Positions 1-64,000 of a stretch of DNA of 64,000 bases are shown here, piece after piece; the stretch's first letter is position 1; each line of letters begins with the position of its first letter. Both the position numbers and the translations under genes were made by a program. The stretch is from Octopus sinensis (lineage: Eukaryota), in assembly GCF_006345805.1 (NCBI RefSeq), contig NC_043011.1:64430464-64494463 (forward strand), in the 5' to 3' direction. The notes under the pieces are model-generated. The model was given only the letters and a program-made list of their open reading frames with translations. It did not search any database and was not told where the DNA came from.

Positions 1-240
1 TATTACAATATATAAAAGGGCTTAGTAAAATAAATTACTTTGCCACATACTGAACTCATTAGAAATAGTAGCTAAAAAAACTTTTTTAAAACTATTTCTA
101 ACACTATATGAGCAAAACTATATGAGAGAGATTTTCTTTAAGTATTAGAAATAGTTTAAAAAAAGTTTTTTTAGCTACTATTTCTAATGAGCTCAGTATG
201 TGGCAAAGTAATTTATTTTACTAAGCCCTTTTATATAATG

Positions 241-245
<5 letters not shown>
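1..245. repeat. ~100 bp inverted repeat / foldback (arms 1-101 and 145-245)
   Basis: The reverse complement of 145-245 matches 1-101 with only a few differences, around a 43 nt spacer. The left arm may be cut by the window edge. Confidence 0.9.
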
Positions 246-531
<286 letters not shown>

Positions 532-1124
532 GTATATTTGTTTGTATGTGAAATTTACAGAAAAACAAAAGATGAATTAAGTGTAGAAGGAGCGGACAGG
601 TGTATTAGTTCGGGAAGGTGAGAAAGTATTTTACGGTTCGAGCCTTCGTACTTCGGCATGAAAGAACATGACAAATAAACATACAGAGAATTTAAAACAA
701 AAAAAAAAAACATTTGGAGGTAGTAGTTAATCAAATACATCCTCATAGACATACGTCTATAACATTATCTGCCAAAAATTCATGATGCAATTACAATGAT
801 TAGAGAAAGTGCAATCTCATACTAATGAAAAATCTTTCAAAATCTGTGAACCGATTGTTAATAACTCCCTATGGGATACTTCATATATATTGTTTTATAT
901 CCAGTGAGTATTTGGGGGTTAAGTGATTTCATTTGTCGGATTTTTAAAAGCACAGATATATTAGGGCTAATACATAATACGGAAATTGTATTTGTAATGA
1001 TATTAACCCTAAAGGGCTACGTGTATCTATACCCCAGTGTCAATTTGTTGGTATGCGCTGCTCTCTCACAATGATGGCGATGATGATGACGATAAGGAGA
1101 CAAACAAGTAGAAGATGAAGAAGA

Positions 1125-1281
1125 AAAGGAAGAAGAAGAAGAAGAAAATGAAGAAGAAGAAGAAGAAGAAGAAGAAGAAGAAGAAGAAGAAGAAGAAGAA
1201 GAAGAAGAAGAAGAAGAAGAAGAAGAAGAAGAAGAAGAAGAAGAAGAAGAAGAAGAAGAAGAAGAAGAAAAAGAAGAAGAA
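1125..1281 (+). repeat. (GAA)n microsatellite (second tract at 1859-1961)
   Basis: Direct reading of the sequence. Confidence 0.97.
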
Positions 1282-1372
1282 TGACAATAATTATTATAAA
1301 TGGGGATATCACGAGCATTTCGGTCGAAGAAACTTAAGATCTTATGGGTATGTTCAAGAAGTTAGAAACGTT

Positions 1373-1480
1373 ATCTCTTATATATAAAAAATAAGAAAAT
1401 GGAGAAATACACCTTAATCAATAATCAACTACCAGAAAAGGTGTATTTCTCCATTTTCTTATTTTTTATATATAAGAGAT
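1373..1480. repeat. Perfect 43 bp inverted repeat with 22 nt loop
   Basis: ATCTCTTATATATAAAAAATAAGAAAATGGAGAAATACACCTT (1373-1415) is the exact reverse complement of 1438-1480. Confidence 0.95.
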
Positions 1481-1646
1481 TATTAATTTGTTGTAAAACA
1501 ATTTATCTTTGCCCTTATAATGCAATAAATGAATTAATTGCATCGCAATTCTTAACATTTATGTATTAACTTTGTATTAACTTATATTAACTGGCAGTAT
1601 ATTGGATATATGTTATCCCATGGTGGGTTGCACTCACAAAACTAAC

Positions 1647-1722
<76 letters not shown>

Positions 1723-1726
1723 TATA

Positions 1727-1857
1727 TAAAATACCTACTTCAGAAGCAAGGAAAACTGATACAAATAGCGGCAAAACACGAACAAAACATAAAATTGTTC
1801 TCAGTATTTAAGGAACCTGACAAATACAAACAAGAAATCATACCATTTAACAAATAT

Positions 1858-1860
<3 letters not shown>
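1727..1860 (+). mobile_element. Internal fragment of R4/Dong-type RLE LINE (subfamily D) running into (GAA)n
   Basis: Nearly identical to 49268-49402 (KYLLQKQGKLIQIAAKHEQNIKLFSVFKEP), including the junction into the GAA run. Confidence 0.9.
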
Positions 1861-1888
<28 letters not shown>

Positions 1889-2090
1889 AAGAAGAAGAAG
1901 AAGAAGAAGAAGAAGAAGAAGAAGAAGAAGAAGAAGAAGAAGAAGAAAAAGAAGAAGAAGAATGTTAATATTTATTATAAATGGGGATAGCAAGCTTGAA
2001 ACTAATAATACAACCACCGAGTTGGAAGAGCATTTCAGTTGAATAAACTAAGATCGTGTGTGAATGTTCAAGAAGTTAGAAAAGTTATCT

Positions 2091-2180
<90 letters not shown>

Positions 2181-2259
2181 CATATATATACGTGACCAAT
2201 ACATGGGGATAATTCACATATTACGGCTGCAAATGGAAGTACAAATACAAATATTCCCT

Positions 2260-3230
2260 GAATATTTCTGCTTGACATAACGGATGTCTACTCGTCTCCA
2301 ACAAACGTATCAATGCCAAGCTCCAAACTCGTTGTGAACTCTTTGCCCGAAACTTTATAATCTGCATTTAGCTGAGTTATAGGCCAAACATTTTCAATTT
2401 TGTACCCCTGGTACGGGTTTTCCGTAACAACACCACCACTAAACGGCTCACAGCACTGTGAATTCCCCCCTTGGCTGACAGTTTTAGTAGACATCGGCCA
2501 AAAGACTACAAAGTCTCGCATATCAAACTAAAGTTCAAAAGGTTGACCATTCTGTTTCAGAGACATCTTTCTTATGTAGGTCGACACCGCAAACCGTAAA
2601 TCGTCGACTGGTGCCGGCATTTAGCAGTACTCCGCATCCATAACAGTGAGGAGTTGTATGCCAGTAACATAGGAGGTGAAATCCACCATCGTCCAAGAAC
2701 CACAGAAAGCGCCGTATAATTCAACTAATTGCCTAAGAAATTCCAAACAATTCTGCTTGGTCCTCGTTATTATGGGCTCGTCACAGATTTTCAAATTCTG
2801 ACTTGATGTTTTGTTTCCACCTAGAACCTCTGCAATCAATCGGCATTTGGTCCATCCCATTTAAGCACTAGCTTTGCCACCGTAACTTTCGTGATAGTTA
2901 TAGAAGTATTGCTCAAGAGCCGATCTCACCGTTAGTATGTTAAAAGGTATGCCTTTCATAAGTGCCACATCTGGAATCCTAACTAGTTCTACCTCTATCC
3001 TTCATTTCTCTAATTCTATTTCCTTACTAATACCTACCGCCTGTCTATCTATATACAGGCCTACAAAATAGTCTATCTAGAGGAGGTCGGGAGAATAAGA
3101 TAGACTTTACCCATGTCCACATTGGCGCAGTCATTAAATCTAGTCAGCACCTGGAAGCGAACTGGTAGTGACCCTGCAGGTTTCTGAGGATTTTATTCCC
3201 ACCTCTCATATCGTATTAACAGTGAATCAC
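2260..3230 (-). pseudogene. Unidentified decayed coding-like segment (paralog 59820-61030)
   Basis: Higher GC and complexity than the flanks. Minus-strand frames can be stitched over ~300 codons with stops and frameshifts; no family recognised. Confidence 0.3.
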
Positions 3231-3991
3231 AATAAAGGAAAGTGCAAGTGACATAGATTATATTAGTAAGGGAATTGAAATATTCACACATAATTTTAGC
3301 AATGTGACAGAAATCTTTCGCTGGCATTTCAAAAGTTTTGCTTAAAAAATTACCAGCAGGTTTCGGAATTTAATCTTGTTCCAAACATATATTTCAGTCG
3401 CCTCTTGTAGACTTTAGAAAATATTCTCAGAAAATATTCTTAATCTGTAATACATTCAGTCCTCAAAATGCAGGACGAGAAATATATTTATGGGACATTA
3501 ACACGACGCCCTGGAGACATGAATAAAATGACAGTAGAATTTCCTCATATTTGAAAAACAAAACAAATTATTTGTTTGCGTAATCTTTCTCTTCGTGTTG
3601 TTATTTCTTTTCGTTTTTGTCTCTTTCGGTGTTTTTCTTTTTGCTTTTTTAAAACTTTAAACTTTGAAGACTGATTATTTCATTGTATCAACGTGGAAAC
3701 GCTGGTTGCTTCGTTCAAATTTTGGATACGAATTCCTATAATTTTGAATATCTTTTGTCACTTTTCATTTGGAACTCGACAGGATGTCTAATTGTCGAAG
3801 TATTGTTCAACCAATAAAACCTCTGATACAGTCGCATCGTGACCATCGTATTGTCTACATACGTTTGTATGATTAGTTATGACAAATCTTTTAAAATATA
3901 TTCATGATATTGATGGCGATGGAAATAATAATATTAATAAAATTAATAATTATAATGATAATAATAATAATAACAATAATAAAAATAATAA

Positions 3992-5254
3992 CAATATTGT
4001 TAACTGGTAAATTACTGAAATATGTCAAGTCTCAATATTGTTAACTGGTCAATTACTGAAATATGTCAGCTCGACAGAAAAATAAGGAAACTGTTGACAA
4101 TGCATAGAATGAACCACCCTAAGGCAGATACATAACGACTCTATCTGCCAAGAAAAGAGGGAGGCCGTGGTCTTTTGCAACTGGCAATAACAATGAAGAT
4201 TGCTACAATTGGCCTAGACACCTACCTGAAAAACTCTGAGGACTGGATGTTAAAACTTGTCTCAAAAGATGAAATCAAGAAAGCATCATACCCAGTAACA
4301 AAACAGGCAAAGGAATATCTAAGTGAATTCCGAATACAACCAATTTCGGAATTAGAGATAGATATACAAGAAACAAGCACAGAAAAAGCTAGGCGCATGA
4401 AAACCCGTGCCAAAACTGCGGTATTAGATATTCTGAATAATAAATGGCAAGAAAAACATCTCTATGGCAAATACCCAAAGAGGGAGAGTGATGCAGATTT
4501 TGACAAAGCCCTAAAACATCAATGGCTAATGGCCGCTGGCTTAAAATCTGAAACAGAAGGCATTATCATAGCAGCTCAAGATCAATGCCTACCAACAAGA
4601 AACTACCAGGCCAACATATTAAAGAACGGCAGTAGCCCAACATGTCGTGTATGCCGGCAACAAAATGAAACCATTGATCATGTTGTCTCCAAATGCAGTC
4701 TTCTAGCGCCTACAGAGTACTTCAGTAGGCATCATAGAGCTGCACAATATCTTCACTGGGTAATTTGCAAAAACCAGGATTTGCCCCATGAAAAAACCTG
4801 GTGGGAACACAATCCACCTCTTGTGCTTGAAAATGACCACATCTCACTCCTCTGGAACTTCACCATTCAAACTGACAGGAAGATAGATGCAAATAGGCCA
4901 GACATTATATTGAAATACTTGAGACAAAGAACATGCCTCCTCATTGATATGACTGTCCCAATCGATATAAACGTATCTGTCAAGACCTACCAAAAACTGA
5001 GCAAATATAAAGATCTTGAAATAGAAATCAGCAAAATGTGGAAGCTGAAGACTAAAACAATACCTGTTGTCATGGGTGCCCTGGGAATGATAGCAAAAGG
5101 GGCTGATTGCTACCTAACTCAGATACCAGGAAACCCCAAAATGGCAGAAATTCAAAAGATAGTGCTCATGGGAACTGCTCATATCCTACACAAAATACTC
5201 TCTATGTAATCCCAAGGTTTAAAACAAACTTTTTTGTTTATTTATTTAAATTTT

Positions 5255-5295
<41 letters not shown>

Positions 5296-5436
5296 TGTAT
5301 TAGACATTCACTGGTACAACACCAAAAAAAAAAAAACCCAAATATATGGCACAGAACTTCCAACCTGTTGTCTCTTGAGGTCTCTGGGTGAGACTTGGAG
5401 CCAACTTGTACTGACATAAAGCAAAAGTCAAACATA
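3992..5436 (+). mobile_element. 5'-truncated R4/Dong-type non-LTR retrotransposon (subfamily A): RT thumb, CCHC knuckle, RLE
   Basis: HPKAD-RLYLPRKEGGRG, KSETEGIIIAAQDQ, CRVCRQQNETIDHVVSKC and RPDII...LLID motifs (ORF 4175-5209). The 3' UTR ends in (AAT)n; 37 bp tandem duplication at the 5' junction (3992/4033). Confidence 0.95.
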
Positions 5437-5450
5437 TAATAATAATAATA

Positions 5451-5507
<57 letters not shown>

Positions 5508-5515
5508 TATAATAA

Positions 5516-6182
5516 GTGGAGTATAAATTAAGACATGACAGAATTGGCCAATATCTCCACTGGCTAATTAGTCGGCATTACAATATCAAAACTGCTGACA
5601 AGTGGTATAATCACCACCCTGAGGCTGTAACTGAAGGAGAAAATGTAACCATACTGTGGGACTTTCTAGTACATACAGACCGAACCATCGATGCCAATAA
5701 ACCGGATATTGTTGTGAAAGACCAAAACAATAAAGTTTGCTTATTGATCGACATGAGCATCCCCTGTGATCATAATATCTCAGCGAAAGAGTTTGACAAG
5801 CTCAGAAAATATAAAGACCTACTCATTGAAATTGAGAAAATGTGGCATCTCAAGGCGGTTCCAATACCAGTGATAGTAGGAGCACTAGGAATGATCAAGA
5901 AGGGAACCGAAAATTATATGAGAATGATCCCTTGCTTACCATCCCTGCAAAAAGTGCAAAAGATTGTCTTAACTGGTACATCACACATATTGAGAAGAGC
6001 ATTGTCGATGTGAGAACTGTTGCTGCTCATGTATTTTAACTTAACTTAAAAAGAAAAAAAAAACGAACGAACTATTGAGTTTGGTTTAATGGCCTACCAA
6101 TGTATACTATGAGTTTCTTTGCTCTAGTTGTCGGGAAGACACTCAGCAAGAAATGGAAGCAAATTTGAAAGAAGAAAAAAAA
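5516..6182 (+). mobile_element. 5'-truncated R4/Dong-type LINE (subfamily B), RLE domain and 3' UTR
   Basis: RHDRIGQYLHW...KPDIVVKD...LLIDMSIPCD...GALG motifs; flanked on both sides by (AAT)n. Confidence 0.95.
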
Positions 6183-6221
6183 AGTAATAATGATAATTAT
6201 AATAACAATAATAATAATAAT

Positions 6222-6295
<74 letters not shown>

Positions 6296-6299
6296 TAAC

Positions 6300-6342
<43 letters not shown>

Positions 6343-6366
6343 GTAATAATAATGATAATAATAATA

Positions 6367-7630
6367 AGGTTGACTATTTGCGCAGATTGAGTCTGATTGA
6401 GAACGGCGCTATCAATACTTAAGCGATTTCACTCCTTACATATCGAGTAGACTTAAACGCATGGAAACAAGAGGAACTAAACAGCCGAGAAAAAGAAGAA
6501 ATTTGTTAACCTGATATGGGAATCTCCACCCAAAATATGATACACACAGACTGTATTTACCAAGTAAAACTGAGGAAGAGTACTTATTGGGAGCGAGTGC
6601 AGCATAAAACTCTCAAAAGATGAAAGGCAATGTCGAACCTGGACGAATTTGAAGCTATGTAAAAACAAGGCCACAGAGTAGCTATTATTAGAAAGAAGAA
6701 GATCAGGCTTGTGCAGGATGAATGATTGCAAAGATAAAACATTCTACAAGAAATTGAAAACGAATGAAACTGGAAATAGTTCGGTAAAAAAAGAATGCAT
6801 GAACAATTTCATAGAGATGTTGAAGATACGATAGACAGAGAAAAAAGATGGCTTAGGATGGCTATATGTGATTTAAAATCGGAAACGGTGGCTCTAATTT
6901 ATGCTATGTTCGCAGTAATCTGTGCTGCCCAAGAGCAAGCACTAAGAACAAGCTACATAAAATACAGAATGGACAACACTGCAGAAAGGTATAAGTGCAG
7001 AATCTGTAGACAAAACCGGGAAACCGTACGGCATATTACCAGCCAATGTACGCCACTAGCCGAGAAGAAATATAAGAGACGCCACGACAATGTAGCCAAG
7101 CCAGTGAATTTGACATTTTGAAACAAGTATGGACTTGACAAAGCAAAAGCTTGATACGACCACAATCCTAAAGTCAACGTCGAAAAGTATAGATGCAAAA
7201 ATCGTATGGGATTTTATGATTCAATGTGACCATGAGATATAGAATTTTAAGCCGGAAATAGTCTTAATTGAGAAAGGAAACAATCTATGCTTATTAATAC
7301 ATATAGCATGCCCAGCTGATACCGACGTATTCGATAAGTAAGACATAAACGTCGAGAGATATGATAGGTTGGCTTGAGAAGTGAAGCCTTGTGGTCGAGG
7401 TAGTAGTCGTATCAATAATTGTGGGTGCCCTGGGAAGAGTGAGCAAAAATCGCGAGAACTACGTGGAAGAAATGGGGGCTGCAATACGGGTGGAAACCGT
7501 GCAGAAAACAGCACTGCTTGCAAACGCTCGAATTCTCCGGAAGGTGCCCGAAAGATGGGAGGTGTTACGTTAGTTCACTTGAAGCGAACAACTGACACTA
7601 ATACATTTCAAATGTTTGAAGTCATGCAAA
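6367..7630 (+). mobile_element. Older, degraded R4/Dong-type LINE (subfamily C)
   Basis: LHPK...RLYLP, LKSETVALI...CAAQEQAL, CRICRQNRETVRHITSQC, RHDNVA, IIVGALG and VQKTALLANARILRKV motifs with stops and frameshifts. Followed by (CTA)n. Confidence 0.9.
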
Positions 7631-7632
7631 GT

Positions 7633-7668
<36 letters not shown>

Positions 7669-7672
7669 ACAT

Positions 7673-7719
<47 letters not shown>

Positions 7720-7748
7720 TTACTACTACTACTACTAACATTACTACT
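7633..7748 (+). repeat. (CTA)n microsatellite
   Basis: Direct reading of the sequence. Confidence 0.95.
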
Positions 7749-8616
7749 TGTAATAAATTATGGATGATAGGATTGGCGGTGGAATAAGGATAAGTAAGAC
7801 CAGGTTTTAGAAAAGATAAGGAACATAAGAGATGCTGTCCAAACAAAAGAATATCTTAAGTGAAAAGAAGAACAGCATTACCATTGAGGATGGAACCATT
7901 GTTATTCTGACATTTTTATGTCAGAATAATACACGATATTTTATGAGGAACACTCAGTCATTTAAATATATGTTAGAAATTATGGAAATTACATATATTA
8001 GTTTACAACGTAGTAAAAAATTGCTCCTTTAATGAGTTACTGAACATCTGTTGTCTCGGGTCCTTTTTTTATTTTTGAAATATAAATGTTGCACTGATAT
8101 ATGATCACTAAACAAGTGCGTGGAGTTGAATGATTCCGTACAAAGTAAGTAGAAATATTTTGGAAACGTCTCGTTTTTCCATCTCTAATTTTACTTTTGC
8201 TCTTGTATGTAAATAAGGTATTTCTCTCATTCTTCGAAGTGTCCCACCAACGAGGGTATCGATGTTAGATGTGTCCAAAACGAGTGTCGTGCATAATAAT
8301 TCAAATTCCCGTATATTCCACATTCTGTATTACAATATGTATATATATGTGTGTGTGTGTGTATGTGTGTGTGATAGAGAAAATCTGTATCTCTAAGCTG
8401 ACATCACATATTTTGTCCGTGCTCACTTTCTAATGTATGAGGCTCCTCAGAGAGATGTACCACCTCATTGATAGGCATCATCATCAACATATCTTTCCTT
8501 TGCTTGTTTAGACCATAATCATAGTGTGAACGATCTGGAATATTTCAATTACGTAGCTTTGCATTACGTCATTAAAGTTAAATGTTACCAATATAAATAA
8601 TTTTGTATATTTGTGA

Positions 8617-8675
<59 letters not shown>

Positions 8676-9296
8676 CATTTATTGATAGATAAATATATTG
8701 TTTGACATATATATATGCTTATATATTAATTAATATACATACATATATGTATGTATAAATATATATTTACCAGTGTAAATATCTATCGATCTATGTGCCT
8801 CTCCCTCTCTCTCTCACTCTCAATATATATATATATATAAATATATATATATACACACATACATAAGTATGTAGATATGCGTACACATAAATACATATAT
8901 AATATATATATTCATGTATGTGTATATATATTTATTTATTTATTTACTTTTTACCTATATATACACATAAACACACAATCGCAGACACAAACTCACAATT
9001 TTATATAAATATATATATTTATACACAAATATATATACAATTATATATATATGCATATATACAATGCCTTCGACATCGTAACAGTTACGTATACAATTTC
9101 AACAGACAAAACTGTCATTCTTTAAACATACGTTTACATGTACATACACAGGTACACACGCGCAGACACGTCTACATACATTGAACTTAAAAACATGCAT
9201 ATATGCATACATACATACATGCATGCATACATTCATACTTACATACATATTTATATATACATGCATACAAACATATGTGTATACATACCTACATAA

Positions 9297-9768
9297 ATGA
9301 TGGCTGCCCCTCTTTCGAGTATGGCCATTGCACGAAGCTTAACATTTATTGGTACTGTGATTGAATGTGACTTTTTTGCCCAGCTAAAATATCTATAATG
9401 TCTTGTACAGAATTGGGAACTAAAACATTTACCGGTTATAGCCGTCTGTAGTTGTAGCTGGTCTTCATGTACCTTTGCTTGTTGTTTAAGTCCTCCTGCC
9501 GAATTACACTCTCTTCAGCATGCCCGACAGATATGATTCGTATGGTGTGTTACACCACCACTAGTGACCTTCTTGTCAATCATCTGTCTCGCTTTATGAC
9601 TACGAAGATGACTCTTGAGTCCAGCTTTACTGTGGCAGGGTCTTCCTCAAACACTGCATGTCAGCATCATAGGAAAACCCTTCCTGATATCCCTCCTTAC
9701 TTTCTCATGTGCAACTCGAGATTTCTCAAAGTGGCTGTCCCCTCGTGCACAATCCTTTTCCACCTGCT
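9297..9768 (-). mobile_element. 3' fragment of an RTE/BovB-like LINE with three C-terminal C2H2-type fingers
   Basis: Minus strand gives WKRIVHEG..., CSV*GRPCHSKAGLKSHLRSH, ICRAC*RECNSAGGLKQQAKVH and FSSQFCTRHY...KSHIQSQ. The 3' end GGCCATACTCGAAAGAGGGGCAGCCATCAT resembles RTE tails. Confidence 0.8.
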
Positions 9769-10139
9769 ATACATGCATACATACATTTGCGTAAAAACAT
9801 GTATACACACGTACAAAAATTCTCACGTGCATCGGTAAATGCACACATACATGAGTAGCTGCATGCATTCATATATACGTACGTATGTAATTACCTATAT
9901 AAGCGACATATATATCATGAACTAACTCTTATTTTCTCACATGCAGTACGAAGATTTTTCAGTGTAAATGTTTTGCATTGAAAATGTCTTGACACAAAAT
10001 TTCAGCTTTGAAGTGAAACTAACGTTTTTTGTGAGTTCTTAAATGTCTTACAACCATCTTCCACGTTGCAGTTGTTTTTTTGGGGCATACGATCTTAGAT
10101 CAAGTCACTTCCTATGCAAATACATCTCTCAATATTTAT

Positions 10140-10416
10140 ATATCACCTTGATCACTTTTACCGACCAGTCCGTCAGGCGTCCATTTGACACCACTGGTCG
10201 CAGCACGCTGTCCACTCCTCTATCGATCACGCTTTTCTCATTAACGTGATCCAAATCGTCCTCCTGAAATCGTAACTCCATCGCAGTGGAGGTCTTCCGC
10301 GTGGTTTTTACCGCTCGCGCGGGTACCACTCGTAAACTGCGTGGTCCCACCGATTATCGGTGAGCCGGGCGACGTGTCCAGCAAATCTATATTTGCTGCG
10401 TGTATACTCTGCGATG
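10140..10416 (-). mobile_element. 3' part of an older RTE-type LINE (continues at 14306-15062)
   Basis: AEYTRSKYRFAGHVARLTDNRW...EWYPRER*KPRGRPPLRW is the typical RTE C-terminus, in frame with the 14306-15062 piece once the insert is removed. Confidence 0.92.
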
Positions 10417-10503
10417 GGTCTGCAAAAGTTCAACCCCTCCTCCACTTGGTGCAGATTGGGCAACGCGAGCACAGCAAGCCAGCTGTGCTAGCGGCAAACG
10501 GGG
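10417..10503 (+). ncRNA. HDV-like (nested double-pseudoknot) self-cleaving ribozyme candidate at the LINE 5' end
   Basis: P1 GGUCUGC/GCAGAUU, P2 CCCC/GGGG, P3 (U)CC/GG(U), L3 UCCACUU, J1/4 GGG-CAAC, 12 bp P4, J4/2 GGCAAAC with the putative catalytic C at 10495. Confidence 0.85.
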
Positions 10504-13500
10504 CTCTGACAGACATCAAGTCCTTAACCGTGGAACAGGCGGATGAAGTTGCCTTAACAACTTAACGGCTGTAAAGACGGACGAAGGCTGCAGCAGACCA
10601 TCGACTCCAATCGTCTCGGTTTACCTTTCCATTCGGTCAAGTTGGTGGTCTGTCAAGTTTACGTGTGCTTTACTAGGCATGCGACCTCAAGCACACGTTA
10701 AACAATTTCACGCACATGCGTCTTCGCAACCACTCTTCTTATTCTTTCCAAGTCTTTCGGCGAATGCGTTGGATGACGGGAGCAGGATCGTGAAAGCTAG
10801 AGGCTCCTAGTGCAGAACCGACACGGATGCGGTGGTTACATGATTCAGTCGCTCTATCTTTTGGAAGAAGCAGGGAAGATGTTCGGCAGCAGTATCCACG
10901 ACTGAGCAGCCCTGTTTAGGATCCACTTTGCTCACCCTGAATTGGGAAGGGGCTTAAAAAATATGCCCCAAACAAAGTCTGCTTCACCCCAATCCTGTCT
11001 GGAAAACCGCGTTCAGAGGAATCGCCATCATGCGGTCGAAAGTCAAGATCAAGATCCGCAACGCTGAAATTCGGGACCTGGAATGTCAGGACTCTCATAG
11101 TTAATACCAACTCAGACAAACCCGATAGGCGAACTGCAATCATCGCCCGGGAACTCCATCGATTCAATTTTGACATCGTAGCTCTCAGCGAAACCCAGAG
11201 AGCCGTAGAAGGCCGGATGAGAGAAGAAGGCGATCAATACACCTTTTCTGGAAAGGTTACGATCCCGACCATCAACGGATCCATGGTGTGGGATTTGCAA
11301 TACGAAACACCATCCTATCCAAACTGACAGAGCAGCCCATCGGAATGTCCGCACGACTCATGACCCTCCGAATCCAGCTTGTCAAAAGTCAGCACGCAAC
11401 TATCATCAGCGCGTATGCTCCCACCCTTTACGCGGATGGTTTAGTCAAGGAAGAGCTTTACTGCCAGATTGATAGCATTCTCTCTACCCTCCCAAAGGAT
11501 TACAAGATCATTCTCCTGGGAGATTTCAACGCCAGAGTTGGGAGAGATCGTGAAATCTGGACAGGAACCATCGGAAAGGAAGGAGTGCGAAAAGTCAATG
11601 CCAATGGAACTCTGCTCCTCACCAAATGTGCTGAACGTAACTTGGTGATAACCAACACCCTTTTTCGCCAGAAGAATCGATATAAGGTCTCATGGTAGCA
11701 TCCAAGATCTAAACATTGGCATCTCATTGACTATATCATCGTGAGATCCCGAGACCAGCAAGATGTGTTGCTCACCAGAGCCGCCACTGGAGCAGATGAG
11801 TGCTGGGCAGATCATCGCCTCATTGCCTCCACCACGAAAATCAAACTCCGACCAAAAGTCAAATATCACAGCAAGGAAAGCAGAGTAAAGAAATTCAACA
11901 TCGAAGCACTGCAAGACCCAAAAGCTCGTGTCGCTTTCCAGCTGCGCCTACAGTTCAATCTTCAAAATAAGACTCCAAATCATCTCGTCGAAGAAAATTG
12001 GAGCCATCTGAAAGAAACCATCATCACCGCTTGCGAAGAAACCATCGGTCGCAAGAAAAGGAAACACCCGGACTGGTTCGACGACAATGATGAAACTCTC
12101 AAAGAACTGATCGACCAAAAACGGAAAGCTTTCATCAGCTCACAGCATGATCCAAAGTCTGCCACTAAACGAGAGTCTTTCAAAAAGTGCAAAGCCGCAG
12201 TTCAAAAGACAACCCGTACCCTGAAGAACCAGTGGTGGGGACACAAATCTCGTGAAATCCAGCAGCTAGCAGATGTAAACGACACCAGAGTGTTCTTCAA
12301 AGCCACGAAAGAGATATACGGACCTTCCACACGTGGACAGGCTCCTCTGAAGAGTAAAGAGGGAGCGACCATCCTGATACGCAACACCGAAATAGGAGAC
12401 AGATGGAGAGAACACTTCGATGACCTCCTCAGTCACAAGGCTACCATCGACAAAAGCATACATGACATGATTCCTAAAGAGGCCAAAGATAACTCTCAAG
12501 CTCGAATTCCATCCCTCGAAGAGGTCAAAATTGCTATCACAGCGATGAAGAACAATAAAGCCGCGGGTCCTGAGGGAATCCCAGCTGAGATCTACAAACT
12601 GGGAGGTGATTTTGTGCAACACCAGCTCCACCAAATCTTGGTCAAAATCTGGACAAATCAAGTTGTACCATCCGACTTCAGGGATGCTAACATCATTACC
12701 ATTTACAAACGAAAGGGCGATCGTTCTAAGTGTGGAAATTACCGGGGTATTTTCTTATTAGCAACTGCTGGGAAGATTTTTGCACGCATCCTGAACAACC
12801 GCCTCAAAACGTTGTTAGAGAGGATCCTTCCTGAGACGCAGACCGGCTTTAGGCCATAACGAAGCACAACCGACATGATCTTCATGCTGCGACAGCTACA
12901 AGAAAAATGTTGTGAGCAACACCAACCGCTCTATTTGGCCTTTATCGAGCTATCCAAAGCCTTTGATCGTGTCTCGCGATAACTCCTCTGGGATATTCTC
13001 GTCCAGTATTGATGCCCAGATAAGTTCATCCCGATCCTCAAACTCCTCCACGACAATATGCACGCCAGAGTCCAGACCGACGGAGGCAGTTCTGAGCCCT
13101 TTAAACTCACCTCCGGAGTGAAGCAAGGCTGCGTGATAGCCCCAACTCTTTTACCATCTTTATCGCGACAGTGTTGTACATCATACGTGATAACCTTCCA
13201 CCTGGCATCGAGATCTCGTACAGAATAAACGGCAAGCTTTTCAACCTCGCTCGCCTCAAAAGTACGTCAACGACAATGGCGCTAAGCTTGCTAGAGTCCC
13301 TATATGCCGACGACAACAGTGTAGCAGCTTACAGAAAGGCTCACCTCCAACTGATCCTAAATGCTTTTCATCATGCATATACTAACGTTAGACTGAGCAT
13401 CAACATCAAGAGGACTCACTTACTCTACCAACCTCCTCCCAATTCCCGTGTTGACAACCCGCCATCGATTCAACTCGAAGGAATTCCACTGGAAAATGTG

Positions 13501-14305
13501 AACCATTACTGCTACCTTGGGAGCCATCTGTCAGCAAAGGTAGACCTCAGTGATGAAATCAAACACCGTCTGAAGTGTGCAGGAACAGCTTTCGGCAACC
13601 TTCGAACATGAGTTTTTGCTGATCGGGACATCCGAACAGAAAACAAACGCATAGTGTACAGGGCAGTCATTATTCCAACCCTCCTTTACGCATCCGAAAC
13701 CTGGACCCCGTATAGTCACCACCTTAAAACGCTCGAGAAATGTCATCAACGCTGTATTCGGAAGATCCTTAACATCAGCTGGGAAGACAGAAGAACAAAC
13801 GTCAGCGTGCTACAAGAAGCAAAAATGACCAGCATCGAAGCCTATGTCATCAAAGGCCAACTAAGATGGAGCGGCCACGTGGTTAGAATATCTAAGGAAC
13901 GACTTCCCAAACAGATCTTCTACTCCCAACTCAAAGACGGCAAGCGTACAAAAGGAGACCAGAAGAAACGTTACAAGGACTCCCTGAAACGAACCTCAAA
14001 AAGTGTGACATCGAATTCACTAACTGGGAGGAAACGGCAAAAAACAGACCACTCTGCAAAACCACCATCTATGAAGGAAAAGCGACTTTCGAGTCGAAAA
14101 GGTCTGCAGAGCTGGAGGAGAAAACACGACGACGGAAGGAGCGCCAACAACAAACACGTGCGACTCTCCCTTCTGGCACTAGATGTCCGCACTGCGACTG
14201 ATCTTTTCAAGCAAGAATTGGTCTTATCGGTCACCTACGGACTCACCAGTAAATTTGCGCGAAGACCATCATCCTGGACCTTGTGGGATTGCCATTATCA
14301 TCATC
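10417..14305 (+). mobile_element. Full-length RTE/BovB-like LINE (APE + RT + terminal C2H2), inactivated, 11 bp TSD
   Basis: FGTWNVRTL, SAYAPT, LGDFNARVG and WADHRL (APE); YRGIFLL, GVKQG and YADD (RT); CPHCD...GLIGHLRTH; (CAT)n tail. TSD ACTCTGCGATG at 10406-10416 and 14306-14316. Several stops and frameshifts. Confidence 0.97.
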
Positions 14306-15062
14306 ACTCTGCGATGACATCTCTCACGTCGGATTTCTTTCTGATGATCTCGCTACTGATGTGCTCTCTCAACCAGATACAAAGCATTGAGCTTTCCATG
14401 GCTCTTTGAGACGTTACCAGTCATTGCTCTTCTCTCTTTGTTGTAGCCCATGTTTCACAGCCATATAACATTGCAGGTAAAACTGTACTGTTGATGAGGT
14501 TGGTACGGGTGGTCCTGTCCAGCCTTCCCTTGAACACATCCCTTATGCCATTAAACGCCATCCTTCCGGCCCTTACTCTCCGTGAGATCTTCTTGTCGAT
14601 ATCTCAGCACATATTCACTTCTTGTCCCAGGTAGACATATTATTTTACATCCTCTATTTCTTCACTACCGATCAAAATTCGCTCTGTTGGTACGTTGTCT
14701 AACCGCATGAACTTTGTTTTCATGCGGTTCATCTTGAGACCTACTGCAAAGCTTTTGATGTCGAGCTCTGTAAGCATGGTCTGAAGCTGATTCGTGTTTT
14801 CAGCGATGAGTACGATGTCGTCAGCGAAACGGAGATGGGTGAGGAGCTCGCCATTGATGTTGACACCGCCTTGCCAGTCTATGCCTCTGATGATCTGCTC
14901 GAGACATGCGGTGAAAAGTTTTGGGGAGATTGTATCTCATCTCTCGTACGGCACTAGTATGGGTGATGACAGTAGAGCTATGTCGGTGGTGCATCGAGAA
15001 TTCGCTTCCCTGAGCAGCTGCGCATATTGCTCTTCGACTCCTTGCCTCCGCAATGCAGAGGC
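14306..15062 (-). mobile_element. 5' part of the older RTE-type LINE (RT C-terminal half)
   Basis: DTISPKLFTACLE, HLRFADDIVL, VGLKMN, YVYLGQ and LPAMLYGCETW on the minus strand. Confidence 0.92.
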
Positions 15063-16303
15063 ATATATATTGGGAGAGTGTACGAAAAATAAACAAAAGA
15101 CGAAGACAGGTGCACGGGTATCGTTATAAATATAGGTGAAGTCTACTCAATAGTCGCTGCAGCACAATCCTAATGCGTTGACAAAGGAGTCCATTTCCTC
15201 TCATGTCCGCAGGTATAGCCAGATTATCGATTGTTTCGCAATGTGATGCTTCAAGGATCTTAACGCTCCTCAGTGGTTTTCAGCGATACAAGGTTTAAAA
15301 GCATCCGTCTTGTGAGCTTACAAGCTTTCAGCTGAGTTCATACTCTGATTTCATAAACATTGGAAGTTAGACGTATGAATATTATTGTAGGCAAATTCAG
15401 AAATTTACTACCTTTGCTCTGCAATATATGCGACACTAAACTGAACGAAGTGTACTTATGAGAACAAGCCTTGCTAGAAATAAGTGTCAAATTAAATGAA
15501 TAGTCGCAGGACCAGTTTCTTAATGGGATGACAAGGGAGACAAGACCCACCTTTAGTCGTAGATACAGATAATAGATAGTTTAGCATTGTGATGCTTGAC
15601 ACATCATAAAGTACATTGCTGGATCACAATACGCTTTGGTTTCAAACTATCTCGCCTTGTCAGCCGTTAAGTTTTCCACTGGCATCATTCACTTATTTTA
15701 TAAATGGCAAATATGGAAATTATAAATAATTTGGGAGGCTACATCGCAATTAGCAGAAATGTATACGCTACTAATGAGAACAAAATGCAATAATCACCAC
15801 CAGTATTGCTAGAAATGATTGTAAAAACAAATGAATAGCCACAGTGTCATAATCTTATTAAAGATCGCATATACGGCCAGAGATTCGACGATTTCGTATG
15901 TTGAAGCTTGACGCAGCTTACCGATCATCCGTGAATTTCTAACCAACTGGGCTTTTCATCTTAAAAGATTTAACTTGAAAATATACGTGGATTTTATATA
16001 GATAAAAATCAAAATTATAGAGAATATAGGTGGTTTCTTAGTTGTTTCCCAGGTGAAGAAAGAAATAAGTACGTATCCAAACGTACCTTACGCTATCATA
16101 TATACATAGAGACATCAATGCATTTAAATATTTTCGAAAGTTGAACTTTATACGTCTTGCACTTGAACTAATTTTAATGGATACTTACTTTTAATATTTT
16201 TACTTTTGGAATTTAAAGTACGTTGCATATATTACAATATACTAAAAGTTATATACTTTAGTTAGTGTACTAAACAATGTAAGTATACTATCCATATAGT
16301 ATA

Positions 16304-16474
16304 GGCAAGGAGTGGCTGTGTATTAAGTAGCTTCCTTACCAACAACATGGTTGCGGTTTCTGTCCCACGGCGTGGCACCTTGGGAAAGTGTCTTCTACAA
16401 TAGCCTCGGGCCGACCAAAGCCTTGTGAGTGGATTTGGTAGACGGAAACTGAAAGAAGCCCGTCGTATAGATGT

Positions 16475-16517
<43 letters not shown>

Positions 16518-16752
16518 TGTGTGTGTGTGTGTGTGTATGTGTGTCGTGTATGTTTCTGTGTCTGTGTTTCTCCCACTAGCATTGCTTGACAACCGAATCT
16601 TGTGTGTTTACGTCCCCGTCACCTAGCGGTTCGGCAAAATAGACCGATAGAATAAGTACTGGGCTTACAAAGAATAAGTCCCGGGGTCGAGTTACTCGAC
16701 TAAAGGCGGTGCTCCAGCATGGCTGCAGTCAACTGACTGAAAAAAATAAAAG
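16304..16752 (+). mobile_element. tRNA-derived SINE (octopus-type) with internal (TA)(TG) tract
   Basis: Head GGAGTGGCTGTG...GGTTTCTGTCCCAC with A/B-box-like motifs; body CCTTGGG-AAGTGTCTT...CGGAAACTGAAAGAAGCCCGTCG; tail GGCGGTGCTCCAGCATGG...A-rich end. Confidence 0.85.
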
Positions 16753-16759
16753 AGAGAGA

Positions 16760-17870
16760 GAGATATGAATTTTCCTGCCTAGTTATTCAGATTACCTCTT
16801 GGTTCTGGGAATTATTTTACTAATCCATTTCCAAACCTGTTCCACCCACCTGATCTTAGTATTTATAAAGGTCTTTATGTAAGTAGCCCTTCTAATTAAG
16901 TGCAACTAAGAAACAATAATATCATGTTTGGATTAACCCTAAAAACTTTTAAGAATCTATATTATACATCTTTGTTTATAATTAATATATAGTTATCATG
17001 TCTAAGAAAATCAATAATCCTTTAGAGAATGTCATGTAAAAATCTTTAGACATGCTAACTTAGTAAATAAACCATTTTATACTTTAAATAATTGAATTAT
17101 TATACATTTTCTATAAGACTTCCGTTTTGATATTAAATAGGTATATATATATTTCATCATGATTTTTGTGATTAAGCTTTTTTATTTCTTTTCAATTGCG
17201 TTTTACCCTACCTGAACTTTTTATTATTTTATAAATACTACATTTTATGATATAAATCTAATATTTGTACACCTAGAAAATCTTACTTAGCCTACATATA
17301 ACAGTACGGGTATCTTCTCAGGTCATAATAAACTGCTTAGGTTATACTTTGATTAATATATAGTTAGCATGTACTTTAGACTTAGTATACCTTTATTAAA
17401 TACCAGTAATTGCCAATGATCAATCTTCATAGATTCCATCTAATAAGTTAAGATTTAAGAATATAAAAGAAATAAATATTTAACTATTTCTATGTAATTG
17501 CTTTCCACATTCTATTGTGGTAAAGTTTTGTATATACTAAAAAGTCTTCAAACGTTTTATCCTTTTGGTTGTAATATTCTTCTTAATAATCTTGATAACC
17601 CTCAATTTTTTAAATGTACACAATATAGCAATATAGTTTTAAATTATTCAACTATAGTTCCCCATGATAATATTTAACTCTGGTTTTACTAAAGTCTCGC
17701 TCATTTAATTGATAAGTATTTTCCTTTACCAAATCTCATTATATGTCTTCAAAGTAATCTTGACAATTTTATGACTATACCCACTATGATTTCTGTCAAC
17801 TCCCTCAGCCCCATTCCCCATTTACTTTGCTTTCGATTTCGATATTTATAGATTTGATATACAAAACTAT
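16760..17870 (-). mobile_element. Highly degraded L2/Crack-like LINE 3' fragment
   Basis: Minus-strand remnants IVIKLSRLL, TLVKPELN..LSWGT, KLRVIKIIKK and LFSIYKTLP resemble the L2-clade RT C-terminus. Boundaries are approximate. Confidence 0.5.
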
Positions 17871-18686
17871 AAATTAAAACTGACTACAAAAAACAGTGAC
17901 AAGATAGGTCTCTAACAAGATTTTTTTCCTGATAACTTGCTAGCTTTTAAGCCGAAGTGAAGACAGAATGATCTTCGTCGCTCTCCTTTCCTTCTTGGAT
18001 GTTTTAGTTAAAATTATCCTAATGTGTCCATCTGTTTTAATTTAATTCAATTCTATGTAATTTTGCTGCAGAGGATTGCTCTGCGTTTAAATGGATGTTG
18101 TGGTTGAATTTTCATTTAAATGGAGTTGCTTCAATCGATTGTACTGCATTATCGCAGGATATCCTGTTGCTAAATTTTGATTTCAATCATCTTACGTTGG
18201 AACTCTATGGATATTACCGTACTAAACTGTAGAGATGCGACGCCCGTTCCTCCCCAACATCCGAAACTCGGAGTTTTATCAAGGCTACCGAATAAGTGTC
18301 ACAAAATACAAACACTTATATATATATATAGTATGTGTATTTATATATGTGTGCTGCGAAAGAAAGGCCTTTTATGTATATTTTAAGAGATGCATGGAGA
18401 GCATTCGCTGTTTTCCACTTCCAAAAAGTTTCAACGCCAGGGAATACGAAAGCAAGACTAGCATATGTGGATATTTCTATTCAAATATAAAACGCAAAAC
18501 TTCCTCTAACTAATATTTAATTACAAATTATTTAAATAATTATTTCTTTGCCGATAATATATAAGAAAAAATGTTGCCTTTAATAAACGAGGGAAACATG
18601 ACACATCAGGTGAGGTTGTATGTATCTAAAGTGCTTTAAAATTAAAATCTTAACAGTTGCCATTGTGTTTGACACGAATAACAACG

Positions 18687-18729
18687 ATGAAATATGCTCT
18701 ACTACTTCTCCTTTTAATTCTCCTGCAAG
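18687..18729 (+). CDS. Candidate first coding exon encoding a signal peptide (MKYALLLLLLILLQ + G, phase 1)
   Basis: ATG in A-rich context, basic residue then hydrophobic core, ending at a consensus donor AAG|GTAAGT in non-repetitive sequence. Confidence 0.55.
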
Positions 18730-18870
18730 GTAAGTAAAATCCATATCATTTCACTTCATCTCGCAACGAGTGACGTATCCAAAATCTCTCAATACGTATA
18801 TATGTATACCCGTCTCTCTACCACCCTCCCCACCTCCCTGCCTCTCGTTCTCTTTCTCTCTCTCTCTCTC

Positions 18871-18940
<70 letters not shown>

Positions 18941-19193
18941 ATCACCGTGAACGCCGTCACTGACCAGGCTATCGGATGCTTCTATACCTCGCTGATCATC
19001 ATACGCTTCGCATTGTTTTTACTTCAATGACGCTATCCCGTTGTATAGGAGAGGAGGCCAACAGGAAAAAGAGCGAGAGAGCGTTGTGGCGAAATATTTC
19101 AGCAGGTATAGCCACCACCTCCTGCCGTAGCTGTCTCCACACACACACACACACACGCACACTCACACACACTCACACTTACACACACAGACG

Positions 19194-19225
<32 letters not shown>

Positions 19226-19324
19226 GACACTTATATATAGATAGATAGATATAACAAATACACATATTTTTGTGTCTATGAATTTATACGCATGTATATA
19301 TACATACATTTTTTTTTTTTTTTG

Positions 19325-22034
19325 GACCACGCACCACCTGCCCCAAAACGGAGGTACGCAGATGCAGTGCGTGCTACAAACCACCAGCATGTTATTAAAA
19401 GGGCAGCTGCTGAACATGAATCTTTTAGTGCATGGCACAAAATATTGTACTTCTTATGGGATACCTCAATCTGCCCAATGTCAGATGGGACGAGGGCTTT
19501 TCCCTCCCAGGAATAACATGATGCGAACAAAGACAGGCGAGGCACTCCTGAACCTCATCAACACTCTGTACACGTAGCAAATAATACTCCACCCAACCAG
19601 GGCAGGTAACATACTGGATCTCTGCTTCACAAATAATATGTACATCATCACCAATGGGAAAGTGACAAAGACACTACTCTCGGATCACAACATGGACGGG
19701 CTGACCAACTAAGGGCCAAAGGAAAGCATGGACATGCAGTCTACAAGAAACACTCGCAATCTTTCCAGCTTTAACTTCCATAATTTAGAAAGACATCCTG
19801 AAACAAAACTGGCCTGAATATCTCTCCTCGCTAGACATCGACATGAATCTTTAACAATTCATGTCTGTAATGCAAGCCATAGGCTACAAATGTGTCCCAG
19901 AGAGAAAGGCCACTGTACACAAGAACATAATTCCCAGAGAGAGGAAATTCTAATGAGACGGCGTACAAAAGATTCAAATCGTCTAAACGAATTAAAAGCA
20001 GTGAAACGTCCCGACTGAAAATAAAACTGTTGGAAATTGAAAAATGTCTGCAACTCTCCGATGAAAAAGAAACAGCAGACAAAGAAGCCTGGGATATAGA
20101 CAACATAAAATCTAACCTCAGAGCTTTCTACAGGTATGCCAAAGAAACAGCTACGGTGCACTGAAAGATAGGGCCACTCCTTGAACATGATGGCACACTC
20201 AAAGGAAATCCGATGAATGTAAGTGAAATACTGAATGAGCAATTCAAAAGTATTTCACTCCACCCCTAGGGCATATTCAAGTCAGCAATCCAACTGACTC
20301 CTTTACAACTGCAGATATAAAATCAGAGGCAGCGATGATTGATTACATCAATATAAAGGAAGACGATGTAATAAAGGCTATAGTTGAAATGAAAACAAAC
20401 TCAGCTACTGGCCTCGATGGATTCCCAGCAATCCTTCTAAAAGTATGTAAGAGAGTCCTAGCAAGACCACTGCAGTTCCTCTTTCAGGGCTTCCTCGCAA
20501 CTGGCAAACTTCAAAGGAAATTGAAGGAAGGTAAAATATGCCCTATTCATAAAGGAGGTAGCAGAGAGGAGGCCAAGAACTACATACCTATCTCTCTGAC
20601 CTCACACATCAGCAAGGTCATGGAACGAATAGTCAGATTGAAACTATTCACCTTTCTTGAAGAAAAGGACTTGCTTCCTGACACCCGATATGTTTTCCGA
20701 CCAGGAAGAAGCTGCCTAATTCAGCTTCTACAACACTATGACTGGGTGCTGAAACGACTGCTAAACATGTCAAATGTGGAAGTGATATATCTCGACTTTG
20801 AAAATGCCTTTGATAAAGTCGTTCATGGAATGCTATGTCACAAACTGCGTGATCTTGGCGTAGTAGGAAAATTGGAAATTTGTCTTCATGACTTTCTGAA
20901 GGATAGAAGCGAGGACGTAGTAGCCAATAGGGCCACTTCCATTAACACGCAAAAAGTGAGCGGTGTTCCGTAAGGCACAGGTTTGTGACCACTGCTGTTC
21001 ATAATGGCCCTCACATACATGCCCTCAGCCACGCAGGGGACCACCATCACAAGTTATGCAGGTGATACAGAAGTTTCACTGGCAATACTGAACTCTGAAG
21101 ATACTATGCACCTGCAATATGACCTGGACAAAATATACAAGTGGGCTGAGAAGAATAACATGCAGTTCAATGCTCAAAATTGTCAAGGTTTATGCTATCA
21201 GTATGCAAAACTGAATGCAATACCCAATAAATTCACTGGACCTGGAGTGATTGCAATCCGAGAGGCATAATCAGTGCGAGACCTGGGTATTTACATGAGT
21301 GATGATGCAACCTTTCATGTGCATGTTTCTAAATTGGCAATGAAATTTAGGCGGTTGGCAAGATGGATTCTTAGAACCTTTAGAACAAGAGACTAGGAAA
21401 CTATGATGGTCCTCTGGAGGACACTTGTCCTAAGCCACTATGACTATTGCTCACAGCTATGGTCACCATCCAGTGTCACGTTAATCACAGAACTTGAGGC
21501 GATCCAACGAAGCTACACGAAGAAGATAGCCTCTGTGCAGCATATAAGCTACTTGGAAAAAGTATTCCTTAGAGCGTATGCGAGAAAGATATGCCATAAT
21601 ATACATCTGGAAGATCCTAGAAGGACTTGTTCCAAACTTTGGCATCGAGATTTACACAAATGCTAGAACTGGGCGCCACTGCATAGTGCCAAAGTCTCCA
21701 AGTTTGCCATCAATATGTAGGACAAGATAGTGTGATAACCTGGGCTTCAGAGGCCCACATCTCTTCAATATCCTCCCAAAGAACCTGAGAGATCTGCAAT
21801 GGGTGGATGCAGATGTCTTTAAAATAAAACTGGATCTCCTCCTGTTAGGTGTTCCAGATGAACCAACTTTACGGCAGGAGGTGCAGATGAGGGCAGCTGC
21901 ATTGAACTCTCTCATGCACAAAATGGCAATTGCTAACAAGCATTCGTGAAGTAAAATCAAGTAGCAACACCAAATGGCGGTGCACCAGCATGGCCACAGC
22001 TGCTGAGCTGAAAGTAGATAAAATAAAAAATAAA
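19325..22034 (+). mobile_element. 5'-truncated, degraded CR1-like (Jockey/CR1 group) LINE
   Basis: APE remnants LMGYLNLPNV, TRAGNILDL and LSDHN; RT GLDGFP, NYIPISLTS, FRPGRSC, YLDFENAFDKV, SGVP*G, YAGDT and WRTLVLSHYDYCSQLWSP; A-rich 3' end. Confidence 0.92.
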
Positions 22035-22043
22035 TATATGTGT

Positions 22044-22094
<51 letters not shown>

Positions 22095-22133
22095 TATATA
22101 AAATATATATATATAAAAAATATATATATATAT

Positions 22134-24693
22134 AACCAAAAAATAAGCAACAAGAATGGATCGATAGTTTAGTACAATTGTTTCCTACTATAACAATTTA
22201 TTAAAGCTGCAAATATTACAGTAAATATAATGTTAAGTAATCTTCAGCTAAATTTCATATAGGTTTTCCAAACATGTTAGAGAGTATAAATATACTTATA
22301 AAGTTATAGATGTGTGCTCAAGGAACTTGAAGGAAGATTCCAAGCAGACCATGTATGCTTTCCAACAATACAAAGTTCTTAATTTAATTGGTGACATCCC
22401 AGAGAAGGTATCTAGTGTACAAACCAAATCATATGAATAAAAATACTGACCAGTGCATAAGTAACTTTGAAAAAACCAATCTAGATAAATCTAAAAAACA
22501 TACAAACAAAAGAAATACGATTAATAACTCTGATGAGATCAGTAATAATACATCTCACCCTAACTCTAATTTAAGAAAATATAAAAAACAAAATATCATC
22601 TGTCTAAATATTCCTTTCAACTAAGCGGTTTTATCGAATATATACAGTAGATTCAAATCTATACTAGAAAATATTTTGCCAACCTCTCATAAATATCATA
22701 GAACAATTTCTAAGAGAACAGTTAGGATTTCTTATTCAACCCTCCGAAATATGTCCACTATAATAGCTAGAATTAATAGTAAAAACATTAAGTTAGCCAG
22801 GAGTAGTAAGATTAGTATGAACATGAATACCAATAATAATTGTAATAATAATATCAATAATAAGAATAATAAGAATTATCAAAATGAGAGCAACATCAAC
22901 AACAATAATATCAGTAACATTAATAGAAATAATTATATTAATAAAAAATGGATAATATAAATAGAAATAATACCGAAAATAATGATAACAATTATATCTA
23001 TAGCAGAAATAATTACTTGGATATAAATATTAATAATAATAATAGCAATATCAATAATGTAGATAATAGAGATATTGTCATGGTGGATCTAAATGATAGT
23101 GTAAATGGATCAATGAATAGTAACCCTACTTTGGATAACAATATTACCAATAATAATGAAAATAATAGCAGCAATGTGAGAGATCTGTCCTTAAATAATT
23201 CTAAATTTGAAAATTATCCCCCTATTTGCAATTGTAGGATTAGGTCAAATTGTCCGGCATCTGGTCGTTGTTCTGTCCAAAATGTAATCTATAAATATAC
23301 TATAACAACTTCTAATAATAACTTTTTCTACCTAGTTTGTACTATTAATTTTAAACAGAGAATTAACAATCATCTTTCCTCTTTCCGATTAGATCATAAA
23401 GCAGGTTGCACTACACTTTCCAGTAAAATTGGGAATCAAATGTACACATGTATACAATAATATTAAATATAACCTAAAATTGGAAATAGTTAGAAGGGCA
23501 ATACCTTATAGAAATAATAAGGTTGGCTGTCAACTCTGTTCTATGGAGACCTATGAAATTTTAAAATATAGAACAAAATAAAAATCTACTAAATAATCGT
23601 ATAGAATCGGGTTTTTGTCTTGTATTCATTCAAAAATCAAAACTTTAAAATATTTTAAATATAAATTTGTAGGTTCTCTTATTGTTGCTGTTTCTAACTG
23701 TATCTTTTTAATATGAAAATAAATAGTAAATGTACTATGCTAATTTTTAATTGATATTATAGTCAACTTAATTAACCTAACTTAAATTAAAAAATTACTA
23801 ATTCTGCAAATTCTATTTGAAATTTAGCATGTAATTCTATTCCCTTAGTTATACATTTGATTTTCACTATAAATTTGAATAGGTACACTTCCCCTACCAT
23901 TTGCTATTGATTTCAATTGACCTCTAGATTGTTGACCTAAATTCTATCTTACCATATAAAAATAAATGTTGAAATATAAACAAAAATAAATGAATAGACT
24001 TCTATTCTAGTGTTAACCTTAATTTTCTTACTGTATCTTTCTCTACCGATAACCAATGGCCCCTATAGTGTTTTCCTTTGATCTCCCACTATTAATTCTG
24101 ATGGCTTTCAGTTGAAAGCTAGGGGTGGTCAACCTTACAGTTCTCATAAGAATTTAAGATTCCTTCCACATTGACCTAGATTTTCTGTCACCATAGAAAT
24201 AGACTGACCTTTCATTTTAGTATCTATGTTTCTTTTACACACCCTTATATATTTTTCTCCTTCTGTTCTTTTCTCTAGCTAGTCAGTTTCCTTGACCTAC
24301 CCCGCTATTATTCCTACTACTATAGAAATTTGTTTACAACAGTTGGATGCGAACAAAATCATGGCCTGATTGGCATCTTTCTTCATGTTTCCTGAAATTT
24401 ATATCCACATCTTTATGAGTATATTTACCTTCACTTGGATGTCACTAATTAATTAAAGAACTTTGTATTATTGGAAAACATATATGGTCTGCTTGGAATC
24501 TTGCTTCAAGTTCCTTGAGCTCACATTAATAACGTTGTAAGTATATTTACACTCTCTAAGAGGTTTGGAAAACATATATGAAATTTAGCTGAAGATTTTT
24601 TAACTTTATATTTGCTGTAATATTTGCAGCTTTAATAAATTTTTATAGTATGAAACAATTGTACTATCAATTCTTGTTGCTTATTTTTTGGTT
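22134..24693 (+). mobile_element. Penelope-like element (RT thumb end + GIY-YIG) bracketed by ~260 bp inverted repeats
   Basis: ICLNIPFN, TVRISYSTLRNM, CNCRIRSNCPASGRC...VIY, FKQRINNHLSSF, TTLS and PY...CQLC motifs. Inverted arms at 22134-22399 and 24437-24693. Confidence 0.88.
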
Positions 24694-24803
24694 AAAACCA
24701 CCCCATATAATTTATGGGTAACCCCATAAACAAATTCTGTTGTATCAAAATTAAATACCATATTAATTTTGAATCTATATATATACGTATATATATATAT
24801 ATA

Positions 24804-24844
<41 letters not shown>

Positions 24845-24848
24845 AAAC

Positions 24849-24893
<45 letters not shown>

Positions 24894-24916
24894 TATATAT
24901 GGCTATGTGTATATGG

Positions 24917-25015
<99 letters not shown>

Positions 25016-25270
25016 GTAACAAGGAGGATATTTTAACCTCATAAATGTATTAATCAAGATAAAGTGGTTCAATATATCATATTTTCTAGAGATATTTCCT
25101 CAATGAATATATAAGAAAAAATATCGAAACCAGTCAAGCAGTATTATCTACTCAAACAGAATATTCTAATGTATAATAATCGATATCTAATTAATGAAGT
25201 TGCTAATTAATTAATAACTTAATTCCTAACAATTGGATATTTCTGTTTTTTTCTCGATTATAATACTGAT

Positions 25271-25373
<103 letters not shown>

Positions 25374-25378
25374 TTTAA

Positions 25379-25416
<38 letters not shown>

Positions 25417-25437
25417 TAATAATATTAATAAAAATAA

Positions 25438-26268
25438 TAAGCAAATGGAAGTCTCCAGGAAAGGATAAAATCCCTAACTTCTGGCTGAATGCCTTCCCAG
25501 AGAGCCATGAACTGCTAACAGAACTTTACAATGATGTTTTGCAACAACCTAGTAGGATGCCACCTTGGCTAGTTAATAAGTTAACATTCCTGCTTCCAAA
25601 AAGTGAAGAAACAAATGAACCCAAAAACTATAGACCCATAACCTGCTTATCAACTATATAAAAACTGGTGGGAACACAAACCACCCCATTCCTAGAAAAT
25701 GACCACATCTTAATCCTCTGGAACTTCACCATTCAAACTGACAGAAAGATAGATGCAATTATGCCAGACATCATATTTAGAGACTTCAGACAAAGAACAT
25801 GCCTCCTCAATGATAAGACTGTCCCAATCGATATAAACGTATCAGTCAAGACCTACAAAAAACTGAGCAAATATAAAGATCTTGAAATAGAAATCAGCAA
25901 AATGTGGAACCTGAAGACTAAAACAATACCTGTCACCATAGGTGCCCTGGGAATGATAGCGAAAGGGACTGATTGCTACCTAACTCAGATACCAGGGAAC
26001 CCCAAAATGGCAGAAATTCAAAAGATAGTGCTCATGGGAACTGCTCATATCCTACGCATAATATTTTATATGTAATCTCAAGGTTTAAAACAAACAAAAT
26101 TCTTGTTTTTTTTTAGACAGTCACTAGTAAAACACAGAAAGAAAATAAAACAAATATATGGCACACTAGGCATAAGAAGAACATGAACTTCCCACCTGTT
26201 GTCTCTTGAGGTCTCTAGTAGAAACTTGGAGCCAACTTGTACAAATATAAAACAAATATCAAACATCG
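25438..26268 (+). mobile_element. Internally deleted R4/Dong-type LINE (subfamily A)
   Basis: WKSPGKDKIPNFW...NYRPITCLST is fused at ~25660 directly to the RLE domain and 3' UTR; flanked by (AAT)n. Confidence 0.93.
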
Positions 26269-26289
26269 TATAATAATAATAATAATGAC

Positions 26290-26376
<87 letters not shown>

Positions 26377-26406
26377 AATAATGATGATAATAATAATAAA
26401 AATGAT

Positions 26407-26444
<38 letters not shown>

Positions 26445-26447
<3 letters not shown>

Positions 26448-26677
26448 GCAAAATACTCTCTATGTAACCTCAAGGTTTAAAACAACCATAATTTTCGGTT
26501 TAAAAAAAAAAAAAAAAACTTTTTTTTTAGACATTCATTAGTACAACATCCCCACCCCCCAAATATATGGCACACTAGGCATAACAACAACATGAACTTC
26601 CAACCCTGTTGTCTCTTGAGGTCTCTGGGTGAGACTTGGAGCCAACTTGTACAAATATAAAGCAAAAGTCAAACATA

Positions 26678-26679
<2 letters not shown>
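26445..26679 (+). mobile_element. Very short 3' end of an R4/Dong-type LINE (subfamily A)
   Basis: RKILSM* plus a 3' UTR matching 5200-5436; between (AAT)n tracts. Confidence 0.92.
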
Positions 26680-26719
<40 letters not shown>

Positions 26720-26784
26720 TGATGATGATAATCATAATAATAATATAGTAATAATATAGTTATATTATAATAATAATAATAGCT

Positions 26785-26842
<58 letters not shown>

Positions 26843-26847
<5 letters not shown>

Positions 26848-27681
26848 AATATAAGAGTGTGTCAACCATGTGGACGCTTTTGCGCTAAAAATAGTTCCGC
26901 ACTGGTCTCAACCACCAAGAGTCGTTCCCAAGCAGAGTTAGCACAACTGTGAAGGTAAACGAGCAGGACAAATGAAAATAACAAAACTGTAGGTTAATTC
27001 TAGACAATTGTTTCGCTATTACTGGATTATGCAATGTTTCTTACATCATAGATCTGCAGCTCCTCAGTAGAATTTGTCATGAGTACAATTTACTGAACCG
27101 CACGCCAGGTTTTAACATAAAGCCAAACACACGTGTGGTTCAGTCTATTATATTCGCAGTTATGATTCGAATGCCCTCGTTGTAGAGCGCCAAAATACAC
27201 AGAAAAAATGCTGCATAAATAATTTACTGCAGTATAATTAACATCAATAATAAGGTTGAAAAAATTTGATATTAACTTAATAACATCAATTTAACACTAA
27301 GTGGTTTAGCGCATAAAAACCTGGGTTACACTAAAATAAATACACAAATATAAGAGATTGTCCACTATGTAGTCGCTCTTGCGTTAAAAATAGATACGCA
27401 ATGGTCTCAACACCCAAGAAGTGTTCCCAAGGAGAATTAGCACAACTATGAACGTAAACGAGCAGGAGAAATAAATAAATATCAAAAATGTAGATTAATT
27501 CTAGACAATTGTTTCGCTGTTAATGGATTATGCAATGTTTCTAACATAATAGATCTGCAGCTCTTCAGTAGAATTTGTCGTGAATACAATTTACAGAACC
27601 GCAGGCAAGGTTTTAACATAAAGCCAAACACACGTGTGGTTCAGTCTATTATATTCGCAGTTATGATACGAATGCCCTCGT
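26843..27681 (+). repeat. Tandem duplication of a ~340 bp unit (26843-27181 and 27341-27681, period ~500 bp)
   Basis: Colinear match by eye, ~80-85% on the left and nearly identical over the last ~65 bp. Confidence 0.92.
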
Positions 27682-27918
27682 TATGCGTGGTTTGTTTTCA
27701 ATTGCTTTGGTTTTTCTGGCAACTCCCTTTAAAGTAGAAGGAATAGATAAGATTTTTTGACTGCTATTTCTAAACTTCGGTGTGTGGTGAAGCAAATCAT
27801 TGCTGAACCCTAATTATATAGTTTTACTTAAACTTACCAGGACATGGTCTTTTTTCATGCCGAATTCCACTTGGTGAAATTATTGATTACTTCTTAATTA
27901 ATTTCATCCTTTGTTGTG

Positions 27919-28031
<113 letters not shown>

Positions 28032-28049
28032 TTATTATATAGAAGGAGC

Positions 28050-28097
28050 TTCTACAGGACTAGAACTGTTTCATTCAAGAGAAATCTTCAGAATGTA
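28050..28097 (-). ncRNA. Minimal type I hammerhead-like motif
   Basis: Minus strand reads CUGAAGA-UUUC(UCUU)GAAU-GAAAC-AGUUCUA-GUC. Core nucleotides are present, but stems I and II are imperfect. Confidence 0.35.
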
Positions 28098-28129
28098 TAT
28101 ATATATATATATAAATTATATATATATAA

Positions 28130-28171
<42 letters not shown>

Positions 28172-28207
28172 TATATATATAAATATATATATATATATAA
28201 ATATAAT

Positions 28208-28243
<36 letters not shown>

Positions 28244-28470
28244 ATTATATATATATAATATATATATGTATATATAATGATATATATATATATAATGATA
28301 TATATATATAATATATATATAATATTTATAATGATATATATATATATATATAATGATATATATATATATATATATAAGTATATATATATTATAATTATAT
28401 ATATATAAATATATAATATATATATATATATATAATATTATATATAATAATATATATATATAATGATATG

Positions 28471-28510
<40 letters not shown>

Positions 28511-28648
28511 TATAACCATTATTCATATCATTTACTTTTCACGGATATTTGTCTGCAGCTTGTATGTTGTTAACACAACTAGGTATCTCGGGAAAATTCG
28601 AACCTTGTTTCTCGTTCCTAACGTATTTTATTGTTACTATTTTAGTCA

Positions 28649-28819
28649 GTGCCTGGAATCGAACTCGGAATATTTCGGTTAAGATCGCGGGCTACTAAAA
28701 CTAATTTCGCGGTTGATTCTAGACAGTGAAAAAAAATGATAATAATAATATAATAATAACAATAATGATGATAATAATAATATAATAATAATATCATAAT
28801 AATAATAATAATAATATAC

Positions 28820-28863
<44 letters not shown>

Positions 28864-29403
28864 TAATAATAATAATACTAATAAAATAATAATATAAAAA
28901 TAATAATAGTAGCAACAACAACGACAATAACTACATCGTACACTACCTTGGGAATGAGAAAATAAGTTTCGACATTGCCCCACAAACCAGATGAAGCCCG
29001 GAGTGTATATCAGCCGATCGTTGTGTTTAATAATACAGAAGAATGAAGACAATATCTGTCAAATATATTAATAATGAAGATTAAAGAAGTGATACTGATA
29101 TAAGTAAATTATGATTCACAAAAATGTTCTTCGATTTCAAGGTCATGTCGCAGCAAAATTCTGCTATATTTCAGCGGTAACAATATGTCCTGATTCATCA
29201 AAAAATATGCCTGTAAGAACCCGGATCGTCACTATTGCGAGTAACTATGCTTGTTTTTCAACGATTATTTCTCATATTTTTCTACATAAATTTTGTAATT
29301 AATAATACTTGAACTTTTCCTATATTTTGTGATATGATGCCTAGCTCTTTCTATTATTAGACATAATATGTGTCTGTGCGTTTGTACGTGTATATTATAA
29401 TAC

Positions 29404-29448
<45 letters not shown>

Positions 29449-29498
29449 TATTTAATATATTATTTATGTGTGTGTGTGTTGCGTGCGTATGTGTGTGT

Positions 29499-29573
<75 letters not shown>

Positions 29574-31570
29574 CATATATATATACATATAATATATATA
29601 TACATATATACATATATATATATAATAATATATATATATATATATATATATGAACATCTTGATATACAAAGTGAAAAAATAATAATTCAATAATTAAAAG
29701 CTTTAAAATTTTAAAAATACAAAAAGCTCTTATAAGTCATTAAATTGTAATCAATAAAAACGTTTCAAATATAGACAATCTCTTTAAATAATGAACCATA
29801 TAATAAATATACTTGTGTAGTATCTATAGATTTTATATATCAATCTACAACAAAACTGACTAACTAAATATCAATAATATAATACCTAATTAACTTAAAT
29901 TTTGTATTACAAATTCATAATCCACCTGTATATCAATATATTATAAAATATATTATAATATATATATATATATAATATCGATAATAATATGTTAATGGAA
30001 AGTAAGAGAACCTATCAAACCCAAATTAAAGAGAGTTGCTAAAATATTAGAACCAAAGAACAATACACTATGAAGATGTACAATCACAATCAACAGTCCT
30101 CTACAAAACAAGTGAATAATAAGAACAATAATAAAAACTATCATAGTCGAAATCATAGCAAGAACTAACTAATATTCATAATCGAAGTAAATTACTAAGT
30201 CCAACGATTCTGTTAATCTATCTACATTTTAAAATGATAAACTTCTAATTGATCAACTCAATCGATTCCATTCATGAAAAATACAATCAAAAATTTGAAA
30301 TATTAAAAATAAACTCAAATCCATTATATAAACTCGTTATATTAATATCTATGTACAATATCTATAGGTTTAATATATCACACGATAAAAAGTTATACAT
30401 ATATGTTATATTAAAATAAAACTATTTATTTTAAATAATATTATTTAATGAAAGTATTATCTAATTATTATAAGACACATAGTCTAACAACATTAATTCT
30501 CAAATTAAATAATATGTAAACGTAAAATCTTTTATAACAATTAAACATTGGACGTAAAAAATACTATCAAGAAACTATAAATATATAAAAATATTACATC
30601 AAACAATAATAATATCAACGATAATAATAATTTCAAACACACAACGGTTCCATATTCAAATGAAATAGATAAACTATAAAAATCAGACTTAGCTTTAGTG
30701 AAGACTGAAGAGTAAATGATTTTTAAAAGAAATAAATAGTTAACGCGTTTATAAATAATCGCTTGGATACATTGTGCAAAGAAGTTGAATAAATCCACAA
30801 TGAACGTGGCCAAACTTTTAACAATGAAAAATACGTAAAAATCGTTTATAAAGTTTTTCGCGTGAAATAAAATAAATATTCAATGAACATGGCGAAATTA
30901 TTATCAATGAAAAATACAAAAACACGGGAAACCTTAGTCCCATGTTCTAAACAATTTGAGAAAATCACAACTTATGGAGAAACTAATATAAACACACCCA
31001 AATAAATATAACAAACACCTATTATTATATCAATAATAAAATTAATACCAGTTAAACATTGACACCCGCCTAAAAGAACACAAATTCAAACGAAAAAGAA
31101 ATAACATTACTAAGTTAATTTCAGAAAATCACTAGATTATAAACGTAAAGAATAATACTTAGCGTCTATAAGAACTCGTGGAGACGTTGCAAGGAAAAAT
31201 AGAACATAACTATTAATGAAAAAGACTAAAAGAAAATTATTAATGGAATACGGGAATTATCTAAACTTCATGAATCAAATAAAATTAATAAAAGTACTAA
31301 TAGTAAAATAGTACATTAAGAATTACTTGTTCATCATCATTACCCGGATCCTATAACAAGCCATACGCGATTATAAATATTATTATCTTTAAAATTATAT
31401 TAATTAACATAATAATTAACGTTATTTATATCATTATAACTTATTACCATCACTAACAAAATCCAAACTACAACAAACTGCCAACTAACGTCAAATTATT
31501 TCACAGCCGACTATCTCCTACCATTCAACCCTTCCTAAAGACTGCAACAGATGAAGCCCAAAGCTCATAT
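28649..31570 (+). repeat. ~2.9 kb segment repeated at 32251-35140 across an N gap
   Basis: Same order and identical complex (TA) microsatellite patterns (29357-29690 vs 32956-33289); the second copy starts at the gap edge. Confidence 0.93.
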
Positions 31571-31851
31571 GTATATATATATATATTTATGAAATATTCT
31601 ATTATATATTGATATTTTGGTGAATTATGTTTTTGTAATACTAATTTTAAGTTAATTATGTATAACATTATTTGATAGTTAGTCAATTTTGTTAAAGATT
31701 GTTATATAAAGTCTATAGATACCACACATATATATTTCTTATAAGGTTAGTTTTTTTAACGAGTTTGTCTATTTCTTATTTTGATTACAATTTAAGGATT
31801 TATAATCGCTTTGTGTATTTTATTTAATTTTGAATTATTTAATTATTGAAG
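29686..31851 (+). mobile_element. Highly degraded Penelope-like element with ~250 bp inverted termini
   Basis: Inverted arms at ~29686-29940 and ~31605-31851. GIY-YIG-like remnants VPCS...TYGET...DTRLKEHK at ~30945-31090. Confidence 0.55.
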
Positions 31852-31917
31852 TATTATTATAATTTTTGCTTCTGCATATTTAGGATTTTCATACATATAA
31901 ATATATACATACATACA

Positions 31918-31997
<80 letters not shown>

Positions 31998-32007
31998 ATT
32001 ATATATA

Positions 32008-32054
<47 letters not shown>

Positions 32055-32150
32055 AGTAGTTGAATGAATTATCCTAGAATTGATAATTCAATTAACCGAT
32101 ACCTGGGTAGCAAATTCACGTCAGAAAACACGGTTGAAGCTACATGCCAA

Positions 32151-32250
32151 NNNNNNNNNNNNNNNNNNNNNNNNNNNNNNNNNNNNNNNNNNNNNNNNNN
32201 NNNNNNNNNNNNNNNNNNNNNNNNNNNNNNNNNNNNNNNNNNNNNNNNNN
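32151..32250. other. Assembly gap (100 N)
   Basis: Exactly 100 N, a typical placeholder for a gap of unknown size. Confidence 0.99.
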
Positions 32251-32388
32251 GTGCCTGGAATCGAACTCGGAATATTTCGGTTAGATCGCGGCTACTAAAA
32301 CTAAATTTCGCGGTTGATTCTAGACAGTGAGAAGAAAAATGATAATAATAATTATATAATAACAATAATGATGATAATAATAATAATA

Positions 32389-32419
<31 letters not shown>

Positions 32420-32450
32420 TAATAATAATATTAATAATAATAATAATATA

Positions 32451-32501
<51 letters not shown>

Positions 32502-33002
32502 TAATAATAGTAGCAACAACAACGACAATAACTACATCGTACACTACCTTGGGAATGAGAAAATAAGTTCGACATTGCCCCAACAAACCAGATGAAGCCC
32601 GGAGTGTATATCAGCCGATCGTTGTGTTAATAATACAGAAGATGAAGACACATATCTGTCAAATATATTAATAATGAAGATTAAAGAAGTGATACTGATA
32701 TAAGTAAATAATGATTCACAAAAATGTTCTTCGATTTCAAGGTCATGTCGCAGCAAAATTCTGCTATATTTCAGCGGTAACAATATGTCCTGATTCCATC
32801 AAAAAATATCCTGTAAGACGCCCGGATCGTCACTATTGCGAGTAACTATGCTTGTTTTCAACGATTATTTCTCATATTTTTCTACATAAATTTGTAATTA
32901 ATAATACTTGAACTTTTCCTATATTTTGTGATATGATGCCTAGCTCTTTCTATTATTAGACATAATATGTGTCTGTGCGTTTGTACGTGTATATTATAAT
33001 AC

Positions 33003-33047
<45 letters not shown>

Positions 33048-33097
33048 TATTTAATATATTATTTATGTGTGTGTGTGTTGCGTGCGTATGTGTGTGT

Positions 33098-33172
<75 letters not shown>

Positions 33173-35138
33173 CATATATATATACATATAATATATATAT
33201 ACATATATACATATATATATATAATAATATATATATATATATATATATATGAACATCTTGATATACAAAGTGAAAAAATAATAATTCAATAATTAAAAGC
33301 TTTAAAATTTTAAAAAATACAAAAAGCTCTTATAAGTCATTAAATTGTAATCAAATTAAGAAACGTTTCAAATATAGACAATCTCTTTAAATAATGAACC
33401 ATATAATAAATATACTTGTGTAGTATCTATAGATTTTATATATCAATCTACAACAAAACTGACTAAATATCAAATAATATAATACCTAATTAACTTAAAT
33501 TTTGTATTACAAATTCATAATCCACCTGTATATCAATATATTATAAAATATATTATAATATATATATATAATAATATCGATAATAATATGTTAATGGAAA
33601 GTAAAAACCTATCAAACCAAATTAAAGAGAGTTGCTAAAATATTAGAACCAAAGAACAATACACTATGAAGATGTACAATCACAATCAACAGTCCTCTAC
33701 AAACAATGAATAATAAGAACATAATAAAAACTATCATAGTCGAAATCATAGCAAGAACTAACTAATATTCATAATCGAAGTAAATTACTAAGTCCAACGA
33801 TTCTGTTAATCTATCTACTTTTAAAATGATAAACTTCTAATTGATCAACTCAATCGATTCCATTCATGAAAAATACAATCAAAATTTGAAATATTAAAAA
33901 TAAACTCAAATCCATTATATAAACCTCGTTATATTAATATCTATGTACAATATCTATAGGTTTAATATATCACACGATAAAAAGTTATACATATATGTTA
34001 TATTAAAATAAAACTATTTATTTTAAATAATATTATTTAATGAAAGTATTATCTAATTATTATAAGACACATAGTCTAACAACATAATTCTCAAATTAAA
34101 TAATATGTAAACGTAAAATCTTTTATAACAATTAAACATTGGACGTAAAAAATACTATCAAGAAACTATAAATATATAAAAATATTACATCAAACAATAA
34201 TAATATCAACGATAATAATAATTTCAAACACACAAACGACGGTCCATATCAAATGAAAGATAACATAAAAATCAGACTTAGCTTTAGTGAAGACTGAAGA
34301 GTAAATGATTTTTAAAAGAAATAAATAGTTAACGCGTCTATAGATAATTGCTTGGATACATTGTGCAAAGAACTCGAATAAATCCACAATGAATGTGGCG
34401 AAACTTTGCAAGATGAAACATTCCTAAAAATCGTTTATAAAGTTTTTTGCGTGGAATACAATATATATTCACTGAACATGGCGAAATTATTATCAATGAA
34501 AAATCAAAACACGGAACCCGGTCCCATGTTCTAAACAATTGAGAAAATCACAACTTATGGAGAAACTAATATAAACACACGACCTAATAAATATAACAAA
34601 CAACCCCTCTTATTATATCAATAATAAATTAATACTAGTTAACATTGACACCCGCCTAAAAGAACATAAATTCAAACGAAAAAAATAACATTACTGAGTT
34701 AATTTCAGAATCACTAGATTATAAACGTAAAGAATAATTCTTAGCGTCTATAAAACTCGTGGAGACGTTGCAAGGAAAATAGAACATAACTATTAATGAA
34801 AAAGCTAAAAAAAATTATTAATGGAATACGGAATTATCTAAACTTCATGAATCAAATAAAATTCATAAAGTCTAATAGTAAAATAGTACATTAAGATTAC
34901 TTGTTCATCATCATTACCCGGATCCTATAACAAGCCATACGCGATTATAATATTATTATCATTAAAATTATATTAATTAACATAATAATTAACGTTATTT
35001 ATATCATTATAAATTATTACCATCACTAACAAAATCCAAACTACAACAAACTGCCAACTAACGTCAAATTAATTCACAGCTGCATATATCCTACATTCAA
35101 CCCTCCCTAAAGACTGCAACATATGAGGCCCAAAGCGC

Positions 35139-35140
<2 letters not shown>
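32251..35140 (+). repeat. Second copy of 28649-31570
   Basis: See the first copy; this one lacks the right-hand inverted arm of the PLE. Confidence 0.93.
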
Positions 35141-35178
<38 letters not shown>

Positions 35179-35271
35179 ATATTATATATATATATATATA
35201 TTATATATATATATATTATATATATATATATATTATATATATATATATATATTATATATATATATATTATA

Positions 35272-35322
<51 letters not shown>

Positions 35323-35337
35323 TATATATATATATAT

Positions 35338-35369
<32 letters not shown>

Positions 35370-35373
35370 ATAT

Positions 35374-35407
<34 letters not shown>

Positions 35408-35473
35408 ATATTATATATATATATATTATATATATATATATTATATATATATATATTATATATATATATATAT

Positions 35474-35643
<170 letters not shown>

Positions 35644-35646
35644 ATA

Positions 35647-37810
35647 TACTAGCTTAAGTCGACTCGACACTACGCGTGGTAAATGTGTGGTTTGCTACTT
35701 TTTGTTGCTTCCATTCTGTTATTTATCACCACATTCTCCCTCTTTTTTCTCTCTCTTACTTTCCCACTCTCTTCATCTTACTTTCTCTCGGATTCTCCCT
35801 CGCTTTCTCTTACTCTCTATCTTTCTCTATCGATCTCTCTCCCATTTATAAACAACAAAAGATCTTGAGTAAGTTGAGAAACAAAATATTTTGAAAGATC
35901 AATCATAAAAATCAGTCAGTGACAACGGAAACATCAGCTTCAGGGCAGACAGCTAAACACTAACATTTAAAAGGGACAGACGAACTTGTGAGCTGAATAA
36001 TAATTAAAAATTATCGCAAACCAAAGTTTGAAGGGATAGAATCTGAGGATAGTAGAGTCACTCTGGCTGGCATTTCTTAACGACGGACAGCAACGTAGTA
36101 GCAGGTTAACGACTGGTGTAAAATTTTGTATATACACTTTGTATATATACATTATATATACATATTTATATATAGAACACACACACATCCACATATATAA
36201 ATAAACCCAATAAATATCTTATTCATAATATTTGTTCTCATGATTGTGTGGTGGTCGTAGCAATGGTAATTCTCTCTATGAATGCAGACATACGTAGAGA
36301 GAGATTGTGTGAAAGCGCTGTCAAAGGCGGGGAGGGGGTTAGATATAGGACTCTATGTAACGACGTTATAAATAATAGGGGTGGATATTATCAGTTTTTC
36401 TTAGTAAATTTAAAAAGAACGAAGAGCTCATTTACATGTAATTTATAAAATATGAATACTTACTTTTTGTAATGGACAGTTAAAGCATTGATAAAATGTG
36501 CTTTAAGTATAGCTTAGAAAAATGGAAGACAGCAAATGAGGGATTATGTTAAGGATTTTAATATTTTCAGTAAAGCAAAATGTTAAAAAATAAATTTTAA
36601 GAACGGAAAGTTATCACCAGAAGGCAAACGAATAGCCCGTATTAGAAATAATTTTATTTTGGGTAAAAAGTTTATTTAGTACTCAGAAAATTACCCGAGC
36701 ATGTGCCTCGCTCTTTTGCAATTTCCTCACTCTAGCTCGGTGTTTTCATAAGTTGGAGCTCTTACGCATAGCTATATTGAAAAGCAAATCTGAAAAATGA
36801 AATATTTGGAAACCTACAGTTGATTTGGTTTAGAATCAGAAAACGAATAAAATAGTTAAGATGTAAATATTTCAAAACTGGAAAAGTTTTCAAATTTACA
36901 GAAAAAACTTTTGTTAACGACGGTCGGCTTCAGCTTACAAATAAATTCTTTTTATCCACGCAAAAATAAATAATATCTGTTACCTTTCAGAAAGACCCGT
37001 GTTAGGAATATTTAAAATTTTGCGGCTGTCATTAAGAGACGCGTTGAGAAGAAAGAGAGAATGCGGAGGTGCAAACGTCTATATATAGAGGAGAAATGGA
37101 GAGAAGGGGGAAAAGAGAAAGATCGAGGAAGAAAAAGTGATATATGAAAGAGAGGACTGAAAAATGTAATATTTTGAAACCTAAAGATGATTTGTTTAAG
37201 AGAAAGATTCTCATGATTGTGTGGTTGTTGTGGCGATGATAATTCTCTTTATGAATGCAGACAGACGTAGAGAGAGAGAGAGAGTGACAGCGCCGGCGAA
37301 GGAAAGATAGTAGACGCTATCAAATGACGTAATAGAGAGAAATTGAAAGGAAGGGAGGAGAGAGAGTGACAGCGCTGGCGAAGGAAAGATAGTAGATGCT
37401 ATCAAATGACGTTATACATAGACAGTGAACGGAAGGGAGGAGAGAGAGAGATGGAGGAAGAAAGGCAGACAATAGAATGCGATGGCGGCGACGGAAAGAT
37501 AATAGACGAAGTTAAACGACGTTATAGATAGAGTGTGATGGGAAGGGGGAAAGAGAGTGAGTGATGGAAGAAGACAGATACATAAAAGAATGGGAGTAGA
37601 CATGTCAAAGTGCGTTTTTGACCCTAGCAACGGCACTTTTTAAGATGGGGATTTCTAACCTACCCCACCCGCATCCTCACCTCATCTTACATGTCCCAGT
37701 AAAGTTTTGAGTGAATCCTACGGGATCTAGTGGCCTTTAACCCGTTCTCAATGCGAAAACCAGACAAAGTAACAATTTTTTCGCATTTCAGAATTATAAT
37801 ATATATATAT
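35647..37810 (+). mobile_element. Possible non-autonomous Helentron/DINE-like element with internal ~82 bp tandem repeats
   Basis: Starts TACTAG followed by a short GC-rich imperfect palindrome, and ends CAGACAAA...TTTCGCATTT...TATAATATATA. Repeats at 37282-37545. A similar ACTAG start occurs at 38366. Confidence 0.35.
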
Positions 37811-38209
37811 ATAAATAAAAGTATGTTTTTTTAAAGTATTTTTAATGCTCTATTTTATTTTTTACCTGTTGAGCGACTCTATTTCTATGGAAGTGATTTA
37901 TCTAATACACTAATCATTTCTTAAACATATTAGCGAAATACGTGTCCTTTGTGTATATATTCTATATATTATATTGTTTTTGTAAATTACTTAATCTTTA
38001 CATTTTATTGTTATTTGAATTTTAAATTATTCTATTATACGTGATTTTCTTAATGGTGTAATTTAATTATTCATTTTGAATTGATAAAAGGTGGTTGTTT
38101 TTCTAATATTTTATACATTTTTTATTTTGTGTGGAATTTCATTTAGTATTTCTAAATTGAATTCTTTTCCCTTGTAATTCTGGATCTTATTCCCTCAAAT
38201 ACTAATAAG

Positions 38210-38242
<33 letters not shown>

Positions 38243-38310
38243 TATATATAATATATTATATATATATAAATTAAAAATAAAATATTAGGGAATAAATCCA
38301 AACTTACAGG

Positions 38311-38366
<56 letters not shown>

Positions 38367-38917
38367 CTAGCAGCTAAGCGTGGATTCACCCGGTCTGTTT
38401 GGATGATGTAGCTATGATCGTTTTCGGTTAAGCATAATCTATCACATCCTTCGTTAAACTAATCCTTTTGGTGCCTGTTTTGATTGGACCCTCCGAGTGT
38501 ATGAAAATTACCTGACTCTCCCCATCTTATCAAAAATCTTCTTCAGGAGTTGTTAAGTACGAATTTGTACGTGGTCTGTTTCTGATAACCATTCTTTTGG
38601 ACCTCTGAATAATCATCAATTGTGATCATAGAAAGAAATTATACTTTAATCCCCATTTTTGTAAGCAGTTGTATCCGGAAAAAAAAGATTTGCAGAGAGC
38701 AGAGATTGAAGGAAGATATATGAATTGGACGTGTGTGTGTGTGTGTGTATATGTGAGCGTTCGTGCTTGCACAAGTGTATGTGAGAGAGAAAGAGGGTGA
38801 GAAAGAGAGATAGAGTGAGTTAGTAAAGGTGTCGTGATGATTGCCGTCATTTAAGGTACACTAATAATAATAATAATAATATAATAATAATAATAATAAT
38901 AATAAAAAATAATAATA

Positions 38918-39309
38918 AGATCATGAAGAAAAAAAATGCTTTCTAATTGATGTATCAATACCGGCAGATGACAACGTGTCTCTAAAAGAAATGGAGAAAC
39001 TCTCAAAATACGAAGACCTGGAAATAGAGGTAACTAGAATGTGGAACCTGAAAACAGAAACAATTCCTATCATAGTAGGTGCATTAGGCATGATAAAAAA
39101 ATATTCAGACAAATACATAACAAAAACACCAAGACTTACAAACACATATAACATACAGAAAATTGCACTACTAGGCACTGCACACATCCTACGTAGAACA
39201 CTGTCCATACAATAACCATCAGAGCATCACAACAAATCACAACACATACCCAAGGCACACAGTGCTGCGCTCGGTAGTGAAGTGAAAGCACGCTATAAAA
39301 ATAAAACTA

Positions 39310-39312
<3 letters not shown>
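38918..39312 (+). mobile_element. 3' fragment of an R4/Dong-type LINE (subfamily D)
   Basis: CFLIDVSIPADDNVSLKEMEKLSKY...GTAHILRRTLSIQ* plus the D-type 3' UTR; (AAT)n on both sides. Confidence 0.94.
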
Positions 39313-39366
<54 letters not shown>

Positions 39367-39370
<4 letters not shown>

Positions 39371-39774
39371 GAAATCAGCAAAATGTGGAAGCTGAAGACT
39401 AAAACAATACCTGTTGTCATAGGTGCCCTGGGAATGATAGCAAAAGGGGCTAATAGCTACCTAACTCAGATACCAGGAAACCCCAAAATGGCAGAAATTC
39501 AAAAGATGGTGCTCATGGAAACTGCTTATATCCTACGCAAAATACGCAAAATACTTTCTATGTAATCTCAAGGTTTAAAAAAAACATAATTTTCGGTTTT
39601 AAAAAAAAAAAAAATTTTTTTTAGACATTCATTAGTACAACACCCCCCCCCCAAAAAAAAAAGATATGGCACACTAGGCATACCAACAACATGAACTTCC
39701 AACCTGTTGTCTCTTCAGGTCTCTGGGTGAGACTTGGACCAACATGTACAAATATAAAGCAAAACTCAAACATA

Positions 39775-39776
<2 letters not shown>
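39367..39776 (+). mobile_element. 3' fragment of an R4/Dong-type LINE (subfamily A)
   Basis: EISKMWKLKTKTIPVVIGALG...KILSM* plus the A-type 3' UTR; (AAT)n on both sides. Confidence 0.94.
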
Positions 39777-39809
<33 letters not shown>

Positions 39810-40003
39810 TAATAATAATAATAACGATATAATAATAATATAATAATAATAATAATAATAATAATATAATTATAAATAATAATAATATTAATAATAATAA
39901 TAATAATAAATAATAATAATAATAATAATAATATATTAATAATAATAATAATAATAATAAATAATAATAAAAATATAATACTATTAATAAAATAATAATA
40001 ATA

Positions 40004-40056
<53 letters not shown>

Positions 40057-40163
40057 TAATAATAATAATATATTAATAATAATATAATAATATAATAATA
40101 TATAATAATAATAATATTAATAATACATAATAATAATAATAATAATAATAATATTAATAATAA

Positions 40164-40243
<80 letters not shown>

Positions 40244-40250
40244 TAATAAT

Positions 40251-40283
<33 letters not shown>

Positions 40284-40347
40284 CAATAATAATAATATAA
40301 TATTAATAATAATAATAATAATAATAATTAATAATAATAATAAAATA

Positions 40348-40382
<35 letters not shown>

Positions 40383-40484
40383 TAATAATAATAAATGTCT
40401 ATTACTACTATCGATTCAAACTGTTTGAACGATTGGACCCCACCGCACAAAAAAATTAAATTAAAAAAAATTACATGAGCCACA

Positions 40485-40848
40485 CATACTACTACTACTG
40501 CTGCTGCTGTGGCTACTACCGCTACTACTACTGCTGCTACTGCTGCTACTGCTGCTACTACTACTGCTGTTGCTGCTACTACTACTGCTGCAGTTACTGC
40601 TGCTGCTACCGCTGCTGCTTCTACAAGTACGGCCACTACTACTGCTGCAATTGCTGCTACTGATGATGCTGCTACCAATGCTGCTGCTGCTACTACTACT
40701 ACTACTGGTACTACCACATTTGCTGATACTACCACTGCTGCTGCTGATGCTGTTGCTGCTGCCACTACTATTGCTACACCCACTGCCTTTTTAACTGCTG
40801 ACAATAATATTCCTGCTGCTAACAACTACTGGGGCTGCTGCTGCTGCT
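40485..40848. repeat. Compound (CTA)/(CTG) trinucleotide repeat
   Basis: Direct reading of the sequence; generates spurious Thr/Ala and Val/Ala ORFs. Confidence 0.9.
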
Positions 40849-40999
40849 AAAGATGATAAATGAGACCCCTATATGAAAATTAGTGGTTAAATCTTTTCTT
40901 TAAATTTTTTTATTATTGTTATTGTTATTGTTGTTATTATTATCATGTTTTTTTCATTTTTTTAAATTTTTTAAAAATGAAAACTTAATAATAATTTAA

Positions 41000-43900
41000 C
41001 TTTACTTAAAAAGAAAATTTTTTAAATTACACCGCTTCGCTTGTCCAATGGTTATAAAGGAAGCTCGCCCGTCAGGAGGTTGCCAGCCTGATGGCGAAAA
41101 TTTTTCAAATGGCAGAATATCTTCCCCGAATACGAACCTGGAAGGTCACTTAAACGGGATTTGTCCCAAATTAAGCCCCCAAAGTTCACCACCACAACGA
41201 CCAGAAAATCAAAGAAGTAAAAGAACTAAATGGAACCAGGAAGAATATAAAGAAGTAATATATGCTTATTTCTTTGCATTAAGTAGGCCAATCTAAGAAA
41301 AACACACCGCAAAATCCTACAGAAATTGGAGGGGCCGGAATCCAGCTAGCAGACCAAACCTGGATGAAAACAGATTAGTAAATGTTAGAAGAGATATCTT
41401 CAGAAATACCAGATTCACAGATGCAGAATTAACCTCTATTAAAAAGGTGGTAGAGAATGACCTAAATGCAAGTCAGGAAAGATATAACGAAGCTGAGGAG
41501 AGGAACGTTGGGCCACAAGCATTGACTGAAAGGCAACCATCTGCCGAATCGACTCAAGATCCTGAAGAAGATGAAAATATGACCCTAGAAATACAGCCCG
41601 GAAAATTATGTCGAAACAGATTTTGAAAATCCCATGTTTGTTGAACAACACAGAAAATCTATCATTGAAATGAAGCAAGAAGTTCTGAATGAGCTTGCAG
41701 TTGTAGGGCATACAACTATGAATGATAGGGAACCACTCCAAAAACTCTCAAATGCACACCAACATAAAACACAAATAAAAATTGGCAAATGCGTTACACA
41801 GGAAATCATACAACAACTAAAACCCGATCTTAATAATTTAAATGAAATTATTTACTCTGTCGCTAAGGTAATCGAAAGACGCTATTTAACACCCAAAAAG
41901 CCAACAATGCCGAATTCGAAAAGAAAATCAAACTGGAGGAGTAGAATTGAAACTGAAATTGAATCATTGCGAAGGGAGATATCTATTTTAACTGAGCTAA
42001 TCTCTGGAAATGATGTAAGATCAAGAAAAGGCAGGAAGATTGGGAGAAAATATGGACATTCAACAAGAGAAGAACTGTCAGCGAAAGAAACACTTAAACA
42101 AAAAGTTCTGGCAAAAGCTCAGAGAATACGCAGATTTGAGAAAATAATCAAATTCTACAAACAAAATAAGATGTTCAAATCCAATGCCAAATCATTTTAT
42201 AGGGAAATAGGGAAAGAAAAAATAACCATTGAAAATCCACCCCTAATGGAAGAAGTTGAAAACTTTTGGAAGGGGATCTGGAATGATGAGAAACCATACA
42301 ATGAAAATGCAGAGAGGATCAAACGCACCCAAGATGATTACAAAAATCTACAAGTACAGGTATGGTAAGACATCTCAATCGCCGGCCTAATGAGGGCACT
42401 AAACCCCTGGTATTGATAGAGTACCAAATGTCTGACTCACATCACTCTCGTCCACACAGAAAATGTTAGTAATATTATTTAATAGTATTATGAAAGACCC
42501 GGAAAAAACTCCCCATTTGATGGCAAATGGTATTATGCACCTCCTCCCCAAAAATAACAAAACGAAAGACCCAAAAATCTATCGGCATCTAACATGTTTA
42601 TCTACTACCTATAAGATCTTGACATCTATTCTAGTAGAGAAAACATATACGTTTATGGAAGAGAATAACCTCTTTCCCACTGAACAAAAAGGATGCAGAC
42701 GAGGCTCATATGGATGCAAAGATCAGCGCCTAATTAATCGCATGATCCTTGAGAACTGCCATAACAAGCGCAGAAATCTCAGCTCTTCATGGATTGATTA
42801 TAAAAAAGCCTTTGACAGCATACCACATTCGTAGATTCTGAAATCGCCGGATATTTTCAAAATTTCTCCTCTGATTTCAGATTTTTTAAAGTATATTATG
42901 TCACTATGGAACACGAAGCTCCAATTAAATCATTCTAATGGAGTATTGCACTCAAACAACATTAGCATAAACTGTGGAATTTTCCAAGGTGACTCACTTT
43001 CACCTCTAATATTCTGCGTAGCACTTATACCATTCTCAAGTGAACTGAATGGAACAGGATATGGCTACAAAATTGACAACAGGAAAATAAGCCATCTATT
43101 TTATATGGATGACTTAAAGCTATATGGCAAAGATGATGAAGAGCTTGAAGGATTATTACATACTGTGAAATGATTCAGTGATGATATCGGGATGGAGTTT
43201 GGCCTTGAAAAGTGTGCCAAAGCCACTTTTAAGAAAGGGAAATTGGTAAAGTCTAGTTCAATTGAATTAGATGTCGAAATAGTAATAAAGGAACTTGAGC
43301 AGGAACAAACCTATAAATACCTAGGAATAAATGAAGGCTCTGGTATCCAGCATGCAAGCATGAAAGAGAAGCTTAGGAAGGAATGTTATAGAAGAGTCCG
43401 AGCAGTCCTGAAGTCTGAGCTGAATGTATATAATAATGTTTTAGGCATAAATTCCTTAGCAGTACCAGTTGTCCATTATAGCTTCAATGTGCTTAACTTG
43501 TGAAATAATGAGAATTGACAGGAAAATCCGCAAGCTACTGACTTGTAATAAGATGCACCATCCAAAGGCAGACGTGGATCGCCTTTACCTTCCCAGAGCT
43601 CAGGGAGGTCGAGGTTTGATCCAGCTTGAACTTACATACAAAACCACCACAATCGGACTGGCCAAATACCTTAAAGCAAACAACGATTGGATTCTAAAAC
43701 GTCTTGAAAAACATGAAAAACCTAAAAAACTTCACTCTATTCTCAAAGATAGGAAAAAATTCGCTGCTGATCTCTTAGACACCCACCAGATAGAGTCTTA
43801 GCACCTGCAGAATATAAAGCAACACGTGACAGAGTCGGCCAGTATTTACACTGGACAATATGTCGGCATTATAAAATCAAAACCGCTGACGAATGGTATA

Positions 43901-44470
43901 AACATCATCCTGAAGCTGTGACTGAGAGAGAAAATGTGTTGATTCAATGGGACTTCCCCGTGCAAACCGACAGGACTATAAAAGCCAATAAACCGGATAT
44001 TATTATAAAAGATCAGACAAAAAGGATTTGTTTATTAATTGACATGAGCATTCCCCATGATCACAATATAGCGGCCAAAGAATTTGACAAGATTAGTAAG
44101 TATAAAGACCTGCTAATGGAAATAGAAAAAACGTGGCATATCAAGGCGACTACAGTACCAGTGATTGTAAGATCTCTAGGAATGAGAAAAAAGGCACTGA
44201 AACCTATTTGAAAATGATTCCAGGCTTACCATCCCTACAGGAAATGCAAAATATTGTATTAACTGGAACGGCTCATGTACTGAGAAGAGCACTATCGTCG
44301 TGAAAATAACATCCATCGAATAATTTATTTATTGATTCATTTTTAAATACATATGTTGTCTGTGAATTTGCGCGTGTAATCTGGGAATGCATACAATGCC
44401 CTACTCTGCCCTAGGTATATGGAAAACACTCGCGAGAAACGGAAGAAAATTTGATGAAAGAAGGAAAAAA
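41000..44470 (+). mobile_element. Near-full-length, inactivated R4/Dong-type LINE (subfamily B-like)
   Basis: N-terminal KRTKWNQEEYKEVIYAY; RT EQKGCRRG, WIDYKKAFDS, GIFQGDSLSP, FYMDDLKL and YKYLG; RLE KPDIII...LLID. Stop at 44301-44303; CCHC region deleted at ~43795. The 5' boundary is uncertain. Confidence 0.93.
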
Positions 44471-44511
44471 CATAATAATAATAATGACATTAATAATAAC
44501 AATAAGAATAA

Positions 44512-44571
<60 letters not shown>

Positions 44572-44794
44572 CAACAACAACAAAAGCAGCAGCAGCAACA
44601 AAAACAAAAACAAAAAAACAATAATAATAATAATAATAATAATAATATAAATAAAATTAAAAATAATGATAATATTAATAATAATAATAATATTAAAATA
44701 ATAAGAATAATAACAATAATAATATTAAAATAATAATAATAATAATATAATAATAATAATAGAATGAGAATAATATTAATATAATATAATAATG

Positions 44795-44836
<42 letters not shown>

Positions 44837-45003
44837 TAATAATAATAATAATACTAAATAATATTAATAATAATAATAATAATAATATAATAATAATATT
44901 AAAAAATAATAATAATAATAATATATTATTATTATATATTATATAATATTAATAATAATAATAAGATAATATTAATAACAACAATAGTAATAATATTAAT
45001 AAT

Positions 45004-45062
<59 letters not shown>

Positions 45063-45181
45063 TAACAATAATAACAATAATATAATAATAATAAAATAAT
45101 AATAATAATATTAAAAATAATAATAATAATAAATTAATAATAATATAACATAATAATATTAAAAATAATAATAATAATATT

Positions 45182-45212
<31 letters not shown>

Positions 45213-45487
45213 TAATAATAATCATATAAAAATAATAGTAATAATAATAATAATAATAAAAATAATATTAATATTATAATAATAATGATAATAATAATTA
45301 TAATATTAAATATAATAATAATAATATAATAATAATAATAATAATGATAATAATAATAATAATAATAATAATATTAAAATTAAAAATAATAATAACAATA
45401 ATAATATTAAAATAATAATAATAACTATTAATATAATAATAATAATGATAATAATAATAATAATGATAATAATAATATAATAATAAT

Positions 45488-45536
<49 letters not shown>

Positions 45537-45592
45537 TTAATTTAATAATAATAATGATAATAATAATAACAAATAATAAGTAATAATAATAT

Positions 45593-45629
<37 letters not shown>

Positions 45630-45752
45630 ATTAAAAATAATAATAATAATAATTATTATTATTATTATTATATTATTATTATTATATTATTTATTATAAT
45701 ATTAATAATAATAATAATGATAATATTAATAACAACAATAGTAATAATATAA

Positions 45753-45783
<31 letters not shown>

Positions 45784-46188
45784 TATAATAATAAAATAAC
45801 ATAACAATACAATAATAACAATACTAATAATAATAATAATAATAATATTAAAAATAATAATAATAATAATATTAATAATAATAATAATAATATAACAATA
45901 ATAATATTAAAAATAATAATAATAATAATATTAATATTAATAATAATAATGATAATAATAATTATAATATTAAAAATAATAATAATAATAATATTAATAA
46001 TAATAATAATAATGATAATAATAATAATAATAATAATATAAAAATAATAATAATAACAATAATAATATTAAAAATAATAATTATAACAATATTAATATTA
46101 ATAATAATAATGATAATAATAATAATAATGATAATAATAATAATAAAAATAATATTAATAATAAATAATAAATAATAATAATAATAAT

Positions 46189-46228
<40 letters not shown>

Positions 46229-46394
46229 TAAATTTAATTAATAATAATAATTATAATAATAACAATATCAATATTAATAATAAAAATAATATAATGAAAT
46301 AATAATAATAATAAAATATATTAAATAATAAAATAATAATAATAATAATAATAATAATATTAATAATAAAATACTATAATAATAATAATAAAAT

Positions 46395-46429
<35 letters not shown>

Positions 46430-46592
46430 TATCAATATTAATAATAATAATAATAATAATGATAATAATAATAATAATAATATTAATAATAATAATAATA
46501 ATATTAATAATAATAATAATAATAATAATTAATATTAATAATAATAATGATAATAATAATTATAATATTAAAAATAATAATAATAATAATAT

Positions 46593-46623
<31 letters not shown>

Positions 46624-46841
46624 AATAATAATAATATTAAAAATAATAATAATAATAACAATAATAATATTAAAAATAATAATAATAACAATATTAATAT
46701 TGATAATAATAATGATAATAATAATAATAATGATAATAATAATAATAATAATAATATTAATAATAATAATAATAATATAATAATAATAATAATAATATAA
46801 TAATAATATAATAATATAATAATAATATAATAATAATAATT

Positions 46842-46875
<34 letters not shown>

Positions 46876-46968
46876 TATCAATATTAATAATAATAATAAT
46901 AATGATAATAATAATAATAATAATAATAATATTATAACATAATAATAATAATAATAATAATAAATATT

Positions 46969-47000
<32 letters not shown>

Positions 47001-47198
47001 AATATTAATAATATAATAATAATAATAATAATAATAACAATATCAATATTATAATAATAATAATAATAATGATATAATATAATAATATTAATAATAATAA
47101 TAATAATAATAAATAATAATAATAATAAAATATAATTAATAATAATAATGATAATAATAATAATAATAAAATAATAATAATAATAGTAATAATAATAT

Positions 47199-47235
<37 letters not shown>

Positions 47236-47352
47236 ATTAAATAATAATAATAATAATTATTATTATTATTATTATATATATTATTATTATTATATAATAT
47301 AATAATAATGATAATATTAATAACAACAATAGTAATAATATTAATAATAAAA

Positions 47353-47389
<37 letters not shown>

Positions 47390-48119
47390 TAACAATAATA
47401 ATATAATACATATAATAATAATAATAATAAAATATTACAAATATAATAATAATAAATTTAACATAATAATAATAATACCATAATAATATATAAAATAATA
47501 ATAATAATAATATAATATAATATATAATGATAATAATAATAATAATAATAATATAATAGTAATATAATAATAATATAATAATAATATTAATATTAATAAT
47601 AATAATGATAATAATAATTATAATATTAAAAAATAATAATAATAATATATAATAATAATAATAATGATAATAATAATAATAATAATAAATATTAAAATAA
47701 TAATAATAATAACAATAATAATATAAAAATATATAATAATAACAATATTAATATTAATAATAATAATGATAATAATAATAATAATGATAATAATAATAAT
47801 AATAATATTAATAATAATAATAACAATATTAAAATAATAATATTAATAATAATAATAATAATAATAATAAAATTAATAAATAATAATATAATAATAATAA
47901 TATATATAATACAATATCATATTAATAATAATAATAATAATGATATAATAATAATAATAATAATATAATAATAATAATAATAATAAATAATAATAATAAT
48001 ATAATAATATAATATTAATAATAATATACTAATAATAATAATATAATAATATAATAATAATAATAATAATAATATAATAATAATAATAATTAATATTAAT
48101 AATAATAATGATAATAATA

Positions 48120-48172
<53 letters not shown>

Positions 48173-48185
48173 GTAATAATAATAT

Positions 48186-48222
<37 letters not shown>

Positions 48223-48250
48223 ATTAAAAATAATAATAACAATAATTATA
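44470..48250. repeat. ~3.8 kb degenerate (AAT)n tract with short strand-flipped (TTA)n patches
   Basis: Direct reading of the sequence; flips near 45655-45695 and 47255-47300. Confidence 0.95.
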
Positions 48251-49398
48251 TGGTTGAAATATCTAACAGGAATGCACAAAAAGCCGACTGAAAACAAACT
48301 GGCAGAGCCAGAGACAATGCCTGAATGAGTAACGAAGGGGAAAACCAACTTAATTCCCAAATCCAATGAGACAGCGAATCCAGAAGAATTAAAAAACCTA
48401 ACCTGTCTCCCTACAACGTACAAAGCATTCACTGCACTAATATCCCAAAGATTGAACAAGCACCTGGAAGATAAAAACCTGTCCCCAAAAGAGCAGAAAG
48501 TGTGCCGCAAACAATGATACAGCTCCAAACAAAAGAGGGACTCATGAAAACCAAAGCCATCCCCATTAGAAGAGGAATATTCCAGGGAGACACGCTCTCT
48601 CCACTCCTTTTCTGCTTGGCACTGTCACCTCTATCTGATATGCTAAATAGAACTGGATGCGGATATAAATGTTACGGCAAAACGATCAACCACCTTTTAT
48701 ATATGGATGACCTAAAACTATACGCTGCAAATGACAAACAGCTGGAAACTCTATTAAAGACAATTCATGGATTCACCAAAGAAATAGATATGAAATTTGG
48801 ATTAGAAAAATGCGCCAAAGTAACCCTGAAAAGAGGAAAACAAATTAAGTGTAGTAACATCACACTACATAAAGGCAATAACATAAGAGAATTAGACCAA
48901 AGCCAAACATACAAATATTATGGAATCCATGAACTAGATATAATACAACACACACAAATGGAAGAGAAAATAAAGAAAGAATACTAATAACGATTTAGAT
49001 CAATATTAACAACAGTGATCAATGCTAAAAACAAGATGACAGGTATTAACACTTTAGCCGTCCAAGTTATAAGTTAAAGCTACAATATCCTTAACAGGAC
49101 TTCAAATGAACTGACCAAAATAGATAGGAAAAAAGGAAAAATAACGACACGATCTGGGATGCATCACCCAAAATCTGACATAGAAATACTGTTTATAAAA
49201 TGTTTAGAAGGTGCTAGATGCCTTATACAGCTGGAAAACTATCATAAAATAAACACCATAGGACTGCAAAAATACCTACTTCAGAAGCAAGGAAAACTGA
49301 TACAAATAGCGGCAAAACACGAACAAAACATAAAATTGTTCTCAGTATTTAAGGAACCTAACAAGTACAAACAAGAAATCTTAACACTTAACAAATAT

Positions 49399-49429
<31 letters not shown>

Positions 49430-50432
49430 AAGAAAAAGAAGAAGAAGAGAAAGAAGAAGAAGAAGAAAAGAAGAAGAGATAGAAGAAGAAGAAGAAGAAG
49501 AAGAAGAAGAAGAAGAAGAAGAAGAAGAAGAAGAAGAAGAAGAAGACGGGAACACATAAGCTATAAAGCAAATGTAATAAAAACTAAAACTAGAACAGAG
49601 GCGGATCATGAGAAAACGATGTCAAGAAAAGACCCTTTATGGCAAGTACTGGACTAAAATAAATGCAAAAGAAATAGACAAAGAAAAATCACAGCAATGG
49701 TGGAGAAACGCAGGAGGCAAAGCAGAGACAGGGGGATATTTAGTTGCAGCACAAGACCAAAGCGTCCCCACAAGAAATTACCAAAAAATTGTAACCGCTG
49801 AATATGTGGAGATGGACAAGAAACAATATATAATTTTATCTCTGGCTGCCCAGTCCTTGCTAAGATTTCTGAACTACATACACTGAAACCTACGCCAACA
49901 TTATGGAATAACAACAGAAAAAAGATGGTATAGGCACACACTAGAAAAGGTCACAGAAAACGAGAAGGCAAACATAATATGGTATAGGAGATTACACAGA
50001 GAGAGAGAAATTTAGGGAAACAAGCCAGATATAGTTGTCAGAGATCATGAAGAAAAACAATGCTTTCTAATTGACGTTTCAATACCAGCAGATGAAAACA
50101 TGCCTCTAAAAGAAATGAAGAACTTTTCAGAATACTAAGTCATGAAAATATAGGTAACTAGAATGTGGAATCTAAAAACAGACACAATTCCTATCATAGT
50201 AGGTGCATTAGGCATGATAACAAATATACAGACAAATGCATAACAAAAACAACAGGACTTACAACCACATAAAACATACATATAATTACACTACTAGGCA
50301 CGGCAAACATCCTACGCAGAACACTTTCAATATAGTAACCATCAGACCATCACCAAAAATCACAGCACATACCCAAGGAACACAGAGCTGTGCTAAGTAG
50401 TGAAGTGAAAGAAGGTTATTAAAAAAAAATTA

Positions 50433-50435
<3 letters not shown>
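48251..50435 (+). mobile_element. Internally deleted R4/Dong-type LINE (subfamily D) with an internal (GAA)n expansion
   Basis: EQKVCRK is joined to QTMIQLQTKEG at ~48510. GIFQGDTLSP and YMDDLKL motifs; GAA tract at 49402-49546; D-type 3' UTR. Confidence 0.94.
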
Positions 50436-50484
<49 letters not shown>

Positions 50485-50486
50485 TA

Positions 50487-50521
<35 letters not shown>

Positions 50522-50571
50522 TTAATAATAATAATAATATTTATAATAACCATAATAATAATAACAATGAC

Positions 50572-50635
<64 letters not shown>

Positions 50636-50636
<1 letters not shown>

Positions 50637-52080
50637 CAGTTCACGTTGTTACTTATAGCTACAAAGTGTTGAACTGGAATATGAGTGAAGTAAAAATTAT
50701 AGATAGGAAAATACGCAAGCTGCTGAGTTGTAAAAGGATGCACCACCTTAAGGCAGACGTAGATCGCCTTTACCTTCCCAGAGCCCAAGGAGGTCGAGGA
50801 CTGATCCAATTTGAACTAGCTTACAAAACATCCACATTTGGACTGGCCAAATATCTTGAAATAACGAATGACTGGAATTTTAAAACTCGTGGAAAATCAC
50901 GAGAGACGAAAGAAAATTCATTCTATCATAAAGGAAAGCAAAAAATTTGCTACTGATCTCATGCAGGATACCCAAACTGAACAACCCGAGGGAAGTACGG
51001 CATCTATTGTTGCAAAGAAGGTGAATAAAATGGCAACGAAAAAAACCGCACGAGCAATAGGCTGATAGGTGGGAGGAGAAACCTCTGCACGGCAAATATG
51101 TGGCCCGCAGCAAACAAGCTGATGTTGACCAGAAGCAAACTCATCAGTGGCTACGGAGCTCAGGGCTAAAAGCTGAGAGCGAAGGTTTCATCCTGGCTGC
51201 TCAAGATCAAATCGTATTAACCCGGAACTACCAGGCCAGTGTGATGAAAAATGGAGCAGACCCAAAATGCCGATTCTGCAACGACATGATTGAAACAGTG
51301 GACCAACTGATCTCTGGATGTAAAGTCTTAGCACCAGTGGAGTATAAATTAAGACATGACAAAGTTGGCCAATATCTACACTGGCTAATAAGTCGGCATT
51401 ACAACATCAAAACTGACGACAAGTGGTATAATCACCACCCTGAAGCTGTAACTGAAGGAGAAAATGTAACGATTCTGTGGGACTTTCCAGTCCATACAGA
51501 CCGAACAATCACAGCCAATAAACCGGATATTGTTGTGAAAGACCAAAACAATAAAGATTGCTTATTGACCGACATGAGCATCCCCTGTGATCATAATATC
51601 TCGGTGAAAGAGTTTGACAAGCTCAGAAAATATAAAGACCTCCACATTGAAATTGAGAAAATGTGGCATCTCAATGCGGTTACAATACCAGTGATCGTAG
51701 GAGCACTAGGAATGATCAAGAAGGGAACCGAAAATTATATGAGAATGATCCCTGGCTTACCATCCCTGCAAAAAGTGCATCACACGTACTGCAAAAACTG
51801 GTACATCACACGTACTGAGAAGAGCCTTGTTGATGTGAGAACTATTACTACTCATATATTTTAATTTTACTTTATTTTTACATTAAAAAAATGAACGAAC
51901 AAGTGAGCTTTGTCGGTGTGAGAAATATAACTACCCATGTATTTTAATTTAACTTTAAAAAAAAATGAACGAAGTAGTGAGTTTAGTTTCATGGCCTACA
52001 AATGTATACAATGGGTTTCTTTGTCCTAGGAGTCGGGAAACAGCAAGAAATGGAAGCAGATTTGAAAGAAGAAAAAAAAA
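50636..52080 (+). mobile_element. 5'-truncated R4/Dong-type LINE (subfamily B)
   Basis: HHLKADVDRLYLPRAQGGRG, KAESEGFILAAQDQ, CRFCNDMIETVDQLISGC and KPDIVV motifs; B-type 3' UTR. Confidence 0.95.
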
Positions 52081-52089
52081 ATTAATAAA

Positions 52090-52144
<55 letters not shown>

Positions 52145-52154
52145 GTAATAATAT

Positions 52155-54094
52155 AGTATGGCATGGATCGACTACAGAAATGCGTTTGATAGCAATCCCC
52201 AAAATGAATCATCGAAACACTAGCCATTAACAAAGTAGCACCAACAATTTTAAAATTCATAGGGCACTCTATGAATAAATGGCAAACAGTGCTACAGCTC
52301 CAAACAAAAGAGGGACTCATGAAAACCAAAGCCATCCCCAATAGAAAAGGAATATTCCAGAGAGACACGCTCTCTCCACTCCCTTTCTGCTTGGCACTGT
52401 CACCTCTATCCGATATGCTAAATAGAACTGGATGCGGATATAAATGTTACGTCAAAACGATCAGCCAACATTTATATATGGATGACCTAAAACTCTACGC
52501 TGCAAATGACAAACAGCTGGAAACACTATTAAAGACAGTTCATGGATTTACCAAAGAAATAGATATGAAATTTGGGTTAGAGAAATGCGCCAAAGAAACC
52601 CTGAAAAGAAGAAAACTAGTTAAGAGTAGCAACATCACACTAGATAAAACCAATGAAATAAAAGAATTAGACCAAAGCCAAACTTACAAATACTTAGGAA
52701 TCCATGAACTAGATAAGACACAACACACAAAAATGAAATAAAAAATAAAAACAAGAATGTTATAGAAGAGTTAGATCAATACAAAAATCAGAGCTCAATG
52801 CTAAAAACAAGATAATAGGTATCAACACTTTAGCCGTCCCAGTTATAAGTTACAGCTACAATATCCTTAACTGGCCTTCAAATGATCTGACCAAAATAGA
52901 TAGGAAAACAGGAAAAATAATGACGGGATCTAGGATGCATCACCCAAAATCTGACGCAGAAATAGTATATATACAACGTTTAGGTGGTAGATGCATTATA
53001 CAGCTCGAAAACTACTATAAAATAATATAAAATAAAACTGATACAAATAGCGGCAAAACACGAGAAATCACAAAAATGTTCTCGGTTTTACGGAAGCTGA
53101 CAAAAACAAACAAGAATTCATACCACCTAACAAATATGAGGAAAAGAAGAATAAATGAAGAAACAACAAAAGCTATAAAACAAAGGAAATCCAAACTAAA
53201 TACAGAACACCAAAGAACCATTATAAATCGATTGCAAGAAATGCCCTTTCATGGCAAATAGTGGACTAAAGGAAACGCAAAAGAAATAGACAACGAAAAA
53301 TCCCAACAATGGTTGAGAAGCCCAGGACGTAAAGCAGAGACAGAGGGATTTTTAATTGCAGCACAAGACCAAAGCCTCCCCACTAGAAATTTCTAAAAAC
53401 ATGTAATGAAAAGAAATAAAGCTTGTAACTCCAGAATATGTGGAGATGGACAAGAAAAATTAAATCAAATTATCTCCGGCTGCCCAGTCCTGGCTAAGAT
53501 GGAATATATTCACATACACGACAGAGTTGGAACCTACATACACTGGAAGCTATGCCAACATTATGGAATAACAACAGAAAAATCATGGTATAGGCACACA
53601 CCAGAAAAGGTCATAGAAAATGAGAAAGCAACCATACTCTGGGATATGCCGATACACACAAATAGAGAAATTAAGGCAAACGGACCAGATATAGTTGTCA
53701 GAGACCATGAAGGAAAAAAATTCTTTCTAATTGATGTATCAATACCGGCAAATGAAAACGTGTCTCTAAAAGAAATGGAGAAACTCTCAAAATACAAAGA
53801 CCTGGAAATAGAGGTAACCAGAATATGGAATCTAAAAACTGAAACAATTCCTATCATAGTATGTACATTAGGCATGATAACAAATATTCAGACAAATATA
53901 TAACAAAAACACCAGGACTTATAAACACATATAACATACATACAATTGCACTACTAGGCACTGCACACATCCTACGCAGAACACTTTCCATACAATAACC
54001 ATCAGAGCATCACAACAAATCACAGCACATACCCATGACACACAGAGCTGCGCTCGGTAGTGAAGTGAATGCATGCTATAAAAATAAAACTGCT
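52155..54094 (+). mobile_element. 5'-truncated R4/Dong-type LINE (subfamily D)
   Basis: AWIDYRNAFDS, GIFQRDTLSP, YMDDLKL, YKYLG, AAQDQ and GPDIVV...FLIDVSIP motifs; D-type 3' UTR then AAT. Confidence 0.95.
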
Positions 54095-54129
54095 GTATAT
54101 TATTATTAATAATAATAATAATAATAATA

Positions 54130-54220
<91 letters not shown>

Positions 54221-54258
54221 TATAATGATAATAATATTAATAACAATAATAATTATAA

Positions 54259-54675
54259 TAAAAACTGGTGGGAACACAAATTACCTCCAGTGCTTGAAAA
54301 TTTCCACGCCTGACTTTTCTTGAACTTCACCCATTTAAACTGACAGAGAGATTGTTTCAAATAGGCCAGATCTCATAGTGAAAGAAGTCAGACAAAAAAA
54401 ACTCCTCCTTGAAACGATTTCCTAATCGATATAAACGTATCTGTCATGACCTACCAAATACTGAGCAAATGTAACGATCTTGAATTAGAAATTAGCAAAA
54501 TGTAGAAGCTCATGACTAGAACAATGCCTATTGTCATAGGTTCCCAAACTTAGCAATGGGGCTGATTGCTACCTGGCTCAGATACCAGAAAACCCCAAAA
54601 TGGCAGAAATTGAAAAGATAGTGCCCATGGAATCTGCCCATATCCTACGCAATATACATTCTATGTAATCTCAAC
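54259..54675 (+). mobile_element. Degraded 3' fragment of an R4/Dong-type LINE (subfamily A)
   Basis: Diverged match to 63340-63760. Confidence 0.88.
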
Positions 54676-55269
54676 TTCATTAAGAGAAATCTACATAACT
54701 TTCTTATAGTTTCTTTAGTATTCTCTTGTACAACACCAGTTACAAAATCAAATAGATGGCTTTCTAGGCATGGAGGATCAATCTTTGTATTTATCGAGCA
54801 TCTTCACTGTGCTGCATCTTACAGGGAGCATTCATTGTTACATAAATAATTGATAAATTAGGCACAATGTTGAGGGAAGTTGATAGCGGATAACATTACA
54901 AATTTACTACTACGTCATCATCGACCACCAAATTAAAACAAACCAAGATTGTCCTTGCAGATATTGAAATCTGACGGAAAGAAAATCGGACAAAATGCTG
55001 CCAAGCACTTTTGCCTAGCATGCAAACTATTCCCCGCCCTTCATAGCAGAAATAATACCAGCTATTTATAAAGTGAAAATTCTTTGATCGACACTGTTAG
55101 ACTACATAAAAAATATCCACAGAATGTACAATATTGGCAGCTGTTTTGAAAAGGTATTGTATATAACATATATTGTGATTTAATATTAAATACGTTAAAA
55201 ATTATATATGAAATATTTTAGATATATCACATTTTAACATTTTCTGGCAATCTCCTATTTTTCTTTTAG

Positions 55270-55451
55270 TAGATTAAAAGGTTTCGCGGGTTGTTACATG
55301 AGGAGAGTGTCTTCGTGTGCGTCAAAGATTAAAATATCTCAGAATCAACTTTGGAATATATTGCGAGTAAAGGATTACATCGCTTGTTACCAAGGCAAAG
55401 ATTCTCAGTGTGTTTCAGCGCTCAGACATATTGCTTACAAACGTCTCTGTG
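55270..55451 (+). CDS. Candidate internal coding exon, Cys-rich (RLKGFAGCYMRRVSSC...ACYQGKDSQCVSALRHIAYKRLC)
   Basis: Pyrimidine tract and TAG acceptor at 55268-55269, 60 open codons, GTATGA donor at 55452, GC above the flanks. No family recognised. Confidence 0.35.
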
Positions 55452-56204
55452 GTATGACATTTTAATTAGTTACAATATAATTTCGAGAAATGTTGTATAA
55501 GATGGAATCTCATGCAGAAATAACAATAACACTGGGAAAGTTTTCAATAAGTGTAAATATCAGCTGAAAGTAAAATCATATTTAAGATTACTTACGCAGT
55601 TAGCCATTAGAATAATCACAGTAACTGAACTTATCATTACAGTTTTATGAAGTAATTGTCATTAAGCGATAATGTAACAAATTCTCGCATTAGGCATTTG
55701 AAATTTAATAAGGCATTGTTTGGAAAGCCAGTCCTCAGCTAATAATCGAAAACTAACGGAACCCCAAACATTCTATTAAATCTAGCATTTAGGAATAAAC
55801 TGAAACACTATTCTCCGTTGGGTGTATGGATGTTACGTTCTGGTGGGAAGTGATGGAATGCCGCGTCAGCTGATAACCTTGTGTGTCACGTAAGGATTTT
55901 ATATATTTTATATCTATATAAGGATTCGTTTTTTTGTTTGTCAGTTTCACAACACATCAAATATTTGAGTTTTATGTTGAAAACGAAGAAATTTCAAGAG
56001 CACTCCACGCAATACATAATCCAAAAAACCTATCTAGAATTAAGTAATATCAGTGAAATATTACATCGATCTCATTCTAATTGTGTTGTATTAAGACTCT
56101 GACACCGACTTCCAAACACATCATGAAGACTACAATATCAGACGAATAATAGAATATATCTACTTACAGTGCTTCTTTATGTATGTTTGTGTTTGTAAGT
56201 AATA

Positions 56205-56399
56205 TATATAGTTGAAATTTACAGAAAAACGAAAGGCGAAGAGGGGTGTATAAACAGGAAGCAGTTGTCTTAGTTTGATACTACGGAAGGAGAGAAAGGC
56301 TTTAGCGGCGGTGATGGCAGTCAATCTTGGCTGTATATATATATATGTGTCTGTGGGTGTGTGTATGTGTGTTTATACATACATACATAAATATATATA

Positions 56400-56474
<75 letters not shown>

Positions 56475-56600
56475 GGAGAGTTTACGAAAAAAACTAAAAG
56501 GCGAAGATAGGTGGTGTACAGAACAAACCGATGTATTAGCATGACGCTCAGGAATAGAAGTCTTTTTCGTTTCGAGCCTACGCTTTCCTACAGAAAGAGA
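56205..56600 (+). repeat. Two copies of a short dispersed repeat also at ~541-670 and ~59420-59540
   Basis: Shared GAAATTTACAGAAAAAC...GGTG...TTTTACG/CGTTTCGAGCCT.CG motifs. Confidence 0.7.
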
Positions 56601-57219
56601 CACACAAAAAACAAGGACAGAAACAAGGGAAGAAAAATATGTGTCGTGGCTAACAATCTCTCATGGCAGGCCGTTCCAAAAGATTCTATATTATTTCGTA
56701 ATCTAATGACTTTGTTATTTCTTGTACAAATGACTTCATATGTTAACAGCATCGGTAAAAATAGGTCAAAATATTATGGTTAATGTTTGATATGTTTTTA
56801 AGTATAGGAATTGCATTCACTATAACTGATAATGATATTTGTGTGTTGGAATATGGTCGACCACAGTCGAACAAGACTGTGCAGTTTACTTTGATGATGG
56901 ATTTCACTAAAAGGTCGCCAACGGCAAAGCGGTTTTGGACTTGGCTCAAAAACTTCAAAAGCTAAGATTGTCTGTGCAGTTTTTGGGAGGAGGTACACTA
57001 CCGCCATGGCGTGTGCCCTTCCATAGGCGTTGCGAATATTGGACATTTGTGAAATTCCTCATGGAATCCACGTACATTTGAATTCCTGATACAATTTTTG
57101 CAGGAATACGTCAATGCTGACCAAATTTAAACCTGTTTAGTTTCAATTTCTTTTGGCTATGTAATTTCTGTGATGTTTATATCTCAAAAGATATCAAAGA
57201 TCTTGGAAGTAAAGCACTG

Positions 57220-57275
<56 letters not shown>

Positions 57276-57280
<5 letters not shown>

Positions 57281-57620
57281 GTGTGAGTGATCATTCAAAA
57301 TTATTTCCTTACACACATCCAATTATTGCAGGAAACGGGACTTGTACAATTATAATCATACATGTCTCTACATGTCACCTTGTAGAGACCTATGACCAGT
57401 TTTCCACAAATCTACTTTTGCGGCTGTTGAAGTGACGAAAATGTTATAATGACGGTAGAAAAATCTAGATCATCAACCTTCTTACACCTAAAGATATATT
57501 CTCTAAGAAATAGAAGTTTATGGTGAAAATGCTCTATCGTAAGACGTAGTGAGGCACTGGCATCACCTTTTCCAGTTTGGTGAGAAATCAGTTGAATCTA
57601 CAGTGATTCCTGGACAACCA
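57276..57620 (+). mobile_element. Tc1/mariner relic (5' end and N-terminal HTH fragment)
   Basis: TA-flanked start. LTPKDI...EVYGENALS*DVVRHW...F(Q)FGEKSVE...PGQP resembles the mariner N-terminal VYGE..LS...V..W...F..GR.S.ED..RSGRP. Confidence 0.6.
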
Positions 57621-58005
57621 TATACAACCACATGTGACGACACCATTACTAAAATGGAAGATACCATTTCTGAAGTATTGGCGACTTAATTCTCGGGAAT
57701 TCCTCTAAGAAGTTTTCATAAATGTAAGAATGTAGGATCCATGGAAAACTGATCACGGCCATTTGCATTTGCGGAAGGCGCCTACATGATGGATTACCCT
57801 GATACTGATATGTGTATATATACATATAGATATATTTACGTACAAACACGCACACACACACACACACACTCAAACACACACACATATATATATATTCGCT
57901 CCAACATTCGAAACTCGATTACTTTGACCATATAATTTTTTTTATTTTCTCAAATAAAAACATATATATATATACGTATATACGTATACACACACACATA
58001 TATAG

Positions 58006-58085
<80 letters not shown>

Positions 58086-58610
58086 ATTTATTTGTGTGTC
58101 CTGTGACACACAAATATCTAAGGTATATTTCTCTTTTCCCTTACTTTTATAATAACTTCATACCATATTATTTCTTTTTCTGCAGGACCTCACTGGGATG
58201 AAAATAACAATCTACGACTGAGCCACTGTACCTTCAGTTTATGTGTATGGTTTCAATGAATACCATTAGAGTAACACAGCTAAAATATCACATTGCTTTT
58301 CGGTTAATACTGCCTATAATATCACAATAAAGCAGAGATGTATCTCTTTAATAATCCTCGCACTGGCGACTAGAACTTCGCCTTTGTAAGGCTGATGGTA
58401 AATATATTTAAAACGAATCCTAATTTACTGAGCAATATCATGGCAGATCTTAATGCAAATTTGTGGAGACTATCCAGTAGGCAATAAAAAACGATTTCGT
58501 TACTAAAACATTCATATGACTATTATTACATTTTATGTGTTCATACATTACATACATCACTGCAAATCCCGCTCGCACGCATATATATACACACACACAT
58601 ACACACACTC

Positions 58611-58675
<65 letters not shown>

Positions 58676-58875
58676 ATAAAAAGAGGCTGGCATGCGTTGT
58701 ACACTGAAAATTATCAAAACAACGTTTAACAGCAACGCCGGATAACAATCAATATCCACAAAAACTAAATTACGAATACTTATTTCTTTATTGCCCACAG
58801 GATATTAAACAAAGATACGACAAACAAGGACCCAGAAAGGGATTAAGACAATTACATAGACCACAGCAGTTAAAA

Positions 58876-58975
58876 GGTACTTCTTTATTCGTCCCCGAAA
58901 TGATAAATTTCAAAGTCGACTCCGGCGGAATTTGAACTCACAACGTAACAGTAGACGTAATACCACTAGGCATAA
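58876..58975 (-). mobile_element. SINE fragment (tRNA-like B-box region)
   Basis: Minus strand GAGTTCAAATTCCGCC-GAGTCGACTTTG...TTTCGGGGAC...AAGTACC. Confidence 0.7.
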
Positions 58976-59205
58976 CAAATATTGCCTGAGTGTAAACAGA
59001 ATCGGGACAGAAGAATGAGCGAATTACATTCAGGTTCTGAATATCATTTTCAATTAAGTAGATATATTGCAATTACCACAATTTTTCAAATTATCTGCGT
59101 TAGAATTACCTCTTTTACTTTAACCGATATTCTCACATGTATGTATAAACGCACACACATATATAATGCATATACATATATATATATGTATATATATATA
59201 ATATC

Positions 59206-59249
<44 letters not shown>

Positions 59250-59263
59250 ATATATATATATAT

Positions 59264-59312
<49 letters not shown>

Positions 59313-59399
59313 GCTTATATGTGTGGGGGTTGTATGTATATATCTATATATTTGTATATAAGTATATGTACGTGTATGTATATGTAAATATAATCGTAT

Positions 59400-62152
59400 A
59401 TATCTGTTTGTTTATGTGTGTGTGAAATTTACTGAAAAACAAATGATAAAGACAAGTGTATAGACAGCAGAAAGGTATATTCGTTTTAACTTCGGCAAAG
59501 CGAGGAAATCTTTTACGTTTTTATCATACGTTCTTCGAGATAGTAGTTAATCAGATACATCCTCATAGACATACGTCTATAAAATTATCTGCAAAAATTT
59601 CATGAAGCATTTACCATGATTAGAGAAAATACAATCTCATACTAATGAAAAACCTTTCAAAATCTATTAACCGATTGTTAATAACTCCCTATGGGATACT
59701 TCATATATATTATTTTATATCCAGTGAGTATTTGGGGGTTAAGTGTTTTCATTTGTCGAATTTTTAAAGCACAGATATATTAGGGCTAAAACATACTACG
59801 GATATTGTATAAGTATTCCCTGAATGCTCTGCTTGACATAGCGGATGTCTACTCGTACCCAACAAACGTATCAATGACAAGCTCCAAACTCGTGTTTAAA
59901 ACCTTGCCCGAAAATTATTATCTGCATTCAGCTGAGTTATAGGCCAAACATTTTCAATTCTGTACCACTTGTACGGGTTTTTCCATAACAACACCACCAC
60001 TAATCGGCTCACAGCACTGTGAATTCCCCCCCTTTGCTGACAGTTGTAGTAGACATCGGCCAACAGACTACAAAGTCTCGCCTATCAGAATAAAGTTCAA
60101 ATAGTTGACCATTCTGCTTCAGAGACATCTTTCTTATGTAGCTGGTCCTCGCAAACCGTAAATCGTCGACTGTTGTCGGCATTTAGCAGAACTCCGTATC
60201 CATAGCTGTTAGGAGTTGTATGCCAGTAACATAGGAGGTGAAATCCACCACCGTCCAAGAACCACAGAATGCCCCGTACCATTAAACTAATTGCCACTGT
60301 AATTCCGCACAATTCTACTTCGTCCCGATTATTATGAGCTCGTGACAGCTTTTCAAATCCTGACCTGACGTTTTGTTTCCACATAGAACCGCTGCTATCA
60401 AACGGAATTTGGTCTATCCCGTTTAAGCATTCGCGCACTAGCTTTGACACCGTAACCTTCGTGATAGTTATTGAAGAATAGGTCAAGAGCCGATCTCACC
60501 GTTAGTATGTTAAACGGTATGCTTTTCCTAAGGGCCACTTCCGGAATCCTAACTAGGTCTACCTCTATCCTACATTTCTCTTATTCTATTTCCTTACTAA
60601 TAACTACCGCCTGTACTGTAATAGACTTCCTCGTGGCTATCTACCAACGAGAGAACCCGTAGACTCACGATGGAATGCTTTGCTAATAGGGTCTCTGAAA
60701 ACTTGGTACACCGGAAGAGAAGCATTCAGCTTCCTGTATCCAGGAGCATGTCTATTTATCCAAATATATATAACGATCGTATATTTAAAAAATTTCGAAC
60801 CTTGTAGACGATGATTTTGAAAATGGAACACTTATACTACTTCTATTTATAGGCCAACGAAATAGTCTGTCTAGATAAGATCTGTATAATAAGATGCAGT
60901 TTATTCATATCCAAATCGGCGCATTCAGGTAATCCAGTCGGTACCTGGAAGCAAACTAGAAGTGACCCAGCAAGATTGTGAGAATTTTATTCCCACCTCT
61001 TCTACCGTATTTACAGTGAATCTTAATAAAAGGAAATTGCAAGTGACATAGATTATTTTGGTAGGGGAAATGAAACACCCACACGTAATTTTAGCAAGCG
61101 AAGTACATTATTTGACTGAATTCTCTCAGTGATTAACTAGCTCAGAAATGTCGCTGGCACTTCAAAAGTTTTACTTAAAAATTACCAGCAGGTTTCGGAA
61201 TTTAATCTTGTTCCAAACATATATTTCAGTCGCCTCATGTAGATTTTAGACGGAATAAAAATATAAGAGAAGTATTAACCTCTATTTCTGACTACGCGAA
61301 AACTAACATTGGAGTGTCTGTATGCTGTACACTAAAAAATTGACACAAGAGAAGACAGCCCTGCTCATTGTGGAGCAATATGTGATTAGTCGATTCCGTC
61401 AGGAAACATAGCAGAAATGTTACGATTTGAATGGTGCGTGGAACCTGTAAAATATCACATTTGGAGTACTCAGAAGAATGCATAATACAAAACTTGAGTC
61501 CTATTGTTTAAGCAATAGAACAATTAAACTAAACATTTAATTGGAAACATATGAGAGGCCAAATACAATAACAGTAGTACAATATTTTGGATCAAACGGG
61601 GGTAAATTTGAAGGAGAATTGTAAGTGCATATTCTCAGAAAATATTCTTAATCTGTTATACATTCAGTCCTCAAAATGCAGGAAGAGAAATAAATTTGTG
61701 AGATATTAACACGACGCCCTGGAGACATGAATAAAATGACAGTAGAATTTCCTCATATTTAAAAAACAAAACAAATTATTTGTTTGCGTAATCTTTCTCT
61801 TCGTGTTGTTATTTCTTTTCGTGTTTGTCTCTTTCGGTGTTTTTCTTTTTGCTTTTTTAAAACTTTAAACTTTGAAGACTGATTATTTCATTGTATCAAC
61901 GTGGAAACGCTGGTTGCTTCGTTCAAATTTTGGATACGAATTCCTATAATTTTGAATTTCTATTTGTCACTTTTCATTTGGAACTCGACAAGGATTGTCT
62001 AATTGTCGAAGTATTGTTCAACCAATAAAACCTCTGATACAGTCGCATCGTGACCATCGTATTGTCTACATACGTTTGTATGATTAGTTATGACAAATCT
62101 TTTAAAATATATTCATGACATTGATGGCGATGGAAATAATTATATTAATAAA

Positions 62153-62188
<36 letters not shown>

Positions 62189-62264
62189 TATAATACTAAT
62201 ACTAATAATAATCAATAATAATAATAACAATAAAAATGATAATAATAATTATAATAATAATAAC

Positions 62265-62305
<41 letters not shown>

Positions 62306-62376
62306 TATTAATAATAACAATAAAAATAATAATAATAATAATAATAAAAAATAATAATAATAATAATAATAATAAC

Positions 62377-62417
<41 letters not shown>

Positions 62418-62424
62418 AGAAGAA

Positions 62425-62455
<31 letters not shown>

Positions 62456-63931
62456 AGAAGAAGAGAAGAAGAAGAAGAAGAAGAAGAAGAAGAAGAAGAA
62501 GAAGAAGAAGAAGAAGAAGAAGAAGAGAATAAGAGAGAGAGAAGAAGAAGAAGAAGAAGAAGAAGAAGAAGAAGAAGAAGAAGAAGAAGAAGAAGAGAAG
62601 AAGAAGAAGAGAAGAAGAAGAAGAAGAAGAACGAAAACTGTTGACAATGCATAGAATGCACCACCCTAAGGCAGATACAGAACGACTTTATCCGCCAAGA
62701 AAACAGGGAGGCCGTTGAATTTTACAACTGGCAATAACAATGAAGATTGCTACAATTGGGCTAGACACCTATCTGATAAAGTCTGAGGACTGGATGTTAA
62801 AACTTGTCTCAAGACATGAAAACAAGAAAGCATCATACTTAGTAACAAAACAGGCAAATGAATATCTAAGTGAATTCCGAATACAACAAATTCTGAAATT
62901 AGAGATTGACATACATGAAACAAGCACAGAAAAAGCTAAGCGCATGAAAACCCGTGCTAAATCTGCGGCCTTAGTTTTTTCTGAATGATAAATGGCAAGA
63001 AAATCCTCTCTATGGCAAATACCCAAAGTGAGCGAATAATACACATGTTGATAAAGCCTTGACCCAGCAGTGGCTAATGGCCTCTGGCTTAAAATCCGAA
63101 ACAGATTTGTTTATCATAGCAGCTCAAGATCAATGCCTACCAACAAGAAACTACCAGGCCAACATATTAAAAATCGGCAGTAGCCCAAAGTGTCGTGTAT
63201 GCCAGCAACAAAATGAAACCATTAAACATGTGGTCTGCATGTGCATTCTTCTAGTGTCTTCAGAGTATCTCAACAGGCATGATAGAGCTGCACAAAATAT
63301 TCACTGGGTAATCTGCAAAAACCTGGATTTGCCCCATGATAAAAACTGGTGGGGACACAAATCACCCCCAGTGCTTGAAAATGACCACATCTCACTCCTT
63401 TTGAACTTCACCATTCAAACTGACAGAAAGATAGATGCAAAGAGGCCAGACATCATATTGAAAGACATCAAACAAAGAACATGCCTCCTCATCGATATGA
63501 CTGTCCCAATCGATATAAACGTATCTGTCAAGACCTACCAAAAACTGAGCAAATATGAAGATCTTGAAATAGAAATAAGAAAAATATGGAACCTAAAGAC
63601 TAGAACAACACCTGTTGTCATAGGTGCCCTGGGAATGATAGCAAAAGGGGCTGATTGCTACCTAACTCAGATACCAGGAAACCCCAAAATGGCAGAAATT
63701 CAAAAGATAGTGCTCATGGGAACTGCTCATATCCTAACCAAAATACATTCTATGTAATCTCAAGGTTTAAAACAAACATTTTTTGTATACATGCACTAGT
63801 ACAACACGAAAAACAACCAAATATGTGGCACACTAGGCATCACAACAACTTGAATTTGCAACCTGTTGTCTCTTGAGGTCTCTGGGTGAGACTTGGAGCC
63901 AACTTGTACAAATACAAAGCGAAAGCCAAAC

Positions 63932-63935
<4 letters not shown>
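59400..63935 (+). repeat. Segmental duplicate, copy 2 (paralog of 530-5436)
   Basis: See copy 1. Lacks 992-2248; has extra ~230 bp (60615-60845) and ~380 bp (61250-61628). Confidence 0.9.
62631..63935 (+). mobile_element. 5'-truncated R4/Dong-type LINE (subfamily A)
   Basis: HHPKADTERL, AAQDQ, CRVCQQQNETIKHVVCMC and RPDII motifs; A-type 3' UTR then (AAT)n; preceded by (AAT)n then (GAA)n. Confidence 0.95.
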
Positions 63936-63993
<58 letters not shown>

Positions 63994-64000
63994 GTAATAA

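What the first reader, a model, noticed from the sequence alone, without database searches (positions are those of the whole stretch)
10417..10503. HDV-like ribozyme fold beginning exactly at the first base of a full-length RTE LINE
Seen: immediately after the TSD the element starts GGTCTGC. P1 is GGUCUGC/GCAGAUU (10417-23/10451-57) with a G1-U wobble. P2 is CCCC/GGGG (10434-37/10500-03). P3 is UCC/GGU with one U-U mismatch, and L3 is UCCACUU, whose CC can pair with GG of J1/4 (P1.1). Then come GGG-CAAC, a 12 bp P4 with one mismatch (CGCGAGCACAGC/GCUGUGCUAGCG) and J4/2 GGCAAAC. This parallels the genomic HDV ribozyme (GGG CAAC...GGC GAAU GGGAC) almost base for base. Established: HDV-like ribozymes process the 5' ends of R2 and RTE retrotransposon RNAs. 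Inference: this family defines its 5' end by self-cleavage from host read-through transcripts. I do not know whether it has been described in cephalopods.
Basis: partly seen in the sequence, partly recalled or inferred. Interest (0 to 1): 0.85.

Follow-up and report, generated by a model that had tools for sequence, protein, structure and literature searches.

The report
HDV-like ribozyme heading octopus RTE
The first 87 bases of this dead RTE-type jumping gene copy a hepatitis-delta-like self-cutting RNA that trims the element's own 5' end; this device is already known from RTE elements of other animals, is well supported here in an octopus genome, and this copy has lost one key base.

Summary
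Window 10417-10503 can be drawn as a complete HDV-type double pseudoknot (P1, P1.1, P2, P3, P4 and a J4/2 cytosine at 10495). G1 is the first base of a 3,889-bp APE+RT element (10417-14305) flanked by an 11-bp target-site duplication.

Rfam's HDV model matches it over its full length but below threshold (36.5 bits against 50). Genome-wide, the eight best hits to that model are all 5' ends of this family.

Thirteen independent copies start exactly at G1. A 375-bp non-autonomous retroposon family shares only the ribozyme core strands, and it also starts at G1. Its P1 has a different sequence that still pairs. All seven P1 pairs and one P1.1 pair change on both sides between families.

So the family-level reading, 5'-end definition by self-cleavage, is well supported, but cleavage is untested.

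Caveats:
- The ORF is broken.
- The window copy has T at 10446, where all families keep the L3 guanine (HDV G25 equivalent), so this copy is probably impaired.
- The P3 U-U mismatch is the conserved state, not damage.

This is a new member of a known kind. I found no cephalopod report. This scan has already noted similar RTE ribozymes on other DNA of this genome.

The parts
10406..10416 (+). Left target-site duplication, ACTCTGCGATG
   Evidence: Exact 11-bp repeat of 14306-14316. An empty-site contig joins 10416 to the sequence at 14317.
10417..14305 (+). RTE-type LINE copy, 3,889 bp. It is complete in extent, but its ORF is broken by several stops and at least two frameshifts.
   Evidence: The 5' boundary is shared by 13 copies. 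The 3' boundary is shared by more than 30 copies. Pfam finds APE and RT.
10417..10503 (+). HDV-like ribozyme fold (G1 to the end of P2)
   Evidence: RF00094 full-model match at 36.5 bits. Own model R1 scores 122.7 bits. Pair table.
10417..10423 (+). P1 5' strand, GGUCUGC. The predicted cleavage is 5' of G10417.
   Evidence: Pairs with 10451-57. All 7 pairs covary between families.
10434..10437 (+). P2 5' strand, CCCC
   Evidence: Pairs with GGGG at 10500-03. Invariant in families 1 and 3. Family 2 has a different complementary P2.
10438..10440 (+). P3 5' strand, UCC
   Evidence: Pairs with GGU at 10448-50 as U-U, C-G, C-G. The mismatch is conserved in families 1 and 3.
10441..10447 (+). L3, UCCACUU. 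C10442 and C10443 form P1.1. T10446 replaces the conserved L3 guanine.
   Evidence: Other copies read UCCACGG, UCCACGU or UCCACGA. G is kept at this position in families 1, 2, 3a and 3b. The descriptor hits this copy only if the G requirement is dropped.
10448..10450 (+). P3 3' strand, GGU
10451..10457 (+). P1 3' strand, GCAGAUU. T10456 is C in most copies.
10458..10463 (+). J1/4, GGGCAA. G10458 and G10459 are the P1.1 partners.
   Evidence: Identical to the HDV model consensus GGGCAAC. The P1.1 pair is C-G in families 1 and 2 and A-U in family 3.
10464..10493 (+). P4 hairpin: 12 bp with one G.A mismatch and loop AAGCCA
   Evidence: The pair G-C becomes G.U and then A-U in a subfamily that also has a 5-nt shortening.
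10494..10499 (+). J4/2, GCAAAC, with the candidate catalytic cytosine C10495
   Evidence: GGCAAAC is kept in 14 of 16 copies. Family 3a has GGCAGAC and family 2 has GGCUAA.
10500..10503 (+). P2 3' strand, GGGG
11402..11672 (+). Remnant of the apurinic/apyrimidinic-type endonuclease domain
   Evidence: PF14529, E 5e-5. 498 homologues were found, and the best informative name among them is 'craniofacial development protein 2'.
12713..12856 (+). Start of the reverse-transcriptase domain. It continues in other frames up to the YADD motif.
   Evidence: PF00078. The frame-1 translation contains YADD.
14294..14305 (+). 3' tail, ATTATCATCATC (short ATC repeat)
   Evidence: Homology among copies ends here.
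14306..14316 (+). Right target-site duplication

Best explanation
Window 10417-10503 is the 5' head of an RTE-type LINE family. The head encodes an HDV-like self-cleaving ribozyme.

Inferred mechanism: the element has no need of its own promoter. It is transcribed as part of longer host or neighbouring transcripts. The nascent RNA folds into the nested double pseudoknot. The J4/2 cytosine (C10495 here), together with a metal ion held by the L3 U.G reverse wobble, cuts the chain just 5' of G1. This releases element RNA whose first base is G1, so full-length cDNA copies start exactly there.

Shown here:
- the fold;
- its covariation between families;
- its conservation as the only shared sequence between a LINE and a non-autonomous retroposon;
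- the coincidence of G1 with the element boundary.

Inferred, not shown: cleavage, read-through transcription, and any role in translation.

The window copy is a decayed insertion. Its ORF is broken and the conserved L3 guanine is replaced by T at 10446, so this copy is probably a weak or inactive ribozyme.
For: - Rfam: the full-length RF00094 match puts G1 at 10417. The eight best genome-wide RF00094 hits are all this family.
- Boundary: an 11-bp TSD plus an empty-site contig fix the insert at 10417-14305.
- Copies: 13 independent copies start at G1 with unrelated flanks, and others start within 1-4 nt. There were 27 candidates for the 5' end against 1,312 for the 3' part, the usual LINE 5'-truncation pattern.
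- Family 3a: a roughly 375-bp retroposon with TSDs that also starts at G1. It had at least 1,195 first-look candidates, and the 40 that were scored are 95-98% identical to the query. It shares with the RTE only nt 9-35 and the J4/2-P2' strand.
- P1 sequences: GGUCUGC/GCAGACU in family 1, GCGUCCCC/GGGGACGC in 3a, CUACCCU/AGGGUGG in 3b, and GGUCCAC/GUGGACU in family 2.
- Pair counts: 364 of 381 cells are standard pairs, against 30-48% when the partners are slid. All 7 P1 pairs and P1.1 pair 27-44 (C-G to A-U) change on both sides.
- P4: the pair moves from G-C through G.U to A-U across subfamilies.
- Literature: RTE ribozymes cleave at the element's 5' junction. P1 covaries while the P1.1/P3/L3 region stays constant in R2 ribozymes. 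An active Nasonia R2 ribozyme has a P3 mismatch. Changing the L3 G to A abolished its cleavage (PMC3774820; PMC6765202).
Against: - No cleavage assay was possible, and no RNA 5'-end data were available. Only assembled contigs could be laid, and they run through the junction of another copy.
- The Rfam gathering score is not reached (36.5 bits here, best copy 43.1, threshold 50).
- P3 has only two Watson-Crick pairs plus a conserved U-U mismatch.
- P2 and P3 are invariant between families 1 and 3, so they carry no covariation.
- The MFE z-score is weak (-1.0 for this copy, -2.5 for L006).
- The covariation rests on about four lineages, and the alignment used was fitted to the model.
- Two of 12 family 3a copies lack J4/2 and P2' yet start at G1. 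The breakpoints differ, so they are most simply later deletions.
Confidence: 0.82

Rival explanations
1. The head is a conserved, structured 5' leader without catalysis, for example a binding site for the element's protein or an IRES-like fold. On this reading the precise 5' ends come from an internal promoter that starts transcription at base 1.
For: Precise 5' ends alone are also produced by internal promoters (noted in PMC3774820). No cleavage data exist. P3 is weak, and the Rfam score is below threshold.
Against: A leader or promoter does not predict any of the following: a helix whose 5' strand is the first 7-8 bases and covaries in four lineages; a covarying 2-bp P1.1; a conserved J4/2 cytosine; an L3 U...G; or near-identity of J1/4 and L3 to the HDV core. 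The genome-wide top hits of the HDV model fall on this family.
Confidence: 0.1
2. The window copy itself is still an efficient ribozyme, as the reader's proposed assay on 10380-10510 assumes.
For: P1 (with two wobbles), P1.1, P2, P4 and C10495 are all intact in this copy. In HDV itself, substituting the L3 guanine does not completely abolish cleavage (PMC3774820).
Against: T10446 replaces the L3 guanine. That guanine is kept in all four families and in 14 of 16 family copies. The equivalent G-to-A change abolished cleavage of the Nasonia R2 ribozyme, and an inactive sow-bug R2 lacks this G (PMC3774820). The copy is otherwise decayed.
Confidence: 0.2
3. The match to the HDV fold in a GC-rich LINE leader is a chance resemblance.
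For: The hit is below the Rfam threshold. A loose descriptor finds about 7 start sites per 128 kb of shuffled sequence.
Against: The start coincides to the base with the element boundary in separate families (about 6e-5 per position each). The helices covary. The family ranks top genome-wide for the HDV model.
Confidence: 0.01

Closest known systems
[quoted passage not shown] 2011, J Biol Chem 286:41286; known to me through PMC3774820 and PMC6765202; the paper itself was not held)
   Same: The element clade, the position (cleavage site equals the first base of the element) and the fold are the same. The proposed role is also the same: release from read-through transcripts of a LINE that lacks a promoter.
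   Different: The host is a cephalopod; a full-text search found no report in that group. The core is unusually close to genomic HDV (J1/4 GGGCAAC, L3 UCCNCG). P3 carries a conserved U-U mismatch. No activity data exist.
R2 retrotransposon ribozymes (Eickbush and Eickbush; PMC3774820)
   Same: Both are double pseudoknots in which P1 covaries while the P1.1/P3/L3 region stays constant. P4 varies from absent to long. Both show 5'-junction variation of a few bases, a P3 mismatch tolerated in an active member (Nasonia), and loss of activity in dead copies through L3 mutations.
   Different: R2 is site-specific in 28S rDNA and uses a restriction-like endonuclease, and it often cleaves upstream within 28S. 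This element is APE-type, dispersed, and predicted to cleave at its own first base.
L1Tc and its non-autonomous partner NARTc in Trypanosoma cruzi, and R2 SIDEs (PMC6765202)
   Same: In each case an autonomous LINE and a short non-coding retroposon carry the same kind of HDV-like ribozyme head. Here the pair is the RTE family and the 375-bp family 3a.
   Different: Here the short element does not share the 3' tail of this RTE family ((ACAAGT)n against (ATC)n). Its autonomous partner is therefore another LINE that I did not identify.
Genomic HDV ribozyme (Rfam RF00094)
   Same: The topology and many core bases are the same: G1.U wobble, L3 UCC.CG, GGGCAAC, GGC.AA.
   Different: The match is below the family's gathering score. 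P2 is 4 bp, P3 is mismatched, and the biological context is a retrotransposon rather than a circular RNA replicon. The shared core is most simply convergence or ancient sharing, as discussed for R2 in PMC3774820.

Membership tests
HDV-like self-cleaving ribozymes | Nested double pseudoknot: P1 and P2 cross, P3 lies inside P1, P1.1 joins L3 to J1/4, and P4 (optional) lies between J1/4 and J4/2. | tested here: met
   All helices can be drawn at 10417-10503 and in copies of families 1, 2, 3a and 3b. Descriptor hits begin at the first base.
HDV-like self-cleaving ribozymes | Base pairing supported by compensatory changes | tested here: met
   All 7 P1 pairs and P1.1 pair 27-44 change on both sides between families. 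95.5% of cells are paired, against 30-48% in slid controls. P4 moves from G-C through G.U to A-U. P2 and P3 are invariant within families 1 and 3, so they give no information. The alignment was fitted to the model.
HDV-like self-cleaving ribozymes | Catalytic cytosine in J4/2 | tested here: met
   C10495 lies in GGCAAAC, which is kept in 14 of 16 copies. Family 3a has GGCAGAC and family 2 has GGCUAA.
HDV-like self-cleaving ribozymes | L3 with a 5' U and a conserved G (reverse wobble) plus the P1.1 cytosines | tested here: not met
   The family as a whole meets this feature (UCCACGG; G kept in all four families). The window copy does not: it has T at 10446 (UCCACUU). The importance of this G is described in PMC3774820.
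HDV-like self-cleaving ribozymes | P3 of three base pairs | tested here: inconclusive
   There are two C-G pairs plus a U-U mismatch that is conserved in families 1 and 3. Family 2 has A-U, C-G and A.G. An active Nasonia R2 ribozyme also has a P3 mismatch (PMC3774820).
HDV-like self-cleaving ribozymes | Rfam RF00094 gathering score (50 bits) | tested here: not met
   The window copy scores 36.5 bits and the best copy 43.1 bits. The model omits both pseudoknots.
HDV-like self-cleaving ribozymes | Mg2+-dependent self-scission 5' of G1, giving 5'-OH and 2',3'-cyclic phosphate ends | not testable with these tools
   No raw RNA reads were on offer, and contigs cannot show RNA ends.
RTE-clade LINE | A single ORF with an N-terminal APE endonuclease followed by RT, a short element of 3-4 kb, and a short tandem-repeat 3' tail | tested here: met
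   PF14529 then PF00078. Length 3,889 bp with an (ATC)n tail. These features are comparable to RTE-2_OV (PMC9115989).
RTE-clade LINE | Phylogenetic placement of the RT within the RTE clade | not tested
   There is only an indirect hint. The APE fragment is 63% identical to a protein named 'craniofacial development protein 2', a name that to my knowledge is given to BovB/RTE-derived sequences.

The most novel reading that the evidence does not exclude
The same catalytic module heads both RTE LINEs and an abundant, young, promoter-less 375-bp retroposon family (at least about 1,200 candidates, 95-98% identical). A related motif also sits inside a further repeat of at least 1.9 kb. If these all cleave, a sizeable part of the octopus's many 'unclassified SINEs' would be ribozyme-processed passengers of read-through transcripts, not Pol III SINEs. 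The reported RTE expression in octopus neurons would then largely track the host transcription units that contain the elements.
Probability: 0.45. Interest if true: 0.6.

Novelty: new member of a known kind. Interest (0 to 1): 0.45.

Why it matters
RTE LINEs are the elements reported as transcribed, and possibly mobile, in octopus brain (PMC9115989). Recent repeat annotations list many active RTE families and about 900 unclassified SINE families (PMC13282606). Neither paper mentions a ribozyme.

A ribozyme head implies three things:
- These elements need no promoter of their own.
- Their RNA level depends on where copies sit in host transcription units.
- Their processed RNAs are uncapped and carry 5'-OH ends, which standard 5'-end methods miss.

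The finding also gives a simple sequence signature for classifying ribozyme-headed non-autonomous retroposons in cephalopod genomes, and it adds natural variants of the HDV fold: a conserved U-U in P3 and an A-U pair in P1.1.

Tried and rejected
- **RNA evidence.** One run search gave only Logan contigs, none on record as RNA. Laying four of them showed no ends. A contig of another family copy reads through the 5' junction from a different flank, which says nothing about cleavage.
- **Rfam at gathering thresholds.** Nothing in the window. The mir-297-like and other microRNA hits at 9000-9900 are TG/TA microsatellite artefacts.
- **MFE folding.** z = -1.0 for this copy and 0.16 for the SINE head, as expected for pseudoknots and so not informative. 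The nested MFE of the intact copy pairs CCCC with the local G30-G33. That alternative is not conserved in family 3, so I rejected it in favour of the distal P2.
- **Rfam's own P3 register** (ACC/GGU with a 12-nt L3). I rejected it because it leaves no P2, and A17 is U in family 3a.
- **Metagenome pattern scan** for the core. It gave one chance match in an unrelated contig with no P1.
- **tRNA search** of the SINE-like family. None found.
- **Protein or DNA similarity** between the SINE and the RTE beyond the core. None.
- **Missing papers.** Ruminski 2011 and Webb 2009 are not held.
- **First descriptor.** It missed family 1 because of the G.A mismatch in P4 and was relaxed.
- **Pair counting.** I used my own script on alignment A4 instead of the count of structure pairs, to avoid typing a long structure string.
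- **No reconstruction.** I built no full-length consensus and no repaired ORF of the element.

Full report
**1. Observation**

- P1 is GGUCUGC (10417-23) with GCAGAUU (10451-57).
- P2 is CCCC (10434-37) with GGGG (10500-03).
- P3 is UCC (10438-40) with GGU (10448-50), with a U-U mismatch.
- L3 is UCCACUU. Its two cytosines face G10458 and G10459 of J1/4 (GGGCAAC) to form P1.1.
- P4 is a 12-bp hairpin (10464-93) with one G.A mismatch.
- J4/2 is G-C-AAAC, with the candidate catalytic cytosine at 10495.

Rfam's HDV ribozyme model (RF00094) aligns 10415-10507 over all 89 model positions, with model G1 on 10417. The score is 36.5 bits, E = 0.014 for 7 kb and 4,227 families, below the gathering score of 50. 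Nothing in the window reaches a gathering score.

**2. The element**

An exact 11-bp repeat, ACTCTGCGATG, lies at 10406-16 and 14306-16.

Homology with more than 30 other genomic copies ends at about 14295-14307, just after a short ATC repeat.

A public contig of the repeat into which the element inserted runs from 10416 directly into the sequence found at 14317 (X1 record 5). The insert is therefore 10417-14305, or 3,889 bp.

It encodes an APE-type endonuclease (PF14529) followed by a reverse transcriptase (PF00078, with a YADD motif). The coding region is spread over three frames and has several in-frame stops. It is full-length in extent but dead.

The endonuclease fragment has hundreds of homologues. 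Among the few that carry a name is 'craniofacial development protein 2' at 63% identity. To my knowledge that name is attached to BovB/RTE-derived sequences.

The architecture, size and microsatellite tail fit the RTE clade and resemble the octopus element RTE-2_OV (PMC9115989). I did not make an RT phylogeny.

**3. Copies in the genome**

The window is G000:C15:64430464-64494463 of a 2.72-Gb assembly. Earlier notes of this scan call the organism Octopus sinensis; I did not verify that.

The first 204 bases have about 27 candidate matches, against 1,312 for the 3' 1.5 kb. This is the usual 5'-truncation pattern of LINEs.

When 100 bases of upstream flank are added to the query, homology in other copies begins at query position 101, which is 10417. 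Thirteen independent loci read GGTCTGC directly after unrelated flanks. Seven more differ only in the first 1-4 bases. L001 is a duplicate of the window locus on an unplaced contig.

A search of the whole genome with RF00094 returned copies of this 5' end as its eight best hits (best 43.1 bits, E 0.07 for the genome).

**4. State of the ribozyme in the family and in this copy**

Most copies read P1 GGUCUGC/GCAGACU, that is G1.U plus six Watson-Crick pairs. Their L3 is UCCACGG and their J4/2 is GGCAAAC.

The window copy differs at two places:
- C-to-T at 10456, giving G2.U. This is harmless on paper.
- GG-to-TT at 10446-47.

Position 10446 is the sixth base of L3. It is G in 14 of 16 family copies, in all three other families described below, and in HDV.

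[quoted passage not shown] A G-to-A change there abolished cleavage of the Nasonia R2 ribozyme. An inactive sow-bug R2 lacks it. In HDV itself the substitution does not abolish cleavage completely.

I therefore expect the window copy to be weak or inactive.

The U-U mismatch in P3 is invariant in families 1 and 3, so it is the native state and not damage. The same paper notes a P3 mismatch in an active ribozyme.

**5. Related families and covariation**

I built a covariance model from 17 family copies (A1 and R1) and searched the genome with it. This found further families.

*Family 3a*
- It is a roughly 375-bp non-coding retroposon with target-site duplications (L092 has CCTTTATAATAT on both sides) and an (ACAAGT)n tail.
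- Its 170-nt head has at least 1,195 first-look candidates. The 40 that were scored are 95-98% identical to the query.
- It has no tRNA-like part.
- All twelve sampled copies start at the same base after unrelated flanks.
- The only similarity to the RTE is in nt 9-35 (J1/2, P2, P3, L3) and in the J4/2-P2' strand. These are exactly the core strands of the fold.
- Its P1 is GCGUCCCC/GGGGACGC. Its P4 is a domain of about 100 nt closed by GGG/CCC. Its J4/2 is GGCAGAC, and its P2 is CCCC/GGGG.

*Subfamily 3b* has P1 CUACCCU/AGGGUGG.

*Family 2* has:
- P1 GGUCCAC/GUGGACU
- P2 GAGUUU/AAACUC
- L3 UCCUCGU
- J1/4 GGGCAAC
- J4/2 GGCUAA

*Pair counts on alignment A4* (35 sequences)
- All seven P1 pairs show changes on both sides between families.
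- P1.1 pair 27-44 is C-G in families 1 and 2 and A-U in families 3a and 3b.
- 364 of 381 cells are standard pairs, against 30-48% when the 3' partners are slid by 1-3 columns.

*Within family 1*, a P4 pair moves from G-C through G.U to A-U in a subfamily that has also lost 5 nt of the distal stem.

*Caveats*
- There are only about four lineages.
- A4 was fitted to the model.
- P2 and P3 do not vary between families 1 and 3.

*Descriptor control.* A home-made descriptor of the whole double pseudoknot starts at about 6e-5 of positions in shuffled sequence. It hits natural copies of families 1, 3a, 3b and 2 with its start on the first base of P1. It hits the window copy only when the L3 G requirement is dropped.

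**6. Mechanism**

Established knowledge: HDV-like ribozymes sit at the 5' ends of R2, R4/Dong, L1Tc, Baggins and RTE elements. They cut the element RNA out of co-transcripts at, or near, the 5' junction (PMC3774820; PMC6765202; both cite Ruminski et al. 2011).

The pattern here is the one described for R2: a constant P1.1/P3/L3 core, a covarying P1 and a free P4.

The most likely reading is that this RTE family, and the short family 3a, are transcribed by read-through and cleave themselves 5' of G1. Reverse transcription to the end of that RNA then gives copies that begin at G1.

This is inference. No cleavage assay was possible. No raw RNA reads were available.

The main rival is a non-catalytic structured leader with an internal promoter. 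That reading does not predict the covarying P1 anchored on base 1, the covarying P1.1, the conserved J4/2 cytosine or the HDV-like core.

**7. Novelty**

This is a new member of a known kind. Full-text searches found no report of HDV-like ribozymes in cephalopods. The octopus LINE and repeat papers do not mention ribozymes. The giant-squid genome paper lists only hammerheads.

This scan's own earlier notes already hold 27 entries on HDV-like ribozymes at RTE starts elsewhere in this genome. One of them (s1-108647) describes an 87-base head of a decayed RTE and may be another copy of this family. Those notes are unchecked and did not enter my scoring.

**8.
- C10495U is the right catalytic control.
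- The wild-type construct 10380-10510 is a poor positive control because of T10446. A natural intact copy such as L006:1441-1600 should be used beside it.
- T10438A is worth testing as a question about the conserved U-U, not as a repair.

Noticed in passing
L089:1214-1593 (-), L091-L100, L104, L105 (e.g. G000:C8:80841078-80841457): Family 3a is a roughly 375-bp non-coding retroposon with TSDs and an (ACAAGT)n tail. Its first ~157 nt are an HDV-like fold with a ~100-nt P4, and it has no tRNA-like part. The head has at least 1,195 candidate copies, and the 40 scored are 95-98% identical to the query. It looks like a ribozyme-headed SINE-like element whose LINE partner is not this RTE family.
   Followed up: partly
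L101-L103 (G000:C6:42322654, C3:18761301, C3:119448212): Subfamily 3b has a fully different but complementary P1 (CUACCCU/AGGGUGG), L3 UCAAAGU and J1/4 UGUAAAC. P1 starts with C rather than G. Whether it is active is doubtful.
   Followed up: partly
L038-L054 (e.g. L041:1598-1684 +, G000:C5:40579473): Family 2 is a well-formed HDV-like motif (P1 GGUCCAC/GUGGACU, P2 GAGUUU/AAACUC, GGGCAAC, GGCUAA). It lies inside a repeat of at least 1.9 kb, with about 1 kb of homology upstream of G1, in roughly 15-20 copies that are 70-87% identical. It is not at an element boundary. Rfam gives only 27-33 bits.
   Followed up: partly
L093:301-500 (+) and L100:301-500 (+): Two of 12 family 3a copies have lost 14-15 nt covering J4/2 and the P2 3' strand, with different breakpoints between short GG repeats. 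They nevertheless start at G1. These are probably later deletions.
   Followed up: partly
G000:C10:698693-699048, C28:14805401-14805757, C29:6726660-6727218; L028 (C4:138471514-138471621): Some loci carry head-to-tail duplicated ribozyme heads: a partial head (to about nt 100-187) followed directly by a new G1. This occurs in family 3a and once in family 1. It may reflect template switching at the RNA 5' end, or uncleaved tandem transcripts.
   Followed up: no
window 10137-10416 and 14317 onward: The RTE sits inside another high-copy repeat, and many contigs of four public runs lie on 10137-10416 at 88-95% identity. The left TSD contains TCTGC, the same five bases as nt 3-7 of the element.
   Followed up: partly
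window 9000-9930: There are many sub-threshold microRNA-family hits (mir-297, mir-466, mir-3149 and others) on both strands. They fall on TG/TA-rich simple repeats and look like artefacts.
   Followed up: no
L001 (G000:C11551:21644-24847): An unplaced contig carries a near-identical copy (99.7-100%) of the window locus including its flanks. It is probably a haplotig or an assembly duplicate.
   Followed up: no
L088 (G000:C9:98909504-98909598, -) and L090 (G000:C16:44365424-44365500, -): These are old, decayed relatives of the family-1 head. L088 keeps a P4 with different but complementary bases (UAUGGC/GCCAUA against CACAGC/GCUGUG). L090 has an A-U pair where family 1 has G6-C36.
   Followed up: partly
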